From positions 1 through 64,000 of IMG/VR virus record IMGVR_UViG_2791355159_000004: 64,000 bases of DNA. One strand, written 5' to 3'. The notes beneath the pieces are model-generated. The model searched no databases. It saw nothing but the letters and a program-made list of their open reading frames with translations, and was not told where the DNA came from. Position numbers and translations under genes: made by a program. Position 1 is the first letter of the stretch. The number at the start of each line of letters is the position of its first letter. Source of the stretch: a virus. Taxonomy: Duplodnaviria > Caudoviricetes. Shown here in pieces: positions 1 to 64,000 of this stretch.

Positions 1-110
1 ATGGAGTTAATGTATAAGATTTTAAATAGCGGTAAGTTAGAGGAAATAATGTTATTGATTGAAAAGTGAAAGATTGCTGGTAAGGTGTTTATTTATAATA
101 TTACCTTACC

Positions 111-187
111 GGTTTTATTGGTTTTATTGGTTTTATTGGTTTTATTGGTTTTATTGGTTTTATTGGTTTTATTGGTTTTATTGGTTT
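111..187. repeat. 9-bp tandem repeat (GGTTTTATT) x8 plus partial copy
   Basis: Eight perfect consecutive GGTTTTATT units at 111-182, followed by GGTTT. Confidence 0.95.
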
Positions 188-379
188 AGTAAGTGAATAT
201 TCCATTCCTTCGCTTGTGTTTATCACAGAAGCATAAAGTGTTCAGGCATGGTTTTTTATACAATAATTTTATCTCACTAACGTTAAATTAATATGTTGTA
301 AATTTATTAGAGCATATGATGATAATAAAACCCTAAGTTAACCGGCAACCAGACGCAGTCAGGCAACCGTGGCTTTAAC

Positions 380-965
380 AGAATCGCTGAGCAGCTGAGG
401 GATATACTTTTCTGCAGTTGAAGCTGGTCTTTCCCGCATCCATCAGCACGGCCCTGAAGCATTAATGTGACGAGGCCGCTGCGAAACGACAATGGATTGC
501 GGCGTTTGTGGAGAACGGCATCACTTCGAAACAGCAGTTGCCCACGGGTATGAAACGGACTTGTTCCAGTAATTGGCCTTTCTGACCTTCGCCTGATGAG
601 TTCATTCAGTGGTGCCGGAAGGGCGAATACAGCGTTGCGGGGCTGCCGGACGAGGATGAGCTTTACAACATGGTGATGAAATATTGCGCTCGCCGGGGAC
701 TGTACAAATCACCTGAAGCCTACTCGTGGAAGAGCAACACCTGCTTCTGGATGGTTACCGGCTGATACAGTGCAATGCGCGCGAAGGGCTGACGGAGCTG
801 GAGCTGTGCATGAAGTGTCGCAATGAGCTGCGGATAATGACTATGCGCCTTCAGTCTAGCGAGTTGATGCCGCCTCCTCGTGCGTAGCTGGAAAAGCTCT
901 ATGTGCCAGCCAGCACCGAAAAGGTAGTGGCATATATTAGGTAGTTGAAGACTTTGCTTAAAGCA
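380..965 (+). pseudogene. lambda P-like replication (helicase loader) gene remnant
   Basis: Manual translation gives KRQWIAAFVENGITSKQQL...PF*PSPDEFIQWCRKG...GLPDEDELYNMVMKYCARRGLY...YSWKSNTCFWMVTG*, which resembles lambda P but has in-frame stops. Ends are approximate. Confidence 0.8.
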
Positions 966-1229
966 AATGGCAGGAAGCGCCGGGGTAAACTTTCGGAATG
1001 AGCAAGCAGCGGAAGTTCATCACTTTTTGCTAATGGAGATTTAACGAATAATCCAAATGCTCAATTAATGGGGGGCAGGTCAAAGCATTTTAACATTCCT
1101 ATTCAACTTGAAACGATTTTGCGCGATAGAATTTACGGTTTATCAGGAAATATTCCTGAGCTCCTACCCTTTTAAAAACGTGATTTAACGTATCTAAGAC
1201 CTATTATTCGTTGGTAGGGGTTGTCGATA

Positions 1230-2330
1230 TTAATCGGAGTCAATTTTCCCAAATTCTGTTAAGCCGAAAACTGAATTATCAGTATTATGAGCTTGCAAAC
1301 CCGCTTCGTGAATTTCATTCAGATCAACTGCTTTACTATCCTCTAATCCTAGAGAGAACATAGGATAAGCCCAGTTCCAATGCTGATCAGGAATCAATCT
1401 ATTATTCTCAATCCTAAAAAAACTGACTATGAGATGATGCTTCCCTTGAATTGCCTCGTCATCATAGATATTTGCCAGTACACCAAAGTGCTTGTAGCCT
1501 GCTTGGTCATTCTCGAACATTTTTATTTTTGTGCCGTTTCTTATCATCCAAAAAGAATGTTTCCCAATAGCATCAGTGGCTTGCCAGTCGGATTCATCAA
1601 CTTCCCAGTCAAGGTAGTGTTTGTAGTTTGACTGAGGTTTTAGTTTTTTGTCATTACTAAACCAAGGTATTGGTGGGAGTATAGGTTGAAGTCCTTCTGG
1701 CAGGGGGGACTGACCCGCGGCAATGGAATGCATGATCTTTGTCATTGATGGAAGCCCCATTAAATGCCATAGATCATGTTTATCCTTTTTAAAGATAAGA
1801 AGCCCTTTAGATACGCCATCCATGTAAGTTGACTTTAAACGAATTAGTATATCCTTGTTACCGTCTTTATCTAGGTCTTCAATATTTATTGAAGATGCTA
1901 CGACTTCGTCATTCTCAGCGCCCGGGATAATTGCCCAGTACCCAATATCGTAGAATCCAGGTCTGCCAACTACTTTATCTATTAAGTTTTGTCCAGAGGG
2001 TTCGAAGATCATCAGGAAGCGGCTAAGGGCACCATTAGCACTCATAGCTTTTCCGTAAACTACTACGGAGTTTGATGTACTTAGGTCGAGTGACTCACTT
2101 GTTACTGAGTCAAATAACACTGAGGTCAAATTTGTGGCAAGTTGCTGCTGGATACAGGCTCGAGCCATTTCTACTAATTTTTCACGAACATCCGCAGATC
2201 GCATAGGTTGTGAAGTAAAATGGAACAGCCCTAGTGTAACCACTACGCCCAGTATTGCCGTTATAATGCTGCCTAGAACCTGTTCCTTAACCAATTTTAA
2301 AATACTCATCAATATCACCTTCAACTTCAC
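1230..2330 (-). CDS. hypothetical membrane-anchored protein (moron) with a DxDxDG Ca-binding/FG-GAP-like motif
   Basis: 366-aa AT-rich ORF with an N-terminal hydrophobic segment (VLGSIITAILGVVVTLGLF) and the motif DLDKDGNKDILI. Confidence 0.75.
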   Translation of the reverse strand: MKLKVILMSILKLVKEQVLGSIITAILGVVVTLGLFHFTSQPMRSADVREKLVEMARACIQQQLATNLTSVLFDSVTSESLDLSTSNSVVVYGKAMSANGALSRFLMIFEPSGQNLIDKVVGRPGFYDIGYWAIIPGAENDEVVASSINIEDLDKDGNKDILIRLKSTYMDGVSKGLLIFKKDKHDLWHLMGLPSMTKIMHSIAAGQSPLPEGLQPILPPIPWFSNDKKLKPQSNYKHYLDWEVDESDWQATDAIGKHSFWMIRNGTKIKMFENDQAGYKHFGVLANIYDDEAIQGKHHLIVSFFRIENNRLIPDQHWNWAYPMFSLGLEDSKAVDLNEIHEAGLQAHNTDNSVFGLTEFGKIDSD

Positions 2331-2801
2331 TTTAGCATCTTAGTACTATTAAAATTGTCATTCTGAAATATCACAGCTTTCCAGCCACTAAGTCTATCTC
2401 TAAGCTTTTCGAGCATTCAGCACCAGTCATAAATAATGCTCGATAAAGTTCGCCTTGAGCGCATTATAGCAAGGAACGTCGTTTTATTGACTAATGCAAG
2501 CGAGTATTTTGTCTCAGCATAACTCCCAACTACGTATCTGTTTTTAGGAGATCATTACGGCGAGCAAGATGTTTCAGAAAATGCATATCTCCAACAGCAA
2601 ATGCATGCACTTGATTGTCATTTGAATTACTACCCTTCATAAAGTGCCGGTATTCAGGAAAACCGTTTTACCGTACGTAACGTATCCGGCGTAGAATATC
2701 ATACATTAATATTTAATTGGTTATTTTATGTCAGAAATTTCAGTAGTATATTGATTGCTGGCTTCGCTGAGAGACAAGTGATGTAAATATTACGAACATT
2801 C

Positions 2802-3557
2802 TTAGCCATGCATTTCGTAAAAAGCATCTATGCTATTTTTTATACCAGGTTTTTCAAAAAACTCTGGAAAATTATCTTTCATATAAGAAATGTTTTTCCA
2901 ATCAAAATAAACTACAGCTATTACTAATATGTTTATAGCTTTAACTGGTGTTAAGCTAACGCAAACATCAATATAGTGTTCTCTGTCCTCTATAGGACAT
3001 TTTTCATTTATTAGTTTAGTTAGAACGTAAAAGCCTCTGACAACAGAAAATATTGCCATTCCAGAAGCGTCATCAATACCCCCTAAAATTGCAGAAGTTT
3101 CACTCAGAGTTGAGTTGTTTTCCTCTATATAATTGGTGATATAGTTTTCTAGTTCATTAACCGCCTTTACGCTTTTGAACGTGCCGTTTGGTAGAATCAA
3201 TTCAAGCTCTTTAAATTCTTCTCGTTCTGCTTCAATTAAATTATAAAAGCTTACTTCAAAAGATCTTTTGTCTTCTAACTTAGACTGTCGCTTCGAATCT
3301 TCTATAAGTGAGTTGTTTGCTTCTCGTTGCAGATTAATTGAGTTGATTAGCATAACAATGCTTATAAATGATAATATAGGGTTAAGAACGCCTCCAACAT
3401 AGTCACCAAATGTCCCCCAATCACCTTTCGAATCGGAAAAGCCACTCCATTTTCTTGGCTCAAAAATATCCCACATATCATCCCAGTGATTAAAATATGC
3501 GAAGTAAACAAACCAAGTAATAGCTATTATGGCTATAGCTGAAATCTTTACCCTCAT
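2802..3557 (-). CDS. putative abortive-infection (putAbiC-like) membrane protein
   Basis: 251 aa with two N-terminal TM segments, the motif GDWGTFGDYVGGVLNPILSFIS, and then FEVSFYNLIE, as recalled for the putAbiC family. Confidence 0.6.
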   Translation of the reverse strand: MRVKISAIAIIAITWFVYFAYFNHWDDMWDIFEPRKWSGFSDSKGDWGTFGDYVGGVLNPILSFISIVMLINSINLQREANNSLIEDSKRQSKLEDKRSFEVSFYNLIEAEREEFKELELILPNGTFKSVKAVNELENYITNYIEENNSTLSETSAILGGIDDASGMAIFSVVRGFYVLTKLINEKCPIEDREHYIDVCVSLTPVKAINILVIAVVYFDWKNISYMKDNFPEFFEKPGIKNSIDAFYEMHG

Positions 3558-3560
3558 CAG

Positions 3561-4388
3561 TTATTCCACGCCGTGTATTAAATATTGAACAAGCTCACCA
3601 GTATTATCTGTGATCTCAGTTACTTCCATGGTTAATGGGGAAAAATAATCATTTCCTCTCCTATTATTATTATCGAGGTTTCGTGAGAACTTCCTCTTTT
3701 GTTCTTGACTTATGTAATCCCATCTAACTGCATGTCTAAAGGATATAGAAGTAGATTCTCTATCTAAAAGAAGTCTCCCAGTCCCCGTCAGCGCGTTAAA
3801 TCTCGTAACGATTGCTTGGATTCGAGACCTTTGAGGCGACTCGTAACGTCGATTAAGATTAGCTAAAGTGACGCTATCAATAGTGGCTACTTTGACTCTT
3901 ATTTCATTCTTTTTAGTAGAAAGCTCTACCTTATACCCTTGACTTTCAACAGCCTTATGCATATTAATTAATGGCTCTTTGAGTCTTCTTAGTATGTCTA
4001 GTTCGATAGGTCTTAGCTCTGCTATTTTATGCATTGCGTTTTCGGTAGTAGGCACAAAGTCAACGCGGAGACACTTGCAAATATAATATCTCATTATTTC
4101 AGAAAATGCTTGTGCGCCTAATTCATTAAAACGCTGAATTTGATCATCACCCGTAATGGACAATAAAAAGTTTTGTCCAAATGATCCTTCGAAATTATTT
4201 TTAAATACTGTTCTTAACCCTTCGGCTTTGTTTATTTTTTTTGGAACTTCACTGTTTAATATAGCATTGGCAACCAGAACTGTTGTGTCTGAAGTCCCTA
4301 GGAATGTTTTGGAACCCGAGTTCATGTCAAGAAGATTAAATTGCCTTTCGCCATCTGTTACGATTACGTCCATTTTTAAATCAAGCAT
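3561..4388 (-). CDS. hypothetical protein, operonic partner of the AbiC-like gene
   Basis: 275-aa AT-rich ORF ending 3 bp before the next start; beta-rich C-terminus. Confidence 0.75.
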   Translation of the reverse strand: MLDLKMDVIVTDGERQFNLLDMNSGSKTFLGTSDTTVLVANAILNSEVPKKINKAEGLRTVFKNNFEGSFGQNFLLSITGDDQIQRFNELGAQAFSEIMRYYICKCLRVDFVPTTENAMHKIAELRPIELDILRRLKEPLINMHKAVESQGYKVELSTKKNEIRVKVATIDSVTLANLNRRYESPQRSRIQAIVTRFNALTGTGRLLLDRESTSISFRHAVRWDYISQEQKRKFSRNLDNNNRRGNDYFSPLTMEVTEITDNTGELVQYLIHGVE

Positions 4389-5477
4389 TTGTTTTCCTTT
4401 GTTGATTTGTAGTGCCTTAAGTAGACGATATCTTAAAATTTCCCATGTAAAGCATTTGTTTGATATTTGCTTTATTTTTATAGTTATTTTTGATATGAAT
4501 AATTTGCGTTTTATATAATAATATTCCCGTTCGCCATCCCATGTCAGTGTAACGAGGCTGGCATCTGATTAGCTTGTAACGGTGCGCAGTTGAGTTTTAT
4601 GATAGTGCAATTTTTTAATTGCCTAACCTTTATTAACCTTAAGTTTTTAGTTGCTGTTCAGTGAATGGCAAGCGATAGATGTTTAATAACATCTAGAAAA
4701 TATGATAAAATGCAATATTTAGTATTGAATGTGCTTTATATCAATTTGTTACATCGTTAAAGCTTTGCTTTTGCCTCAACTTATGCACCATGCGGACAAA
4801 ATATCTCCCGTGCTAGTATTTTATCTATAAATCGGCAAGGCCATAGAATCTCTGTCCGTCAAATCCTGACTCATCGAGTGTTATGTACCATATTATTTTT
4901 CCCAAAATTTTTCATTTGGCTATATACCTGCAGGAGACATATTCTGAAAGTATTAAATCATAAATTTAACTGGTTAATGAAGAGCGTTTCATGCAACTTT
5001 ATGCATTTATTATAAATACAAGGAAACGTACTTTTCTAACGTGTTTTAGCGGAGTTTTATAGTGTTTATTGTGGGATGAGCGATTTTTTCTACCACAAAA
5101 TTAAACTAATCTGTTAATGGTTATCATGGCTCATGGGCACCGCTAATCAATTTTCAAATGAAAGGCAATCACTCTATCGGCTGGTCTGGGCAAATCCGGC
5201 AGACGTCTTAGCTGCGGACCTCAGGGTCAGCGAGCAGGTGCTTATTGCAAGATGCCTAGAGTCCCTGACCCCGCGTCCATTAACCGATTACTGGCGAGCT
5301 CTACTTGGATGTACCTGTTCCGAACTCATTCCAAAGATGCTCATCTTAGGATGCGTCCGGGGCGGCTTGTCTTCTCCCCTTGATTTACTTGTCTTTAAAA
5401 CTGCGCAACACTGACTTTCTCATGTAACGTTCATCAATAAACCGTATAATTGTTTTACTTAGTTCGGTTCAGTCAAG

Positions 5478-5909
5478 ATGGAAACCAGAGCAATGCGTGA
5501 TATTCAACAGGTGCTTGAACGCTGGGGAGCCTGGGTTGCAAATAACCCGGAAAAAATCTCATGGTACAGTGTTGCCGCTGGATTCACAGGGCTTTTCCCA
5601 AATAGAGTGACGACTCGCCCTCAGTGTTGTGATGAGGATGGACTGATTGTCAGCCGTTGTGTCGCTAAGCTTTATTCCAAAAATGCAGATCTGCATGAAT
5701 TGTTGGTAGATTACTACATTCTCGGTCATACTTTTATGTCATTGGCAAGAAAACATCACTGTTCAGATGGCCACATCGGGAAAAAGCTTCAAAAGGCCGA
5801 AGGCGTAGTTGAGGGCATGCTCGTCATGCTAGATACGTCACTTGAAATGGACAGGTTTGTGCAACGCATACCTCGCCCATATTCATGTGAAACTAATTTA
5901 CGTACGTAA
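5478..5909 (+). CDS. Q: late antitermination protein Q
   Basis: [14 protein letters not shown]...[13 protein letters not shown]...[12 protein letters not shown]; homologous to 47518-47919. Confidence 0.9.
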
Positions 5910-5980
5910 AAGTTGGCGTAATCTGGTAATCATGCAGTTTCTGTGACAACACCGGCTTCCGCAGTCAGTAAGCGTTCAGT

Positions 5981-6595
5981 CTAATTTTTTTTGTCGTGTA
6001 CTGACCAGCAACTGCTGATATTTCTGTCCAGACAAAAATCGGAGATCAACTTGCCAAATGCACGGTAAGTTTTTTCCAGGTTCTTTTCGCTGACATGGCT
6101 GCTGCTTCCATTATTGCGCCAGTGGCTGAAGAAAACCTTCTCTCCGTCATCAACAATTTCTGCACTCTGGGTAGGTAGAGCAGATGGCTGTTTGGCATTT
6201 TCGATAGAGGAAGGAATATGTTGGGCAAAGTGCTGTAAGAATTTAGATGGCTTAAAAGGGTTAGCAGGATCGAAGGTCAACCCCAAGGCTCTGCACAGAT
6301 CTGAGTAAGCTGATTCAGGTCTTATTACTGGCGCAACCTCATATCCCTGGCGAACATCAAGTATGAAACTACATTTATGTCCAATCGCGCCAAAAAGCAG
6401 TTTATAGGGCGTACGGTCGGTAAAAAAAAGCACATCGAAAACAACATTATTGTGTCGGTATTGAAACTGCGTCCGTGTCACATTATTAGCCCGCATACTC
6501 GCATGAAGTGAACGAAGACCCTCTAATTGCATATGCCCCTCACTAATTGATAAGTTAATCTTTAGGTTATCAAATGGTGTAAGGGGCATCCACAA
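5981..6595 (-). CDS. DUF6037-like hypothetical protein (moron)
   Basis: 204-aa ORF; likely start is MQLEGLRSL. Motifs FDVLFFTD.TPY.LLFG and HWRNN...VSEKNLEKT, family recalled from memory. Confidence 0.6.
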   Translation of the reverse strand: MWMPLTPFDNLKINLSISEGHMQLEGLRSLHASMRANNVTRTQFQYRHNNVVFDVLFFTDRTPYKLLFGAIGHKCSFILDVRQGYEVAPVIRPESAYSDLCRALGLTFDPANPFKPSKFLQHFAQHIPSSIENAKQPSALPTQSAEIVDDGEKVFFSHWRNNGSSSHVSEKNLEKTYRAFGKLISDFCLDRNISSCWSVHDKKN

Positions 6596-6941
6596 GCAAT
6601 TACTATTTTCAATGTACTCTTATGGCATACCTCAACCCTCTGACAGCGCGGTCTGTAGAAAATTTGGCAGCTGGGATCTCAGCCTTTATTGGCTGGAGAG
6701 TTTTGGCATAGATAAAATATTGTTAATTTTTGTCAACACTACAGATTGCTCTGTTCAATGAATGGGTCGATAGAGGAATATATTGCAAAACATTCCAAAA
6801 GACTGGCATAGCCTGTATGAACTGGCACAAAGCTGATGCGTGGGAGTCGCTAACTGGCGTAATACCGCTAAGAGCAGCCATAGCCCATCATCGATGGTTA
6901 AAGCGTCGGCAGTATCTTACCGACGCTTTAACCATCGATGA

Positions 6942-7808
6942 TTAACTAAGCGATAAATACCTAAAACCTTTCTCTCGCATGTCGTTGTATTTATCTGTCA
7001 TATGCTGATATTTATGGCCCAGTAGTGTGCGAGTATCTATGCCCTGCACTCGATAAAGTCGCTCAGCCAGAGAGCGCTGTTCGCGGAACGGCGGTGCAGT
7101 ACAGCCGGGCGGAACTGACAGCTCGCAGCACTCACGACAAACCCTAAACCAGTGCGACAACTACCAGGTATGGATGCACCTCCCTGAGTCCGTTTGCAGC
7201 ATCAGGCCATTTGACGGACAGATAACGATGACTTCAGCGAGTAAGGTAGATATAGCCTCCAGATACAGGCTAAGCGAGAGGGCTATCTTTTCTCCCGTTT
7301 TAATCTGCGTGATATAAAGATAACCATCCCTGACGTCACGAGAATGCATACTGACTAAATCCGAGGGGCGCTGGCCGGTAACCAGTGCCAGCAGCATTGC
7401 GTTCTGAAAATAAACCGGAGCCCGGTATTTAGCGCACTTAAAAAGCTGTATCCACTCGCTGAGGCTCAGTCGCGCCGCTGCAACCGCTGTCATCGGCGGC
7501 CGGGATAAAAGGGCGGGGTTGTGTCCCATCGGTACAACGCTCGCTCGTTGCACCTCTTTGAAAAGATCGGACAGATTTATGCGGAGCCGGCGAGCTGCGT
7601 ATGAGGTTTTTTGGACTTTTTCATTGATGATGCGGCTGATCTCATAAGCCGAGATGCTCATCAACTTACGATCGCCCCAGACTCTGCAACAGAACCGCGC
7701 AAGCCTTATATAGTCCTGTACTGTTTTCGCTTTTATTTCGCCGCTGGCGTGTCTTGCCTGCACTGCGAGTGAATAGCTTTAAACCCATTTACCTACTGTT
7801 AATGACAT
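6942..7808 (-). pseudogene. lambda-Int-family tyrosine recombinase, pseudogene
   Basis: Single frame from ATG 7808 with in-frame TAA (~7780) and TAG (7161-7163). Motifs LALVTGQRPSD, EQRSLAERLY and LLGHK...MTDKY. Confidence 0.8.
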
Positions 7809-7958
7809 GATTTTCTACTCATCTGTAATTAAAGCTGCCTGCGCGGCAGTGAGATAAGTGAGGAAGGCTATTCCTGCGCTGAATGCAGTCCTTGCATATC
7901 TCTGCGAGGACTATAGAGCCTGTTGTTAACGACGAATCTCAATAAATTGTACCTACAA

Positions 7959-7983
7959 AGCTCGCTTAGGCGGGCTTTTTTTT
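7959..7983 (+). terminator. intrinsic terminator upstream of the lysis genes
   Basis: GCTCGC-TTAG-GCGGGC followed by a T run. Confidence 0.65.
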
Positions 7984-8085
7984 ATACTCAAAGTCTCCGC
8001 TGGTTCCCACCGCGCACCCTGCGCACGCCGACGCGCGGCTTTTTTCTTTTCACCCCATCGTTGCCCACACCAGAAAGGGCTGAGC

Positions 8086-8400
8086 ATGCATCGTATGGAC
8101 TCTTCATCTCATCAAATGCCGTATTGGTGGTCTGCGTGTCTGGCGTTCTTCTCAACGCTGACGCTTTACGACTGCGTTTTTTGCATCGGCGCAGCGATCT
8201 CCGCTTTCTTCACAGTCAAAACCTATTACGCCTCGCGACGCGAAAGGCGACAGCAGCTGGAGGAGGAGCGCAAGCGAACAGAGATGCTCAGAACCTATCT
8301 GGACAGCGTCATCGCTAAGCCGGAAAGCGAGCGCCCAACGGCTGCTGAAGTGGTGGCTAAAGCAACAGAAAATGCGGGGATGACAGATGCCGATACTTAA
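8086..8400 (+). CDS. holin (possible dual start M-H-R-M)
   Basis: Small protein with hydrophobic segments and a charged C-terminus, directly before the endolysin. Confidence 0.7.
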   Translation: MHRMDSSSHQMPYWWSACLAFFSTLTLYDCVFCIGAAISAFFTVKTYYASRRERRQQLEEERKRTEMLRTYLDSVIAKPESERPTAAEVVAKATENAGMTDADT

Positions 8401-8911
8401 CAGAAAAGCCGGCGCAGCGGGCGCGGTATGTGCTGTTGGCGTCATCGTTGCAATCATGCTTTCTGGCGGGCAGGTGCGCACAAATCAGCGCGGACTGGAA
8501 CTCGTTGGTAATGCAGAGGGTTGCCGGCGTGAGCCGTACACATGTCCGGCAGGTATTATAACCGACGGTATAGGCAATACACACGGTGCTAAGCCAGGCT
8601 CGCGCAAGACTGACGAACAGATAGCCGCAGACTGGCAACAAAACATACTGGACGCCGAAGCATGCGTAAATCGCTACGCCGCTGGCACCCGACTGCCGGC
8701 TAACACTTTTTCCGCTGCGGTCTCGATTGCATTCAATGTCGGCTGTCCAAAAATGCAGAAATCAACGATGTTCCGCTATTTCCGCCATGGGCAGCTGGTG
8801 GACGGATGCAATGAATTTCCCCGGTGGGTTTTCGGCGGAGCCAAAGAGCTGCCGGGGTTGGTGAAACGTCGCGAGGAAGAAAGGCAGCTTTGTCTGAAGG
8901 GTGTGAAGTGA
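8387..8911 (+). CDS. SAR endolysin, P1 Lyz-like lysozyme
   Basis: N-terminal weakly hydrophobic SAR helix containing Cys; GNAEGCRREPYTCPAGIITDGIGNT has the E-x8-C-x5-T triad. Confidence 0.9.
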   Translation: MPILNRKAGAAGAVCAVGVIVAIMLSGGQVRTNQRGLELVGNAEGCRREPYTCPAGIITDGIGNTHGAKPGSRKTDEQIAADWQQNILDAEACVNRYAAGTRLPANTFSAAVSIAFNVGCPKMQKSTMFRYFRHGQLVDGCNEFPRWVFGGAKELPGLVKRREEERQLCLKGVK

Positions 8912-9369
8912 TGCGGTATTTGCTGCTGTGCCTCTGCCTAGTTGCGTTGGGAGCCGGTCTGCTCGCTACCCATTATCACGACAAAGCCACAGAGTGGCGC
9001 GCGGCAGCACATCAGACGCAACAGCTGGCGAAGCAGCAGGAAGCTGCTCTCAGCGAAATGCAGAGGCGACAGCGTGAGGTTGCCGCGCTCGATGAGAAAT
9101 ATACAAAGGAGTTAGCCAATGCTCAGGCGACTATTGAGCAGCTTCACCATGACGTTATTGCTGGTCGCAAGCGGCTGTACCTCAAAACCCGCCGTTCAGC
9201 CATGCCAGAGGGTAAAGCCCCCGGCACCAGCGGCGTGGATGATGCAGCCCGCACCCGATCTGATAAGTCCGCTGAACGGGATTATTTCACTCTCAGAAGT
9301 CGAATCGAGCTCGCCGGTAAGCAAATAGCCGGCCTGCAGCAATTCATCAGAGAGCAATGCCTGAGGTAA
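8911..9369 (+). CDS. Rz: i-spanin (Rz)
   Basis: ATG at 8911 overlaps the endolysin stop; N-terminal TM, then ALDEKYTKELANA...ERDYFTLR...GLQQFIREQC. Confidence 0.88.
   Translation: MRYLLLCLCLVALGAGLLATHYHDKATEWRAAAHQTQQLAKQQEAALSEMQRRQREVAALDEKYTKELANAQATIEQLHHDVIAGRKRLYLKTRRSAMPEGKAPGTSGVDDAARTRSDKSAERDYFTLRSRIELAGKQIAGLQQFIREQCLR
9119..9328 (+). CDS. Rz1: o-spanin lipoprotein (Rz1), nested in Rz
   Basis: Lipobox LVASGC and Pro-rich PPAPAAWMMQPAP, in an alternate frame inside Rz. Confidence 0.8.
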   Translation: MLRRLLSSFTMTLLLVASGCTSKPAVQPCQRVKPPAPAAWMMQPAPDLISPLNGIISLSEVESSSPVSK

Positions 9370-9445
9370 CAATAATTCCCCGGCTTTTTGCATGACTTCT
9401 GATGATGCATAATCCTGGTTCAATGCATCAGCACATGAGTGAAAA

Positions 9446-9670
9446 ATGGAAATAGACGTTGGAAACTTCACACGCGTCCAAGGAAACGCTGTCTATGCAG
9501 AAGTAACGATTTATACCGATCCCGATTCGGGTGGTGAAAACGTGTCTCTGTATCTGAAGTTGCCTTACAAGTCTGAAACAACACTTGCAGATTTAGAGGC
9601 GCTGGCAAAAAGCGAGGCCATAAAGCAAATGCGCGCTGCGGCCGACTGGTTATCCAGGAGTCCTGTATAG
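9446..9670 (+). CDS. hypothetical protein
   Basis: 74-aa ORF between the lysis genes and cos. Confidence 0.6.
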   Translation: MEIDVGNFTRVQGNAVYAEVTIYTDPDSGGENVSLYLKLPYKSETTLADLEALAKSEAIKQMRAAADWLSRSPV

Positions 9671-10143
9671 CTGCACAAGCTCATTACACAACAAAGCGCA
9701 TTAAAGGTGGCATTGCTTGAGACTATGGGCTTGAAGTTAGTTTGATTATATTTACGTGCTCGAAGGTAAAAACAATTTAAGAGCTGGACTTATGCGCGGG
9801 CCTTATGATTTACTGAGTTTAGTTCCGGAATTCAAGCTCATTATAAAGTAAGGGCTTGTAAAGATATGGGTGGTCTCCTCCTTAGACTGATGTTCACGGC
9901 TTCGGTAGTTGGAATTGGCGGGAGCTTAACCTCGTTTGCAGTATCGTTTCTAACAGCAGAAGTTATCAGTTTGATTTCAGGATATATCCTTAAGGAGGGT
10001 GCATATATGATTAAATTTAATACTAAAAATCACATCTGCTTCAAAAACAACGCCGTGAAATCTGGTTGTGGAGAAGGCCGCCATTTCAGGCTAAGCCTGC
10101 TGATGAGCCTGTGAAAGTCAGGCGAAAATAACATATCTTTTTA

Positions 10144-10168
10144 AAGCCTCTTTTATAGAGGCTTTTTT
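10144..10168 (+). terminator. intrinsic terminator
   Basis: AAGCCTCT-loop-AGAGGCTT followed by a T run. Confidence 0.6.
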
Positions 10169-10355
10169 ATTAGGTAAATATGGCCCCTATTTATAAACAT
10201 GACATGTTCTGTTGCAAACACCTCTTTGTTTAAACACTGTGCTCGAAGCCGTATCAGGGCAACTCGGAACTCTTTAAAAGAGGTGAAAGCCTGACCTATT
10301 AAAAATCAGAACAAAAAAAGGAAAAAATGATTGTCTCGCCACGCTCTGAATCTGC

Positions 10356-10397
10356 GGGTCCTCCCGGAGGGGTACCCTGGCCACGAGGCGGCGGCCC
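10356..10397 (+). other. lambda-type cos site (cosQ + cosN)
   Basis: GGGTCCT (cosQ) at 10356-10362, then 23 nt, then the 12-mer AGGCGGCGGCCC at 10386-10397. Spacing matches lambda, and the site is upstream of terS. Confidence 0.8.
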
Positions 10398-10582
10398 CGC
10401 AGAAAACGGCTAGTTTTGCGATTTTCATAGGGACACCACCACGTGTCTTAACTAATTGAATATATAAAATAAATCGGCTTTTGAGGTGTCCATTTCGCCA
10501 AAACCAGGGACAGGTGGATAGCGGTTAATTACATGATATTAAAAAGGAAATACGTAAATGAGCTGGTGTGTTGAGGTGAGGA

Positions 10583-11095
10583 ATGTCAGACATCAGCAGA
10601 ATCGGGGATGCCTATAACTGGAGTGTTGCGAAAATTGCTGAAGCTTTCGGCATAGATCGTAAGACGGTCAGAAAGAAAATCATGAACGCTCAGGTTGCAT
10701 CCGCCGGAAACATTCGTGGAAATCCGGTCTATGCCCTCAAGGACATCGGTCCTGTTCTCTTTGCCCCTGACGAAGCAGCCACACCTGAAACACTTCATGA
10801 TCCCTCCCGTATGGATCCTAAATCCCGTAAGGACTGGTTTCAGTCTGAGAATGAGCGCGTAAAGCTTGAAGCTGCGCTCAGCCAGCTCGTTCCTGCTAAT
10901 GAAGTGCATCGCGAGATGGCCATGATGGCGAAATCTGTTTTACAGGTACTGGATACATGGCCTGACAGGCTGGAGCGCGATCATGGGTGGTCTCCGCATC
11001 AGATTTCAGAAGCACAAAGCATTGTTGATGAAATTCGAGAAGCGCTGGCTGCAGAGATCCGTAGTGCAGATATCGTCGAAGAGAGTGAGTCATGA
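10583..11095 (+). CDS. terminase small subunit (DUF1441/Nu1-like)
   Basis: N-terminal HTH, motif RKDWFQSENERVKLE, located before terL. Confidence 0.85.
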   Translation: MSDISRIGDAYNWSVAKIAEAFGIDRKTVRKKIMNAQVASAGNIRGNPVYALKDIGPVLFAPDEAATPETLHDPSRMDPKSRKDWFQSENERVKLEAALSQLVPANEVHREMAMMAKSVLQVLDTWPDRLERDHGWSPHQISEAQSIVDEIREALAAEIRSADIVEESES

Positions 11096-13191
11096 CATAC
11101 GCCTCAGCTGCTGAGATACGCCGAGACGTATCTGAACTCTTTAAAGCTCCACATCGAATGCCAGTAGCTGATGCGGTTAGACGCTACATGCGCGTGCCTT
11201 TGGGTGGCGGCAGTTCACTCCCATGGGACGCGACACTGACGCCCTATATTGTTGAACCCATGAACTGCCTGACGTCGCGCAATTATGACGCTGTGGTTTT
11301 TGTCGGCCCCGCGCGGACGGGTAAAACGCTGGGTCTGATTGATGGCTGGATAACCTATTCTGTGGTCTGCGATCCGGCAGATTTTCTGCTGATACAGATG
11401 ACGGAAGAAAAGGCGCGCGAACATTCAAAAAAACGCCTTGAACGCACTTTTCGCTGCAGCCCTGAGCTTCACAGCCGTCTCAGCCCACGCGCCAGCGATA
11501 ATAATGTGCATGACCGGACTTTTCGCGCCGGCAACTACCTCAAAATTGGCTGGCCATCCGTCAATATCATGTCCTCATCGGATTATCGATATGTTGCACT
11601 CACTGACTATGACCGCTGGCCCGATGATATAGACGGGGAGGGGGATGGTTTTTCCCTGGCGTCCAAACGCACCACCACATTTATGTCAGCCGGGATGACG
11701 CTGGTGGAGAGCTCCCCGGGCCGGGATATTTGCGATACAAAATGGAAGGCTTCGACGCCACATGAAGCACCGCCAGCAACAGGGATCCTCTCGTTATATA
11801 ACCGGGGCGATCGCCGCCGGTGGTACTGGCCGTGCCCGCATTGTGGGGAATATTTTCAGCCGGAAATAGCCAGTATGACAGGCTATCGCGGCTATACCGA
11901 TCCGGTACTGGCCAGTGAGGCTGCACGTCTGCAGTGTCCGGCCTGCTCTGAACTGATTGAACCCGATATGAAGCGTGTCCTGAATAGCCGCGGCGTCTGG
12001 CTGCGTGACGGGCAGAGCATGGATCGTGAGGGGCAACTCAGCGGGAAGGCACGCCAGTCCCGGATTGCCTCTTTCTGGATGGAGGGGCCGGCAGCGGCAT
12101 ATCAGACATGGACTCAGCTGATTTATAAATATCTCACTGCCGAACAGGAGTATCAGGCAACAGGCAGTGAAGAAACCCTTAAAGCCGTCTTCAATACGGA
12201 TTTCGGCAGGCCTTATTTTCCCCGGACCGCCCTTGAACAACGTAAGGGAGAACATCTGGAGAGCCGGGCAGAGGATATTCCCGAGCGAACGGTTGCAGAC
12301 GGGGTGAGGTTTCTTGTTGCAACCGTGGATGTGCAGGGCGGCCGGCATCGTCGTTTCGTGGTGCAGATAACCGGATACGGTGCGATGGGAGAACGCTGGG
12401 TCGTTGACCGGTACAACATCCGTCATTCGTTACGCAGCGATGCCCTTGGCGAAAGCCGCCCACTCGATCCCGGCAGTTACCCTGAGGACTGGGATCTGCT
12501 TCTCTCGGACGTGCTGTACAAAACCTGGGCGCTGGCCAGCGATCCGTCAAAACGAATGTCGCTTATGGCGATGGCTGTGGATTCCGGAGGCGAGGACGGT
12601 GTGACCGACAACGCCTATCGCTTCTGGCGAAAATGCCGTCGGGAGGGGGAAGGAAAGCGTGTTTATCTTTTCAAGGGCGACAGCCATAAGCGTGAAAAGC
12701 TGATCACCCGGACATGGCCTGACAATACCGGACGCTCAGCGCGCCGGGCAAAGGCTGCAGGGGATGTTCCGCTTTATCTGCTCCAGACCGATGCGCTCAA
12801 GGACCGGGTAAATAACGCCCTGTGGCGTGAAGCCCCAGGTCCCAATTACATTCATTTTCCGGCCTGGATCGGGAGCTGGTTTTATGACGAGCTCACCTAT
12901 GAAGAGCGCTCACCAGAAGGGCGGTGGCGTAAACCGGGGCGGGGAGCCAATGAAGGATTTGACCTGCTCGTCTATGCCGATGCGCTGGTCATTCTGCATG
13001 GCTACGAAAAAATTAAATGGCCTGATGCACCTTCATGGGCTCGCCGGGAAACCTGGCTTGAAGACAGTGATACAGATAACACTCTGACAAGCATGTCTCC
13101 GCCACTGAAAGCCCGCACCCGCAAACCCTCATCAGGCCCGACTCCCGACATGACAAACAATCCCTGGATTACAAACGGAGGCTGGATATGA
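11092..13191 (+). CDS. terminase large subunit (GpA family)
   Basis: Walker A GPARTGKT, CPHC/CPAC motifs, VDVQ nuclease motif. Confidence 0.95.
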   Translation: MTYASAAEIRRDVSELFKAPHRMPVADAVRRYMRVPLGGGSSLPWDATLTPYIVEPMNCLTSRNYDAVVFVGPARTGKTLGLIDGWITYSVVCDPADFLLIQMTEEKAREHSKKRLERTFRCSPELHSRLSPRASDNNVHDRTFRAGNYLKIGWPSVNIMSSSDYRYVALTDYDRWPDDIDGEGDGFSLASKRTTTFMSAGMTLVESSPGRDICDTKWKASTPHEAPPATGILSLYNRGDRRRWYWPCPHCGEYFQPEIASMTGYRGYTDPVLASEAARLQCPACSELIEPDMKRVLNSRGVWLRDGQSMDREGQLSGKARQSRIASFWMEGPAAAYQTWTQLIYKYLTAEQEYQATGSEETLKAVFNTDFGRPYFPRTALEQRKGEHLESRAEDIPERTVADGVRFLVATVDVQGGRHRRFVVQITGYGAMGERWVVDRYNIRHSLRSDALGESRPLDPGSYPEDWDLLLSDVLYKTWALASDPSKRMSLMAMAVDSGGEDGVTDNAYRFWRKCRREGEGKRVYLFKGDSHKREKLITRTWPDNTGRSARRAKAAGDVPLYLLQTDALKDRVNNALWREAPGPNYIHFPAWIGSWFYDELTYEERSPEGRWRKPGRGANEGFDLLVYADALVILHGYEKIKWPDAPSWARRETWLEDSDTDNTLTSMSPPLKARTRKPSSGPTPDMTNNPWITNGGWI

Positions 13192-13400
13192 ACCAGACCG
13201 AGGTGGAAGCCATGATCCGCTATTACACCGAGGCAGAGATTGCCGTACTGAGCGGCAAAACCATCATGCTGAACGGACAGTCCATGACGATGGAGAATCT
13301 GGCAGACATTCGAAAGGGGCGGCAGGAGTGGGAGCGCCGCCTGGCCGTATACCTTAAAAAACGCTGTGGTCAGACGGGTTATCGTTTAGCGAGGTTCTGA
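13188..13400 (+). CDS. head completion protein (gpW-like)
   Basis: 70 aa between terL and portal. Confidence 0.75.
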   Translation: MNQTEVEAMIRYYTEAEIAVLSGKTIMLNGQSMTMENLADIRKGRQEWERRLAVYLKKRCGQTGYRLARF

Positions 13401-14905
13401 TGTCATTCCTGGATAATGCAATCGGTGCTTTTTCGCCGTCGTGGAAGGCTGCCAGGCTGCGTGCCCGCATGCAGATCCGCGCCTACGAAGCCGCGCTCCC
13501 CACCCGCACACATAAAGCCAGACGCGAAACACGCTCAGCCAACCAGCTCAGTCAGGCCGGGGCAGTTTCCCTTCGCCAGCAGGCCAGAGCGCTTGATGCG
13601 AATCATGACCTGGTGATCGGCATACTGGATAAGCTGGAAGAGCGCGTTATCGGCGCAAAAGGCATCATCGTTGACCCGCATCCGCTGCTGAAAGACGGCC
13701 GTGTGGCTACAGAGCTGGTGAAAACCATACGCAAAAAATGGGGTGAATGGTCACTGCGGCCTGATGTCACTGGCGAGTTTTCCCGGCCAGTACTGGAGCG
13801 CCTGATGCTGCGCACCTGGCTCAGAGACGGGGAGGTTTTTGCTCAGCTGGTGAGCGGCCATGGCGCCGGGCTCAGGGCAGATGGCGGCGTACCTTTCTGG
13901 CTTGAAGCACTTGAGCCAGATTTCGTGACCATGAACTCCGATCCTGCCGCTGGACTCATTCAGGGCGTCTGGCTGAACGAGTGGGGTAAGCCGCTTAAGT
14001 ATCAGGTCTATAAAAATCTCCCCGTCAGCGGTTTGCTCTCTGATACCAAAGAGGTGTCTTCTGACGCCATGCTGCATCTTAAATTTGCGCGGCGTCTGCA
14101 CCAGGTGAGGGGCATTACCATCCTGTCTGGTGTGATGATCCGCCTGAGCGCCCTGAAAGATTATGAAGAAAGCGAAATGGTGGCCGCGCGCATTGCCGCT
14201 GCTCTGGGGATGTACATCAAAAAAGGTGACGGGCAGGACTATTCAGAAAGCCTGAGTGGCAGCAGTGAGCGTGAACTGACTATTCAGCCGGGCATGTTGT
14301 ATGACGATCTCCGGCAGGGTGAAGAGATTGGCATGATCAAGTCAGACCGGCCCAACACCAACCTTGAATCATTCCGGAACGGGCAGCTACGTGCCGTGGC
14401 TGCCGGTACACGTCTGAGCTTTTCGAGCACCGCCCGCAATTACAACGGCACATACAGCGCGCAGCGGCAGGAGCTGGTGGAGTCTACGGACGGATATCTC
14501 ATTCTGCAGGACTGTTTTATTGCTGCTGTCACCCGGCCGGTTTATCGCGCATGGCTGAAGCAGGCGCTTGCGGCGGGCGTGATTAAGCCACCCGCCGACA
14601 TCGAGCTTTCCACACTGTATGACGCCATTTACTCGGGACCCAGTATGCCCTGGATCGACCCTGTGAAGGAGGCGACAGCCTGGAAAATCCAGATACGGGG
14701 TGGGGCGGCAACCGAATCCGACTGGGCGCGAGCGTGCGGGCGCAACCCTGATGAGGTTAAACGTCGCCGCAAAGCGGAAGTCGATGAAAACCAGAAAGAG
14801 GGGCTGGTGTTCGACACTGACCCGGCAAACGACAAAGGAGTCAGCAGTGACCGAGAAAATAAAGCAGATAAGCCAGCGTCAGGCGATACAGGCGAAGAAG
14901 ACTGA
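13400..14905 (+). CDS. portal protein, lambda family
   Basis: Motifs DGEVF, RGITIL, NYNGTYSAQR and WIDPVKE. Confidence 0.93.
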   Translation: MSFLDNAIGAFSPSWKAARLRARMQIRAYEAALPTRTHKARRETRSANQLSQAGAVSLRQQARALDANHDLVIGILDKLEERVIGAKGIIVDPHPLLKDGRVATELVKTIRKKWGEWSLRPDVTGEFSRPVLERLMLRTWLRDGEVFAQLVSGHGAGLRADGGVPFWLEALEPDFVTMNSDPAAGLIQGVWLNEWGKPLKYQVYKNLPVSGLLSDTKEVSSDAMLHLKFARRLHQVRGITILSGVMIRLSALKDYEESEMVAARIAAALGMYIKKGDGQDYSESLSGSSERELTIQPGMLYDDLRQGEEIGMIKSDRPNTNLESFRNGQLRAVAAGTRLSFSSTARNYNGTYSAQRQELVESTDGYLILQDCFIAAVTRPVYRAWLKQALAAGVIKPPADIELSTLYDAIYSGPSMPWIDPVKEATAWKIQIRGGAATESDWARACGRNPDEVKRRRKAEVDENQKEGLVFDTDPANDKGVSSDRENKADKPASGDTGEED

Positions 14906-16841
14906 ATCCTGGTTCTGGATGGCCATACGGGGCGAAGCTGAGGCAGAAATTTATATCTATGACGAAATTGGTTTTCAGGGGGTGCCGGCAAAACAGTTTA
15001 TCAGCGACCTCCAGGCACTCGGCGAGATCAAACACATCAACCTTCACATCAATTCGCCGGGTGGCAGCATTTTTGAAGGGATCGCCATTTTTAACGCACT
15101 TAAATATCACCCTGCTGCCATTACGGTTCATGTCGACGGCGTGGCCGCGTCGATGGCCTCCGTCATCGCCATGGTCGGTAATCCGGTCATCATGCCGGCC
15201 AACAGTTTCATGATGATCCATAAACCCTGGGCGGTCGCAGGCGGTGATGCCGATGACATGCGTGATTTCGCTGAACTGCTGGATAAAACAGAAGCTGTGC
15301 TCATCCCGGCTTATGCCGCCAAAACAGGGCTGGCCCATGAGGTTATCGCCGGGATGCTGAAAGAGGAAACCTGGATGGATGGGACCCAGTGTGTCTCGCT
15401 GGGATTCGCTGACCAGCTGGCGCCCGCCGTTCAGGCAATGGCCCGCATTGATTCAAAACGTATCGAGGAGTACGAAAAAATGCCAGAAAACCTTCGCAAT
15501 ATGCTGACGCCGCCGCAGAACAGCCTGACGCATGATCCTGCTCCACCTCAGGCAGGTGTGAACGAAGCGGTTTTACGTGAACAGTTCATTGAAGAACAGC
15601 GTGTCCGCGCACGGGCGCTCACTGACCTGTTTGGGATGTTCGGTGATAAATACAATGCTCTGCAGGCAGCTTGCATCGCGGATCCGACGTGCACACTTGA
15701 GCTGGCACGCGAGAAGCTGCTGACGCAAATGGGCAAAGACAGCACGCCGTCTAACAAATCAGCCGCACCTCACATCTATGCCGGAAACGGTAATTTTACC
15801 GGTGACGGTATCCGGCAGGCCATCATGGCGCGGGCCGGTTATGAGCCACTCCAGTCAGATAACCCTTACAACGCCATGACGCTTCGCGAGCATGCGCGCC
15901 TGTCACTGACCGAACGGGGCTTCGGTGTGGCCAGTTATAACCCGGTACAGATCGTCGGGCTGGCGTTTACGCACAGCACTTCCGATTTTGGCAATATCAT
16001 GCTGGATGTGTCCTATAAATCCATTCTTCAGGGCTGGGAACAGGCCCCTGAGACGTTCGGTGAGTGGACCAAAAAGGGACAGCTGTCCGATTTCAAAATT
16101 GCGCACCGTGTGGGGCTGGGTGGTTTTCCTTCGCTACGTCAGGTCCGCGAGGGGGCGGAATACAAATACGTCACGACGTCAGACAAGCAGGCAACGATTG
16201 CCCTGGCCACCTACGGTGAGCTGTTCAGCATCACCCGCCAGGCCATTATCAATGATGACCTGAGCATGCTGACCGATGTTCCCATGAAACTTGGCCGTGC
16301 GGCTAAAGCCACGGTGGCAGATCTGGTCTATGCCATCCTCGTGAAAAATCCGCAACTGAGCACGGATAACATTGCGTTGTTTGCAGACAGCCATGCAAAT
16401 GTTCTGACCAAAGCCGCAATGGATGTGGCGTCCCTGGATAAAGCCCGGCAGATGATGCGCCGTCAGAAAGAAGGCGAACGCCATCTCAATATTCGTCCGG
16501 CTTTTGTGCTGGTGCCGACCGCCATGGAGTCCACTGCCAGTCAGGTCATTCGCTCAACGTCTGTTAAAGGCGCCGACATCAACGCCGGTATCATTAACCC
16601 CGTGCAGAACTTCGCAACGGTAATTGCCGAACCACGTCTGGACGATGCCAGCCAGAACACGTTCTACCTCGCGGCGGCAAAAGGTTCGGACACGATTGAG
16701 GTCGCTTACCTTAACGGTGTGGATACGCCGTTTATCGACCAGATGGAGGGATTTACTTCTGATGGTGTCACGACGAAAGTACGCATCGACGCTGGTGTTG
16801 CACCTGTTGACTATCGCGGCCTGGTGAAGTGCACCGCCTGA
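14700..16841 (+). CDS. ClpP-like prohead protease / major capsid protein fusion
   Basis: INSPGG, AASMAS and MIHKP protease motifs are fused to a capsid domain. The true start is probably near 14847. Confidence 0.9.
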   Translation: MGRQPNPTGRERAGATLMRLNVAAKRKSMKTRKRGWCSTLTRQTTKESAVTEKIKQISQRQAIQAKKTESWFWMAIRGEAEAEIYIYDEIGFQGVPAKQFISDLQALGEIKHINLHINSPGGSIFEGIAIFNALKYHPAAITVHVDGVAASMASVIAMVGNPVIMPANSFMMIHKPWAVAGGDADDMRDFAELLDKTEAVLIPAYAAKTGLAHEVIAGMLKEETWMDGTQCVSLGFADQLAPAVQAMARIDSKRIEEYEKMPENLRNMLTPPQNSLTHDPAPPQAGVNEAVLREQFIEEQRVRARALTDLFGMFGDKYNALQAACIADPTCTLELAREKLLTQMGKDSTPSNKSAAPHIYAGNGNFTGDGIRQAIMARAGYEPLQSDNPYNAMTLREHARLSLTERGFGVASYNPVQIVGLAFTHSTSDFGNIMLDVSYKSILQGWEQAPETFGEWTKKGQLSDFKIAHRVGLGGFPSLRQVREGAEYKYVTTSDKQATIALATYGELFSITRQAIINDDLSMLTDVPMKLGRAAKATVADLVYAILVKNPQLSTDNIALFADSHANVLTKAAMDVASLDKARQMMRRQKEGERHLNIRPAFVLVPTAMESTASQVIRSTSVKGADINAGIINPVQNFATVIAEPRLDDASQNTFYLAAAKGSDTIEVAYLNGVDTPFIDQMEGFTSDGVTTKVRIDAGVAPVDYRGLVKCTA

Positions 16842-16862
16842 TGCGCCCTGAATAAACCTGAA

Positions 16863-16882
16863 CGCCCGGAAGGGCTTTTTTT
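16863..16882 (+). terminator. terminator after the capsid gene
   Basis: GCCC-GGAA-GGGC followed by a T run. Confidence 0.6.
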
Positions 16883-16925
16883 ATGCCTGAAATCCGGTCA
16901 ACACGGATCGGGAAGGAGAATAACC

Positions 16926-17249
16926 ATGGCAAAAAATTATGTGCAGGATGGCAAGACACTGACGTTCATTGCGGACGAAAACTATAAAAGCGGCGATATG
17001 GTGCGTGTGGGAGATCGTATCGTTATTGCCGTAACAGATACCCCGAAAGATTGCGCCGGAACTGGCCTGGCGGAAGGGGTATTCACTTTAGCGAAAAAAT
17101 CGGGTGAAACCATTCAGGCCGGAAAGCGCGTGTATGTGTACGACAATCACGTTGTTGCAAACAATCAGGCGGGGGCGGTACCACTCGGTACCGCCTGGGA
17201 AAACGCCGAAGGCAAGGCGCCCTTTGTGGCCGTTAAGCTTTTTGGCTAG
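16926..17249 (+). CDS. DUF2190 family capsid-associated protein
   Basis: MAKNYVQDGKT...EGVFTLAK. Confidence 0.85.
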   Translation: MAKNYVQDGKTLTFIADENYKSGDMVRVGDRIVIAVTDTPKDCAGTGLAEGVFTLAKKSGETIQAGKRVYVYDNHVVANNQAGAVPLGTAWENAEGKAPFVAVKLFG

Positions 17250-17553
17250 CCCGTTTTTCCGCCTGACTGACAGGATGGACGATGTCACTGCACGCCGGTT
17301 CGGTCAGGCCGTAGTGATTAATGGGCGGACGATGTGCGCAACTGAACATGCCTTTACGGCTGACATGGGACCACTGTCCGGAGAGGGCGTGTCGTTAATT
17401 GTCTTCGACAGGGCTTATCAGCCCGAACGACATGATCGGGTTGAATGGCAGGAGAAACACTGGAGAGTGACCCGCTGGCAGTTTTACAACGGCAAGCCGC
17501 AAATCTGGCTTGAGGAGGATAAAAGTGTGGGGACTGAACCAGGCACTGAATAA
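17242..17553 (+). CDS. head-tail joining protein
   Basis: 3' part of ORF 17104-17553; TTG at 17242 overlaps the upstream stop. Supported by synteny. Confidence 0.65.
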   Translation: MASPFFRLTDRMDDVTARRFGQAVVINGRTMCATEHAFTADMGPLSGEGVSLIVFDRAYQPERHDRVEWQEKHWRVTRWQFYNGKPQIWLEEDKSVGTEPGTE

Positions 17554-18085
17554 CCTGTATGAGCTCGATCGTCAGCTGGTGCCCCGCGCGCTGGCGCAGG
17601 CGGTGAACCGTGTGGCCCGTCGCGTCATTACGCGCTGCACACGCGAGGTTGCAAAGCAGACGCGTGTTCCTCAGAAGCTGGTCAGGCAGCGTGTCCGGCT
17701 ACGCCCGGCCACGCCGGGCCATGCTGATCCGACCGCGCGACTGGTCGTTAACCGCGGGGATTTGCCGGCTATCAGTCTGGGCACGGCCCGTCTGCAGCTG
17801 TCCCGGCGAAAAACAGTGGCCGGCCGGCATGGCAGCGTGCTGAAAATCGGGCGGTTTACTTTCCGAAATGCATTTATACAGCAACTGGCTAACGGCCGCT
17901 GGCATGTACTGCAGCGGACCGGCCGCAGTCGCTATCCGGTTCAGGTTGTAAAAATCCCGCTGTCCGGACCGCTGACGGAGAGCTATCAGAAACAAAGCCG
18001 GCAGTTGCTGGAAACGGATATGCAGGCTGAACTGGCCGCCGCGCTCAGACAGCAACTGAGGCTTTACCTGAGGAAGAGGGTATGA
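17510..18085 (+). CDS. Z: minor tail protein Z
   Basis: AVNRVA...VNRGDLPAISLG...AFIQQLANGRWHVLQR. Confidence 0.9.
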   Translation: MRRIKVWGLNQALNNLYELDRQLVPRALAQAVNRVARRVITRCTREVAKQTRVPQKLVRQRVRLRPATPGHADPTARLVVNRGDLPAISLGTARLQLSRRKTVAGRHGSVLKIGRFTFRNAFIQQLANGRWHVLQRTGRSRYPVQVVKIPLSGPLTESYQKQSRQLLETDMQAELAAALRQQLRLYLRKRV

Positions 18086-18480
18086 AAAAACATGCTGAAA
18101 TCAGGCGCACCCTCACGGATGCGCTTAAGTCCCACATCAGCGGGGCGGCCTTTCATGATGGCCGCCCCGTTTTTATTGATGAAAAAGAACTGCCCGTCGT
18201 AGCCGTTTATCTGTCAGACGCCCGCTACAGCGGTAACTATCTGGATGCAGAAGCCTGGCAGGCCACGCTGCATATCGAGGTATTCCTCCGGGCAACCCAA
18301 CCGGATACGGCACTGGATGAGTGGGTTGAACGCCATATCCTTCCGGCACTCGTTAATGTGCCGGCACTTTCATCCGTGATCGATACGCTCACGCCGCAGA
18401 GTTATGACTGGCAGCGAGACACTGAAATGGCGAGCTGGGGTTCAGCCGATCTGACTTATCTCATTACCTATCAGATGTAA
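18082..18480 (+). CDS. U: tail terminator U
   Basis: DGRPVFIDEKELPVVAVYL...WGSADLTYLITY. Confidence 0.9.
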   Translation: MKKHAEIRRTLTDALKSHISGAAFHDGRPVFIDEKELPVVAVYLSDARYSGNYLDAEAWQATLHIEVFLRATQPDTALDEWVERHILPALVNVPALSSVIDTLTPQSYDWQRDTEMASWGSADLTYLITYQM

Positions 18481-18489
18481 GGAGCCACT

Positions 18490-19014
18490 ATGGCGACACC
18501 TAATCCTCTTGCATCAGTCAAAGGTGCAGGAACCACCTTACTGATTTTCACCGGCAGCGGCGATGCCACCGCTAAACCTCTGAACGATGACGGCTGGACA
18601 CGGCTCGCCCAGATCCGGGAGCTGCAGCCTGGCGAAATCAGTGCGGAAAGTTACGACGACACCTGGCTGGACGATCCGGACGCCGACTGGAAAGCCACGG
18701 CGCAGGGCGAGAAATCGGCGGGAGAAGCCAGTATTACGCTTGCCTGGAAACCCGGCGAGCAGGGACAGAAAGATTTACTGAGCTGGTTTCACAGTGGGGA
18801 GGTTCGCTATTACAAGATTCGCTATCCGAACGGCACGGTTGATCTGTTCCGGGGCTGGGTCAGCAGCCTGGGCAAGACCATTCCGGCAAAAGAGGTCATC
18901 ACGCGAACCATCAAGGTAACGAACAGCGGCCGTCCGGTTCTGGCTGAGGAAATTCCGCAGTCGCCTGCACCTGCGCCACATTCTGACAATAAGAATGATA
19001 AAGGAGGTCTCTGA
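18490..19014 (+). CDS. V: major tail tube protein V (no Ig-like C-terminal domain)
   Basis: VKGAGTT...QGEKSAG...TNSGRP. Confidence 0.9.
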
Positions 19015-19409
19015 TGTTTCTGGAAAAAACCGTGTTTCATTACGGGCCTGAGCAAATGGAGTTATCTGAACTGACAGCGCTGCAGCGCGCCGAGTTTTTT
19101 GCGTTTATTGCCAGTTCTGACGTGGTTAAAGATAAGGCTCCCTCGGACGCAGCCCGGAACGCAGCACTGGTCAGGCTGAATACGGAGTCCAGTGCCTGGC
19201 TTGTTTCGCGTGCGCTCTGGAATTGTCATCGTGAGGCGGACGTTAACGATATTTATCAGGGGATCCTGGCCGACTGGCCCGAAAAGGCGCTGTGTGTGGC
19301 TGCGGAAAAGGTGATGGTTCTCAGCGATCTCAAGGGGGATGAAAAGCCGGCCGAGCCATCCGGCCCCGGGGAGGATGACCTGAAGGTAAAGCCGACGGAC
19401 GAGAGCTGA
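19014..19409 (+). CDS. G: tail assembly chaperone G
   Basis: MFLEK...LSELTALQRAE; synteny. Confidence 0.85.
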   Translation: MFLEKTVFHYGPEQMELSELTALQRAEFFAFIASSDVVKDKAPSDAARNAALVRLNTESSAWLVSRALWNCHREADVNDIYQGILADWPEKALCVAAEKVMVLSDLKGDEKPAEPSGPGEDDLKVKPTDES

Positions 19410-19723
19410 AATTTATCATGTTTCTGGCCCATGAGTTTCGCCGTCCTGACTGGCGCCGGATGCTGAGCGAGATGACGTCTTCTGAACTCGCAGACTGGCA
19501 GCGTTATTTCGCCATTGTGCCGTTCAGCCATCGCCTGCTGGATGCTGAATTTGCGACGCTCAGCAGCACAATGGTGGCGCTCGCCACAGGCGAATGCGGG
19601 CTGACTGCAGAAGACTTCAGCCTGCTCAGTGGCTCAGGAACCGGTGACCTCATGACTGATGACATGCTGATGGCCGTGGCAGAGTCCATGGGAGGAGAAC
19701 GCCATGTCCCAGCAGATCGCTGA
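19388..19723 (+). CDS. T: tail assembly chaperone T (frameshift extension of G)
   Basis: The -1 frame is open from G GTA AAG (19385-19391) into EFRRPDWRRML. Confidence 0.8.
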   Translation, partial: KADGRELKFIMFLAHEFRRPDWRRMLSEMTSSELADWQRYFAIVPFSHRLLDAEFATLSSTMVALATGECGLTAEDFSLLSGSGTGDLMTDDMLMAVAESMGGERHVPADR

Positions 19724-22280
19724 TCTTGTCGTAAATCTTGGGGCTGAGACTGCCCGGTTTCACGAGCAGATGGGCCGGGTCGAACGTCAGCTGAAAAACG
19801 CGGGGCAGCAGGCCGGGCGCGCTGCGCAGCAGGTTTCCTCCGTTTCGCGCGCTGAAGTGCAGGCCACGCAGGCAAAAGCCCGTTTTCTCAGCCAGCTCAA
19901 GGCACAGCTGGCCACACAACGGCTTTCACGTGAAGAGATGCTGAGAACGCGCGCGGCACAGCTGGGGCTGGGCGATGCGGCGGAAATCTATATCCGTAAG
20001 CTGGAGTCGGCCCGTCAGAAAACACACTCTCTGGGACTGGCGAGCGCGTCGGCGCGGCGCGAGCTGGGCGTGTTGTTTGGCGAAATGGCGCGGGGCAATT
20101 TTGGCGCACTTCGTGGCTCAGGCATTACGCTTGCGAATAATGCCGGATGGATAGAAAAGCTGATGACCCTGCGCGGTCTGAGCATAGCCGGGATGGTGGG
20201 CGGTATTGCCGCTGCTGTCTGGGGACTGGGGAAAGCCTGGTATCAGGGCAGTCAGGAAGCTGAGGCCTTTAACAGGAATCTTATCCTCACCGGCCACTAT
20301 GCCGCCCGGACAACCTCAGCGCTACAGGCGATGAGCCGCTCTCTGACGGGCAACGGTATTACGCAGCATGAAGCGGCTTCTGTGCTGGCGGAAGTCACTG
20401 GCTCGGGTTTATTTAATGGGCAGCACCTCCGGCAGGTCGCTGACGTCGCGGCCCGTCTCAAAACTGTAACCGGTCAGGCTACCGAAGAAACTATCCGACA
20501 GTTTGCGCGGCTTCAGGACACGCCCGTCGCTGCCGTCCGGGAGCTGGATAAATCCCTGCACTTTCTGACGGCGACTGAACTGGAAAACATCACCCGCCTG
20601 GCAGAACAGGGGCGTGAAGCCGATGCGGCAGCTCTGGCTATGGATCGTTACGCTGAAACCCTGCGTCATCGCAGCGACGATGTGGCACAGCATCTGGGAA
20701 CGCTGGAGAAAACCTGGAAATGGCTGGGGGAGACGGCGGCGGGTGCCTGGGATGCCATGCTGGGCATCGGCCGGGAACGGTCGCTGGAAGAGCAGATTGC
20801 TGCCCTGAGAGAGAAGTTAAACGCGGGTGGAAAGGCCCTGGGCAAAGCCTGGATACCTGTCACGCAGCAGGACAGGGACAGGCTTTCCCGGCTGGAAGAA
20901 CAGAAGTTTCAACATGACCTGAAGGCCGCCCGCGATAAAGCAGATCAGGATGCGGAAATCCGTAAAAAGCGCCGTTTCGATGCTGACCAGACCCTGAAAA
21001 AACAGTACGAAACGGAAGAGGAAAAGCATCAGCGCGCGCTGTCAGTTATCCGCCATTCATGGGCATCCCGTGAGGTTAAAGAGGAGGCGATGCGCCGTGA
21101 AAAACAGCGCTATGACACGCTTGTCGCAGGCCGCCGAAAACGGCGGGACGCACATCAGCCGTCGGCGGCTGCCCTTGCAGGCGAAAAGGCGCAGGCTGAC
21201 ATGCTGGCGCTACAGGCCCGGCTTCACGCTCTGAAGACGCATCAGGAAGCAGGTATTGTCAGCCAGCAGCGTAAAGAGCTCTGGGCCTCCCAGGCGAAAT
21301 TTCATGTTCTTGAGGAAGCCGCACAAAAACGCCAGCTGACCCATGAGGAAAAATCCCTGCTTGCCGGTAAAGCCAGCGTCCTGCTTCAGCAGGAAAAACT
21401 GGCCATGCTGGGGGATGAAGTTGCGCTTCAGGAACGCATGAATCAGCTTCAGGTGCAGGCTGGAAAATTTACGGAGCAGCAGCGCACGCGGCAGGCGGAA
21501 ATTGCGGCGCTTGAACACGGCCTGTCGGCACGGGAGGCGCAGCAGCATGCCAGCGTTACCCGACTCAGCGCCACTTATGCAGAGGCGCCAGATGTACTTG
21601 CTGCAGTGTTAAAAGCACAGCAAAAAACCTGGCAGGCGGAAGAAAAGCTGCGGGCTGACTGGCTGGCGGGAGCAAAAAGCGCATGGGCTGAGTACCGTGA
21701 TGCGGCGCTTGATGCCAACAGCCAGATAAAACAGGCTTCGTCCAGGGCGCTTGACGGGTTAAGCACACAGCTGAGTGCTCTTCTGACGGACGGTAAGGCA
21801 GGTTTTCGCGACTTTACCCGAAACGTTCTGAGCATGCTCACCCAGATCCTGGTGAAAATGACGCTGGTCAGGGGCGTGGATTTTTTCGCCGGACTGCTTA
21901 AGCAACATGCGTTGTCATTTCATGCGCAGGGCGGTGTTTTTCATTCTCAGGATCTTCATGCCTTCAGCGGAAGCGTGATCCGGACGCCTACGCTGTTTGC
22001 GTTTGCCCATGGTGCCGGCGTCATGGGAGAGGCCGGGCCGGAAGGTATCTTTCCACTACGTCGCGGTGCCGACGGTAAGCTGGGTGTGGTGGCCCGGATG
22101 ACAGGAGCCGGCCTGAAATACGCACCCGTCTTTAATGTCACCATTCACAATGACGGCCGTAACGGGCAGCTCGGGCCGGAGGCCGCAAGAATGATGTATG
22201 AGCTGGGGCGTCAGGGCGCGAAAGATTTCTTCCTTCAGCAGCAGCGTGACGGCGGCATGATGAGCGGAGGCCGGGTCTGA
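19704..22280 (+). CDS. H: tape measure protein H, lambda family
   Basis: 858 aa; DLVVNL N-terminus and GVMGEAGPEGIFPL C-terminus. Confidence 0.92.
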   Translation: MSQQIADLVVNLGAETARFHEQMGRVERQLKNAGQQAGRAAQQVSSVSRAEVQATQAKARFLSQLKAQLATQRLSREEMLRTRAAQLGLGDAAEIYIRKLESARQKTHSLGLASASARRELGVLFGEMARGNFGALRGSGITLANNAGWIEKLMTLRGLSIAGMVGGIAAAVWGLGKAWYQGSQEAEAFNRNLILTGHYAARTTSALQAMSRSLTGNGITQHEAASVLAEVTGSGLFNGQHLRQVADVAARLKTVTGQATEETIRQFARLQDTPVAAVRELDKSLHFLTATELENITRLAEQGREADAAALAMDRYAETLRHRSDDVAQHLGTLEKTWKWLGETAAGAWDAMLGIGRERSLEEQIAALREKLNAGGKALGKAWIPVTQQDRDRLSRLEEQKFQHDLKAARDKADQDAEIRKKRRFDADQTLKKQYETEEEKHQRALSVIRHSWASREVKEEAMRREKQRYDTLVAGRRKRRDAHQPSAAALAGEKAQADMLALQARLHALKTHQEAGIVSQQRKELWASQAKFHVLEEAAQKRQLTHEEKSLLAGKASVLLQQEKLAMLGDEVALQERMNQLQVQAGKFTEQQRTRQAEIAALEHGLSAREAQQHASVTRLSATYAEAPDVLAAVLKAQQKTWQAEEKLRADWLAGAKSAWAEYRDAALDANSQIKQASSRALDGLSTQLSALLTDGKAGFRDFTRNVLSMLTQILVKMTLVRGVDFFAGLLKQHALSFHAQGGVFHSQDLHAFSGSVIRTPTLFAFAHGAGVMGEAGPEGIFPLRRGADGKLGVVARMTGAGLKYAPVFNVTIHNDGRNGQLGPEAARMMYELGRQGAKDFFLQQQRDGGMMSGGRV

Positions 22281-22609
22281 TGGAATCATTTAACTGGAAG
22301 ATCCGGCCGGGTATGCGTGCCGAGCGAGAGCCACGTGTGCAGACAATCCGGTTTGGTGACGGGTATGAGCAGCGGCGCGCAGATGGCCTGAATGTTCTTC
22401 AGAGCCGCTACGCCATTATGCTGTCCGGACCTCACGCCACGATGCAGGCGGTGGAGAACTTCCTTATCCGGCACAGCGGTGTCAGAGCCTTTCTGTGGCA
22501 ACCGCCGGGCCAGCCCGATCCTGCCGTCTTTGTCTGCCGACGCTGGTCGGCGGTGCGTCTGGCGAGGCGCACGGAAATAACCGGCGAATTTGAACAGGTC
22601 CCCGCCTGA
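22280..22609 (+). CDS. M: minor tail protein M
   Basis: FGDGYEQR...AFLWQPP. Confidence 0.9.
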   Translation: MESFNWKIRPGMRAEREPRVQTIRFGDGYEQRRADGLNVLQSRYAIMLSGPHATMQAVENFLIRHSGVRAFLWQPPGQPDPAVFVCRRWSAVRLARRTEITGEFEQVPA

Positions 22610-22619
22610 GGTAACAGCG

Positions 22620-23321
22620 ATGAACACCATTCCTTCTCAAATGCTGAGTGAACTGACCCGGACAGAGCCGTCTGCCCGTATTGACCTGTGGGAAGCGGAT
22701 CTGACCGCAACAGGCGGTAAACGTTACTTCTTCTGCAATGAACAGAATGAACTCGGAAAAGCGGTTATCTGGCAGAAACGTCGCTACCGGCCTTATCCCG
22801 TCAGGATGGAAGAGTGTGGCATGAGTGGGCGAGGCCCGGCTGCGCGTCCGTCAGTTGTTGTCTCAAACCTGTATGGTATCGTGACCGGCCTGGCCGAGGC
22901 GCACCAGAGCCTGGTGGGTGCCGCTGTGATACGGCGAACGGTCTGTGCCCGGTTTCTGGACGCAGAGAATTTCAGGCGTGGTAATCCGGACGCCGATCCG
23001 CAGCAGGAAGTGGTCAGCCGTTATGTTATTGAACAGCTGGCGGAACTGACGTCACTGACGGCGAGATTTATTCTGGCCGTGCCGACAGAAACCGAAGGGT
23101 TACTCTGCCCGGGCCGCATCATGCTGTCTGACCTTTGCCCATGGGAATACCGCTCAGCAGACTGTGGGTACACCGGGCCGGCAATTGCAGACAGCAACGG
23201 ACACCCCGTCAAGGATGCCGCTCAGGATCACTGTGGCAACTGTGCGGCAGGTTGCCGGCTTCGTCATAACACCAGGCGCTTCGGCGGGTTTCTCTCGCTG
23301 AATACGTACTCAGCAGAATGA
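22620..23321 (+). CDS. L: minor tail protein L
   Basis: ARFLDAENF motif and C-terminal Cys cluster (CPWEYR..C...C...C). Confidence 0.9.
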   Translation: MNTIPSQMLSELTRTEPSARIDLWEADLTATGGKRYFFCNEQNELGKAVIWQKRRYRPYPVRMEECGMSGRGPAARPSVVVSNLYGIVTGLAEAHQSLVGAAVIRRTVCARFLDAENFRRGNPDADPQQEVVSRYVIEQLAELTSLTARFILAVPTETEGLLCPGRIMLSDLCPWEYRSADCGYTGPAIADSNGHPVKDAAQDHCGNCAAGCRLRHNTRRFGGFLSLNTYSAE

Positions 23322-23677
23322 CGTACGCCTGTAGCGCAGCGACAATCGGGCGTCTCTCCGAAGATATCTTCGCCCACGCCCGGGCCTGTCATCCGCAGGA
23401 GTGCTGCGGTCTGGTCATCCTGACACCGGACGACTGTCAGTATCGGCCCTGCATTAACACTTCCCCTGAGCCACACCGGCATTTTCTGATCACCCCTGAA
23501 GATTACCTGAGTGCCTCTGCCGCCGGCACGATTATCGCGCTGGTTCACAGCCATCCTGATGGGCCACCTGAACTGAGCCCTGCGGATAAAGCCGCCATGA
23601 GACACAGCGCCTGCAGCTGGTGGCTGGTGTGCGGTGACAGCATTTATCGCTTTGGAGATGAAAATGAGCTCACCTGA
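23318..23677 (+). CDS. K: tail assembly protein K, truncated (JAB domain only)
   Basis: ECCGL and VHSHP...S.AD JAB motifs; no NlpC/P60 domain before gene I. Confidence 0.75.
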   Translation: MTYACSAATIGRLSEDIFAHARACHPQECCGLVILTPDDCQYRPCINTSPEPHRHFLITPEDYLSASAAGTIIALVHSHPDGPPELSPADKAAMRHSACSWWLVCGDSIYRFGDENELT

Positions 23678-24317
23678 ATATTCATCTGAAAGGGCCCGGC
23701 CGGTTCGGGTGTGTCTGTACGGCAACCTCGGCAGGTCTGGCAGGCGCATTGATCTGCATGTGAGGACTGCGGCAGAAGCGCTGCATGCGCTGGTGATGCA
23801 GTCCGGTGAGTTCAGGCGTCAGTTCAGCGAAGGGCTTTATCAGGTGCGTATTGCCGGCAGCGATCTTGATACTGGCAACCTGCATGCCCGCCTGCATGAA
23901 AAGCTACCGTCCGGCGCAGTTGTCCATCTGGTTCCCCGGCTGCAGGGCGCTTCCCGGCGGGGCCTGCTTCAGTTGTTTGCAGGTGCCGCGCTCATCGCGG
24001 CGTCATTTATTCCGGGTCTGAATGCTTTTGCCTGGACGGTGGGCGCGACAACGCTTTCGCTGAGCGGGGCGGCTTTTTCGCTGGGGGCCAGCCTGATGCT
24101 GGGCGGAGCCGCTCAGCTGCTGGCTCCACGACCTGCGGGTGCAGATACCAGGGATAACAAAAGCACCTGGTTTTCAGGCACAGAAAACATGATGGCTCAG
24201 GGCGCGCCGGTACCAGTACTGTATGGAGAAATGCGGGTGGGGTCACGCGTAATTTCTCAGGAGATTTCCACCCGGGATATGAGCGGGGAAGGAAAGGTGA
24301 TTATTATCGGATACTGA
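23634..24317 (+). CDS. I: tail assembly protein I
   Basis: LYG.L...TAAEAL and QGAPVPVLYGEMRVGSRVIS. Confidence 0.9.
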   Translation: MTAFIALEMKMSSPEYSSERARPVRVCLYGNLGRSGRRIDLHVRTAAEALHALVMQSGEFRRQFSEGLYQVRIAGSDLDTGNLHARLHEKLPSGAVVHLVPRLQGASRRGLLQLFAGAALIAASFIPGLNAFAWTVGATTLSLSGAAFSLGASLMLGGAAQLLAPRPAGADTRDNKSTWFSGTENMMAQGAPVPVLYGEMRVGSRVISQEISTRDMSGEGKVIIIGY

Positions 24318-24469
24318 CATTAAGAGAATAAATAAGCGTTTTTTTATTACATCATTATTAGTTAATTGACTGTATTTAATTATAAAATTTGAAAAACGAA
24401 GCATGATGCTATTGCTGATAACTGACAGGATTTAAAACTAGTCAAAGCAGGTAGCCCACTAAGGTGGGC

Positions 24470-25018
24470 TCAATGTACACTTTTATTTTCGATAGATTGA
24501 CTGAAGTCCATTGTGCTTTGTATAGGAGCCGGTTCTATTGATGACAATGTGAATACAGGAATTTTGAGATGCTTACATCTCTCATGTACACCTTTATCAT
24601 GAGTCCAGACTTCATCAACACCAATCGCAATGGCTATGGCAATGATTTGTCTATCAAATTTTATTTTGTTAGCCGTTCCCTCTGTGCTGATTTTTTTTAA
24701 CTCCTGAAGTGTTGGTAATGACGCACATTCAATTGCAGCAAGCTCATCAAAAGGAGCAGTTTCAAAACAAGAAACAGATCTAATAATATTTAATCTTTCT
24801 TGTTGATGATTCTTATGTATGCCTACCAAATATTCAGCTAATACTGGGGTAGGCACAATTATCGTACCGTTTAAGCTTTCGATTCTGTCAAGCAAAGCTT
24901 CAGCTCTTCTTTTAACATCTTTAATTTGAGAACCTAAAACAGGATCGGACATTCTGTAATCATTTTCAATGTCTGACAGCAAAGGAACTAAAATATTGGT
25001 ATCTAAAATTACTCGCAA
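24470..25018 (-). CDS. PIN-domain ribonuclease (copy 1)
   Basis: ILDTN, PTPVLAEY, FDRQIIAIA and WTHDKG supply the acidic PIN tetrad. The TTG start overlaps the upstream gene by 10 bp. Confidence 0.85.
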   Translation of the reverse strand: MRVILDTNILVPLLSDIENDYRMSDPVLGSQIKDVKRRAEALLDRIESLNGTIIVPTPVLAEYLVGIHKNHQQERLNIIRSVSCFETAPFDELAAIECASLPTLQELKKISTEGTANKIKFDRQIIAIAIAIGVDEVWTHDKGVHERCKHLKIPVFTLSSIEPAPIQSTMDFSQSIENKSVH

Positions 25019-25725
25019 TTTATTACCCTCATCGTCTTGAGGAGAGAATCAGCATCTTCTTCTTCTGACCACTGGTCCCCAGGTGCTTGTTTAATAGAGC
25101 TGATTGCATCCCTGAGCGATGTCTTCTTTAGCAACGTAAAGGAAGCAATTTTCATTTTTTTTAACTCCCATTTACCCTCTCTTTTTTCCCAATTACTCTC
25201 TCCTTTTACTCTTATATTTTTGAAGAGATGTGAGCCTAAAGATGAAGCTAGTTCGGGAGTAGCCTCACACTTGAAGGTTTCCCCATTAGGGCCTTCAATT
25301 CGAACAGGAATAGAGTCATCTTTACCACCAACGCTATAAAGCCTCCCTTGGATCTCAGCAACTTTAGTTACATATAGGGGCATGTCTTTTTTTATCGTTG
25401 GGAAAGAAATGATAACAGTGTCGTTACGATCAAGCAGCTTTCCGACAAAACCATCCTGTTCAAGTAAATTTGTTAGCCTTTGGTACGAGGAGCCATTGTT
25501 CTGTGCAGCCAGAGTCGCTTTAGTAATTACAGCATTGTAAGAAATGTCATTATCAACCCATGCATTTAAATCGGCAGAGCCTTCGCTTACCGAATCAAAA
25601 TGTACAGCCTCCACGGAACCATAAAAATCCGTAAGCGCAGCCATATACTTAACCAGCTTAGCCATAGGCAATTTGCTTGGGCTGGTACCGTCAAGTTTTA
25701 AAGTGAGAGCATTGGGTTTTTTCAT
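25009..25725 (-). CDS. 238-aa hypothetical partner of the PIN gene (copy 1)
   Basis: AT-rich ORF, clearly homologous to 36896-37612. Confidence 0.85.
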   Translation of the reverse strand: MKKPNALTLKLDGTSPSKLPMAKLVKYMAALTDFYGSVEAVHFDSVSEGSADLNAWVDNDISYNAVITKATLAAQNNGSSYQRLTNLLEQDGFVGKLLDRNDTVIISFPTIKKDMPLYVTKVAEIQGRLYSVGGKDDSIPVRIEGPNGETFKCEATPELASSLGSHLFKNIRVKGESNWEKREGKWELKKMKIASFTLLKKTSLRDAISSIKQAPGDQWSEEEDADSLLKTMRVINCE

Positions 25726-26109
25726 TAATCTTTACACAACATCATAGGATCCTGTTTTCAGTATAACCCTAAACATCAGCCTTAAAGCTCATCATTCTTT
25801 GACATACAACTCTCAACTGAAAGCTGGGAGGTTAACCGGCCCTTCGACGATTACTCTTTAAGATTCATCCTAGCCTGGCTTTGCTCGCCCGCCCATCCTG
25901 ATAGATGAACAGTACTTTTTTATCATGGCGAATAGGACGGTTTATGCTGACAGAAGAAGTGCCTGTCTAAGTGAACAAGCTGCACTATCAACTCTGTCTT
26001 GTTCGCAGTGAGCGCAGGCAGAGAGAATTGAACAAGAAACACTGACACCTTCTCCCCGAACACCATAACCCGCTTAACTGCGGTTTTTTTATTTGTACAG
26101 AGGAAAGCA

Positions 26110-29100
26110 ATGCACATTTTTCATCACCATGCACAAACGCCGCATGACAAACCTGACAACCTTCGCTCCTCTCAGGTACTGAGCGTAATGGATGTTGTCA
26201 GCGAAGGCCCCGTTGCCGGTCTTGTTGACGGTTTAAAAAGCGTGCTGATTAACGGCACGCCTGTGCTTGGGCCGGACGGACAGGTGAACGTGCAGGGCGT
26301 CAGTATGCACTTTCATGCCGGAACGGCGGATCAGCCACCGCTGAGCGGATTTGAGGCATCAGCCCGGGAAAAGCTGATCAATGCTGACGTGACCGCGCAA
26401 TATGCCGTCACGCGCACGGTGGATGGAAAGGAAACAGACCGGCTTCGCCTGACGCTGGGCGTTCGCCAGCTATTCTCGGTCAACAAAAAAGGCGAAACGC
26501 AGGATGCGTCAGTCACCCTGCGAATTCTTATCCGGCATCCTGCAGGCTGGAAAACGGAAAAAGACATTACCGTGAAGGGACGTACGCACGAGCCATTTGC
26601 GTTTTCGGTGATCCTTGAAGACCTGCCAGCTGCGCCGTTTGACGTTCGCGTAACGCGTATTACGCCTGACAGCACCGGTAACCGGCTGTTCAATAAGACC
26701 TTCTGGTCATCATATACAGAAATCACCGATGTCCGGCAATGCTATCTCCATACGGCCGTGACGGGCCTGAAAATTGACTCAGAGAAATCGGGCAATCAGC
26801 GAGCGGAGCGTAATTACCTGATGCGGGGGCGCCTGGTCAGGGTGCCGGCAAATTATGACCCGGTGACGCGCCGCTATGCCGGAGAACGCTGGAATGGCGA
26901 GTTCAAAGAAGCCTGGACGGACAACCCGGCCTGGTGCCTGTATGACCTGCTGATGCACCCACGCTATGGTCTGGGTCAACGAATGGGTATTGCAGATGCA
27001 GACAAGTGGGCACTGTATAACATTGCCCGCTACTGTGATGAAAAGGTCAGTGATGGCTATGGCGGGCTGGAGCCCCGCATCCGCTGCAACGCGTGGCTGA
27101 CCCGCCAGCGGAAGGCGTTCGATGTGATCGGTGATTTCTGCAGCATGATGCGCTGTATGCCCGTATGGAGCGGCCAGCGTCTGACGTTTATTCAGGATGC
27201 GCCTTCAGATGTTGTCTGGACCTACACCCGTGCCAGCGTGGCCGGCGGCCAGTTCCACTACAGCTTCAGCGCGCTGAAGGATCGCCATAACGCGGTTGAA
27301 GTACGTTTCATCGACCCACACAACAACTGGCAGCCTTCCATAGAGCTGGTGGAAGATCGCGAGGCCATAAAGCGATACGGGCGCAATCTGCTGAAAGTCG
27401 ATGCGTTTGGCTGTACCAGCCGGGGGCAGGCACACCGGACCGGCTTATGGATCATCCAGACCGAACTGCTGGAAACCCAGACCGTTGATTTTTGTGTGGG
27501 GGCAGAAGGGCTGCGTCATATCCCTGGTGATGTGTTCGAAATTTGCGACAACGATTATGCCGGGACCGCGACCGGTGGCCGGATCATTGCAGCAGAGCCT
27601 GAGAAAAAACTACTCAGGCTTGACCAGCCTGTGTCTCTTCCAGAAGAGGGACGTGCCACGCTGAATCTGATGAGTGAGACCGGGCAGCCTGTGACCGTCA
27701 GCGTGACCGGCCATCCTGAACCTGACTGTGTCGAAGTGGACAGCATGCCTGAAGGCATAACGTCATTCAGCGTCTGGGGGCTCAAACTGCCGGGTCTGCG
27801 GCAGCGCCTGTTTCGCTGCGTGGCCATACGTGAAAGCGAAAACGGCGGCTATGCCGTGACCGCACTGCAGCACTGCCCGGAGAAACAGGCGCGAGTGGAC
27901 GAAGGCAGGCGCTTTTCAGAAAACCCGGCCAGCGGGCACGCAATGTTACCGCCCGCTGTCCGGCATCTTCATGTCAGCGTCAGCGCTTCATCCGGCCACA
28001 TTCATGCCATTGCCCGATGGGAAGTTCTGCGGACCTCCGGCAGCGCACACTTTGATGTACGGGTCACTCGTGGCCATGATGCCACGGGATATCTGGTTTT
28101 CAGCCACACAACGGATCGGCCTGAATGTGCGTTCACTCTGCCAGAAAGGGGAAGCTATACGCTGAGCGTCAGTTCAGTCAATGAGGCCGGGCAGAAAAGC
28201 GAACCTGCCTCTGCCGGTATTACGGTTGCTGCACCTGAGGCTCCCGTATCCATTGACGTCACACCCGGCTATTTCCAGGTCACGCTGGTGCCACATCAGG
28301 CCGTTTATGATGCCACTGTACGTTATGAATTCTGGTATGCCGGAACCCGGCTCGCTGACGCGCAACAGGCCGAATCTCAGGCGCAGTATCTTGGAGAAGG
28401 ACGCTGCTGGATAAAAGACGGCCTCATGCCGGGCAATGTTCACTACTTCTATATCCGCAGCGTAAACGCGCTCGGCAAATCTGCTTTTACCGAACAGGCC
28501 GCCAGGCCGAGCGATAAAGCGGAAGACTATCTGGCGTTTTATAAGGGGAAAATCAGCGACACACATCTTGGCCAGAGCTTACTGACAAAAATGGAGCAGC
28601 TGTCAGAGGGCGCCACAAAAATCGGGAAAATTGAAAAGAGCTGGAAAGACACGGAAGGGCGGCTGAATTCGCAATGGTCGGTCAGACTTGAGCAGATGAA
28701 AAATGGTCAGTACTGCATGGCTGGCTTTGGCATGGGGATTGAGGAAAAACCGGAGGGGATGCAGAGTCAGATCCTGATGGCAGCCGATCGTGTGGCGTTT
28801 GTGAACACGGAGAACGGAAACACCGTACCCGCACTGGTTATTGAGCATAATGATATCTACTTTCGTGAAGCACTTATTAAGCATCTGCGTGCGGTCAGTC
28901 TCATCAGCAGTGGATCACCTCCATCATTCAGCCTGACACCAGACGGCAGGCTGTCAGCAAAAAAAGCCGACATCAGCGGTACCTTACGGGCAACGTCGGG
29001 TGAGCTTGAGAACGTCACGATTAAAGACAGCTGCACCATTGAAGGTGTACTGGATGCAAAACAGATAACAGGTGACATTTATAATGTTCAGTCAGGTGGA

Positions 29101-29526
29101 GTGCGGTTACCCGAAGGCGCTTTCAGCTGGTCCGACAAAGAAGGAGAACATGTTCTGTTCAGAATTGCTGGCGAGTCATTTGACCGTATTCTGGATACAA
29201 ATCTGACTCTGATGGCTCAGTGCCGTAGAAAACGGCAGCAGTTTAAGTTAATCATCCGGCATCATCATTATCAAAACGAAATATATAAAGATGTCCAGCT
29301 CGCTTACGCGGATACCGGTAATAAGGGACATGCCCCAGGCATGAGTTACAAAATAAACGGAATAAACCTGCCGGCGATCGGCCGGTCGCATGTGCACGAG
29401 TTGATTGTGTACGTAGGTAACAGTAAAAGGTTTGGCCGTGTCTGGTGCTATCTTCCCCCTGGCGAGGCACCAAAATTTACGGCCTATCGCGCAGGACGCT
29501 CATTTGTTACCAGCGGGGAAGTGTAA
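26110..29526 (+). CDS. J: tail tip / host-specificity protein J
   Basis: DNL.S.Q.L...D..SEGP, AWTDNPAWCLYD and GCTSRGQAHR. Confidence 0.95.
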   Translation: MHIFHHHAQTPHDKPDNLRSSQVLSVMDVVSEGPVAGLVDGLKSVLINGTPVLGPDGQVNVQGVSMHFHAGTADQPPLSGFEASAREKLINADVTAQYAVTRTVDGKETDRLRLTLGVRQLFSVNKKGETQDASVTLRILIRHPAGWKTEKDITVKGRTHEPFAFSVILEDLPAAPFDVRVTRITPDSTGNRLFNKTFWSSYTEITDVRQCYLHTAVTGLKIDSEKSGNQRAERNYLMRGRLVRVPANYDPVTRRYAGERWNGEFKEAWTDNPAWCLYDLLMHPRYGLGQRMGIADADKWALYNIARYCDEKVSDGYGGLEPRIRCNAWLTRQRKAFDVIGDFCSMMRCMPVWSGQRLTFIQDAPSDVVWTYTRASVAGGQFHYSFSALKDRHNAVEVRFIDPHNNWQPSIELVEDREAIKRYGRNLLKVDAFGCTSRGQAHRTGLWIIQTELLETQTVDFCVGAEGLRHIPGDVFEICDNDYAGTATGGRIIAAEPEKKLLRLDQPVSLPEEGRATLNLMSETGQPVTVSVTGHPEPDCVEVDSMPEGITSFSVWGLKLPGLRQRLFRCVAIRESENGGYAVTALQHCPEKQARVDEGRRFSENPASGHAMLPPAVRHLHVSVSASSGHIHAIARWEVLRTSGSAHFDVRVTRGHDATGYLVFSHTTDRPECAFTLPERGSYTLSVSSVNEAGQKSEPASAGITVAAPEAPVSIDVTPGYFQVTLVPHQAVYDATVRYEFWYAGTRLADAQQAESQAQYLGEGRCWIKDGLMPGNVHYFYIRSVNALGKSAFTEQAARPSDKAEDYLAFYKGKISDTHLGQSLLTKMEQLSEGATKIGKIEKSWKDTEGRLNSQWSVRLEQMKNGQYCMAGFGMGIEEKPEGMQSQILMAADRVAFVNTENGNTVPALVIEHNDIYFREALIKHLRAVSLISSGSPPSFSLTPDGRLSAKKADISGTLRATSGELENVTIKDSCTIEGVLDAKQITGDIYNVQSGGVRLPEGAFSWSDKEGEHVLFRIAGESFDRILDTNLTLMAQCRRKRQQFKLIIRHHHYQNEIYKDVQLAYADTGNKGHAPGMSYKINGINLPAIGRSHVHELIVYVGNSKRFGRVWCYLPPGEAPKFTAYRAGRSFVTSGEV

Positions 29527-29733
29527 TAACCATGCTGAGTAATAACGTTGAATATCCTGACATAGTGGCAGGTTGTTTATGCGAAGGGCTTCAAATCCAG
29601 TTCAGATAAAAGGCTGCCCCGGCAACAAGCACAACGGATGAAATAATATTGAGCGCAATAACAGTGCGAGGTGATACGTCCATTTCTGAAACTCCTTAGA
29701 TGAAGATTCTAAGATTAGCACCTGTATGAAAAT

Positions 29734-30891
29734 TTACTTCAGCTTGCCATCAAGCCAGTCTGCCCACCACTGCATCATTTCGCGCCGTTTTTCCAGATAC
29801 TGAGCATGGTTGTAAATGCCGCGGATATTATTTGGATCAGCGTGCGCCAGCTGTCGCTCAATAGCATCCTTAGGCCACAAGTATTCATTCAATATGGTAC
29901 TGAACTGATGACGGAACCCATGACCGCTCGCAATGCCACCGTAACCGATCAGGCGAATTACAGTCAGCACAGCACAGTCGCTTATTGGCTTCATCTTGTC
30001 ATTGCGTCCCGCAAATACATAAGGTGATATGGACGTGATCGGTTTCAGGAATTTGAGCAACGCAATAACCTGATCAGACATCGGCACGACGTGCATCTTG
30101 CGGCTTTTCATCACTTCTGGCTCAATCGTGATGAGCCTGTTCTCGAAATCGACGTTTTTCCACTGCATGCTTCTGAGTTCTATAGTACGCATTGCGGTGT
30201 ACTGAAGAACCTGAGTAGCGACGCGAGAAACAATACTTCCTGGATATGTTGCCAGAGCTGCATTAAAGGCTGGAATCTGGTCAGCAGGCAGGTACGGAAA
30301 ATTTTTTTTCCGGTAAGTCTGCATGGCATCTGCGAGATCAGGTGCGGGATTGTATCTGGCTCGCCCTGTCACTACGGCATACCTGAATACCTCACCACAC
30401 CGGCGACGAGCCTTGCTAGCACGCGAAAGAGCTCCACGCTCCTCAAACTGGCGCAGTACCGCAAGCAGCGTCATCGGTTCTATCTCTTCCAACTGCAACT
30501 TACCAATGTAAGGAAGGATATCATCCTTAAACATCTGCCTGACTTCAGCGGCATAGCGATCAGACCATGAGGCTCTTTTATACTTATACCACTCCTCAAA
30601 AATAGTACTGAAAGAGTCTGGCTCTTTGGTTTTTCGCAGCTTCTTCGTCGCCGGGTTTAAACCTGAAGCCAGGTCGCGCCTTAGCTCAAATGCGAGATTA
30701 CGTGCATCGGCCAGACCTATCTCCGGGTACTTACCGATGGTATGCACCTTCTCTTTACCATAATACTGATAACGGATCTGCCAGACCTTTTTACCGGTTA
30801 CCGGTACGTAAAGGTAAAGACCATTACCATCAGCAATCCGGTAAGGCTTGTCTTTGGGCTTTGCGGCGTTGATCTGTTTGATAGTAAGCAT
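29734..30891 (-). CDS. tyrosine integrase, IntS/P4 family
   Basis: MLTIKQINAAKPK (ATG 30891), DGNGLYL, HGFR, QLAH and YNHAQY; adjacent to the tRNA-Arg 3' end. Confidence 0.93.
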   Translation of the reverse strand: MLTIKQINAAKPKDKPYRIADGNGLYLYVPVTGKKVWQIRYQYYGKEKVHTIGKYPEIGLADARNLAFELRRDLASGLNPATKKLRKTKEPDSFSTIFEEWYKYKRASWSDRYAAEVRQMFKDDILPYIGKLQLEEIEPMTLLAVLRQFEERGALSRASKARRRCGEVFRYAVVTGRARYNPAPDLADAMQTYRKKNFPYLPADQIPAFNAALATYPGSIVSRVATQVLQYTAMRTIELRSMQWKNVDFENRLITIEPEVMKSRKMHVVPMSDQVIALLKFLKPITSISPYVFAGRNDKMKPISDCAVLTVIRLIGYGGIASGHGFRHQFSTILNEYLWPKDAIERQLAHADPNNIRGIYNHAQYLEKRREMMQWWADWLDGKLK

Positions 30892-30938
30892 TGGGTAAAA
30901 TCTGTACGGGTGAAATCTTTTTACCCAAAATTTACCCA
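30891..30938. promoter_or_regulatory. integrase arm-type sites (TGGGTAAA / TTTACCCA repeats)
   Basis: Inverted and direct copies lie directly upstream of the int start. Confidence 0.6.
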
Positions 30939-31053
30939 GAGGCACATGTGGATGTCAACGAACCGGGACAACCGATAGCGGAGTGGATGTAGAGGGAAGA
31001 GGTTGCTTTGTATGGACTTTACGAACTTGTACGGAGAGTAGCGAACTGAACCA

Positions 31054-31128
31054 TGGCGTCCCCTGCAGGAATCGAACCTGCAACTAGCCCTTAGGAGGGG
31101 CTCGTTATATCCATTTAACTAAGGGGAC
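31054..31128 (-). tRNA. argW: tRNA-Arg (anticodon CCT)
   Basis: Reverse complement GTCCCCTTAGTTAAATGGATATAACGAGCCCCTCCTAAGGGCTAGTTGCAGGTTCGATTCCTGCAGGGGACGCCA folds as a cloverleaf with a CCA end. Confidence 0.97.
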
Positions 31129-31323
31129 ATCGTTTCGGCGAGTTCAACGATGTGCGAACTGGTTTCTATACTACCGGAAAACCTGAGTTTTTAACAACCC
31201 TTACATTTCACATCATCTTACTTTGTTTCGATGTAAACCATATGGAAATGGGTTCGTTCACTTGCCTTTGCGTACACTTTGAGTACAGAATGCGTCAGAC
31301 CTATGTGTACAGGACATAAGACA

Positions 31324-32493
31324 GTGGCGCTCAGCGATACCAAACTCAGAAGCATTAACGGCAAACATTACAGCGGCCCCGCTGAAGTCACTGACGGGGA
31401 TGGATTGAGCGCGCGCATTACACCTACTGGCACGATCTCTTTTCAGTTCCGGTTCCGCTGGAACGGTAAGCCTGTACGCCTCACGGTTGGCCGTTACCCT
31501 GGCACATCCCTCAAAGACGCGCGCGTCATTGTCGGCGAGATGCGCGGATTGTACACGAAGGGGATTCACCCTAAAACCTACTTTGCCAGCAGTAAGGGTG
31601 AGCTGACGCTGCAGGAGTGCCTTGACCAGTGGTGGGAGAAGTACGTAGAGGGGCTAAAACAGAACACGCGCATTCTGTACAAATCTGTCGTGTACAACAC
31701 CATGTACACAGAATTTGAAGATATGCCTGTGGCCAACATTCCCGTCTCGCAGTGGGTACTCTTCTTCGATAAGCAGGAAAAGCTGAATAAGAAAAAGGCG
31801 CGGGTGCTTTTGCTACAGCTGCGGTCTGTCATCAACTGGTGCATTAGCCGGCAGCTGATCCCCTCATGTGAGCTGACAAAGCTTAGCGTCAAGAACATCG
31901 GGAAAAAGCCTGATGTGGGTGATCGCGTGCTGACTTACACCGAGCTGGCAAAAATCTGGCTGGCGCTTGAGAACAGCAAAATCGTCACATCAAACCGCAT
32001 GCTTCATCAACTGCTGTTGCTTTGGGGAGCCAGGCTGTCAGAACTACGCCTGGCAACGGCGTCAGAGTTCAATATGGATGATCTGATTTGGACCACGCCG
32101 GCCGCTCATTCAAAGATGGGGAACGTTATCCGGCGCCCGATATTTGAACAGGTGAGGCCTTACATAGAGCAGCTCCTGGCCACAAAAAATAGCGTACTTT
32201 TTCCGGGGCAGGCGCTAGATAAGGCGATAGACAGATCGTCGTCGAACCTTTACATGAAGAAATTACGTAGCGGAATTGAAATACCCGAGTGGCGCACTCA
32301 CGATTTCCGGCGCTCGCTTGTGACGAATTTATCCAGCGAAGGGGTTATGCCTCACGTTACGGAGAAGATGCTGGGGCATGAGCTGGGTGGGGTGATGGCG
32401 GTCTATAACAAGCACGACTGGTTAGAAGAGCAGCGTAAAGCATATGAGCTCTACGCCGATAAGATATTCTGGCATGTCAAACAGCTCGGTTAA
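31324..32493 (+). CDS. tyrosine integrase
   Basis: Likely GTG start at 31324 (ALSDTKLR); DGDGL, GARLSE, HDFRR, LGH and VYNKH. Confidence 0.92.
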   Translation: MALSDTKLRSINGKHYSGPAEVTDGDGLSARITPTGTISFQFRFRWNGKPVRLTVGRYPGTSLKDARVIVGEMRGLYTKGIHPKTYFASSKGELTLQECLDQWWEKYVEGLKQNTRILYKSVVYNTMYTEFEDMPVANIPVSQWVLFFDKQEKLNKKKARVLLLQLRSVINWCISRQLIPSCELTKLSVKNIGKKPDVGDRVLTYTELAKIWLALENSKIVTSNRMLHQLLLLWGARLSELRLATASEFNMDDLIWTTPAAHSKMGNVIRRPIFEQVRPYIEQLLATKNSVLFPGQALDKAIDRSSSNLYMKKLRSGIEIPEWRTHDFRRSLVTNLSSEGVMPHVTEKMLGHELGGVMAVYNKHDWLEEQRKAYELYADKIFWHVKQLG

Positions 32494-32671
32494 CTCCGCC
32501 TGACTCAATCCAGCGCTGCACCGCTTTTCGACTATAGCGCGCTGGGTGGGTAAGAACCGGCGACGGAAAACCGTGACATTTACGCAGGCGCCAGAGTGCC
32601 GTCCGCGCCTTGCCGATCTCCTGCATCACTTCCTGTTCGCTCATAAAATCTGAATTCATTATTTTCTCCAC
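32477..32671 (-). CDS. excisionase / AlpA-like protein
   Basis: Short wHTH with GFPSPV...RYSRKAVQRW, convergent with int. Confidence 0.8.
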   Translation of the reverse strand: MEKIMNSDFMSEQEVMQEIGKARTALWRLRKCHGFPSPVLTHPARYSRKAVQRWIESGGVNRAV

Positions 32672-32704
32672 TCCTGCTGCAACAGGCTAATCAATCGTGA
32701 CGTG

Positions 32705-33049
32705 TCACGGCGTAATGTTTAATTTTGTCTCAAGCCAGCCGCTAGTGGCCCAGCACTGCGAATCACCCTGGCAGGGGCAGGAAGCTACCGGCAGACGATC
32801 ACCACACTTCCCGCACTGGCGCTTCGCCAGCTCTTCCAGCTGCTGCGCCAGCTCAGCCGCGTCCTTGCGTATCAGCATGGTGATGTACTCGTTCAGCGTA
32901 TACGGCTCACGGCCAGGGCGCCGGGCGGCGCAGTTCTGCGCCAGCATCTCGACCTCTTGGCTATCCAGCTTCAGCTCCAGCTTTTTTTCGCCGCTGGCGG
33001 CCTGGCGTGCGCGCTGCGCGGCTTTGCGTTCGGCCGGGGATTTAGGCAT
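32705..33049 (-). CDS. hypothetical phage protein, Cys-rich C-terminus
   Basis: MPKSPAERKAAQRAR...CGKC...CPC...C. Confidence 0.75.
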   Translation of the reverse strand: MPKSPAERKAAQRARQAASGEKKLELKLDSQEVEMLAQNCAARRPGREPYTLNEYITMLIRKDAAELAQQLEELAKRQCGKCGDRLPVASCPCQGDSQCWATSGWLETKLNITP

Positions 33050-33808
33050 TTACACCTCCAGCGCCATTTGCAAAGAAATTCGGTCCCGCTGTTCGCAATA
33101 GACCAGTGAACCTTGGCTGTTATGCGACTCGATACGTTCAACTAACAAGGCCGCGCGGGTTTCTTTTGAAGCCGGCGCGTATGCGCCAGACCATGCTTTA
33201 TCAATCCCGATGTTGCGCGCGACATTGGTACTGTCCGCGCTCGCGAGCGGAAGCTTTGTAAAAATCTGCGGGTTGAGCATGCGCAGACCGTGGATCTTAG
33301 CGATCGGCTGTCCGTAAGCATCGGTCACGTGGCGAATAAGGTCTTTCATCCGCGCGACGGCGAGATTTGGCCGCTTCACGTCATACTCGCCGCAACTGCC
33401 GATCGCTACCCGAGGGTACTCATTGCAAAGCCGAATGAAACGCTCGTCACTTTCGTTCATATGCCACACCGGAACGCCGTAGAAATCACCGTGCGGCCAT
33501 TCATCCAGCAATGCCTCGTTCTCTGCCTCACCGCCATCAATAACGTCAGGGATGATCGCAAAATCGAAGCCTGGATGATTTTTCCAGCGCGCTACGAACT
33601 CGTAATAATCGGCCCAGTCTATTTTGTTTCTACCAGCTGCTTTCCACGCCGTAAATGCGCCGTTGTCCAGCGCAAAGGACTGGCATGCTTCAGACGCCAG
33701 CCCAAGCTGCTCTGGATGGGCAAACGAGATAAAGGCATGCCTGCCGCGCCAGGCTTTCAGCGCTGCAAGGTCAGGTGTAATCGGGCCTCCGTGATAGTGG
33801 ATCATCAC
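33050..33808 (-). CDS. hypothetical protein, possible TGT/DpdA-like fold
   Basis: FALDNGAF, IPDVIDG, VPVWH, HGLRML and SADST. Confidence 0.55.
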   Translation of the reverse strand: MMIHYHGGPITPDLAALKAWRGRHAFISFAHPEQLGLASEACQSFALDNGAFTAWKAAGRNKIDWADYYEFVARWKNHPGFDFAIIPDVIDGGEAENEALLDEWPHGDFYGVPVWHMNESDERFIRLCNEYPRVAIGSCGEYDVKRPNLAVARMKDLIRHVTDAYGQPIAKIHGLRMLNPQIFTKLPLASADSTNVARNIGIDKAWSGAYAPASKETRAALLVERIESHNSQGSLVYCEQRDRISLQMALEV

Positions 33809-34242
33809 TCACCCTCCTTACCGGCGCCGACGCGAAGCATATCCATCTCCAGCTGCGAGATGAGGTTAATAACGTGAGATACGCCGGGCTGTTGGTGGTT
33901 AGTCATGGTCTGGACGTATTTACGCGTCTGCACGACTGCTTCAGCCTGGAGAGCCTTAATCCACTCGTTTGCAGCTGGCGTCACCATGGTGGCGTTCAGG
34001 TTGGCAACGAGACTCATATGGTCGCCGGTGGCGTTCAGTGCGGCGATGGCGTCCGGCATGATGCTGTTAATTCGCAGCACTTCACCTGCCATCACACTGG
34101 CGCGAGCGTTCGCTACGTCGAGACGGGTAGCAAGCTCGCTGACCATCTTGGCCATGTCCATCAAGCCGGTATCAGCTGACACGTTCTTGGCAAACGCATG
34201 GCCGGCGGCAACGATCTCTTTATTCGATTTTGCGTTGAGCAT
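33805..34242 (-). CDS. hypothetical early protein
   Basis: 145-aa ORF coupled in the leftward operon. Confidence 0.7.
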   Translation of the reverse strand: MLNAKSNKEIVAAGHAFAKNVSADTGLMDMAKMVSELATRLDVANARASVMAGEVLRINSIMPDAIAALNATGDHMSLVANLNATMVTPAANEWIKALQAEAVVQTRKYVQTMTNHQQPGVSHVINLISQLEMDMLRVGAGKEGE

Positions 34243-34254
34243 GTTGGGGGCGCC

Positions 34255-34413
34255 TCAGTGGATGGTGATGCTGCGGTTCATTTCCTCAGCCATGCGCTGA
34301 GCTTTAATCGGGTTCTTTACCAGCTCACCGTCTGGGGCGATCCATCCCTTTAAAATGCTGGAATAGGGGAAGATGATGATCCCGACCTTGATGTCGTCGT
34401 TAGGCTTATGCAT
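34255..34413 (-). CDS. DUF1317-like protein
   Basis: DDIKVG...PYS...GWI.PDG...NPIKAQR.AE. Confidence 0.75.
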   Translation of the reverse strand: MHKPNDDIKVGIIIFPYSSILKGWIAPDGELVKNPIKAQRMAEEMNRSITIH

Positions 34414-34545
34414 ATGTTCTCTACACGATTTTTGATTGCATGAATTCCTTGCCAGTGACGGCAATAAAAAACTGAGGGATTCGTTTAAAGGGCTGGTGGG
34501 TTACTGCAATAACCCACTGCCTGATTTCTCCACACCGAAAAGAGG

Positions 34546-34677
34546 ATTGTGGTGCCGGGTGCCTCCCGGTGCTCTGGCCGAACTGACAAACTCCAGAGCG
34601 GTGACCTTTAGACTCCGAGCATCGCACGATAGTTACGATGCCAGTTCTCCGCGTGCGCTAGCCGCATTCACCACAAT
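34546..34677 (-). ncRNA. C4-antisense-like cloverleaf RNA (PL transcript)
   Basis: 9-bp closing stem ATTGTGGTG/CACCACAAT, internal hairpins, and a 3' arm CCGGGAGGCACCCGG. Confidence 0.6.
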
Positions 34678-34747
34678 GAGGAGGGCATTCACTCCACGTC
34701 TTTAAAGCGCTCGAAAGCACCCGCTTTGCAAATGCCCTTTTCATTGT

Positions 34748-34809
34748 GAAAAAGAGGGCGGTCAAATCAGATTGCGAACTGAAGAAACCGCCAAAAAACA
34801 CAGCGTCAT
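34748..34809 (-). ncRNA. DicF-like hairpin/terminator RNA
   Basis: TTTGGCGGT...ACCGCCC-TCTTTTT in the PL operon, similar in architecture to DicF as recalled. Confidence 0.4.
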
Positions 34810-34812
34810 CCA

Positions 34813-34962
34813 TCAAAAAACCGGCTTCGCTGCCGGGCTATCGACACAGCACTCCAACAACACGATCCCCATATCCCCATCGCAAACCAGCTCGGCATCC
34901 GGGAACAGGTACAGAAAAGTGATCAGGTCCCAGAGCGTTGTATTCGACATGTTCTTAATCAT
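34813..34962 (-). CDS. 49-aa first gene of the PL operon
   Basis: MIKNMSNTTLWDLITFLYLFPDAELVCDGDMG..., with GAGGG upstream. Confidence 0.55.
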   Translation of the reverse strand: MIKNMSNTTLWDLITFLYLFPDAELVCDGDMGIVLLECCVDSPAAKPVF

Positions 34963-35075
34963 TTTCACAGTGCTGCCCTCACGTCACTGCAACTTGCTTA
35001 GCGAACCATCCCGGCTGTCATGTGCCCCGATCAGATACCTCGTGGGCATCCTGCCTGTTCGCTATTGATGAATTC

Positions 35076-35138
35076 ATTATTGCCGGAAGTGATAAATTCG
35101 TCAACACCGCTAGAGATATTATATATCCTGCGGTGTTT
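35076..35138 (-). promoter_or_regulatory. PL promoter with OL1-OL3 operators
   Basis: TTGACG-17-AATAAT (35104 to 35076). CAACACCGCTAGAGATA at 35102-35118 is 1 mismatch from lambda OL2, with weaker flanking sites. Confidence 0.8.
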
Positions 35139-35237
35139 ATGTTATTGATTGGTCTAGTATTAAATTTTTTTGAAGGCTTCATTATTAAATTGAGCATGTG
35201 ATAGCGTGATTTTGGGCGCTTCTTGAGCGGAGGTTTC

Positions 35238-35441
35238 ATGAGCAAGCAATCAGATGAGCTCTATGATGAGATGTGCAGAGTAGTAGGCGACGTGGTTTTC
35301 ACGCTTCACGATTATGGGGTTGAGTCGAAGCAGATAGTGATAGCAGATGCACTCAGAACGGCGCTGGCATCGAAGAACCCTGCACGTTCTGAGCTACTGA
35401 CTAAAGCAATGGAAGCTGCGGCGAGAGTGCTGGATCGGTAG
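35238..35441 (+). CDS. small helical protein (DUF2767-like)
   Basis: GGAGG RBS; ELYDEMCRVVGDVVF. Confidence 0.7.
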   Translation: MSKQSDELYDEMCRVVGDVVFTLHDYGVESKQIVIADALRTALASKNPARSELLTKAMEAAARVLDR

Positions 35442-35445
35442 GTAT

Positions 35446-36345
35446 AAAAAAGCCCGCCTTACACGGGCATGAATTCGTTCAAGATGAAAGGGAAATCCAG
35501 AATGCCAGCCTAGCTGGCTTTGCCACCATATAGCTTTTGCAACAGATAGATACTACGGGACACTTTTGCTCTCAACACAGCACGATACAGGTGTGGACAC
35601 AAAAAAAAGCCCGTCACTCGAGGAGAGATGACGGGCAACGTGGTAGATAGCGAGTTGCTTTTAGAATCCCACCCATGACACACGATTTATCTGGCTAGTC
35701 TACTCATAGTAACAACCGAGCTTCACTATACAAGCGTAGCGGTTGATTAAATTAGCCATTACGCTGCAGAGACAAAAAAGCCCGCTCAGTGGCGGGCAAA
35801 GTGGTTCAGCACAGGATTAACCTGCAAATCTCGTACAGCTTACGCGCAACATCCTGTATGCGTGTAGCCATTACAGGTTAGGAGTGTGTGAGGTCTTGCG
35901 ATGTGGGAATGGTCCTACAAGTCATGAAGTTAGGATTGTTCTGGCAAGAGGAGTTGGCTTAAAAAAGCCCGCTCTATGGCGGGCAAGAAGACACAAATTC
36001 CAATGGGGAAAGCCATCGCACACAGCAAATAATGTGCTTTCAAAGCATAGGCTACTGCCGCTACGTTGTTGTGAAATATAGCGTAGTAATTTTACTCGTC
36101 AGGATTATGTTAGTTGATGTATTGAAAAGAAAAAAGCCCGCGCATAGCGGGCCAACCAGCTTTATTTCATATTGTCTTGTCGTTATGGGTGCCACTGAAT
36201 ACCAGAGCAAAGAGGTTAACGGCGACATAGCTGATAACTTTAGAGCAGCATCAAAAAAGCCAGCACGAGGCGGGCAGAGATGCTGTATAAAGTCTTTTTT
36301 AGCCTTCAGGCCATGTCTCTTTGGACATTATGTTATCGGCAGGAA
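35446..36345 (-). ncRNA. array of six putative small-RNA units, each ending in a GCCCG...CGGGC-T-run terminator
   Basis: Hairpins start at 35452, 35609, 35780, 35967, 36136 and 36259 (spacing 123-187 bp), all oriented for the minus strand. The bodies are unique, with promoter-like motifs upstream. Confidence 0.7.
36216..36242 (-). promoter_or_regulatory. sigma28 (FliA) promoter
   Basis: TAAAGTTA-N11-GCCGTTAA, against the consensus TAAAGTTT-N11-GCCGATAA. Confidence 0.7.
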
Positions 36346-36359
36346 GGGCTGAATAGAAA

Positions 36360-36905
36360 TTAGTGGAGATTGGAAGAAAGATCTTGCCCCAAATCAATCA
36401 ATCCCTGAATTGGGGCCGGGTCTATGTCTGCAAGTGACTTAACTACAATCCCTATTTCTTTGCAGCGATTAAATACGCCTTTGTCATGGGTCCAAACCTC
36501 ATCAACATTAAGAGATTTAGCTATAGCTATGATTTGCCGATCAAATTTCACTTTATTCGCAGTATCAGACTGCATCATAAGTTTTAATTCTTTTATGGAT
36601 GGCATTTGAGCACATTCTAAGGCTGCGATTTCATCGAAGCTGGCGATTTCAAAGCAAGCTTGCTGCTGAATCAACTTCAGATGAGTTTGGTGCTCTTTTT
36701 TATCAATTCCTACGAGGTATTCTGCTAAAACAGGAGTGGGAATGATTATCGAACCGCCACTGCTTTCGACCATATCGATTAAGGCTTCGACCCTTCTTGA
36801 AGGATCAGGGATTTCTAATCCATTTTCAGGGTTAGTTAGCTTGCATCCATCTTTCATACCTGTGATGGCCTGCACCAAAATGTTGGTATCGAATATTATT
36901 CGCAA
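36360..36905 (-). CDS. PIN-domain ribonuclease (copy 2)
   Basis: IFDTN, PTPVLAEY, FDRQIIAIA and WTHDKG; TTG start with a 10-bp overlap. Confidence 0.85.
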   Translation of the reverse strand: MRIIFDTNILVQAITGMKDGCKLTNPENGLEIPDPSRRVEALIDMVESSGGSIIIPTPVLAEYLVGIDKKEHQTHLKLIQQQACFEIASFDEIAALECAQMPSIKELKLMMQSDTANKVKFDRQIIAIAKSLNVDEVWTHDKGVFNRCKEIGIVVKSLADIDPAPIQGLIDLGQDLSSNLH

Positions 36906-37612
36906 TTTAGCGCCCTTAAAGCTTTCAAGATGGCTTGAGCGTCATCTTCTTCTTTCCATTGATTACCAGAGGCATTCTGTAATGCCTTAAAAGCAGTCTT
37001 CAAATTGGATTTTTCAAGAACTTCGTAGGAGTCAATTATTAATTTTTTAAGCTTCCATTTGCCATCTTTCTTTATCCATTCGCTATCACCTGAAACTCGC
37101 AGTTGCTTGAAAAGCAATGCACCTAACTTAGCAGCTAGGGCTGGCGTGGCTTCGCAATGATAAGTCTCCCCATTAGCGCCCTCAAGTTTAACTGGCGCCG
37201 AATCATCTTTACCACCAACATTATAAAGCTTCCCTTGAACACGACCTTTTTTTCGGATGATCAATGGTGCTTCTTCATTAAATGATGGGAATTCAAGGAT
37301 AGTAACTTTATCTTGATTAATTATTTTGGCTTCAAAGCCGTCCTGGGCCAAAAGAGAAACTAATTTTAAATATGAGCTTCCAGATGTAGCTGCTTGAGAT
37401 ATTGAGCGTTGTATAACCGCATTATATGAGCTTTGGTTATCAACCCAAGTGTTCAGACATGCTGACCCCTCGCTCACATCTTTAAAGTGAACGGCATCTA
37501 CCGAGCCATATAGGTCAGATAGTGCTGATAGATACTTGCCAAGACGCGCCATACTAAGCTCGCTTGGGCTTGTTCCATCAAGTTTTAAGGTCAGGCGGTT
37601 ATCTTTGCCCAT
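36896..37612 (-). CDS. 238-aa hypothetical partner of the PIN gene (copy 2)
   Basis: Homologous to 25009-25725 (LTLKLDGTSPS, VSEGSA, VGGKDDS, CEATP, NCE*). Confidence 0.85.
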   Translation of the reverse strand: MGKDNRLTLKLDGTSPSELSMARLGKYLSALSDLYGSVDAVHFKDVSEGSACLNTWVDNQSSYNAVIQRSISQAATSGSSYLKLVSLLAQDGFEAKIINQDKVTILEFPSFNEEAPLIIRKKGRVQGKLYNVGGKDDSAPVKLEGANGETYHCEATPALAAKLGALLFKQLRVSGDSEWIKKDGKWKLKKLIIDSYEVLEKSNLKTAFKALQNASGNQWKEEDDAQAILKALRALNCE

Positions 37613-37752
37613 GGATTATTTACAGCCTCAACATCAGATTAAAAATCCCATTATCACAACTTCATTGTTGTGCATCACTGATCTGCCGTCAACGCGTTTG
37701 TGCTCAAAAAATTCTTATCTTTTTGAACTCACCCAAACGTCTCTTCCGGCCA

Positions 37753-37911
37753 CTAACCTGCAGTAATCGCAATTACCGCATTCACAACTCCAGCAGCTAA
37801 CAGAACAACGCCCGGAATCAGGTAGTTTTTGTCACGCTTTTTGCGAGCCAGGTAGAACATTGCGAATGCAATACAAAACATCGGAAATGCTATCTTCGCA
37901 TAAACTGACAT
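37753..37911 (-). CDS. 52-aa two-TM membrane protein directly downstream of cI
   Basis: GGAGA RBS; MSVYAKIAFPMFCIAFAMFYLARKKRDKNYLIPGVVLLAAGVVNAVIAITAG. Too short for the ORF track. Confidence 0.7.
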   Translation of the reverse strand: MSVYAKIAFPMFCIAFAMFYLARKKRDKNYLIPGVVLLAAGVVNAVIAITAG

Positions 37912-37920
37912 GCTATCTCC

Positions 37921-38634
37921 TTAGCAGAATGTCTCCTCCGGCCACTGAGCCTTAACTACTTTCCCTATGATGCGGCAGCTGTGGTCACAGTCCAGAATTC
38001 TATAGGACGGATTGAGCGGCACAAGATAGCTTACACCGGCATCCTTCTCATACTTCTTAAAAGTTACCTCAGAGTCAGCGTTTGCTGATGCCACACAGAA
38101 ATCGCCAGTCTCGACCGGCTCTGCTGGGTCTATCAAAATCAGCATGCCTTCAGGGAAGCTTGGGCGAACGCCCTGCGGCGCGGTCATTGAGTGACCTTTG
38201 ACTTCAAGCCAGAATGCTTTATCGCTGGCCTTCTTGGTTGTCGGCACCCATGCTTTCGCATCTCTAGATGTAAAACTACCCACCTCAGAAAAATCACCAG
38301 CCTGGACATAAGTGAACAGGGGGTATTCATAATGATTCGGGCGAGAGCTTTCCTCGCCAATCGACTGATACATTTCAGCGATCTCAGCTGCGATTCTCGG
38401 ACTGAACTCACCAACATTAACTTTCAAAAACCTTGCTAATGCTGAGGCGTTGCTGGGATTTAGAGCGTTTACGCCATTCAACAATGATGCAACTGCTGAC
38501 TGACCAACGCCTAAGGCGTCCGCCACCGACTCTTGGGAAATGCCCAACTCAGATTTTTTGCGCTCATAGATTGATTTCAGCCTTTGCGCATCTTCGATTT
38601 GCTCAGTAGTGAGCGGTTTTTTCTTTGCATTCAT
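37921..38634 (-). CDS. cI: CI repressor, lambda-like (HTH + S24 peptidase)
   Basis: KKKPLT arm, SQESVAD..G.GQS, VQAG cleavage site, G.SM and FKK. Confidence 0.96.
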
Positions 38635-38644
38635 ACGTGAAATT

Positions 38645-38710
38645 TATCACCGCATGGGATAAAAGACTAACACCGCCAGTGTTGACTATTTTACCTCTAG
38701 CGGTGATAAT
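38645..38710 (+). promoter_or_regulatory. OR3/OR2/OR1 with PR and PRM
   Basis: TATCACCGCATGGGATA (38645), TAACACCGCCAGTGTTG (38668), TACCTCTAGCGGTGATA (38692); PR is TTGACT-17-GATAAT. Confidence 0.92.
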
Positions 38711-38729
38711 TGAGCCTATCCATTAGGAG

Positions 38730-38957
38730 ATGATTATGAGCCAGAGAATAAAACTCAAAGATTATGTAGAGCAGTTCGGTCAGACAAAGGCAGCTACCGA
38801 TTTAGGCGTTTACCAAAGCGCGATTTTCAAAGCGATTTCTCTAAAGCGTGACATCACTGTGATTCTCCATGAAGACGGAACAATTTCAGCGGAAGAAGTA
38901 AAGCCGTTCCCTGCAAATCGTAAGTGTGATCACAAGTCTATATCGACAGCTTTTTAA
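38730..38957 (+). CDS. cro: Cro, lambda-like
   Basis: QRIKLKDY...[19 protein letters not shown]...AEEVKPFP. Confidence 0.93.
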
Positions 38958-38985
38958 TTTTAACCACAGGAAAGAGGGCTCAACC

Positions 38986-39534
38986 GTGGATCAGCAGCAC
39001 TGGCAAATAGAAAAGCAACCGGCATGGCTGGTGGCAGCAATTAAGAAGACTATTTCAAGTCTTCCGGGCGGGTACGCAGAAGCAGCTGAATGGCTGGGTG
39101 TAACTGAAGATGCGTTGTTCAACCGCTTGCGCGCCAATGGCGATCAGATTTTCCCGATGGGCTGGGCGATGGTTCTGCAGCAGGCAAGCGGCACAAAGCA
39201 CATCGCCGACGCAGTGTCACGTCAGTCAAACAGCGTCAACGTCCCGCTGGTGGACATTGAGGATGTAGATAACGCAGATATCAATCAGCGCCTGATGGAG
39301 TCAGTTGAGTGGATTGGCAAGCATTCTGCCTACATTCGCAAAGCAACCGCTGATGGCGTGATTGATGAGGCTGAGAGGGAACAGATTGAGGAGAACAGCT
39401 ATCAGGTAATGGCTAAATGGCAGGAGCACCTTACGTTGCTTTATCGCGTTTTTTGCCCCCCAGAAAAGGCGAACGCCCCAGGTTGCAGCCCGGAGCGTTC
39501 AGTTGCGACCAAATCACTTGGTGTGGAGAAATAA
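38986..39534 (+). CDS. YmfL-like regulatory protein (CII position)
   Basis: LPGGYAEAAEWLG...LFNRLR...DQIFP; probable GTG start at 38986. Confidence 0.75.
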   Translation: MDQQHWQIEKQPAWLVAAIKKTISSLPGGYAEAAEWLGVTEDALFNRLRANGDQIFPMGWAMVLQQASGTKHIADAVSRQSNSVNVPLVDIEDVDNADINQRLMESVEWIGKHSAYIRKATADGVIDEAEREQIEENSYQVMAKWQEHLTLLYRVFCPPEKANAPGCSPERSVATKSLGVEK

Positions 39535-39720
39535 TCGCATGAGTAATTTAACCAGAAAACCGGTTGCACGGCAATTTTACTGCTTCCCGATAAAGGGGGG
39601 TAAAGGTCCCGCATCGTTCCGATATGAGGAAATAGTAAGCGGCCAGCGAATAGTCCGCAACCACAGCGAGACTGAAGAAGCTGTGGGGCAATTCAATTTG
39701 GCAGGCTGCAGGGTGGCAGT

Positions 39721-40608
39721 ATGAGCAACTTGATTTCACTTCTGGATCGGCCAATAGCTTATCAGGCGTGTTTTGTTCGCTTTGGTGGGGTTACTGGCGC
39801 CGTGCTGCTTTCTCAGCTGGTCTACTGGCATAACAGGATGGACGGCTCTTGGTTCTATAAAACTCAAAAAGAAATCAAAAGTGAGACTGGTCTGTCTCGT
39901 GAAGAGCAGGAAACCGCTCGCCGCCGTCTAATATCAGCCGGCGTGTTAGAAGAAGCTCGCCGGGGCGTGCCTGCAAAACTTTTCTTTAGGGTTAAAGCTG
40001 ATCGCTTAGAGGCGCTTCTACTAAAGAGTGAGGAGAGGCCGCAATCCAGTATGCGTGAATCCCGCAATCAAGAAAGTGGCAATCCCGCAAACAAGAATGC
40101 GGACATGCCGCAGGCAAGTTTGCGTGAAAGCCACTCGCCAGTGTGCGGGAAAGCCGCAATCATTCATACAGTAGATTACCAAGAGACTACTACAGAGATT
40201 ACAACAGAGACTTCTTGTCAGGTTGCTGCGCAACCCGACCGCGACGTTGAACTGACTGATCACGCTAAGAAGGTTCTGGCTCACCTCAATATGACCACCG
40301 GCGCCAAATTTCAGGTTTGCAAATCATCCCTGGAGAATATCCGTGCGCGGCTGGCAGAAGGTTATGAGCTCGGTGAGCTGTTGCTGGTGGTCGATTATAA
40401 AAACGCACACTGGCAGAACACTGAGCAGGCCCAGTACCTGCGCCCAGCAACTCTGTTCATACCCAAAAACTTCCCTGGCTATCTCCAGTCTGCGACCAAG
40501 TGGGATAAATCAGGGCGCCCACCATGCGTGAACGGCAAATGGCAGCGCGATGTGATGCAAATGCCCAGCGCTAATTACGCAATTCCCGATGGCTTCCGTA
40601 GCGAATAA
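39721..40608 (+). CDS. replication initiator (O-like) with conserved phage C-terminal domain
   Basis: LLSQLVYW wHTH, YLRPATLF, and internal iterons. Confidence 0.85.
   Translation: MSNLISLLDRPIAYQACFVRFGGVTGAVLLSQLVYWHNRMDGSWFYKTQKEIKSETGLSREEQETARRRLISAGVLEEARRGVPAKLFFRVKADRLEALLLKSEERPQSSMRESRNQESGNPANKNADMPQASLRESHSPVCGKAAIIHTVDYQETTTEITTETSCQVAAQPDRDVELTDHAKKVLAHLNMTTGAKFQVCKSSLENIRARLAEGYELGELLLVVDYKNAHWQNTEQAQYLRPATLFIPKNFPGYLQSATKWDKSGRPPCVNGKWQRDVMQMPSANYAIPDGFRSE
40039..40161 (+). repeat. replication origin iterons, 23-bp period
   Basis: CCGCA-like cores at 40039, 40062, 40085, 40108, 40131 and 40154. Confidence 0.75.
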
Positions 40609-40622
40609 CAGGAGACGCGACG

Positions 40623-41021
40623 ATGAATACCGAACAAATGATTCTGGCGTATCTGAAAAACTATGCGGGCCTGACTGCTGCTGAGCTGGCGAAAGGGATG
40701 AAGGCGAACGTGCGGACTGTACGCGAAGCAGCGAAAAGGCTGGTGGCGATGGGCGAGGTCTATCTCGACACGAAGTTTCGCTATTTCCTGATTGAGGAAG
40801 CTACCTCAATCGACGCCGAATACGCACGGCTTAGTAAGCTGGCCATGGCGCTGCAGGCGAGAAATTGCTGGAGCCGCGCGGCAACGGTCTGGCTGAACGC
40901 CATGGACGCCACGGCTAAACCTCGCTTTCGTGATCAGGCTGTAGCGCGCCGGCGGATGTGCATGCAGAAGGCTAAAGCCTTAAGGCCGAAGCCGAGCGCC
41001 GACGCATGGGGTGGCATCTGA
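40623..41021 (+). CDS. HTH + PerC-like protein
   Basis: N-terminal wHTH; LQARNCWSRAATVWL. Confidence 0.65.
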   Translation: MNTEQMILAYLKNYAGLTAAELAKGMKANVRTVREAAKRLVAMGEVYLDTKFRYFLIEEATSIDAEYARLSKLAMALQARNCWSRAATVWLNAMDATAKPRFRDQAVARRRMCMQKAKALRPKPSADAWGGI

Positions 41022-41139
41022 TGAAAGCCCGTGTACTGCGCCATTACGAGCGCAACGTGATTTTTTACCAAAGCATTCGCACTGCGGCCCTGATGATCGC
41101 CGCGCTGATCGTTACCCTGGCTTGGGAGCTGGCAACCAA

Positions 41140-42462
41140 ATGACAAACTTAGCAAGAATCTACGACAACAAAGCAAAGACCGAAACCAACATCACCACTC
41201 GCAAAACTTACCTGCTGGGCGTCGATGAACTGTACGTCGAAAGTGGTTACAACATCCGAGAGATTGACCAGACCCACGTTGAAGAATTCCGCGATGCCTT
41301 CATCGCTGGTGAACACGTGCCTCCGCTCGCTGTGCAGGTCACTGAGCAGGGCATCAAGATTATCGACGGTCATCACCGCTACCACGGCGCGAAGCTGGCG
41401 AAAGAGGCTGGTTACGATATCCGCCTGGAGTGCAAAGACTTCGTGGGCTCCGAATCAGATCGCATCGCTTTCATGGTCACGAGCAGCCAGGGGCGCGCAC
41501 TGGAACCGCTGGAGCGCGCCGCAGCCTATCAGCGCATGAGTAATCAGGGCATGGAACCGGCAGAAATAGCGAAGAAGGTTAAGCGCTCTATCGCTGACGT
41601 GGAACATCATCTGCAGCTGCTGACGTCTGGTGATGAGCTGATCGCCATGGTGAAAAACAAAGAGGTTGCCGCGACGACCGCCGTGGCGCTGGTGCGCGAG
41701 CATGGGGTAAAGGCTGGAACCGTAGCCAGAACTCAGTTGGATAAGGCGAAGGCAACCGGCAAGAAGAAGCTGACCAAAGCCGATGCGATGCCGCAGTTCA
41801 GCGCCGCGCGCGCCCGCCGCCTGATCGAATTGCTCTGTGATGCGCAGATCGGTGAGACGGACGAGGGACACGCAGCGCTGTTTATCGATCCGAAATGTGT
41901 TGAAGAAGTTATGGCCATCATCTCTGAATACCGCTCAGGTATTCCCGCCGGCGCCTCTCAGCCGATTGTTAACGCAGATAGCCAGTATGACGAAAACATG
42001 CCGCTTACCCGTGCTGGCATCCTTGAGCAAAGCGGCGTGGAAGTCTGGGCCTGTGCAGCCGCGATGTTTGGCGACAAAGACATCTACCCGTTTCAGGAAT
42101 CCCGTTACGCACACATCTGGGCGGCGGACTCTTTCGAAAATCCAACGGTAGTGGTAGTGCCGGCGGAGATTCTTGCAAAAGCACAGCGCCTGAAGCAGAA
42201 AAAGCTAGAGAACACGGAGCTGAAAGCGTGGGTGGCTGCTCAGTATCCCGATATGGGCGAAGCAGAGGTAATGGAGAAGTTCAACCGCTTCAGTTCAGTT
42301 GAGATTGAAACCCGCATTGATACGGCAATGACAATGGCAGAGTTTATCGCACTGGTGGAGCGGACGGACCGATCAAACTGGGAAAACTTCCGCATGCTGC
42401 GCGGCGCGGTCGCTGAGCTGGCAAATCAAATGACTATCCCAGACATGGGCGGTACAGCATGA
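41140..42462 (+). CDS. ParB/Srx-domain protein
   Basis: GYNIRE, VPPL.V and IIDGHHR, followed by an HTH. Confidence 0.8.
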   Translation: MTNLARIYDNKAKTETNITTRKTYLLGVDELYVESGYNIREIDQTHVEEFRDAFIAGEHVPPLAVQVTEQGIKIIDGHHRYHGAKLAKEAGYDIRLECKDFVGSESDRIAFMVTSSQGRALEPLERAAAYQRMSNQGMEPAEIAKKVKRSIADVEHHLQLLTSGDELIAMVKNKEVAATTAVALVREHGVKAGTVARTQLDKAKATGKKKLTKADAMPQFSAARARRLIELLCDAQIGETDEGHAALFIDPKCVEEVMAIISEYRSGIPAGASQPIVNADSQYDENMPLTRAGILEQSGVEVWACAAAMFGDKDIYPFQESRYAHIWAADSFENPTVVVVPAEILAKAQRLKQKKLENTELKAWVAAQYPDMGEAEVMEKFNRFSSVEIETRIDTAMTMAEFIALVERTDRSNWENFRMLRGAVAELANQMTIPDMGGTA

Positions 42463-42677
42463 AAACAACAGAAATCAGCCAAACGCCAAATATGGCGCTT
42501 GAGCCTTGCCCGTTCTGTGGGCGAGCAGACTTGCTTCACAGTGAAAAGCATCTCAGAAGCCGCTTTTTGCATGTTCACTGTTGGGCATGTGGCGCTAATG
42601 GCCCCGCTAAGCGGGCCATGACAGAGAAAGAAGCCTATGCCAACTGGAATCAGCGCAGCAATCAAGGGGGAGCATGA
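42459..42677 (+). CDS. Lar-family restriction alleviation protein
   Basis: LEPCPFCG...C..CGA.GP...A...WNQR. Confidence 0.75.
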   Translation: MKTTEISQTPNMALEPCPFCGRADLLHSEKHLRSRFLHVHCWACGANGPAKRAMTEKEAYANWNQRSNQGGA

Positions 42678-43024
42678 AGCTAACTCTGCCGTTCCCACCG
42701 AGCGTTAACGGTTACTGGCGGTCCACCAAGCAGGGTATGAAGATTAGCGCCTTCGGGCGCTCTTTTCGCATCAACACCTTCGCAGCTGTCGTGGAGCAGC
42801 TCAAGCGCGCGCCTCAGCCGATTACAGTGGACGTTGAGGTTAATGTGGTTCTATATCCACCTGACAAGCGGCGGCGAGACCTGGACAACTACCAGAAAGC
42901 GCTGTTTGACAGCCTTACCCATGCTGGCATATGGGGCGACGACAGTCAGATAAAAAGATTCACTGTAGAATGGGGCGAACTTACCAAGGGAGGCAGAGCA
43001 GAGCTGACAATTACAAAGTTTTGA
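42674..43024 (+). CDS. rusA: Holliday junction resolvase RusA
   Basis: LPFPPSVN.YWR and RRRDLDN..KAL.D.L....DDSQI. Confidence 0.93.
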   Translation: MKLTLPFPPSVNGYWRSTKQGMKISAFGRSFRINTFAAVVEQLKRAPQPITVDVEVNVVLYPPDKRRRDLDNYQKALFDSLTHAGIWGDDSQIKRFTVEWGELTKGGRAELTITKF

Positions 43025-43147
43025 TCAGTGCTTGAGAGCCGGGGGTCATCCTTGACAGTTTCTCCGGCCGGTACACGCTTTCGCGTGACCGATGAGGTCA
43101 TCTTTCATCGTCGTCTCCCGGCCGGAGCCGGACTACGTCCACTGGCG

Positions 43148-43519
43148 TTATTTCGTTTCTTCGTTCAGGCCTGCAAGGACTTGCAGGTATGGCATAGGTT
43201 GTTTAGCTCTGCCCGGTACGATAAACCCCTGAAGCCATTTTCTAGCCTCTGTTAGCTGGACTCGCCGTCCGTCGCTTTTAACATCTACAGCCATACGTCT
43301 TAGCTCGGCAATCAGAGTTAGAACGGATATCTCCTTCTTGGCCAGTGCAAGATGCAGTGCCGCTTCGCCAATAATGACGTGGCCTTTCTCGTCGTTTTGA
43401 AGTAACACGGTAAATCCTCCATAAGTACGATTAATGACAACCTCACCTCTGACTGTAGTCGTCTTCGGGCAAACAGATCGCATAATAATCCGAGTAATTA
43501 CTCCCTCATCGCGTGCCAA
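43148..43519 (-). CDS. small helical protein, Ymg/AriR-like
   Basis: IIGEAALHL.....ISVLTLIAEL pattern. Confidence 0.5.
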   Translation of the reverse strand: MARDEGVITRIIMRSVCPKTTTVRGEVVINRTYGGFTVLLQNDEKGHVIIGEAALHLALAKKEISVLTLIAELRRMAVDVKSDGRRVQLTEARKWLQGFIVPGRAKQPMPYLQVLAGLNEETK

Positions 43520-43769
43520 AAACGATTTGACCCTTCGAATGGCACTGGCTATTTATCTTTTTCACTTAGCTAAAATGCGACAATAGTCATTTTATTTCTA
43601 TCGCTACTGTACGAATATTAAACGTTACTTCATGAAAAATGGGGTTAATTTACCTCAGTTCGCTGTAAAGAAAAATGCGGGCCAGTCTCATTATTGCCGC
43701 ATATGGTCTGGGTAAGCATGGATGCCTCTGAAAGCTTAAAAAAATTTTAGATGGCCTTGAAGGGGCTAA

Positions 43770-44012
43770 ATGTTAAGCTGTATGCATATACATGACAGGG
43801 AGGAGTTTTTGGAACTGGAAAAAGATACTCCGTCAACAGAATTGCACGCTCTGCTGGGAAAGATCGTGGTGGGAATGTTAAGCCCGGACATCGGTCTCAG
43901 TTTGCACGAGCTGATTGAAGCCTTGCACCGAATGAGCGTAAATGCAGACAGCGAAAAAACCCGACTCCAGTGCAGTCAACTAATTGATAAGCTCATGAGA
44001 AAGATGCATTAA
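43770..44012 (+). CDS. small helical protein, Ymg/AriR-like
   Basis: LLGKIVVGML.....LSLHELIEAL pattern. Confidence 0.55.
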   Translation: MLSCMHIHDREEFLELEKDTPSTELHALLGKIVVGMLSPDIGLSLHELIEALHRMSVNADSEKTRLQCSQLIDKLMRKMH

Positions 44013-44052
44013 ATCAAGCCGGCAGACAAGCTTACCGGCTTGATTTTCCCGT

Positions 44053-44298
44053 CTATGATTCAGGGTGTAAAAGAAGTTCGAGGCAGTTGCGCAAAGTGTC
44101 CAGACGGACCACGTCATTCGTGCTCTCCATCTCGTTTATGAGACAGAAAAGGATGTTTTTTAGTGACACGTTTCCGGTGTTGATTAGTGACATTTTGACA
44201 GCGTTATCAAGCTCATGCTTCTCATCTTCAAAATTATCCCCAATGTCCTTTATGAGGGCCATCAGCACGAGGTCAGTTTTAAACAACATCTGTTGCAT
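44053..44298 (-). CDS. ariR: AriR/YmgB-family regulator
   Basis: EKHELDNAV...GNVSLKNILFCLINEMESTNDVVRLDTLRNCLELL; RBS before ATG 44298. Confidence 0.7.
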   Translation of the reverse strand: MQQMLFKTDLVLMALIKDIGDNFEDEKHELDNAVKMSLINTGNVSLKNILFCLINEMESTNDVVRLDTLRNCLELLLHPES

Positions 44299-44355
44299 AA
44301 TCAATATTTCTCCCGACCCGTGTCGTTTCTGATGTTTTTCGTACACGTCCGCAAC

Positions 44356-44634
44356 TTAGTGCCGCGTGCTGTCGTCCTGACTGTTTGCTGCAACGCTTAA
44401 AAAGCTGTCAGCAGTGATAGTTTGCTTCGAGCGCTTCAGGTCCATTTCTGCTTTGACTTCCTGAATGGCAAGCATCGCTAGTCGGGTCCTTTCTGCATCA
44501 TGCTTGCCATTAAGTATTGCCTGAAGCTTTGTCAGTACCGCATTCCACGATACCGCGGCTTGCTCATTGAGAATCGCCAGGACAACTTCACCAATGAGCG
44601 CGTCGCGCAGTACTTCGTCTTTACTGCTTTTCAT
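44356..44634 (-). CDS. YmgA-like protein
   Basis: LIGEVVLAIL.....VSWNAVL.KL; lies between the ycgZ-like and ariR-like genes. Confidence 0.55.
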   Translation of the reverse strand: MKSSKDEVLRDALIGEVVLAILNEQAAVSWNAVLTKLQAILNGKHDAERTRLAMLAIQEVKAEMDLKRSKQTITADSFLSVAANSQDDSTRH

Positions 44635-44710
44635 CTATAACCTCTGAACATGTATTGCCTGCCTGGCAGAAATTATCTCCCCTCCGGCTGCAAATCCTGT
44701 TCGGGAGATG

Positions 44711-44950
44711 TCAGTCGCGGAAGAGCAAACTAATGAGTTCCTGAAGGTGCTGCTCCTCTTCCTGAGAGGTTGCTGCATCAACGCGCGCAAGCAGGCGCAT
44801 ACAGATAGTTTTACGGTTAAGTGAACGGCCTGAGCGTAAAATTTCTACCGCGATAGCGCCGAGCGTTTCCTGCTGAGAAGGCATGGTAGCGCGGCTGAAG
44901 TAGGCGGCAATGTTCCCCTGGGAACCCGTGTTCTGTGGATTCTGGTGCAT
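44711..44950 (-). CDS. ycgZ: YcgZ-family regulator
   Basis: MHQN...IAAYF..A.MPSQQETLGAIAVEILR.GR.L.RK. Confidence 0.85.
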   Translation of the reverse strand: MHQNPQNTGSQGNIAAYFSRATMPSQQETLGAIAVEILRSGRSLNRKTICMRLLARVDAATSQEEEQHLQELISLLFRD

Positions 44951-45337
44951 GATTGTCTCCATTGTATATTTGGTGAGCACTGTCTCTGATGTGTAAGTTA
45001 TACAAAATTAAATAAGTTGTACAGATTTGCTTTGATGAAATTTTGTCATCGTCTGGTTTTAGTTGTTTTGTGTTGATTTGCTTATCAAATCCGCAATTTT
45101 CCAGATTCTCTTAGTACCGGAACAAGGTATGAGGACTTTAAAGCAAAGTATTAAACCGCCTTCTTATTTTTTCAGTAAGAAAACCATAAATTTCATCAAA
45201 GTCGTGAAAATACTAACGCAGCCGTTATGATGGTTAAGCCAGCCAGCGTTTGCAGACGCTGTCGGCAAAGGTTGGTCCTGTTCATTTGCAGATGAGGGGG
45301 CGGGACCGGATAAAACAAATGGTGTGGAGAGCAAAAT

Positions 45338-46219
45338 ATGCCGAATCAGGTACTGGGCGCAGCTGCGTCTGGCGTAAACCCTATAGTTATCTCTTCGAAC
45401 GCTTCAGTTAGCGTTCCCGTTCTCATGTACCGCGATCAGCGTGTAATCACGACAGAGCTATTGGCCAGAGGCTATGGCACTGACGAAGCCAACATCCGCA
45501 AAAACCTTTCACGCAACGCTGGTCGTTTTGAGGAAGGTATTCATATCTTCACCGTGGATGGCGACGAGCTACGCGATTTGCGAGTGACTAATAGTCACGC
45601 ACAAATTTCATCCAAAGCCAGAAGCCTGACGCTATGGACAGAGAAGGGAGCCGCGCGCATGTCCAAAATCGTCGATACGGATGAGGCATGGACATTCTTT
45701 GAAGGGCTGGAGGACAGTTATTTTCGTCTCAGAGAGGTCGGCGGGCTTCTGCTGCCGGACATGAATGATCCGATTAAGCTGGCGCGCGCATGGGCTGATG
45801 CTATGGAAGCGAAACAGCAGGCGGAAGTACTGACCCATCGTCAGGCGCAATATATCGATCACCTTGAAAACCTGTTTAGCGATGGGCTCTCTCCTGTCCA
45901 GTTCTGCAAACGTCTGAACGGCGTGAACGTCAGCAGGGTAAGCGCATACCTGCAGGAGTCCAACTGGCTCTATGACGACAACCCTAACGGCAACCATGCT
46001 CACTGGCGAGTACGCTCTCAAGCGCGCGATAAATACCTCACAGAGAAGAGTAGCCAGATTAACCCGTCATCGGCGGCCAGCTTCATAACTCATCAGCCTG
46101 TTCTGCTGCGCGAGGGCGCAGTGTGGCTTTATCGCCGCTACCTCAAAGGCCAGCTGCCAATGAAGCTGTCGTGGAATGGCGAATACACTCACGATAAAGA
46201 ACTGGCGGGAGGTAACTAA
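45338..46219 (+). CDS. antirepressor-like protein (ORF6N + KilA-C-like)
   Basis: RVITTELLA..Y...RFEEG.H.F...LWTEKGAARMSK..DTD.AW. Confidence 0.8.
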   Translation: MPNQVLGAAASGVNPIVISSNASVSVPVLMYRDQRVITTELLARGYGTDEANIRKNLSRNAGRFEEGIHIFTVDGDELRDLRVTNSHAQISSKARSLTLWTEKGAARMSKIVDTDEAWTFFEGLEDSYFRLREVGGLLLPDMNDPIKLARAWADAMEAKQQAEVLTHRQAQYIDHLENLFSDGLSPVQFCKRLNGVNVSRVSAYLQESNWLYDDNPNGNHAHWRVRSQARDKYLTEKSSQINPSSAASFITHQPVLLREGAVWLYRRYLKGQLPMKLSWNGEYTHDKELAGGN

Positions 46220-46221
46220 GC

Positions 46222-46482
46222 ATGGCGGCACAAAACAAAGTAACAACTTTTGGGTGCTCATCTACGCATCGCATAAAAAAAAGGGCGCACACGATCCTAA
46301 GTGCAGAGCAGTTCCTTGCGCTTGATGAGACTAAAAAATATATAGCGGACAACCCAGGCTCTTACAGTCAGACTAATGATGGCATTTTCATTTCTCCAGA
46401 GCTTACTCTGAGATATCTTCATTTAATTGGAGATAAAAGGGCCAAGAAAGCCCTCCGTAAATCTCTGGAAGGTAATGCATGA
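46222..46482 (+). CDS. hypothetical protein
   Basis: 86 aa, coupled to both neighbours. Confidence 0.6.
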   Translation: MAAQNKVTTFGCSSTHRIKKRAHTILSAEQFLALDETKKYIADNPGSYSQTNDGIFISPELTLRYLHLIGDKRAKKALRKSLEGNA

Positions 46483-47495
46483 GGGCGCTTCTCACACCGG
46501 AAGTGGCGCCGCGTACCGGGATCGTCCTATTCAAGCCTGGCTCAGAGCTGATGAGCCTCTTTCGCGGGCGCGTACTCATCAGCACGCCGCCTGGCGACAT
46601 GGCAGACCTTCCGTCCGGCAAAATTAACGAGGACAATCAGCCATTGCTGGATGAGCCTCTGCTGAATTCCTTCTTCCGCGATGAACGCGTGATTGCCGCC
46701 GCTGGTGGATTTCCTGATCTCACTGTCTGGGTTGGAAAGATAAACGCGTGCCAGTGTGATGATGGTGACGGCTTCCACTTCCACGAAATAACCACGCTGG
46801 AAACAGAACAGGGCGTGTTATCGCTCTGCTATCACCATGACAACAAGCTGCGCAATAACGGCGTGTCTGGCGAAATGGAGGAGGTTGCCGCCGCGAACGT
46901 CGCAGCATGGATCATTCACAGCGCCTGTCTCGACATGGGCCTACATGCTAACCACTCCCTGACGTTGCCTGAGCTTTGCTGGTGGGCATCCATCAAGGAC
47001 ATAATCGACCTGATCCCCGAAGCGCCGGCGCGCCGCGTTTTGAAGATGAAGGCAGAGCAGGTTGCTACCGGAACGCTGAAGGAGTCACTGATTGCGCCAG
47101 AACGGCCGGGGCGCGAAGTATTGCAAGAGGCCGGAGAGGTGGTGAAGAAGGTTTTCAGCCTTGTGGCAGACCCGGAGTCGCCGGAGTCGTTTATGCTTCG
47201 TCCAAAGCGTAAGCGCTGGGAAAGCGAGAAGTATACGCGCTGGGTAAAGTCGCAAAAGTGCGCATGCTGCGGAAAGCAGGCAGACGATCCGCACCACATC
47301 ATCGGACACGGACAGGGAGGAATGGGAACGAAGGCGCATGACTTATTTGTGATACCGCTTTGCAGGGCGCATCACGACGAGCTGCACCGGGACATGAGGG
47401 CGTTTGAAAGCAAATATGGCAGCCAGATTGAGCTGCTGTTCAGGTTCCTCGATCACGCTATTGCAGTTGGCGTTATCGGGTCAGATAAAAAATAA
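46479..47495 (+). CDS. DUF968 (YdfU-like) protein
   Basis: MRALLTPE...CACCG..ADDPHH..GHG..GM.TKAHD...PLCR.HH. Confidence 0.88.
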   Translation: MRALLTPEVAPRTGIVLFKPGSELMSLFRGRVLISTPPGDMADLPSGKINEDNQPLLDEPLLNSFFRDERVIAAAGGFPDLTVWVGKINACQCDDGDGFHFHEITTLETEQGVLSLCYHHDNKLRNNGVSGEMEEVAAANVAAWIIHSACLDMGLHANHSLTLPELCWWASIKDIIDLIPEAPARRVLKMKAEQVATGTLKESLIAPERPGREVLQEAGEVVKKVFSLVADPESPESFMLRPKRKRWESEKYTRWVKSQKCACCGKQADDPHHIIGHGQGGMGTKAHDLFVIPLCRAHHDELHRDMRAFESKYGSQIELLFRFLDHAIAVGVIGSDKK

Positions 47496-47517
47496 AAGGT
47501 GTGGAGAGGGATTTAAT

Positions 47518-47919
47518 ATGCGCGACATTCAACTGGTTTTAGAGCGTTGGGGCGGCTGGGCCGCAAATGAAGGTACTCAGGTTAGCTGGAATCCAACCAG
47601 CCCGATGTTTATTACACTGCTGCCTAAAAGCACCAGTAGCCGTCTTTCGTGCTGCGATAATGACGGCATGATTATTGATACTGCGGTCGGCATGCTCAAT
47701 AAGGTAGGTCGGCTGGATGAACTGGATTTAATCATGGCGCATTATCGCTATGACGTGTCTAAGTCCTCTATTGCTCGCTGGCTTAAATGTTCCGAAGGTA
47801 AAGTCAGGCAAAAGCTGATGATCGCAGAAACGTTTATTGACGCCTGCATACTGATGACCGATTGCTGCCTTGAAATGGATGAAGCCACGAAGAAAACTAT
47901 TTTCAAAGAAATCGCTTAA
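47518..47919 (+). CDS. Q: late antitermination protein Q
   Basis: MRDIQLVLERWGGWA...CCDNDG. Confidence 0.88.
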   Translation: MRDIQLVLERWGGWAANEGTQVSWNPTSPMFITLLPKSTSSRLSCCDNDGMIIDTAVGMLNKVGRLDELDLIMAHYRYDVSKSSIARWLKCSEGKVRQKLMIAETFIDACILMTDCCLEMDEATKKTIFKEIA

Positions 47920-47991
47920 TCTGCTTTTCGTTACGAATTTCTATATGTAATCTGTTAAGAGTGGTAACAACGCATAGCTTCTTAAATTAGA

Positions 47992-48019
47992 AACCTCGCC
48001 AAAGGGCGGGGTTTTTTTT
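47992..48019 (+). terminator. tR'-like terminator
   Basis: AACCTCGCC-AAAG-GGCGGGGTT followed by a T run, just after Q. Confidence 0.75.
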
Positions 48020-48204
48020 ATTTCCACACAATACCAAAGGCATTGAGCGCAGACGCTTATAAGGTCTGTCCAGGACTGCAAACCTGTAGCGCCTTTCATA
48101 TTGTGATAAATACCTAAATTTACCCTGTTGCCGACGGGCAAGGCTGTTACCGCGATTTGCGTCAGGGTATCTTATTGTTACTCTTTGATTTAGATTGGAG
48201 CTAA

Positions 48205-48308
48205 TGCGGTGAATCCCCCTCAGCGGCGGGGCTAGGTCAGTAGAAGTGATTGTTTAGCGACTCAGGATTCTCGCCTTACTGAGTCACCGGGAGGCACCCG
48301 GCACCGCA
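48205..48308 (+). ncRNA. second C4-like cloverleaf RNA (late leader)
   Basis: TGCGGTG/CACCGCA closing stem; shares GGTGAAT and the 21-nt CACCGGGAGGCACCCGGCACC with 34546-34677. Confidence 0.6.
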
Positions 48309-48356
48309 GGCTTATCACAACAATTTCAAAACCATCAGATGTTACGATCACATAGA

Positions 48357-48486
48357 TAAAAAAATCCCGCAATGCCCAGGAGCATAAATTTGCGGGATTA
48401 AAAGAGATTCAAGGTTCCTCTGACGGATCATCCGTCGGGCTGCATAGTAGGCTATTCGTTTAGCTTTACCAGTAGGACCAGTCTTA
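48357..48486 (-). ncRNA. putative RcsB-dependent sRNA convergent to the late transcript
   Basis: TAAGACTGGTCCTA box abuts the -35; -10 is CTACTAT; terminator ATCCCGCAA...TTGCGGGAT followed by a T run. Confidence 0.5.
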
Positions 48487-48656
48487 AGTATATTTTATTT
48501 TCAATATCTTAACTATTCAGAATCATAAGGCTCGCTTCGGCGGGCCTTTTCGTTTTTGCGCCCGGCCAATCAACTCAAGCTGAACCTTAACCGATGTGGC
48601 TGAGGCGGATTTCTCTTTAACTACAGACAGCACCGACCGTAACCACGGAGGTGACC

Positions 48657-48908
48657 ATGAGTATCAACCATATGAGCAAACTAGCATCAGGAGCGGCATA
48701 CGGTGCGGCTGGTTCGGCTGTAGCCAATGGCGTACTAACGCGACTCAGCCCGGATGAATGGAGTGCGGTAGGCGTTATCGCCGGTATTGTTCTGGCTCTG
48801 ATGACGTTTGCTATCAACGCGTATTTTAAGCGCAAAGTTTCTCTCGCTCAGATAAGGGCGCTGGAGCAGCGCGGCTATATCCCGTCCGATAAGCTGGGAG
48901 AGGAATAA
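48657..48908 (+). CDS. class II pinholin (phage 21 S-like, dual start)
   Basis: MSINHMSKLASGAAYG...EWSAVGVIAGI...INAYFK. Confidence 0.88.
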   Translation: MSINHMSKLASGAAYGAAGSAVANGVLTRLSPDEWSAVGVIAGIVLALMTFAINAYFKRKVSLAQIRALEQRGYIPSDKLGEE

Positions 48909-48910
48909 TT

Positions 48911-49414
48911 ATGGCTATGTCAGCCAGTCTGCGAAACAAACTGATTGCCGCAGCGGGCGGCGGCTCGATGCTTATCGCCTCACTCTTCATCGGTGGTAAA
49001 GACGGTGTAGAAGGCCGCGTTTATGAGCCTTATAAAGATGTGGCTGGCGTCTGGACGGTCTGTGATGGGCATACCGGTAACGACATCATCAAAGGTAAGA
49101 AGTACACCGACCGCGAGTGTGATCGCCTGCTGTGGAATGACCTGCAGCCTGTAAAGAAAACGGTCGATAGCCTGGTTACGGTGCCGCTGAATGAATATCA
49201 GCGCGCCTCGCTTTACAGCTTTACCTACAACGTAGGCTCTGGTGCATTCTCCAAATCATCTCTTCTGAGAAAACTGAATGCTGGCGACCAGGCTGGTGCA
49301 TGTGAAGAGCTTCGCCGCTGGGTCTATGCCGGTGGTATGAAGTGGCACGGTCTGATGAACCGCCGTGAAATGGAGCGCTCCATGTGTCTCGCGGAAGGTC
49401 CAAATGACATTTAG
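48911..49414 (+). CDS. SAR endolysin (R21-like lysozyme)
   Basis: Ala/Gly-rich SAR; EGRVYEPYKDVAGVWTVCDGHT. Confidence 0.93.
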   Translation: MAMSASLRNKLIAAAGGGSMLIASLFIGGKDGVEGRVYEPYKDVAGVWTVCDGHTGNDIIKGKKYTDRECDRLLWNDLQPVKKTVDSLVTVPLNEYQRASLYSFTYNVGSGAFSKSSLLRKLNAGDQAGACEELRRWVYAGGMKWHGLMNRREMERSMCLAEGPNDI

Positions 49415-49787
49415 CTGGCGCATATACCTGCTAACCATCGCAGTGATGATTGTAATTTCAACGGGGTACGGGGAAATTCGATACCTCAATGGCTGGTATG
49501 CTCATAGCGCTAAGGTAAATGCTGACTATGCGCAGAAGAAACAGAAGGCAGAAGCCAGACTGGTTCCAGCAGAGCAGAAAGCGGCTGCGGCCAATACAGC
49601 AGGCAAAGTCATATATAAAACCATAACCCGCGATGTGGTGAAATATGTTCAGTATCCGAATCGTATTGTGTGCCGCTTTGATGATGATGCTGTCAGCATG
49701 CGCCAGCGAGCAATCGACGCTGCCAACAATATCTCAGGATTTGATGAGCCCACCGTGCAAACTCAGTCAGGCGGGAAGCGACACTGA
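49404..49787 (+). CDS. i-spanin
   Basis: N-terminal TM; follows the endolysin. Confidence 0.7.
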   Translation: MTFSWRIYLLTIAVMIVISTGYGEIRYLNGWYAHSAKVNADYAQKKQKAEARLVPAEQKAAAANTAGKVIYKTITRDVVKYVQYPNRIVCRFDDDAVSMRQRAIDAANNISGFDEPTVQTQSGGKRH

Positions 49788-49884
49788 TGCAGACCTGCAA
49801 TCCGATGTGGAAAACGCAGAGTGCGTGAGAGCGCTCCGGCTAAACATCTATCGCTGGCAGGCATGGTACGGCGTGACGCATTAA
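49645..49884 (+). CDS. o-spanin lipoprotein
   Basis: Lipobox LSAC; overlaps the i-spanin. Confidence 0.7.
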   Translation: MFSIRIVLCAALMMMLSACASEQSTLPTISQDLMSPPCKLSQAGSDTDADLQSDVENAECVRALRLNIYRWQAWYGVTH

Positions 49885-49953
49885 TTGCGCTGGATATTGC
49901 AAAATTTGAGTTAAAAACTGGTCTGATGAGATTGCATGGGCTAGGGTTCAGAT

Positions 49954-50298
49954 ATGGACCAGATGATAATAGAGGTCGTTTTGCTTAGGAACGATTTTGA
50001 CACTGAGTTTTATGCTCTTCAGATTCGACAGCTGGCTGCACAGTATCAGTCTGGCGCCGAGTTGTCAGAAATCAAGGCTTTGGTGGACAAGTCCATAAAA
50101 TCTATGGAATCTATTCTTCAGTATGACTGTGATTACCAGCTACAGAAATGGTCGGAGCTTTTCGAAAGCCTTCATGCTTACGCTAACAAATTTTCAGATC
50201 CAGACTGGATGACAGTTATGTCCTATGCCCGAAAGCAAGTAAGCCGTAAGAAAGGCGCAGCGAATGCAAGGCATAAATATCTTCATCAAATCACATGA
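49954..50298 (+). CDS. hypothetical protein (paralog A)
   Basis: 114 aa, similar to the next ORF. Confidence 0.7.
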   Translation: MDQMIIEVVLLRNDFDTEFYALQIRQLAAQYQSGAELSEIKALVDKSIKSMESILQYDCDYQLQKWSELFESLHAYANKFSDPDWMTVMSYARKQVSRKKGAANARHKYLHQIT

Positions 50299-50376
50299 AA
50301 ATTAGGTTAATTAATAACAGCATTATTGTGATTTGAATGAAAATGCATAGTTTACGCTAACTCAGCGGAGGAAAAT

Positions 50377-50685
50377 TTGGAAGGAACTGAGGTAGATATT
50401 GAGTACTTTGCCATGGAGCTAAGAAAACTGGCCGGATCATTCCAGTCGGGCAAAAGCCTCAAGGAAACCAAGCATGAGGTCGATCGCCTTATTGTCTCAA
50501 TCAGGAATAAGCTTGGGCCTGACAAAAAGGTTCAGATAAGCTTCTGGACCGCGCTCTTACATCGTCTCGAATTTTGCAATACCCCTAAAGCAGATCCCAG
50601 ATGGCTCGTCATCATACGTCATGCAAATTACAGGATAAAATCCAGACTTTATACAGCGATCCATTATCGCCGCCGCTTTAAATAG
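50377..50685 (+). CDS. hypothetical protein (paralog B)
   Basis: 102 aa; GGAGG RBS and TTG start. Confidence 0.7.
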   Translation: MEGTEVDIEYFAMELRKLAGSFQSGKSLKETKHEVDRLIVSIRNKLGPDKKVQISFWTALLHRLEFCNTPKADPRWLVIIRHANYRIKSRLYTAIHYRRRFK

Positions 50686-50741
50686 TGAAGTAAAAAAAGA
50701 ATGAATAGGCCGCCTCTGGGCGGTTTTTTATTGGGGCGCTC

Positions 50742-51092
50742 ATGCCATCAGCTATCGCTCGCGCATGCCGAAAACTTGGCTGCGGGAAGACTACAACAGA
50801 CCGATCAGGCTACTGTGATGACCATCGCAATGAAGGCTGGCAGCAGCATCAGCGTGGACAGAGCCGACACCAGCGTGGCTATGGCAGTAAGTGGGATGTT
50901 ATTCGTGTACGCATCCTGAAGCGTGACCGGTATGTATGCCAGCAGTGCCTGGCGAACGGCAGGCCGGTACCAGCATCGACTGTAGACCACATCAAACCTA
51001 AGGCACATGGTGGCACCGATGAAGATAGTAATCTTCAGGCTTTATGTTGGTCATGCCACAGAGCCAAGACGGCAACGGAGAGAAACAAATGA
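50742..51092 (+). CDS. terminase-associated HNH endonuclease
   Basis: RGYG..W...R..IL.RD...CQQC, VDHI.P...GG.D...NLQ.LC..CH..KT. Confidence 0.92.
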   Translation: MPSAIARACRKLGCGKTTTDRSGYCDDHRNEGWQQHQRGQSRHQRGYGSKWDVIRVRILKRDRYVCQQCLANGRPVPASTVDHIKPKAHGGTDEDSNLQALCWSCHRAKTATERNK

Positions 51093-51274
51093 ATGCTGAC
51101 CAACAAACACTGCTGATGTTCAAAGGCTTGATTGCATCTATGCCTGAAGAATCCCAGGTAAAAGTGAAGCAAGCAGAAGATAAGCTGCGCGTTGTATTGA
51201 GCGAATATCCTGAAGGAGAAGCTTTGGTAGCTTTTGGACTGATTGGGGCGCAATTACAGACCGAATCGCCATAA
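51089..51274 (+). CDS. hypothetical protein
   Basis: ATGA overlap with the HNH stop (MNADQQTLLMFKGLIA). Confidence 0.6.
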   Translation: MNADQQTLLMFKGLIASMPEESQVKVKQAEDKLRVVLSEYPEGEALVAFGLIGAQLQTESP

Positions 51275-51339
51275 GTGAGAATAAATATCATTTAAGGAAA
51301 TTCAGGGGATAGGGCGGGTAAAAACTTCAGGGCTTTGGG

Positions 51340-51382
51340 TCTAAAGGACCGCCGCCTAACCTTTTTTCACACCGCCGCAGGT
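51340..51382 (+). other. probable 3'-overhang cos region (HK97-type)
   Basis: ACCGCCGC occurs twice between the HNH gene and terS. Confidence 0.45.
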
Positions 51383-51435
51383 TAGAAAACTTTTTTTGGG
51401 GTCCCCCAACCAGTAATTAATAGGAGTTTTCGATT

Positions 51436-51909
51436 ATGCCAGGACCACCGAAAACCCCGACACATCTGGCTTTGGTGAAGGGGAACCCATCAAAACGGGC
51501 AGTAAATAAAAAAGAGCCAAAACCGCCTTCTGGGGTACCCCCAATTCCGAAGCATTTCGACAAGATGGGGAAGTACTGGTTTAAGCGAATTGGCGAAGAG
51601 CTTGATGCGGTCGGCGTGATGACCACCCTCGACGGCAAAGCGCTTGAATTGCTGATCGAGGCTTACACCGAGTACCGGCAACACTGCGACGTTCTGGCCG
51701 AGGAGGGATACACCTATAAAACGGTGTCAGCTACTGGCGAGGAGATCGTGAAGGCACACCCTGCAGCAGTAATGAAGTCCGATGCCTGGAAGCGCATCAG
51801 GGCAATGCTCGCTGAATTCGGTATGACCCCGTCCAGCCGATCAAAGGTTGGCGCAAAAGGTCCGGCTGAGGCCGATCCCCTGGAAGAATTTCTGAAAAAG
51901 CGCAAATGA
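51436..51909 (+). CDS. terminase small subunit, P27 family
   Basis: PTHL..VKGNPSKR...HPA...EFGMTP.SRSK. Confidence 0.92.
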   Translation: MPGPPKTPTHLALVKGNPSKRAVNKKEPKPPSGVPPIPKHFDKMGKYWFKRIGEELDAVGVMTTLDGKALELLIEAYTEYRQHCDVLAEEGYTYKTVSATGEEIVKAHPAAVMKSDAWKRIRAMLAEFGMTPSSRSKVGAKGPAEADPLEEFLKKRK

Positions 51910-51912
51910 TGA

Positions 51913-53643
51913 ATGGCAACCGTCCAAGCTGGTATCCAGTACGCCGAGCGCGTGCTGTCTGGCGAGATTGTTGCTGGCGAACTGGTGCGCCTGGCGTGTC
52001 AGCGATTCCTTAATGATTTAGAGCATGGGCCGGAACGCGGTATCTACTTCAGTGAGGACCGCGCTCAGCACATTCTCGACTTTTATAATTTTGTTCCGCA
52101 CGTTAAAGGCGCGCTGGCGGGTAAGCCGATTGAGCTTATGCCGTGGCACATCTTCATCCTGATAAACCTGTTTGGCTTCATCATCCCTCTGATTGATGAA
52201 ACAACGGGCGAGCAGGTAATGGACGATGACGGCGATCCGGTTATGGTTCGCCGGTTTCGCACTGCCTATAACGAAGTGGCGCGTAAAAACGCTAAGTCTA
52301 CCGTCTCGTCTGGTATTGGCCTTTATATGACCGGCGCGGACGGCGAGGGCGGCGCTGAGGTTTATTCAGCTGCAACGACTCGCGATCAAGCACGCATCGT
52401 CTTTGATGACGCCAAAAACATGATTAAGAAAGCGCCCCGCACGCTGGGGCGGCTTTTTGGTCACGTCAAACTGAACATTCACCAGGAGAGAACGGCTTCG
52501 AAGTTTGAGCCGCTTTCCAGTGACGCCAATAACCTCGACGGCCTGAATATTCACTGCGGCATAGTCGATGAGCTGCACGCTCACCGCACCCGTGATGTTT
52601 GGGACGTGCTGGAAACAGCAACGGGTGCGCGTCTTCAGTCGCTGCTGTTCGCCATCACCACAGCGGGAACCAACAAAGAGGGTATCTGTTTCGAGCAGCG
52701 CGATTACGCCATTAAGGTGCTGCGCGGCGTGGTGGACGATGACACGTATTTTGCTGTCATTTACACGCTGGACGAAGACGACGATCCCTTTGATGAAGCG
52801 AACTGGCCGAAAGCCAACCCCGGACTCGGTGTCTGTAAGCGCTGGGATGACATGCGCCGCCTGGCGAAAAAGGCGAAAGAGCAGGTCGCCGCGCGCCCGA
52901 ACTTTTTCACCAAGCATCTGAACATCTGGGTCACAGCTGAAAGCGCATGGATGGACATGGATCGCTGGGCGAAGATGACGGCCACTGCCGAAGAGGCTCA
53001 GCGTAAAGGCTGGCCACTTTGGGTCGGTGTGGACCTCGCAAACAAAATTGATATTTGCGCTGCTGTAAAAACCTGGCGTGACCCTACAGGGGAAACGCAT
53101 ATGCAGCCCCGCTTCTGGCTGCCAGAGGGGCGTATAGAAACGGCACCTAACCATATTGCTGAGCTTTACCGCAAGTGGGCCGATGCCGGTTACCTTGAGC
53201 TGACAGACGGGGATGTTATCGACCATGGGGTGATCAAAGCCGAAATAGTGGAGTGGGTTAAAGGCGAGAACATCAAAGAGATCGCATTCGACCCTTGGAG
53301 CGCATTGCAATTTAGCCTGGCGTTAGCCGAAGAAGGCTTACCGCTGGTTGAAGTGCCGCAGACGGTCAAAAACCTGTCTGAGTCCATGAAGTCAGTTCAG
53401 GCAGAGATATACGGCAATAAATTTCATCATGACGGGAATCCCGTCATGACCTGGATGATGTCGAATATCACAGTCAAGCCTGACAAAAATGACAACATCT
53501 TCCCGAACAAATCCACGCCGGAAAACAAAATTGACGGTCCCGTTGCATTATTCACTGCCAAGAGCCGACTTCTGGTGAATGGCGGCGGTGATGCGCAGGA
53601 CCTGAGCGGCTTCTTTGAAAATCCGATAATGATAGGTTTCTGA
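51913..53643 (+). CDS. terminase large subunit
   Basis: ARKNAKS, IVDELH, GVDL and KIDGPVA. Confidence 0.95.
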   Translation: MATVQAGIQYAERVLSGEIVAGELVRLACQRFLNDLEHGPERGIYFSEDRAQHILDFYNFVPHVKGALAGKPIELMPWHIFILINLFGFIIPLIDETTGEQVMDDDGDPVMVRRFRTAYNEVARKNAKSTVSSGIGLYMTGADGEGGAEVYSAATTRDQARIVFDDAKNMIKKAPRTLGRLFGHVKLNIHQERTASKFEPLSSDANNLDGLNIHCGIVDELHAHRTRDVWDVLETATGARLQSLLFAITTAGTNKEGICFEQRDYAIKVLRGVVDDDTYFAVIYTLDEDDDPFDEANWPKANPGLGVCKRWDDMRRLAKKAKEQVAARPNFFTKHLNIWVTAESAWMDMDRWAKMTATAEEAQRKGWPLWVGVDLANKIDICAAVKTWRDPTGETHMQPRFWLPEGRIETAPNHIAELYRKWADAGYLELTDGDVIDHGVIKAEIVEWVKGENIKEIAFDPWSALQFSLALAEEGLPLVEVPQTVKNLSESMKSVQAEIYGNKFHHDGNPVMTWMMSNITVKPDKNDNIFPNKSTPENKIDGPVALFTAKSRLLVNGGGDAQDLSGFFENPIMIGF

Positions 53644-54947
53644 TGAAAAAGAATAAGCAGCCTGGCAAGGTAAAAAGCGCCTTGCTTAACTGGCTCGGTG
53701 TCCCTATCAGTCTGACGACCGGGACATTCTGGGAGGAATGGTTAGGCATGAGCAGCAGCGGAAAGGTGGTGTCGGCTGATAAAGCGATCCACCTTTCTGC
53801 CGTCTGGGCCTGCGTCAGACTTCTGAGCGAGTCGGTTTCAACCCTGCCACTTAAAATTTACGCGCGGCAGGCAGACGGTTCACGAAAGCCAGCAACGGAT
53901 CATCCGGTCTATCAGGTGCTATGCCGGCGCCCAAATATGGAAATGACGCCTTCGCGATTCATGCTGATGCTGGTGGCCAGTATCTGCCTGCGCGGCAACG
54001 CCTTCATTGAAAAAAAGATGATAGGCAGCAAGCTCGTTTCGCTCGTTCCGCTGTTACCACAGAATATGGTGGTGAAGCGCCTCGAAAACGGCCGGCTGGA
54101 ATACACCTATACCGAAAACGGACAGAAGCGAGTTATTCCAGAAAAAAACCTGATGCATATTCGCGGGTTTGGTCTTGATGGTGTCTGCGGAATGATGCCA
54201 ATGAGGGAAGGGCGCGACGTTATCGGGGCGGCAATGGCCGTTGAGGAGTCAGCAGCAAAAATATTCGAAAACGGGCTGCAAAGTTCAGGTTTTTTGTCCG
54301 CTGAACAGGCCTTGGACGCAGAGCAGCGCGAACGGCTGCGGGGCTACATGCAGGCGTTTACCGGTTCCAAAAATGCCGGAAAGATTATGGTTCTGGAAGG
54401 CGGGCTGAAGTATCAGAACGTCACGATGAACCCTGAAGCGGCGCAGATGCTGGAATCGCGGGCGTTCAGCATTGAAGAAATCTGCCGCTGGTTTCGCGTG
54501 CCAGCATTTATGGTGGGGCATGCGGATAAGCAAAGCAGCTGGGCTTCCAGTGTTGAGGGGATGAACCTGCAGTTCCTGACCAACACGCTGCGCCCGCTGC
54601 TGGTAAATATAGAACAAGAGATTTCCCGCTGTCTGCTTGATGGCGATGATGATTTGTTTGCTGAATTCTCTGTTGAGGGGCTACTGCGCGCTGACAGCGC
54701 CGGGCGCTCTGCGTATTACACGACCGCGCTGCAAAATGGCTGGATGTCACGTAATGACGTTCGCCGCCTGGAGAACATGCCTCCGATTGAAGGTGGTGAT
54801 CTCTACACCGTGCAGCTCAACCTGACGCCGCTGGAAGACCTGAAACAAAACAGCAAGGCAGCGCAGGCGGCAAACCTTCTCAAGGTCCATAACTTCGTTT
54901 TTCCTGATATTCCGTTCGAACAATCCCCGCTGAAACAGGCGGCTTAG
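53643..54947 (+). CDS. portal protein, HK97 family
   Basis: AVWACV.LLS, LRGNAF and EEICRWFRVP. Confidence 0.95.
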   Translation: MKKNKQPGKVKSALLNWLGVPISLTTGTFWEEWLGMSSSGKVVSADKAIHLSAVWACVRLLSESVSTLPLKIYARQADGSRKPATDHPVYQVLCRRPNMEMTPSRFMLMLVASICLRGNAFIEKKMIGSKLVSLVPLLPQNMVVKRLENGRLEYTYTENGQKRVIPEKNLMHIRGFGLDGVCGMMPMREGRDVIGAAMAVEESAAKIFENGLQSSGFLSAEQALDAEQRERLRGYMQAFTGSKNAGKIMVLEGGLKYQNVTMNPEAAQMLESRAFSIEEICRWFRVPAFMVGHADKQSSWASSVEGMNLQFLTNTLRPLLVNIEQEISRCLLDGDDDLFAEFSVEGLLRADSAGRSAYYTTALQNGWMSRNDVRRLENMPPIEGGDLYTVQLNLTPLEDLKQNSKAAQAANLLKVHNFVFPDIPFEQSPLKQAA

Positions 54948-54958
54948 GAGCTATTCCC

Positions 54959-55807
54959 ATGACACTGAAAAGCCTTCCGGCAGCGCCGGCGGGGCGGCCT
55001 TCTGCGCTCTCAAAACGGGACCTGCCGTCTGCCGCTATGGAACGCTGGAACGGCGGCATCAAAGCTGCCAAGTCCGATGACAACAGCATTTCTATTTTTG
55101 ACGTAATCGGCGCGGATTACTGGGGAGAAGGCGTAACGGCCAGCCGCATAGCTGGTGCGCTGCGTTCGCTCAACGGGGCTGACGTAACGGTCAATGTCAA
55201 CTCGCCGGGTGGCGACATGTTCGAAGGCCTGGCGATTTATAACCTGCTGCGCGAGTACGAAGGAAAAGTAACGGTGAAGGTGCTGGGTCTTGCGGCTTCA
55301 GCGGCCTCCATCATTGCGATGGCCGGGGACGATATTCAGATCGGGCGCGGCGCGTTCCTGATGATCCACAACTGCTGGGTTTATGCGATGGGTAATCGCC
55401 ATGACCTGGCGCAAATCGCGTCGGACATGGAGCCTTTCGACAAGGCTATGGGCGATATCTATTCGGTGCGAACCGGCCTCAGCAAAGAGGAGGTCGCCTC
55501 GATGATGGACGGAGAAACCTATATCGGCGGCAGTGACGCAGTTGATAAAGGTTTTGCCGATCGCCTCCTTTCCGCTGACGAAATTTCCGACGACGACGAC
55601 AGCCCTGAGGCGGCGCTGCGCAAGCTCGATGCGCTGCTGGCTAAGACTGATACCCCGCGTTCTGAGCGGCGCAAACTGTTAAAAGCTTTATCCGGCAGCA
55701 AGCCAGGCGCTGCTGCCACTCCTGAAGGTATGCCGGGCGCTACCGACGAAATCAACCCTGAAAATATCAAAACTCTTGAAGCCGCTCTGTCGGCGTTCGG
55801 CAAATAA
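54959..55807 (+). CDS. ClpP-type head maturation protease
   Basis: NSPGGD, LAASAAS and MIHN. Confidence 0.93.
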   Translation: MTLKSLPAAPAGRPSALSKRDLPSAAMERWNGGIKAAKSDDNSISIFDVIGADYWGEGVTASRIAGALRSLNGADVTVNVNSPGGDMFEGLAIYNLLREYEGKVTVKVLGLAASAASIIAMAGDDIQIGRGAFLMIHNCWVYAMGNRHDLAQIASDMEPFDKAMGDIYSVRTGLSKEEVASMMDGETYIGGSDAVDKGFADRLLSADEISDDDDSPEAALRKLDALLAKTDTPRSERRKLLKALSGSKPGAAATPEGMPGATDEINPENIKTLEAALSAFGK

Positions 55808-55816
55808 GGAAACTCC

Positions 55817-57034
55817 ATGTCTGAAGTAAACGAAATTCTGAAAAAAGTTACCGCCAGTATTGAAGAGGCAAACGGTAAGTTCAGTGCAAAAGCCGAAGAG
55901 GCGCTGAAAGAGGCTAAAAAATCCGGCTCACTTTCCGAAGAAACTAAGGCTGCTGTAGATAAAATGGCATCTGAGTTTAACGCGCTGCGCGAAGCGGAAA
56001 AGACGCTGAAGGCTGCTCTGGGCGATCTGGAGCAGCATGTTGCCAATATGCCGCTGAACGCTGCTAAAAAAGTGGCAGAGACGGTTGGTCAGGTGGTTAT
56101 CAGCAATGAAGCACTGAAAGCCTTTGCGGCCAGCGTGGAGGGCGGCAAGCGTGTCAGCGTGCCGGTTAACGCTGCGCTCCTGTCCACTGATGTTGCTGAT
56201 GGGGTGGTTGAACCCCAACGGCTGCCGGGCATTGACGCCGCGCCTAAGCAGCGCCTGTTTATCCGCGATTTGATCGCACCAGGCCGGACTGCCTCACCTG
56301 CTATCTTTTGGGTGCAGCAGACCGGATTTACTAACGCGGCAAAAGTCGTACCAGAAGGTACTACGAAGCCTTACAGCGACATTCAGTTCGCAACCAAAAT
56401 CACCGCAGTATCTACCGTCGCGCACTTGTTTAAAGCATCTAAGCAGATTCTGGATGATTTCTCGCAACTTCAGTCAACGGTCGATACAGAGCTTCGTTTT
56501 GGCCTGAAATATGCCGAAGAGCAGGAAATCCTTTTCGGCGACGGTACCGGTGTGCATCTACACGGCATTGTCCCCCAGGCCTCTGCATTTGATCCTGCCT
56601 TTAGCGTTGAGCAGCAGAATGGTATCGACGATCTGCGTCTGGCAATGCTGCAGGCTCAGCTGGCGCGTTTTCCGGCATCCGGTCACGTTCTGCACTTCAT
56701 CGACTGGGCGAAGATCGAGCTGACCAAAGACACGCTGGGACGCTATATCCTGGCGAACCCGTCAGCGCTCACCGGCCCGACACTGTGGGGCCTGCCTGTT
56801 GTGGCCACCGAGGCCGCCGCGTTCCAGGGCAAGTTCCTGACCGGCGCCTTCAATGCCGCGGCGCAGCTTTTCGACCGTGAAGACGCCAACGTGGTTATCT
56901 CCACCGAGAACGCTGACGACTTCGAGAAGAACATGATCTCTATCCGCTGTGAAGAGCGCCTGGCGCTGGCCGTTAAGCGTCCTGAAGCTTTTATCTACGG
57001 CTCATTTACCGCACCGGCAGCCGCTGGCGCATAA
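55817..57034 (+). CDS. major capsid protein, HK97 family
   Basis: Coiled-coil delta domain, LWGLPVV and IRCEERLAL. Confidence 0.95.
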   Translation: MSEVNEILKKVTASIEEANGKFSAKAEEALKEAKKSGSLSEETKAAVDKMASEFNALREAEKTLKAALGDLEQHVANMPLNAAKKVAETVGQVVISNEALKAFAASVEGGKRVSVPVNAALLSTDVADGVVEPQRLPGIDAAPKQRLFIRDLIAPGRTASPAIFWVQQTGFTNAAKVVPEGTTKPYSDIQFATKITAVSTVAHLFKASKQILDDFSQLQSTVDTELRFGLKYAEEQEILFGDGTGVHLHGIVPQASAFDPAFSVEQQNGIDDLRLAMLQAQLARFPASGHVLHFIDWAKIELTKDTLGRYILANPSALTGPTLWGLPVVATEAAAFQGKFLTGAFNAAAQLFDREDANVVISTENADDFEKNMISIRCEERLALAVKRPEAFIYGSFTAPAAAGA

Positions 57035-57080
57035 CTCCTGACGGCGGCCTGAGGGCCGCCAGTGCAATGAGGAAACAGCC

Positions 57081-57263
57081 ATGAAACTGCGATCCATCAA
57101 GCCCATCTACCACCAGGGCGAGGTACTGACCGAGGGCACCACGTTTGAAACGCTGGAGCAGCACGGCCGCGAGCTTATCCAGCGGGGCTATGCCGAGGAA
57201 CCGGGCGCGAAAAAAGAGTCCGGCGACGATGGCAGCACCAAAGGCAAGGCGAAAACAAAGTAA
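57081..57263 (+). CDS. small hypothetical virion protein
   Basis: 60 aa after the capsid gene, with RBS. Confidence 0.65.
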   Translation: MKLRSIKPIYHQGEVLTEGTTFETLEQHGRELIQRGYAEEPGAKKESGDDGSTKGKAKTK

Positions 57264-57272
57264 GGGGTAATT

Positions 57273-57599
57273 ATGCTGACCGTTGATCAGGTAAAGCATC
57301 ACTGCAATATCGAGCAGGATTTTACCGAGGATGATGCCTGGCTGGCGGCCCGCATAAAGGCGGCGGTGCGGTACGTGGAAAACTCTACCCGCCGCACGCT
57401 TTATGAAAATGCCGCCGATCCTCTTTATCTGGCCGACCCGGACGCGCTGCTGTACGGCGAAGATATTGAAACCGCCATGCTGATGCTAATTGCGCACTGG
57501 TATGCAAATCGCGAGGCGGTGGTGACCGGTGTCAGTGTAGCCACGCCGGATTTTGCCGTTGAAGCTTTTCTTCAGCCCTACAGGATTTATGGCGTATGA
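57273..57599 (+). CDS. head-tail connector (gp6-like)
   Basis: VKHHC.I...A.LMLIAHWY.NRE. Confidence 0.9.
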   Translation: MLTVDQVKHHCNIEQDFTEDDAWLAARIKAAVRYVENSTRRTLYENAADPLYLADPDALLYGEDIETAMLMLIAHWYANREAVVTGVSVATPDFAVEAFLQPYRIYGV

Positions 57600-57937
57600 G
57601 AGCAGGACCCATGCGTTACCGCGTGACGTTGCAGAAACCCGCATCCGGGCGCCTTCCATCTGGTCAGCCGGCAATCGGCTGGACGGATGTGAAAAGCATT
57701 CGCGCAGCCATCTCTGATGTCTCAGGCCGTGAGTTGCTTAATTCAGGCGCTGAGTTATCCGGGACCACGTCCCGCATATGGTTGCGTCGTATTGCGGGCA
57801 TCACGATCACATCGGGTTGGCGGCTTGTGCATAATCCGCCAACGGGAGAAGGTGAGGTTTACGACATTAAATCAGTCACGCGTGCCGAGAACGGCGCCCG
57901 GCTTGAGCTGATGTGCGAAAGGGGGGTTAAGCAGTGA
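57596..57937 (+). CDS. head closure protein
   Basis: MRAGPMRYRVTLQ...VSGRE. Confidence 0.88.
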   Translation: MRAGPMRYRVTLQKPASGRLPSGQPAIGWTDVKSIRAAISDVSGRELLNSGAELSGTTSRIWLRRIAGITITSGWRLVHNPPTGEGEVYDIKSVTRAENGARLELMCERGVKQ

Positions 57938-58383
57938 TTTCGACAAATCTGGATTTTTCCGGGCTAAACGATATTGCAAAGGACCTTGAAGCGCTCAGTA
58001 AGGCGGAAAACAACAAGGTATTGCGGGACGCCACGCGGGCAGGGGCTGAGGTATTGAAAGAGGAAGTTATTGCCAAAGCGCCAGTCAGAACCGGGAAGCT
58101 CAAGCGAAACGTAGTCGTTATGACGCAGAAGGCGCGCAGGCGCGGTGATATCTCTTCCGGCGTCCATATCCGAGGCGTTAATCCCGCAACGGGGAACAGC
58201 GATAAATCAATGAAAGCAGGCGATCCTAAAAATGCTTTCTACTGGCGATTTGTTGAAATGGGGACGTCAAAAATGCCCGCGCACCCCTTTGTCCGCCCCG
58301 CTTTTGACGTCCGGCAGGAAGAGGCGACGCAGGCTGCGCTGGCGCGAATGAATCAGGCGATAGATGAGGTTTTGTCAAAATGA
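57934..58383 (+). CDS. HK97 gp10-family protein
   Basis: APVRTGKL and YWRFVE.GTSKM.A.PF.RPA. Confidence 0.9.
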   Translation: MISTNLDFSGLNDIAKDLEALSKAENNKVLRDATRAGAEVLKEEVIAKAPVRTGKLKRNVVVMTQKARRRGDISSGVHIRGVNPATGNSDKSMKAGDPKNAFYWRFVEMGTSKMPAHPFVRPAFDVRQEEATQAALARMNQAIDEVLSK

Positions 58384-58709
58384 CAGAAGCCGATGTTTAC
58401 CCATTGATTAGCGATGTTGCTGGCGGGAACGTGTTTCCGTATGTCGCACCATCGGGAACGGCCGCGCCCTGGGTTGTATTCCTCTTTCCATCAGGAGTGG
58501 CCAGTGACGTGTTCTGTGGGCAGGCCGAAACAGCCAGCACGTTACAGATAGATGCCTGGGCGCAGTCCATTGATGAAGCGCGAACCCTGCGATCCCAAAT
58601 ACGCGCAGCGCTCGCGCCGCTTAACTCCGTCTCTCTCAATGAAATGAATGATTTCGAGCCTGATACGGCCCTTTACCGGGCAACGCTTGAAGTTCAGCTC
58701 TGGGATTAA
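58380..58709 (+). CDS. tail terminator (DUF3168)
   Basis: VFPYVAP and QIDAWA. Confidence 0.85.
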   Translation: MTEADVYPLISDVAGGNVFPYVAPSGTAAPWVVFLFPSGVASDVFCGQAETASTLQIDAWAQSIDEARTLRSQIRAALAPLNSVSLNEMNDFEPDTALYRATLEVQLWD

Positions 58710-58755
58710 CCCCTGATGCCGCCTCCGGGCGGTTTTTTATTATCTGGAGATCACC

Positions 58756-59211
58756 ATGTCCTCAAAGTACGAAAAGACGCAGGGAACGAAGATTAACGTC
58801 TCTGCTGATGCAGCGACCGAAGCAAACCCGACCGGCGCAACCTGGCAAAGTATCAACTGCTCAACGAAAGAGCTGGGCTATACGGGCGGGCAAAAATCTG
58901 ACATCGAAACGACCACGCTTTGCTCTACCGAGCAGGAGATGACGAACGGTCTGGCTGCGCCGGGCGAGGTCACCATTTCCGGTAACTGGTCGGCAGATGA
59001 AGAGGGACAAAACACCCTCCGAACCGCTTATGACACGGATGCGTTACACGCCTTTCAGGTCATCTTCCCGTCTGGTAACGGCTATGCCTTCCTGGCTGAA
59101 GTGCGCCAGAACAGCTGGAGTATCTCAACGGCTGGAGTGGTAACGGCATCCTTTACGCTTCGCGTCAAAGGCAAGCCCGTCCCGATCATACCGGCACCGG
59201 CTGCAGGCTAA
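58756..59211 (+). CDS. major tail tube protein
   Basis: GGQKSDI..TTLCS.EQE..NGL. Confidence 0.88.
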   Translation: MSSKYEKTQGTKINVSADAATEANPTGATWQSINCSTKELGYTGGQKSDIETTTLCSTEQEMTNGLAAPGEVTISGNWSADEEGQNTLRTAYDTDALHAFQVIFPSGNGYAFLAEVRQNSWSISTAGVVTASFTLRVKGKPVPIIPAPAAG

Positions 59212-59258
59212 TAACAGCGGCGAAAGCCGCTTTTCCTGAATGAAACAGAGAAAATGAA

Positions 59259-59651
59259 ATGGCAAAAACGGCATCACAGAATAACTTACGCGCGCTGGCG
59301 CTGGCCCCGATGGCAGGGTTTCGAAGCAAGGTTATTTCCGTCCCGGAATGGGAGAATGCAAAAGTAAAACTGCGAGAGCCTTCAGGTCAGGCCTGGCTTG
59401 AATGGCAGCAGATTATTAATCCTAATCCTGAAGGCGAGCCAGAAAAACTGACCGCTGCAGAGCGCGCGCTGCGAAATAAAAACGCAGATGTAGTGCTGTT
59501 TATCGACGTGCTGCTGAATGAAAACGATACACCCGTTTTCAAAGCCGAAGACAAGCCGCTTGTCGAAAACATTTATGGGCCGGTCCATGCCCGACTGCTC
59601 AAGCAAGCGCTCGATCTGAGCACGTCACAGGCTGACGCAGAGGCAAAGTAA
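59259..59651 (+). CDS. tail assembly chaperone G
   Basis: VPEW...KV.LREPS...YGPVH.RLL. Confidence 0.85.
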   Translation: MAKTASQNNLRALALAPMAGFRSKVISVPEWENAKVKLREPSGQAWLEWQQIINPNPEGEPEKLTAAERALRNKNADVVLFIDVLLNENDTPVFKAEDKPLVENIYGPVHARLLKQALDLSTSQADAEAK

Positions 59652-59944
59652 GACAGCCCGGCACATTTTTCCTGATGACTCTGGCGCTTCGTCTTGGGCG
59701 CACTTTGCATGAGCTTAAATCATCACTCACAGCCAGCGAACTGCGCATGTGGATCGAGTATGACCGCCTTAATCCTGTCAGCGATCGGCGTGGGGACATA
59801 CAGGCGGCTCAGATTGCTACAGCCGTTCTGAATTCACAGGGCGCAAAAGTGAAAATGGAAGATGTGCTGCTTCAGTGGCAGGAACCTGATCCGGTTGAGG
59901 AATCCAGCGGGCTGGAAGATTTCTTTGCTGCGCTTGCCGGATAG
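59645..59944 (+). CDS. tail chaperone GT frameshift extension
   Basis: The -1 frame is open from G GCA AAG (59642-59648) into LALRLGRTL.EL. Confidence 0.75.
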   Translation, partial: KVRQPGTFFLMTLALRLGRTLHELKSSLTASELRMWIEYDRLNPVSDRRGDIQAAQIATAVLNSQGAKVKMEDVLLQWQEPDPVEESSGLEDFFAALAG

Positions 59945-59966
59945 CGCAGCCCTTAAAGGGTGACTT

Positions 59967-62900
59967 ATGGCTACGCTGCGTGAACTTATCATTAAAATTT
60001 CGGCGAACTCCACTTCATTCCAGTCCGAAATTGCGCGAGCGTCGCGCATGGGGTCTGATTATTACAAAACCATGGAGCAGGGCGGGCGAAAAGCCTCAGC
60101 TGCCACGCGAGAAACTCAGCGTGCTTTGGCTGATCTCAATTCTCAGCTGTCGTCAGTTCGTGAGCGTGCCGCAGGTATGGCTGGGGCATTTGCCGGCGCT
60201 TTTGCGACCAGCCAGCTGGTCCACTATGCCGATACATGGAACCAGCTAAGCGGTCGCCTGCGACTTGCCTCTACCTCCGCAGAGGATTTCACCCGATCGC
60301 AGCAGACTCTGATGTCTATCAGCCAGCGCACCGGAACGTCATTCGAGGCGAACGCGAATCTGTACAGCCGCATTGCCTCATCTCTGCGGGACGCCGGCTA
60401 TGCATCGGCTGACGTCGCCAAAGTTACAGAGACCGTGGCCACCTCGCTTAAGCTGTCAGGCGCGAGCACCGAGGAGGCCAGTTCCGTTATTACCCAGCTG
60501 AGCCAGGCGCTGGGTTCAGGCGTGCTGCGCGGTGAGGAATTCAACGCCATTATGGAAAGTGGTGGCAGGCTGGCTAAGTTCCTTGCGGATGGTCTGGGAA
60601 CCACCATTGGCGGCCTGCGTAACATGGCAAACAACGGCGAGCTGACCACAGATAAGATCGTGCCGCTCCTGACCAATGTCGACCAGTTGCGGAAAGAGTT
60701 CGATACGCTGCCAGCTTCAATCAGCGGCTCTGCGCAGAAAGTAGAAAACGCATTCATGGCATGGGTGGGTGGCGCTAACAACGCCGTCGGAGCCTCGTCA
60801 TCCCTTTCAGGCGTGCTCGATGGCCTGGCAAAGAACATCGACACGGTGGCGAACGCTGCTGGCGTGCTGGTCGGGCTGGGTGTCGCCCGCTATTTCGGCA
60901 ACATGGTCACTGGTGTTGCCAGCGCCACGGCCTCTGTCATTTCCAATACTGCTGCGGAGGTAGCTCTTGCAGAAGCCCAGTTGCGCGGTACTCAGGTAAG
61001 CGTCGCAACAGCCAGGCAGGCCGTATATCGTGCTCAGCAGGCACGTTCAGCAGCCGCTGGCATTGAGGCGCAGATTGCAGCTGAGCGTCAGCTTGCTGTC
61101 GCTCAGGCACAGTTGAACACCTCAATTACGGCCCGCTCATCTGCAGCCGGACGACTTACCGAAACAGCCTCCGTAATGTCCCGCCTTGGCAGTGGGGTTC
61201 TGGGTCTGCTCGGTGGATGGCCAGGCGTGATTATTGCCGCTGGCACGGCTATGTACGGGGTATATCAGCATACGCAGCAGGTACACCAGGAGGCAGTCGC
61301 ATTCTCTGACAATCTGGACGCTATCAACAGCAAGCTCAACCAGATGTCAGTCGCCGGATTACGTTCTACGTCAGCAGATGCGCGCGGTTCGCTGACAGCG
61401 CAGAAAAAAGACCTTGCCGATATTGATGAGCAAATCCGACAAACACGCGACAGTCTCGCAGCCATGCAGAGCATGGAAAAGCAGTATGACGAGCATCCCT
61501 GGCTGGCTCGAATTAACAACCTCATGTCAGTCGAGGAGCTTACCAAAAGGCAGCAGGATGCTACCGATCAGCTTAATAAGCTGGAATATCAGCGAGAGCA
61601 GGCTGCGTCAAAGGTCGAAGCAACTCAGAAGCTGGTGAATGATGCCAGCGATCTTGCTACTAAAAAGGCCATTGAGCAGGCCGGCGCCGTAGCGATTCTG
61701 AAAGGTGCTTATGATCTGCTGAATCGCTCAATGAGTGCCATGGGTGGCGCCACGCCTCCGCAGTATGCAGGCCCGGTTGTATCACTGGCTAAAGCCACGC
61801 CTCAGCAGTCTACGGCGCTGGAAAAAGCCCGGCGCGATAACGAGCTGGCAAGCCTGTCCGGTTTGCAGAAACTGCATCGGCAGTATGAATATGAAGCCGA
61901 CGATTTAAAGCTTACTGGCGCGCTCTATACGCAGTACGTTTACAACAAGGACCAGGCTGCTAAAAAGGATGCTGAAGCAGCGCAGGCAAAAAAAGATGGC
62001 ACTGCGGCCACCAATGCGCAGAACAAGGCTGAGCGAGAGGCGGCTTCTGTTGCTGAACAGTACGCGCGGAAAATGGCCGATCTCAGCGTGGCGGTGGAAG
62101 TGCAAAAGGTTCGCGCTACCGAGGGAGAAAAGGCGTCTGAGCTTTATGCCGCCTCACATCAGGCCGGAACCAAATGGACTGATGAGCAGCGCCAGGCAAT
62201 CAGGGCATCATCAACTGAACTGGAGAAGTGGACCCAGAAAGCTGATGAAAATGTTCGAAAGCAGCGCGAGCAAATTGAGGCGCTGAAAGACCTGCGTGAC
62301 GCGGCTCGTAAGTATCAGGATGATGCAGCCATGATCTCATCCACTGCAGGGATGGGGGACCGCCAGAGGGAGCGCTTCACCGAGCAGCAGCAGGTAGATC
62401 GTGTGTTTGATAAAACTGATAAGGGCGCAGATGCCGTGGCGGCCAGAACAGCAGCACTCGATGCTCTGGACAGGAAATATCAGGAAACAGCCGCTACCGA
62501 AGCCAACTGGCTTAACGGCGTCTCTCGTGGTTATGAAAACTGGCTTGCCAATACCAGTAACGTTGCTGGCACGGTTTCGCAGGGCATTACTTCTACCATG
62601 GATAGCGCGCTAGATAACATGTCTGCAATGCTGGTGGGTAGCAAAGCCGACTGGAAGAGCTGGGGGCTGTCTGTTCTCCAGATGATTTCGAAAGTTGCGC
62701 TGCAAATGGCAATCGTAAATGCCATGGGCAGCAGTGGCTCATCTTTCGGGAGCATTCTCGGGTCGGTTTTCAGCAGTTTCGGTGGCGCAGCTGCGGGGGC
62801 TGCGGGCGGAACGACCGGTGCTATGGGTATGTCAACGAGCTATGCCGCTTATGATGATGGCGGATATACGGGGCCGGGTGGTAAACACGATCCTGCCGGC

Positions 62901-63239
62901 ATCGTCCACAAAGGTGAGTTTGTTTTCACCAAAGAGGCAACGCAGCGGATTGGCGTATCGAACCTATATGACATGATGCGGGGGTACGCTACTGGCGGCT
63001 ACGTGGGTAATCCCGCCCAGCCCATCTATTCATCTGGCGTTAACCGCGCTACAGGAAGCGGTAACACGGTCATTCAGGTTAATGCTCCCGTCAGCATAGT
63101 TCAGGATGGCGGGTCTGGTGATGCGTCTTCTGCCGGCACCGCTAACGCGGCCAATCAGCTTAAATCCATCGTTCAGACCACAATCACAGAGCGCCTGAGG
63201 AAAGAGATGTCTCCCGGTGGCGTCCTGTATCGCGCATAA
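59967..63239 (+). CDS. tape measure protein
   Basis: 1090 aa; QLSQALGSGVLRGEEFN and PAGIVHKGEFV. Confidence 0.93.
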   Translation: MATLRELIIKISANSTSFQSEIARASRMGSDYYKTMEQGGRKASAATRETQRALADLNSQLSSVRERAAGMAGAFAGAFATSQLVHYADTWNQLSGRLRLASTSAEDFTRSQQTLMSISQRTGTSFEANANLYSRIASSLRDAGYASADVAKVTETVATSLKLSGASTEEASSVITQLSQALGSGVLRGEEFNAIMESGGRLAKFLADGLGTTIGGLRNMANNGELTTDKIVPLLTNVDQLRKEFDTLPASISGSAQKVENAFMAWVGGANNAVGASSSLSGVLDGLAKNIDTVANAAGVLVGLGVARYFGNMVTGVASATASVISNTAAEVALAEAQLRGTQVSVATARQAVYRAQQARSAAAGIEAQIAAERQLAVAQAQLNTSITARSSAAGRLTETASVMSRLGSGVLGLLGGWPGVIIAAGTAMYGVYQHTQQVHQEAVAFSDNLDAINSKLNQMSVAGLRSTSADARGSLTAQKKDLADIDEQIRQTRDSLAAMQSMEKQYDEHPWLARINNLMSVEELTKRQQDATDQLNKLEYQREQAASKVEATQKLVNDASDLATKKAIEQAGAVAILKGAYDLLNRSMSAMGGATPPQYAGPVVSLAKATPQQSTALEKARRDNELASLSGLQKLHRQYEYEADDLKLTGALYTQYVYNKDQAAKKDAEAAQAKKDGTAATNAQNKAEREAASVAEQYARKMADLSVAVEVQKVRATEGEKASELYAASHQAGTKWTDEQRQAIRASSTELEKWTQKADENVRKQREQIEALKDLRDAARKYQDDAAMISSTAGMGDRQRERFTEQQQVDRVFDKTDKGADAVAARTAALDALDRKYQETAATEANWLNGVSRGYENWLANTSNVAGTVSQGITSTMDSALDNMSAMLVGSKADWKSWGLSVLQMISKVALQMAIVNAMGSSGSSFGSILGSVFSSFGGAAAGAAGGTTGAMGMSTSYAAYDDGGYTGPGGKHDPAGIVHKGEFVFTKEATQRIGVSNLYDMMRGYATGGYVGNPAQPIYSSGVNRATGSGNTVIQVNAPVSIVQDGGSGDASSAGTANAANQLKSIVQTTITERLRKEMSPGGVLYRA

Positions 63240-63251
63240 GGTGACGGAAAC

Positions 63252-63593
63252 ATGGCTATTGATACATTCACCTGGTGTGCCAGAACTGAAGCAAGTGAGC
63301 AGCTGAACGTTTCCACGATTCAGGCGCAATTCGGTGACGGCTACAAACAAATCGCCGGTAAGGGAATCAACGAGGCATCAGAGAGCTGGTCCCTTGCCTG
63401 CAACGGAAGACTGGCCGCCATGGCCTCTGTGAGAGCTTTTCTCAAAAGCCATGTGACCACCTCTTTCTGGTGGACTAACCCATGGGGTGAAAAAAAGCTG
63501 TATCGGGTGAAATCAGACTCGATCAATCCCAAGTTCGTCAATGGGGACTTCGCGGAAATTTCTTTCACGTTTGAACAGGCATTTGCACCGTGA
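63252..63593 (+). CDS. minor tail protein M-like
   Basis: QFGDGYKQ...GIN...F.WTNP.G. Confidence 0.88.
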   Translation: MAIDTFTWCARTEASEQLNVSTIQAQFGDGYKQIAGKGINEASESWSLACNGRLAAMASVRAFLKSHVTTSFWWTNPWGEKKLYRVKSDSINPKFVNGDFAEISFTFEQAFAP

Positions 63594-63642
63594 CAGGTCA
63601 CGAACCAACAGGCGCTCCGGCGCCTTTTTTTATGGGTGAAAT

Positions 63643-64000
63643 ATGAGCTTTACTCAGGATGTTCAGGCGCTGGAGCCGGGCCAGCTGGTGCAGATGATTG
63701 AGATCGACGGGACAGAATTCGGCCTTGACACCATTCTGCGATTCCATGCTTACAACCTTCCCACAGAAGGCTGGGCATCATTTGCCGCGGATAATTTGCC
63801 GTCCATCATTTGGCAGGGAAATGAGTTCGACCCGCACCCCTACGAGCTGACAGGACTGGAAATGAGCAGCTCAGGCTCACAGCCCACGCCTAAGCTTTCA
63901 GTCGGTAACGTTGGCAATTACGTTACGGCGCTTTGCCTGCAGTACCAAGACATGGTGAAGGCGAAGGTAAGGATTCATACCACGCTTGCAAAATACCTCG
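63643..64000 (+). CDS. minor tail protein L-like (5' part, runs off window)
   Basis: MSFTQDVQALEPGQLVQMIEIDGT...IIWQGNE. Confidence 0.82.
   Translation, partial: MSFTQDVQALEPGQLVQMIEIDGTEFGLDTILRFHAYNLPTEGWASFAADNLPSIIWQGNEFDPHPYELTGLEMSSSGSQPTPKLSVGNVGNYVTALCLQYQDMVKAKVRIHTTLAKYL

Follow-up and report, generated by a model that had tools for sequence, protein, structure and literature searches.

A partner and PIN-domain nuclease gene pair carried in two diverged versions in the cargo slots of co-resident prophages

Introduction

The rexAB genes of phage lambda lie directly after the repressor gene cI and, like sieA of phage P22, are exclusion genes expressed in the lysogen. In phage P22, the accessible part of one description (PMC10883804) gives the neighbourhood sieA-orf59a-mnt in the immI region. 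Evidence that PIN nucleases can protect bacteria together with partners other than classical antitoxins is recent, and comes from DS-5 and HEC-03, as described in the accessible parts of the reports on them. DS-5, found in E. coli accessory DNA, consists of two genes, one for a PIN nuclease and one for a larger partner that is not a VapB; in the accessible text of its report, defence depends on the partner as well as on the catalytic residues of the PIN domain, deletion of the partner is non-toxic, and the partner is described as a DUF5830 plus an AcrIF4-like domain (PMC13092281). HEC-03 is a validated defence pair in which, according to the accessible part of Payne et al. (10.1101/2024.01.29.577857), a VapC-like PIN effector is joined by a partner unrelated to VapB, namely an ABC ATPase. 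A third point of comparison is HepS of prophage Gifsy-1, a single HEPN protein which the accessible part of its report presents as an abortive-infection RNase triggered by the tail-tip protein J (PMC13043305).

Here we analyzed a window of 64,000 nucleotides of viral DNA (Caudoviricetes), that is, the whole stretch examined, in which two prophages each carry a gene for a PIN-domain nuclease overlapping an upstream gene for a 238-aa partner. Like DS-5, as far as its accessible description goes, the pair combines a PIN nuclease with a larger partner unlike the VapB antitoxins, but here the partner is without DUF5830, a separation drawn from the partner description and from profiles rather than from DS-5 sequences. 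The likeness to VapBC lies in a PIN domain with four acidic residues, an overlapping upstream partner gene, carriage on mobile elements, and a bicistronic, partner-first layout with coupled translation, whereas the partner here has 238 residues in a predicted ferredoxin-like plus OB arrangement without an AbrB, RHH, HTH or PHD domain, and the PIN proteins score far below the NCBIfam VapC cut-offs. In contrast to the ATPase partner in the accessible description of HEC-03, the 238-aa protein matches no ATPase family and its predicted fold is ferredoxin-like plus OB. As in the accessible account of HepS, a prophage-borne nuclease in a polylysogen would have to spare its own prophage while hitting others, but here a PIN domain with a separate partner takes the place of a single HEPN protein. 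RexAB is a positional analogue of copy B and of its counterparts in four other loci, all directly after CI, and SieA, in the accessible P22 description, lies beside mnt as do the E. coli homologs of the pair; we found no sequence or fold relation to either, and the likeness is one of position and probable expression timing only. In the literature searched, including the accessible parts of PMC13069673, PMC12366544 and PMC13586616, we found no description of a PIN nuclease with this partner.

Results

Gene layout and local signals of the two copies

Copy A comprises a gene for the 238-aa partner (25009..25725, minus strand; phrog_19868, E 2e-103), whose product ends in VINCE, and a gene for a 182-aa PIN-domain nuclease (24470..25018, minus strand; Pfam PF01850, E 2e-7; phrog_21691, E 3e-64), whose TTG start overlaps the last 10 bp of the partner gene (25009-25018). 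The flanking genes are those for tail assembly protein I on the left (23634..24317; phrog_32, E 1.6e-59) and for the central tail fibre/host specificity protein J on the right (26110..29526; phrog_31, E 0). Both, identified by their PHROG matches, are on the plus strand, in agreement with an earlier sequence-only reading in which the pair was antisense to the tail operon. That reading had also given the pair its own -10 element, TATACT; the hexamer is present on the minus strand (25765-25760), but the consensus scan called no promoter there, and it found 2 promoter-like sites in the region around copy A, where shuffled sequence gave 5.3 +/- 2.6. The hairpin it had placed at about 24453-24470 exists as well, with a 7-bp stem and a 4-nt loop running from the last base of the PIN stop codon (24453..24470, minus strand), but it has no T-run, was not called a terminator and is not above chance: the centroid fold has -12.4 kcal/mol and a z of -1.35, and 19 of 200 shuffles fold equally well. 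The consensus scan thus called neither a promoter nor a terminator for copy A.

The same layout recurs in the other prophage, as the sequence-only reading had claimed, with a partner of 238 aa and a 10-bp overlap; here too the PIN gene starts at TTG. The partner gene of copy B (36896..37612, minus strand; phrog_19868, E 1.6e-109) is followed by the gene for a PIN nuclease of 181 aa (36360..36905, minus strand; Pfam PIN, E 1.4e-6; phrog_21691, E 5.1e-66), and a CI-like repressor gene is located immediately upstream on the same strand (37921..38634, minus strand; phrog_4 transcriptional repressor, E 3.3e-52). Upstream of the partner gene, the consensus scan marked a promoter-like site, TTGACG-17-AACAAT, with 9/12 matches (37664..37692, minus strand). 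This element aligns in all three B-type loci (copy B, L004 and L005), and the modules of the latter two occupy other genomic contexts; the number of promoter-like sites in the copy B region is not above that in shuffles. About 200 bp downstream of the PIN gene lies a terminator-like hairpin with a T-run (36135..36153, minus strand), consisting of 7 pairs, 6 of them G-C, and then TTTTTCTTTT. A third prophage in this genome (L040) has the same terminator-like stretch, there at the far edge of the slot. Rfam yielded no RNA family at either locus.

Both copies reside in swappable cargo slots

Copy A sits in a low-GC insert (24311..26065, no strand assigned; GC 0.42 against 0.55-0.60 in its flanks) between tail genes I and J, delimited by the break in homology to a sister prophage (G445), which ends at 24310 and restarts at 26066, with matches of 95.6% and 90.8% in the two flanks. 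The I-J slot of the sister holds a different cargo of 2,189 bp, and the module is absent there though the tail genes are the same. The module DNA has a GC content of 0.35-0.42 against 0.55-0.59 in the flanks, and its genes have a GC3 of 0.25-0.39 against 0.59-0.62 in the flank genes (0.59-0.60 in I and J). The module has two of the marks of a moron, being extra DNA in a differently filled slot with a composition unlike that of its flanks. The slot after CI, where copy B lies, is filled with other cargo in all five annotated related prophages. Three of these five slots match candidate defence families of PADLOC, PDC-M11A (5e-134), PDC-S42 (5.5e-85) and PDC-M24B (weak), and a further one holds a Panacea-type pair, which brings candidate defence cargo to 4/5 annotated slots. 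A megablast of the locus against phage records returned no match, and neither the phage collection nor that of E. coli contained a close relative of the tail region.

The two copies are old, intact and separately acquired

Aligning the copies with BLASTP, we found 131 of 238 residues identical in the partners (55%, gapless, E 1e-90) and 95 of 178 in the PIN proteins (53%, E 7e-72); the many substitutions that had been reported were thus evident, and the six shared motifs quoted with them are all visible in these alignments. Nucleotide identity is 58-59% within the genes and the similarity fades beyond them. In a dN/dS-type comparison, the synonymous sites are saturated (pS 0.81 and 0.77) and pN is 0.31. 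Neither copy is degenerate, since both ORF pairs are intact and keep all the invariant columns of both families, and the TTG start and ribosome-binding site of the coupled PIN gene are retained in both. In both protein trees, copy A clusters with the version from E. coli P22-like prophages (support 98/99 and 99/99), while copy B clusters with versions from Hafnia and Pantoea (100/98 and 97/98). Because the trees place each copy beside relatives from other genera, the copies were acquired separately and were not duplicated, and the genome therefore holds two old, intact, co-diverged versions of the pair. The divergence and the trees, the GC3 values, and the contents of the I-J and CI slots together bear out the proposal that a mobile moron was gained twice at different cargo hotspots.

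The PIN protein

The PIN proteins score 32.1 (A) and 29.3 (B) bits with PF01850, above its cut-off of 23.6, and phrog_21691, a family listed as of unknown function, covers positions 1-166 of 168 in both. D6, E62, D122 and D141 are invariant in 48/48 aligned relatives, both window copies included, and from general knowledge of PIN domains we take these residues to be the catalytic positions. Many of the relatives carry the NCBI label 'type II toxin-antitoxin system VapC family toxin', and the VapC cut-offs of NCBIfam are missed by far (NF047863, 19.3 vs 140 bits; NF047959, 14.3 vs 80; TIGR00028, 12-13.7 vs 73.6). The PIN profile matched no solved structure in the PDB at E 0.01. In 17 of 22 cases the mapped start codon of the PIN gene is TTG or GTG, and the partner gene contains a GAGG-type ribosome-binding site for it. 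A weak nuclease start that overlaps a gene placed before it would yield more partner than nuclease.

The partner protein

Neither copy of the partner matches a Pfam (to E 1) or NCBIfam family, and the 5,027 models of PADLOC gave no match for any of the four proteins. The partner family itself is large, comprising 1,582 representative clusters at 50% identity, and phrog_19868, also listed as of unknown function, covers positions 1-238 of 239 in both copies. Three longer forms (P0152, P0188 and P0111) look like over-extended start calls. The AF2 model of partner A (pLDDT 81) consists of a ferredoxin-like N-domain, an OB-fold and a low-confidence C-terminal tail. The OB-fold, at residues 117-201, resembles domains of SSB, PriB and RPA with Z of 8-9.6, and its invariant residues are mostly glycine and acidic, which is atypical of a single-strand-binding face. 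For the N-domain the best Z is 6.7, with none >=8, and Foldseek gave 0 matches at E 0.001; in the model, this domain is a generic ferredoxin-like arrangement only. Near the C-terminus, the near-invariant Arg233 overlaps the ribosome-binding site of the PIN gene, and its conservation therefore cannot be read as that of an active-site plug. Two candidate matches were set aside: Kelch-like PDB matches of the partner profile are short and due to chance, and a DUF6575 protein, the top Foldseek match in BFVD, aligns with a TM of only 0.35 and an rmsd of 11. We also observed weak Pfam matches to TCAD3 in 9 of 48 partner members (best E 0.0018), a term absent from the main text of Kaur et al. 2020.

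The Pfam search for antitoxin DNA-binding domains (AbrB, RHH, HTH and PHD) found them in 0/48 and 0/62 partner members, and the same two sets contain no ATPase family; among the structural matches of the model there was no P-loop fold. With respect to DS-5, DUF5830 (PF19148) matched none of the 48 partner members at E 10, nor anything in the E. coli chromosome carrying a homolog, nor anything in 401 genomes of this bacterial family. The silence of PF19148 across 401 genomes implies that the DUF5830 assignment in DS-5 was probably made by more remote homology. Comparing the confirmed AcrIF4, JBD26 gp37, by hhalign (A3 and A5), we obtained probabilities of 0.05% and 0.23%, with a template that is a single sequence, and AcrIF4 was not among the 50 structural matches listed.

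Linkage and distribution among relatives

The PIN gene follows the partner gene, overlapping it or a few bases from its stop, in all 24 intact partner genes (22/22 and 2/2), and an overlap or few-base gap between the genes was found in 13/13 intact loci of one locus set. In the sole decayed locus (L016), both genes are broken. Partner and PIN protein have diverged together (Mantel r 0.93, with 0/2000 permutations as high), a figure inflated by the shared ancestry of the loci. A scan of proteins 432-2000 aa long showed no fusions of partner and PIN, although this is weak evidence.

The pair is rare, being present in 2/400 other genomes of the family, 2/399 of the class and 2/50,697 phage records. 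It lies directly after a CI-like repressor also in Pseudomonas phage Ostro and in 3 of 15 further loci (L007, L011 and L012). Of 33 E. coli matches, the two that were examined both belong to P22-like prophages, with the DNA-transfer genes on one side of the pair and mnt/arc/ant on the other. On plasmids, the pair is found beside a XerD recombinase or between IS elements, and at L009 and L014/L015 it has ordinary chromosomal neighbours, with no mobile-element or defence marker among those annotated.

Discussion

The reading we favour, and hold with about even confidence, is that the pair constitutes an undescribed toxin-antitoxin-like module of abortive infection or exclusion, expressed in the lysogen. 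We base it on what was computed, namely a coupled gene pair with strict linkage and co-divergence, catalytic residues that are conserved, the fold of the partner, the separate acquisition of the copies and their place in swappable cargo slots. A role in defence is suggested because the CI slots of related prophages hold candidate defence genes, because PIN nucleases with non-VapB partners have a precedent in defence, as far as the accessible reports on DS-5 and HEC-03 describe, and because the PIN site is invariant, pN is lower than pS, linkage is strict, the two proteins co-diverge, and the positions beside CI and mnt recur. Speaking against this reading, none of the four proteins matches a PADLOC model, L009 and L014/L015 have ordinary chromosomal surroundings, and the invariant OB-fold residues are atypical of a single-strand-binding face. 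The partner-first layout and the weak nuclease start are those of an ordinary type II pair and by themselves express no preference for defence over addiction.

This ambiguity is where the main alternative arises: an ordinary type II addiction module, VapBC-like with a large antitoxin, that stabilises a prophage, satellite or plasmid and has no dedicated anti-phage role, the partner merely neutralising the PIN toxin and being degraded faster. We regard it as possible, if on the unlikely side. The gene order with overlapping genes and a TTG start for the nuclease is what such a module would have, and the VapC-family naming of many PIN relatives by NCBI, the plasmid carriage near XerD or between IS elements, and the loss of both genes in the one decayed locus are all consistent with it; the toxin might be bound by the C-terminal tail, which is of low confidence in the model. 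However, the partner, at 238 aa, has two well-folded domains and no DNA-binding antitoxin domain, the PIN proteins fall far under the NCBIfam VapC cut-offs, and the slots used are those that hold candidate defence genes in related prophages. Addiction and defence are not mutually exclusive, and this alternative overlaps our favoured explanation.

The similarity of the OB-fold to SSB, PriB and RPA raises the question of whether the pair serves the phage itself, in its life cycle or in counter-defence, for example by processing RNA or DNA, of the phage or of the host, upon induction or infection, with the partner as the subunit through which the nuclease binds nucleic acid. SSBs are common among viral OB proteins, and PHROG places both members of the pair in families of phage proteins. 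Nevertheless, the pair is rare and patchy, is missing from the sister prophage with the same tail genes, is oriented antisense to the late operon, and occurs on plasmids and at plain chromosomal sites as well; this rarity, absence, orientation and spread imply dispensable cargo with no core phage function, and a role in the phage's own cycle seems to us very unlikely. It is barely credible that either copy, or both, is an inert remnant of an earlier insertion: no promoter was identified for copy A, as might be the case for a relic, but both ORF pairs are intact, with all invariant columns of the two families retained and a pN far lower than pS, and the coupled TTG start and its ribosome-binding site are kept.

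Each locus is a self-contained two-gene cassette of prophage cargo, in which translation of the PIN gene is coupled to that of the partner through the overlapping weak TTG start. If the pair is an abortive-infection or exclusion module, an excess of partner would hold the PIN nuclease harmless by binding to it. Infection by another phage might then disturb the partner, which may act as a sensor, and the nuclease would be freed or activated; this might happen when the OB-fold or the N-domain captures a nucleic acid or a protein, or when the partner is lost. The released PIN nuclease would presumably cut RNA, and the infection would be halted. A bolder form, which we consider unlikely, is a new and widespread two-component anti-phage system in which the OB-fold protein senses phage nucleic acid or a replication intermediate and licenses the PIN RNase, and in which the two 54%-identical copies are orthogonal, neither partner controlling the nuclease of the other copy and each prophage guarding the cell and itself independently and maybe acting against the induction of the other.

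Although the partner is represented by 1,582 clusters, neither Pfam nor NCBIfam nor PADLOC names the family. In both Enterobacterales and Pseudomonas it occupies positions that textbooks give for the exclusion genes of temperate phages, behind cI and next to mnt. In practical terms, the overlapping TTG start is often overlooked by gene callers, so that the annotated PIN protein is prone to losing its N-terminal, first catalytic aspartate. The two copies in one genome offer a ready-made test of partner specificity and of cross-talk between co-resident prophages.

Two diverged gene pairs of the same build lie in the neighbouring prophages

The sequence-only reading had described a 238-aa gene followed by a PIN-domain gene as present in two diverged versions, one in each of the two neighbouring prophages, and our analysis confirms this. 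In pair A, the first gene, called the partner here (25009..25725, - strand; 238-aa ORF with an NCE* end), is followed by PIN A (24470..25018, -; 182-aa ORF), whose TTG start lies within the last 10 bp of partner A, and in pair B, partner B (36896..37612, -; 238-aa ORF) is followed by PIN B (36360..36905, -; 181-aa ORF) with the same 10-bp overlap. The two partners are 55% identical over their full length and gap-free (E 1e-90), the PIN proteins are 53% identical (E 7e-72), and all of the motifs quoted as shared were seen in the protein alignments, while the DNA likeness is limited to the genes and ~25 bp upstream. Pair A indeed runs antisense to the two tail genes that flank it, I (23634-24317) and J (26110-29526). 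Convergent with PIN B is a 106-aa ORF (36032-36352, +) that has no match in Pfam, PHROGs or PADLOC.

The expression signals proposed for copy A fared less well. The TATACT hexamer is present at 25765-25760 (-), but the promoter scan is silent there and finds fewer sites than in shuffles; the hairpin is present at 24453-24470, but it lacks a T-run and has a z of -1.35, with 19 of 200 shuffles folding equally well. The consensus scan called no promoter or terminator for copy A, and both elements are unsupported beyond chance. For copy B, the scan called a TTGACG-17-AACAAT promoter-like site upstream of partner B (37692-37664, -) and a terminator-like hairpin with a T-run (36153-36135, -); the number of sites in this region is no higher than in shuffles. 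Near-identical TTGACG-17-AACAAT elements precede B-type modules at two loci of other contexts (L004 and L005), and because the element is shared across contexts, the B-type cassette may bring its own promoter, with possible read-through from cI in addition. No Rfam family was found at loci A and B; elsewhere in prophage 2, the carrier of copy B, there is an STnc100 sRNA match (48174-48349, +; 59.3 bits, gathering score 47).

The two genes are linked, coupled and diverge together

In a partner-profile search, a PIN homolog was directly downstream of the partner, overlapping it or a few bases off, in 13 of 15 loci; the others have a frameshifted partner with a PIN gene cut to 61 aa (L016) and a 42-residue partial match (L017). 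Every intact partner gene was followed by a PIN gene (24/24; 22/22 + 2/2) in a set made up of the profile loci, the window copies, an E. coli locus, Pseudomonas phage Ostro, two plasmids and the genome-sample loci. Of these 24 genes, the two at L024 and L025 are identical and come from a single genome. At the mapped start codon, 17 of the 22 PIN genes have TTG or GTG; of the rest, two have a TTG one codon upstream, two plasmid genes have ATG and the Ostro start was unmapped. The GAGG/AGGG ribosome-binding site for PIN lies within the last codons of the partner; Arg233 of the partner is nearly invariant, but since its codon belongs to this site, we do not count it as a sign of an arginine plug like that of antitoxins. 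Over 22 loci, the pairwise identities of the partner correlate with those of PIN (Mantel r 0.93, 0/2000 permutations as high), a value inflated by the shared ancestry of the loci. No fused partner–PIN form was found among longer proteins, which is weak evidence. In one predicted protein (P0109, 319 aa) the partner runs on in a single frame into ~70 N-terminal PIN residues; a genuine fusion, a frameshift and a sequencing error are all possible explanations.

Both PIN A and PIN B exceed the Pfam PIN cut-off, and D6, E62, D122 and D141, which we take to be the four acidic positions expected in a PIN active site, are invariant in an alignment of 48 PIN relatives. D6 falls in the 22 residues that are encoded only from the overlapping TTG start. 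The public gene call of PIN A (P0205, which omits 24953-25018) begins at Met23 and yields 160 aa without the catalytic Asp6, and many PIN relatives are recorded in databases at ~165 aa, so the overlapping start is probably missed systematically by gene calls. The PIN proteins score far under the NCBIfam VapC models, and their profile matched no solved structure in a sequence search.

The partner has an OB-fold and no named family

Partners and PIN proteins each have a full-length match to a PHROG family of unknown function. For the partner, no family was found in Pfam, NCBIfam or PADLOC, and Pfam gave nothing consistent on 62 diverse and 48 closer relatives. Among the latter, nine of the 48 have weak matches to TCAD3 (PF19972; best E 0.0018), a term absent from the main text of Kaur et al. 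2020. A word-based search returned 54 partner clusters in Enterobacterales and Pseudomonas, and a full HMM search 1,582 representatives at E 0.001 (340 at 1e-30); nearly all of 150 representatives among the matches listed are 220-260 aa long.

The partner, as modeled by AlphaFold (pLDDT 81), has three parts. Residues 1-110 form an alpha/beta N-domain (pLDDT 85.5 and pTM 0.80 when folded alone), whose modeled fold is a ferredoxin-like sandwich of a generic kind (best Z 6.7) and for which Foldseek gave no match at E 0.001. Residues 117-201 form a clear OB-fold, with Z of 8-9.6 against SSB, PriB, RPA, the MCM N-domain and tRNA-synthetase anticodon-binding domains. The C-terminal tail is helical and of low confidence, with pLDDT <50 from residue 215.

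The pairs were acquired separately and are rare

The sequence-only reading had proposed a mobile moron acquired twice, to be checked by pairwise alignment and dN/dS, and the result is in its favor. Synonymous sites between A and B are saturated (pS 0.81 and 0.77) and pN, 0.31 in both genes, is far lower, which indicates an old divergence and purifying selection. Copy A clusters in both trees with the version from E. coli P22-like prophages (support 98/99 and 99/99), and copy B with those of Hafnia psychrotolerans and Pantoea coffeiphila (100/98 and 97/98), to which it is up to 88% and 84% identical. Both pairs have low GC (0.35-0.42; GC3 0.25-0.39) compared with the tail genes (0.55-0.59 and ~0.6). 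Together with the swapped cargo of the slots (described below), these sequence data support separate acquisitions of A and B and no duplication. Exactly two copies are present in the genome of the window. Elsewhere the family is rare, with matches in 2/400 genomes of other species in this bacterial family, 2/399 scored genomes of the class (one genome unscored), 33/5,426 complete E. coli genomes, 2/50,697 phage records and 9/72,556 plasmid records, several of the last chromosome-sized.

The pairs occupy exchangeable cargo slots

A same-genus genome (G445) carries a sister prophage whose DNA is 95.6% identical to the window as far as 24310 and 90.8% identical from 26066 onward. In its slot A, the cargo place between tail genes I and J, there are 2,189 bp of other DNA inside a lambdoid tail operon, encoding an Arc-like repressor and two antirepressors (ANT/KilAC; Bro-N/P22_AR_C), an immI-like module (L030, G445:C12, 5666-7882). 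In P22-like prophages of E. coli, the PIN pair has a module of the same kind as its neighbor. Because the homology restarts 44 bp ahead of the start codon of J, this gene retains its own upstream region at the right side of the slot. The sister prophage lies at the same tRNA-Arg (100% over 76 bp); identity across the integrase region is only ~69%. In the window, this tRNA-Arg(CCU) (31054-31128, -) is located between integrase genes (29734-30945, -; 31279-32493, +) that point away from it, placing the two prophages back to back at a single tRNA.

Pair B occupies slot B, next after a CI-like repressor gene (37921-38634) that shares its strand and beyond which lie genes like Cro and CII; in lambda, rexAB occupies the position after cI. 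Among 74 other genomes of the genus, 8 have a related CI gene, and the window's own genome contains a second such gene. The slot was annotated in five related prophages, each with different cargo and always on the CI strand: the PADLOC candidate defence families PDC-M11A (E 5e-134) and PDC-S42 (E 5.5e-85), a SocA/Panacea protein with a 134-aa partner, a 340-aa protein without family assignment, and, in a third prophage of the window's genome (C6, 10101-13535), a 180-aa protein with a weak DUF6978 match and a 258-aa DUF1828 protein, with a weak PDC-M24B match (9e-8). The CI C-terminal domain of this third prophage is 85% identical to that of prophage 2. Within 37720-37754, a stretch of 22-35 bp matches the 3' ends of cI in related prophages at 92-100% and is also similar to the last part of cI in the window itself (~37925-37946). 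Lying ~170 bp downstream of where cI now ends and just upstream of pair B, it has the look of a remnant of a former cI end.

Among other carriers, phage Ostro has the pair after a CI-like repressor, as do 3 of the 15 loci surveyed (L007 from Halomonas, L011 and L012 from Pseudomonas); at L013 a CI-like gene adjoins the pair on the opposite strand. Two of the 33 E. coli matches were opened, and both are P22-like prophages with the pair between DNA-transfer genes and mnt/arc/ant, the same neighborhood as the sieA-orf59a-mnt order of P22 given in PMC10883804. Primase-helicase genes (DUF5906/VapE-like; DUF927 with Toprim) lie upstream of the pair at L004 and L005, and one of two plasmid copies is beside XerD, the other between IS elements. 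In Buttiauxella gaviniae (L003), a HEPN_RiboL-PSP-like gene (7347-8108, -; E 1.9e-5, under the Pfam cut-off) adjoins the pair, both flanked by ordinary chromosomal genes. At L009 and L014/L015, the pair is beside ordinary chromosomal genes. These contexts are given as plain counts.

Possible function and relation to known systems

Strict linkage, weak-start coupling, a full PIN site, co-divergence and purifying selection fit a two-protein unit. There, the nuclease would be under the partner's control, and the partner's OB-fold or N-domain might act as a sensor. By analogy, the pairs sit where exclusion and defence genes expressed in the lysogen are placed, and from these positions and the candidate defence genes in neighboring slots, we consider a toxin-antitoxin-like abortive-infection module to have about an even chance of being the correct reading. 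The main rival, a plain addiction module, appears possible but rather unlikely; the gene layout alone fits addiction as well as defence and does not separate them. A role in the phage's own cycle is hard to square with a pair so rare and dispensable, and seems improbable.

Two validated PIN systems whose partners are not of the VapB kind were compared with the abortive-infection candidate. DS-5, as presented in the DefensePredictor paper, consists of a PIN protein and a DUF5830/AcrIF4-like partner, both required for defence, and deletion of its partner is non-toxic (PMC13092281); for a recently validated PIN domain and HipA kinase, the paper cites a reference group (10, 33-35) including Brenes & Laub 2025. 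The partner studied here, in contrast, has no DUF5830 match and no AcrIF4 likeness by hhalign with a single-sequence template. DUF5830 (PF19148) had zero matches in 401 genomes of this bacterial family, so its assignment in DS-5 was probably made by remote homology. HEC-03, according to its preprint (10.1101/2024.01.29.577857), pairs an ABC ATPase with a PIN protein, whereas our partner lacks an ATPase domain. A literature search found no description of this pair. From sequence, we rate the pair as a putative mobile module in which a PIN nuclease goes with a partner of new architecture, and as a candidate member of a prophage family, for defence or of the toxin-antitoxin type, that is so far undescribed. 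The pair is a testable candidate, and its two co-resident copies provide a built-in specificity experiment.

What the first reader, a model, noticed from the sequence alone, without database searches (positions are those of the whole stretch)
35446..36345. Tandem array of six promoter-body-terminator units in the immunity region: a candidate phage small-RNA / sRNA-sponge cassette array
Seen: about 900 bp with no convincing ORF holds six related hairpins (stems starting at 35452, 35609, 35780, 35967, 36136 and 36259). Each reads (T)GCCCG..CGGGC plus 6-8 T on the minus strand, the sixth with one stem mismatch. They are 123-187 bp apart and separated by unrelated unique sequence. One terminator would be enough for the upstream operon. 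Most units have their own promoter-like signal about 70-130 nt upstream. Known: EHEC prophage anti-sRNAs (AgvB, AsxR) are short RNAs with a variable 5' seed and a conserved Hfq-binding terminator, and the OL-cI slot (rexAB in lambda) carries lysogen-expressed cargo. Inference: this is a modular array of independently transcribed Hfq-type sRNAs by which the lysogen rewires host regulation.
Basis: partly seen in the sequence, partly recalled or inferred. Interest (0 to 1): 0.88.

Follow-up and report, generated by a model that had tools for sequence, protein, structure and literature searches.

The report
Shuffled small-RNA-like cassette array in prophage
Between the repressor operon and the left operator of a lambda-like prophage lie six short non-coding units, each ending in its own terminator. 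The same units recur in other prophages in different orders, so they look like swappable small-RNA genes, but no expression data exist yet.

Summary
Six minus-strand intrinsic terminators lie at 35452-36275, spaced 123-187 nt and separated by unrelated sequence. Only two runs of six or more such sites occur in the 4.96-Mb genome, both in this prophage. The array lies between the cI operon and OL/pL. The main new result is comparative. Each unit is a discrete cassette that recurs at 75-99% identity in other, probably Pantoea, prophages and in 2 of 5,426 E. coli genomes. Order and number differ between loci (U1-U6 here; U3-U4-U6-U5, U3-U2-U5 and U3-U5 elsewhere). Breakpoints fall at the terminator T-runs. 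One superfamily (U5) keeps a promoter-like 5' module and a 3' terminator module 91-100 nt apart around unrelated centres. No ORF of 19 aa or more is kept in all homologs. The case for independent promoters is mixed. Conserved -10-like hexamers exist in U3-U6, but as a class the units score no better than shuffles for sigma-70 promoters (p = 0.94). The AgvB resemblance is sub-threshold, and pairing with GcvB is no better than for shuffles. No RNA data were available. Best reading (0.55): an array of moron-like small-RNA genes, shuffled at their terminators.

The parts
36253..36359 (-). U1 (107 nt). It runs from the stop codon of the PIN-domain gene to the terminator at 36259-36275 plus T6, and is the first terminator met by the cI-operon transcript. 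A CATAAT hexamer lies at 36332-36327.
   Evidence: A 92%-identical copy (unit positions 14-107) sits after U4, not after a PIN gene, in L185, L175, L163, L205, L207 and L202.
36130..36252 (-). U2 (123 nt), terminator 36136-36152. TGGTATTCA (extended -10-like) lies at 36204-36196. The last 60 nt give a sub-threshold, full-length match to the Rfam AgvB model.
   Evidence: RF02702, 23.6 bits, E = 0.13, gathering score 56. Homologs at 82-89% are in L190, L192 and L206. The -10-like hexamer is not kept in them (0.56), and there is a 5-nt indel in the CA-rich part.
35961..36129 (-). U3 (169 nt), terminator 35967-35984. Promoter-like CTGACG (36102-36097), 16 nt, TATATT (36080-36075). Predicted RNA of about 108 nt, with a conserved CUUUCCCC hairpin loop at 36012-36005.
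   Evidence: There are 8 distinct sequences. The -35-like hexamer is invariant in the 6 of 7 aligned sequences that cover it. The -10 position scores 0.86.
35774..35960 (-). U4 (187 nt), terminator 35780-35797. AATCCTAAC at 35937-35929. A conserved TAnnCT hexamer at 35880-35875 lies 6 nt upstream of a highly conserved block of about 95 nt that starts at 35868. The predicted RNA has three hairpins.
   Evidence: There are 13 distinct homologs at 75-97%, including E. coli BY63. One-nucleotide indels inside the conserved block, and the absence of a conserved ATG, argue against coding.
35603..35773 (-). U5 (171 nt), terminator 35609-35636 with a conserved CU-rich loop (35628-35617). The 5' module (35748-35728) contains the -35-like TTGTAT, followed after 16 nt by TACTAT (35711-35706). 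The 3' module starts at 35646.
   Evidence: U5 belongs to a superfamily (28 members, 13 distinct) that shares the 5' and 3' modules around four unrelated centres.
35446..35602 (-). U6 (157 nt), terminator 35452-35468, tail to tail with the DUF2767 gene. TTGAGA (35575-35570), 17 nt, TATCTA (35552-35547). The internal hairpin GCCAGC-loop-GCTGGC is followed by a conserved CU-rich stretch (35495-35486).
   Evidence: In 7 sequences the stem is kept while the loop varies. One compensatory pair lies in the terminator.
36360..38634 (-). The upstream operon that runs into the array: cI (37921-38634), a 52-aa ORF (37753-37911), a 238-aa protein (36896-37612, phrog_19868) and a 181-aa PIN-domain protein (36360-36905).
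35076..35150 (-). OL/pL. TTGACG-17-AATAAT (35104->35076) is embedded in operator-like repeats that share 9-mers with OR (38635-38730).
35223..35441 (+). DUF2767 gene (72 aa), convergent with the array. It lies between the array and OL.

Best explanation
The region is a tandem array of six moron-like small-RNA gene cassettes, cargo of the cI-OL slot of a lambdoid prophage (probably of Pantoea). Each cassette is inferred to hold a weak promoter in its first 30-90 nt, a non-coding body giving an RNA of roughly 60-110 nt, and a strong GCCCG-type intrinsic terminator with a U6-8 tail. U1's terminator also ends the cI-operon transcript. Shown: the units are discrete and non-coding, are conserved unevenly along their length, and are exchanged between prophages as whole cassettes with breakpoints at the terminator T-runs. 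They sit in two classical cargo slots, cI-OL and downstream of the tail-fibre assembly gene. Inferred: recombination between the near-identical 24-nt terminators, perhaps by phage recombinases, adds, removes and reorders cassettes. Also inferred: the RNAs are made in the lysogen and act in trans through conserved single-stranded or loop segments, several of them CU-rich. Their targets are unknown.
For: 1. Cassette behaviour. Blast of each unit against fetched loci gives these arrangements: U1-U2-U3-U4-U5-U6 (window); U2-U3-U4-U6 (L190); U2-U3-U4 (L192); U3-U4-U1'-(U5-type) (L185 group); U3-U4-U6-U5 (L169/L204); U3-U5 (own second prophage, G000:C6); U3-U2-U5 (L206). Homology covers nearly the whole unit and stops at the T-runs.
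2. Position. In every one of these arrays whose locus includes a cI homolog (11 loci), the array lies downstream of it on the same strand. U4 also occurs just after tail-fibre assembly genes in L183, L179 and E. coli BY63.
3. Slot variability. A related prophage in runs X1, X3 and X5 keeps the flanks. Between the DUF2767 gene and the PIN gene it has 568 other letters, a 26-nt stretch identical to U4's terminator, and 36 other letters.
4. U5 superfamily. 28 members (13 distinct) share a 5' module with a -35-like TTGCAy and a 3' module that includes the terminator with its loop. The modules are 91-100 nt apart and enclose four unrelated centres. A TAnnnT hexamer lies 16 nt after TTGCAy in 4 of 6 sequences inspected.
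5. Uneven conservation. The first 10-20 nt of every unit are least conserved (0.4-0.6) and the bodies and terminators most (0.85-0.99). The predicted -10 hexamers score 0.86-1.0 in U3-U6. In U4, only TA..CT is invariant inside a variable stretch across 9 sequences.
6. Non-coding. The ORFs of 19-30 aa are kept in 0 of 3, 0 of 4 or 0 of 12 homologs, except one 20-aa ORF in U5 kept in 2 of 3. Indels of 1-5 nt lie inside conserved blocks.
7. Structure hints. One compensatory pair in the type-B internal hairpin (1 of 16 pairs). In U6 the stem is kept while the loop varies.
8. Precedent. EHEC prophage sRNAs share conserved 3' regions of about 42 nt with variable 5' parts and lie at moron sites (PMC4104026, passages seen).
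Against: No transcript evidence. Canonical promoters are not enriched. For 25 scored non-first units (27 distinct; 2 dropped because the body was under 45 nt), the best sigma-70 score averaged 6.18 against 6.11 for shuffles (Wilcoxon p = 0.94). The PWM used recalled frequencies. The tool scan finds only U3's promoter. U2's -10-like hexamer is not kept in its homologs (0.56). U4 has no recognisable -35, and type C of the U5 superfamily has no clear -10. Covariation is thin: 0 of 22 pairs (U4), 0 of 26 (U3), 1 of 15 (U6, in the terminator) and 1 of 16 (type B). Whole-cassette exchange, and weak conservation at the 5' junction, would also follow from recombination at terminators without any function of the bodies. 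No target was found. Complementarity of 13 nt or more to the rest of the genome is near shuffle level for five units; U1 is higher (23 against 6.45), with no run longer than 15 nt.
Confidence: 0.55

Rival explanations
1. The terminators are the functional part and the bodies are passengers. On this reading the stack of terminators insulates pL and the early lytic operon from read-through of the co-directional cI-cargo operon. It built up as successive cargo insertions each brought a terminator and later lost their genes. Recombination at the repeated terminators then moves the intervening DNA around.
For: The array lies exactly between the cI operon and pL, and all three are leftward. The cargo between cI and the array differs between loci. 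Promoter scores do not exceed shuffles. Breakpoints coincide with the terminators. No expression data exist.
Against: Units keep full length in unrelated contexts instead of showing ragged truncation. U4 positions 3-19 to 187 are kept in 13 distinct homologs. They occur in short arrays of two or three units in the tail-fibre slot, where no pL needs shielding. Conservation within a unit is uneven, and the terminator loop and 5' module are kept across the U5 superfamily. The U6 stem is kept while its loop varies.
Confidence: 0.25
2. The units are expressed but are not classical trans-acting Hfq sRNAs. They could be micro-peptide genes, type I toxin-antitoxin-like pairs, protein-sequestering decoys, or cis elements read by a phage regulator through the shared AATCCT(A/G)AC motif.
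For: AATCCT(A/G)AC sits at unit positions 24-32 in both U3 and U4. AATCCTAAC occurs 10 times in the genome, 3 of them in the two arrays. A few ORFs of 13-20 aa persist in homologs. CU-rich conserved loops could bind a protein rather than an mRNA.
Against: The persistent tiny ORFs are no more conserved than the surrounding DNA and lack a checked ribosome-binding site. The 21-30-aa ORFs are lost in all homologs. No extended antisense partner exists elsewhere in the genome. No repeats of the type III antitoxin kind are present.
Confidence: 0.1
3. U2, and perhaps U3, are members of the AgvB family and act as sponges of the host GcvB sRNA.
For: U2's last 60 nt align end to end with the 62-position AgvB model, including a CA-rich 5' part.
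Against: The score is 23.6 bits against a gathering score of 56, E = 0.13. The best duplex of U2 with the host's own GcvB R1 region (GcvB found) is -16.6 kcal/mol, and 327 of 500 shuffles do as well. No unit beats its shuffles. The CA-rich part carries a 5-nt indel in homologs. The location differs from the PR' moron site described for AgvB.
Confidence: 0.03

Closest known systems
EHEC prophage short sRNAs / anti-sRNAs AgvB and AsxR (EcOnc01-03; Tree et al. 2014, PMC4104026; passages read, supplements closed)
   Same: Both are prophage cargo at moron-type sites: short non-coding units that end in GCCCG-type intrinsic terminators. Related members share a conserved 3' module joined to different upstream parts (passages).
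   Different: Not homologous at Rfam's threshold, and no GcvB mimicry. The slot here is cI-OL or post-tail-fibre rather than downstream of PR'. The units here form tandem co-directional arrays of six or seven unrelated bodies, not convergent pairs. Predicted RNAs are mostly about 95-108 nt, against 51-60 nt there. Expression and Hfq binding are shown there and not here.
Morons of lambdoid phages (Juhala et al. 2000, as cited in PMC4104026; concept recalled) and the rexAB slot of lambda (recalled)
   Same: Autonomous units ending in a terminator, inserted between conserved phage genes, present or absent between close relatives, and placed where lysogen-expressed cargo sits.
   Different: The cargo is non-coding and stacked in series. 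The promoter half of the moron definition is not demonstrated.
Tandem sRNA gene clusters such as OmrA/B and PrrF1/2 (named in the Pas sRNA preprint 10.64898/2026.05.13.724894, passages) and LhrC1-5 (recalled)
   Same: Several sRNA-type units in head-to-tail order, each with its own terminator.
   Different: Those are paralogous duplicates with shared seeds. Here the bodies are unrelated, and the order differs between genomes.
svsR, an sRNA at the 3' end of cI in the lambdoid prophage NC-SV (PMC12803456; passages read)
   Same: An immunity-region, prophage-encoded RNA reported to act in the lysogen (limiting phage infection). It shows that this neighbourhood can carry riboregulators.
   Different: svsR lies inside the cI gene and is a single RNA. 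I made no sequence comparison with svsR.

Membership tests
AgvB (Rfam RF02702) | Match to the covariance model at or above the gathering score (56 bits) | tested here: not met
   36129-36188(-), 23.6 bits, E = 0.13. Nothing in the array reaches gathering score.
AgvB (Rfam RF02702) | Seed that mimics GcvB targets and pairs with the GcvB R1 region | tested here: not met
   against the host GcvB R1, 327 of 500 shuffles of U2 pair as well or better. For the six units the range is 107-392 of 500.
AgvB (Rfam RF02702) | Location at the moron site downstream of PR' (passage in PMC4104026) | tested here: not met
   The array lies between the cI operon and OL/pL.
Hfq-dependent trans-acting sRNA | Intrinsic terminator with a U tail of at least 6, preceded by a single-stranded A/U- or U-rich stretch | tested here: met
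   all six have T6-T8, and the MFE folds leave the stretch before the terminator unpaired in U2-U6.
Hfq-dependent trans-acting sRNA | A discrete transcript with its own start site | not testable with these tools
   No RNA holder was listed. The promoter evidence is mixed.
Hfq-dependent trans-acting sRNA | Hfq binding and base-pairing targets | not testable with these tools
   Only a crude complementarity scan was possible, and it gave nothing beyond 15 nt.
Moron (promoter-gene-terminator insert in a phage genome) | Terminator at the 3' end, and presence or absence between otherwise syntenic phages | tested here: met
Moron (promoter-gene-terminator insert in a phage genome) | Own promoter | tested here: inconclusive
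   Conserved -10-like hexamers in U3-U6 and a conserved -35-like module in the U5 superfamily. Against this, no class-wide enrichment (p = 0.94).
Type III toxin-antitoxin antitoxin array (ToxI-like; features recalled) | Tandem near-identical short direct repeats next to a toxin gene | tested here: not met
   only the terminator element repeats and the bodies are unrelated. The adjacent PIN-domain protein has no PADLOC hit.
STnc100 (Rfam RF02076) | Match within the array | tested here: not met
   The hits lie outside the array: 48174-48349(+) at 59.3 bits and 34548-34675(-) at 30.7 bits.

The most novel reading that the evidence does not exclude
These prophages carry a recombination-shuffled library of riboregulator genes. 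The cassettes have adapter-like ends: a shared promoter module and a shared terminator/chaperone-binding module with a conserved CU-rich loop. Between these ends, unrelated cores of about 70-90 nt are exchanged. Whole cassettes are also added, dropped and reordered at their terminators, in the two lysogen-cargo slots of the phage. This would be an integron-like pool of small RNAs that lets temperate phages quickly change how a lysogen regulates host genes or competing phages.
Probability: 0.3. Interest if true: 0.8.

Novelty: new variant of a known kind. Interest (0 to 1): 0.62.

Why it matters
Prophage-encoded small RNAs are known one at a time, mostly from pathogenic E. coli and Salmonella. 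If these units are expressed, this would be a case where a temperate phage carries them in series. This prophage would hold six in the cI-OL slot and seven terminator-bounded units of the same kind past the tail fibres. The set would be re-dealt between related phages. That would give a concrete mechanism, recombination at shared terminators and shared promoter modules, for how accessory sRNA repertoires diversify. It would also provide a compact natural system for testing what lysogens gain from such RNAs. If the units are silent, the region is still a clear example of terminators acting as mosaic joints in lambdoid genomes.

Tried and rejected
Known families. Rfam at gathering score finds nothing in the array. 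In E-value mode it gives only sub-threshold matches driven by the terminator (AgvB, rseX, RyhB, Trp leader, anti-hemB). The second array likewise gives only sub-threshold matches.

Anti-GcvB. A duplex of whole units with the whole of GcvB was uninformative, because it produced only long spurious duplexes. The R1-restricted test was negative.

Long antisense partners. None beyond 15 nt.

Protein coding. No ORF of 19 aa or more is kept in all homologs; the only one kept in any is a 20-aa ORF in U5, in 2 of 3.

put-like antitermination RNA. I asked whether the STnc100-like element downstream of pL corresponds to the HK022 put RNA. Rfam finds no STnc100 match in HK022 26000-38000 at E <= 0.01, so I dropped the lead.

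Public collections. There is no match of the region in the phage collection, in near or distant mode, and none in E. coli genomes in near mode. Distant mode gave 2 of 5,426 genomes, both records 4,770,033 bp long and so probably one strain. The family-level genome search found only G000 among 401 genomes, but scored just 2 candidates per genome, so it is weak. At least one listed locus was real: L111, Candidatus Pantoea communis. It has the same coordinates as G066:C37, which is how I infer the genus.

RNA evidence. No RNA holder was listed. The four runs laid were DNA contigs.

Binding or complex prediction, structure prediction and protein homology searches were not used, because the finding is non-coding.

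I found no paper describing tandem arrays of unrelated sRNA cassettes in prophages in full-text searches. That covers the held library only.
Full report
WHAT IS THERE. The window is G000:C14:2-64001. The plus strand of 35446-36345 carries six copies of A6-GCC(C/A)G..loop..CGGGC. Read on the minus strand these are GC-rich hairpins followed by 6-8 T. My scan places them at 35452-35468, 35609-35636 (8-bp stem, 12-nt loop), 35780-35797, 35967-35984, 36136-36152 and 36259-36275 (one mismatch). The tool's stricter scan lists four of them, and counts 9 terminator-like sites in 34500-37500 against 2.7 +/- 2.0 in shuffles. Nothing else repeats between the units. I name the units in the direction of transcription: U1 36359-36253, U2 36252-36130, U3 36129-35961, U4 35960-35774, U5 35773-35603, U6 35602-35446.

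HOW UNUSUAL. The whole genome has 1,663 terminator-like sites by my criteria. Eleven runs have three or more same-strand sites no more than 300 nt apart. Only two of these have six or more: this one, and a seven-unit run at G000:C14:70750-71887. That second run lies just after the tail-fibre assembly gene of the same prophage. A three-unit run at G000:C6:9781-10138 lies downstream of the cI operon of a second lambdoid prophage in the same genome.

CONTEXT. cI (S24 peptidase plus HTH) is at 37921-38634(-). A cro-like gene is at 38730-38957(+) and a cII-like gene at 38926-39534(+). Downstream of cI on the same strand come a 52-aa ORF, a 238-aa protein (phrog_19868) and a 181-aa PIN-domain protein. 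None of them has a PADLOC hit. The array follows, then a convergent DUF2767 gene (35223-35441, +). After that comes a promoter-like TTGACG-17-AATAAT at 35104->35076(-), embedded in operator-like repeats that share 9-mers with the cI-cro intergenic region. This is where lambda carries rexAB (recalled).

THE UNITS ARE CASSETTES. Blast of each unit against loci from the genus, IMG/VR and metagenomes shows homologs at 75-99% that nearly always span the whole unit. The order differs between loci:
- U2-U3-U4-U6 (L190)
- U2-U3-U4 (L192)
- U3-U4-U1'-(U5-type) (L185, L175, L163, L205, L207)
- U3-U4-U6-U5 (L169; L204 is probably the same contig)
- U3-U5 (own C6 prophage; L196)
- U3-U2-U5 (L206)
- U3'-(U5-type) (L197/L210)
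U4 also occurs with unrelated neighbours in at least three further arrangements. Some IMG/VR and metagenome loci are duplicates of one another, so I count arrangements, not loci. A systematic cut at terminators gave 107 units in 33 arrays from the window plus 28 loci. Alignments show that homology ends at the T-run on the 3' side and begins within about 3-19 nt after the preceding T-run.

In every one of these arrays whose locus also holds a cI homolog (L039, L161, L169, L175, L185, L190, L192, L196, L204, L206, L207), the array is downstream of cI on the same strand. In L183, L179 and E. coli BY63, U4 instead lies just past a tail-fibre assembly gene. A related prophage seen in DNA contigs of runs X1, X3 and X5 keeps both flanks, at about 5% (cI-operon side) and 12% (pL side) difference. 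Between the DUF2767 gene and the PIN gene it has 568 other letters, a 26-nt stretch identical to U4's terminator, and 36 other letters.

Distribution: 13 of 75 genomes of the genus at E <= 1e-5, G000 included. No further match among 401 genomes of the family, though only two candidates per genome were scored. 2 of 5,426 E. coli genomes. None in the phage collection. The genus is probably Pantoea. Locus L111 (Candidatus Pantoea communis) has the same contig coordinates as G066:C37, which the tool lists as the same genus.

A SUPERFAMILY WITH CONSTANT ENDS. The last 44-56 nt of U5 recur behind quite different bodies. A pattern joining the shared 5' and 3' motifs found 28 members, 13 of them distinct. 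All have a 5' module that ends in a -35-like TTGCAy. In most it is preceded by an A/T-rich stretch. All have a 3' module made of about 15 nt plus a terminator whose CU-rich 10-12-nt loop is itself conserved. The two modules are 91-100 nt apart. By eye there are four unrelated centres: A (U5 itself, four contexts), B/B', C (first unit of the prophage's second array) and D. A TAnnnT hexamer lies 16 nt after TTGCAy in 4 of the 6 sequences inspected; type C has none that I can see. Types B and B' keep an internal hairpin through one G-C to A-U double change and two wobble changes (1 of 16 pairs; four sequences).

ARE THEY GENES FOR RNAs? Evidence for:
- Conservation is uneven within every unit. 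The first 10-20 nt score 0.4-0.6 and the bodies and terminators 0.85-0.99.
- In U4 (9 sequences, 13 distinct), a variable stretch contains an invariant TA..CT. It lies 6 nt before a block of about 95 nt that is nearly invariant even in the E. coli copy.
- U3 keeps CTGACG-16-TAT(A/G/C)TT, except for one TTTCTT.
- U6 keeps TTG(A/C)GA-17/18-TATCTA. Its GCCAGC/GCTGGC stem is kept while the loop changes in five ways.
- The 21- and 30-aa ORFs are lost in all homologs. The only ORF of 19 aa or more kept in any homolog is a 20-aa one in U5, in 2 of 3. Indels of 1, 3 and 5 nt sit inside conserved blocks.
- With these -10 positions the predicted RNAs are 68, 60, 108, 95, 97 and 95 nt.

Evidence against:
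- A sigma-70 weight matrix (recalled frequencies) gives the 25 scored non-first units a mean best score of 6.18, against 6.11 for their shuffles (p = 0.94).
- The predicted RNA lengths from those best hits scatter widely.
- U2's hexamer is not conserved (0.56).
- Covariation is nearly absent, because the families are too similar.
- No RNA data could be had.

WHAT THEY ARE NOT. They are not AgvB-family members, and U2 is not a GcvB sponge by sequence. They are not long antisense RNAs to anything else in the genome. They are not type III antitoxin repeats. They are not protein-coding remnants that I can detect.

MECHANISM, WITH STEPS MARKED. Shown: terminator-bounded, non-coding cassettes are exchanged whole, sit in two cargo slots, and carry conserved internal blocks. 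Inferred: each cassette has a weak or regulated promoter and yields an sRNA of about 60-110 nt in the lysogen. U1's terminator also ends the cI-operon transcript. The near-identical 24-nt terminators, and in the U5 superfamily the shared 5' module too, serve as short homologies for recombination that reshuffles cassettes and cores. Conserved single-stranded or loop segments act as pairing or protein-binding surfaces: CUUUCCCC in U3, the CU-rich loop in U5, UUUCCCUUUC in U6 and GUACGAGAUUU in U4. Their CU-rich make-up would fit pairing with ribosome-binding sites. This is speculation. Precedents read in passages: EHEC prophage sRNAs with conserved 3' and variable 5' parts at moron sites (PMC4104026); svsR at the 3' end of cI, which limits phage infection (PMC12803456); and Pas sRNAs with seeds near or in the terminator (preprint 10.64898/2026.05.13.724894).

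VERDICT. The specific AgvB/AsxR analogy holds as an architecture but fails as membership. Expression, Hfq dependence and function remain untested. I put 0.55 on an array of sRNA genes and 0.25 on functional terminators with passenger DNA. Most of the remainder (0.13) goes to other expressed-element readings. I rate it a new variant of a known kind, interest 0.62.

Noticed in passing
G000:C14:70750-71887 (outside the window; L038 6749-7886, minus strand): A second array of seven terminator-bounded units sits at the right end of the same prophage, convergent with the tail-fibre assembly gene. Its first unit is a U5-superfamily member (centre type C). Two units are paralogs that carry AATCCTAAC 106 nt from their terminator ends.
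   Followed up: partly
window 34548-34675 (-) and 48174-48349 (+): There are two STnc100-type elements. One passes Rfam's threshold (59.3 bits) in the late region. The other is a partial match (30.7 bits, E = 2.5e-4), about 400 nt downstream of pL and beyond a terminator at 34821-34836. No N-like ORF is evident between pL and the DUF1317 gene. HK022's early region has no such match, so this is not the put RNA by Rfam.
   Followed up: partly
window 38635-38730 and 35076-35150: The OR and OL operator-like repeats (for example TACCTCTAGCGGTGATA and TATCACCGCATGGGATA) look very like those of phage lambda as I recall them. This suggests lambda-like immunity specificity in a probable Pantoea prophage. 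I did not compare them with a lambda record.
   Followed up: no
window 33050-33808 (-): A 252-aa protein in the pL operon matches phrog_887, queuine tRNA-ribosyltransferase (E = 3e-95). It is a candidate DNA or tRNA 7-deazaguanine modification gene.
   Followed up: no
G000:C6:10243-11549 (L039, minus strand): In the second lambdoid prophage, the cargo between cI and its three-unit array weakly matches the PADLOC candidate defence pair PDC-M24A/B (E = 1.5e-3 and 9e-8; DUF6978 and DUF1828).
   Followed up: no
window 35223-35441 (+): The DUF2767 gene has no plus-strand terminator after it. The U6 hairpin lacks a T-run on that strand. Its transcript could therefore run antisense through the whole array.
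   Followed up: no
window 31057-31128 (-): A tRNA gene (65 bits) about 2 kb left of the early-left genes. It may mark the prophage attachment site.
   Followed up: no
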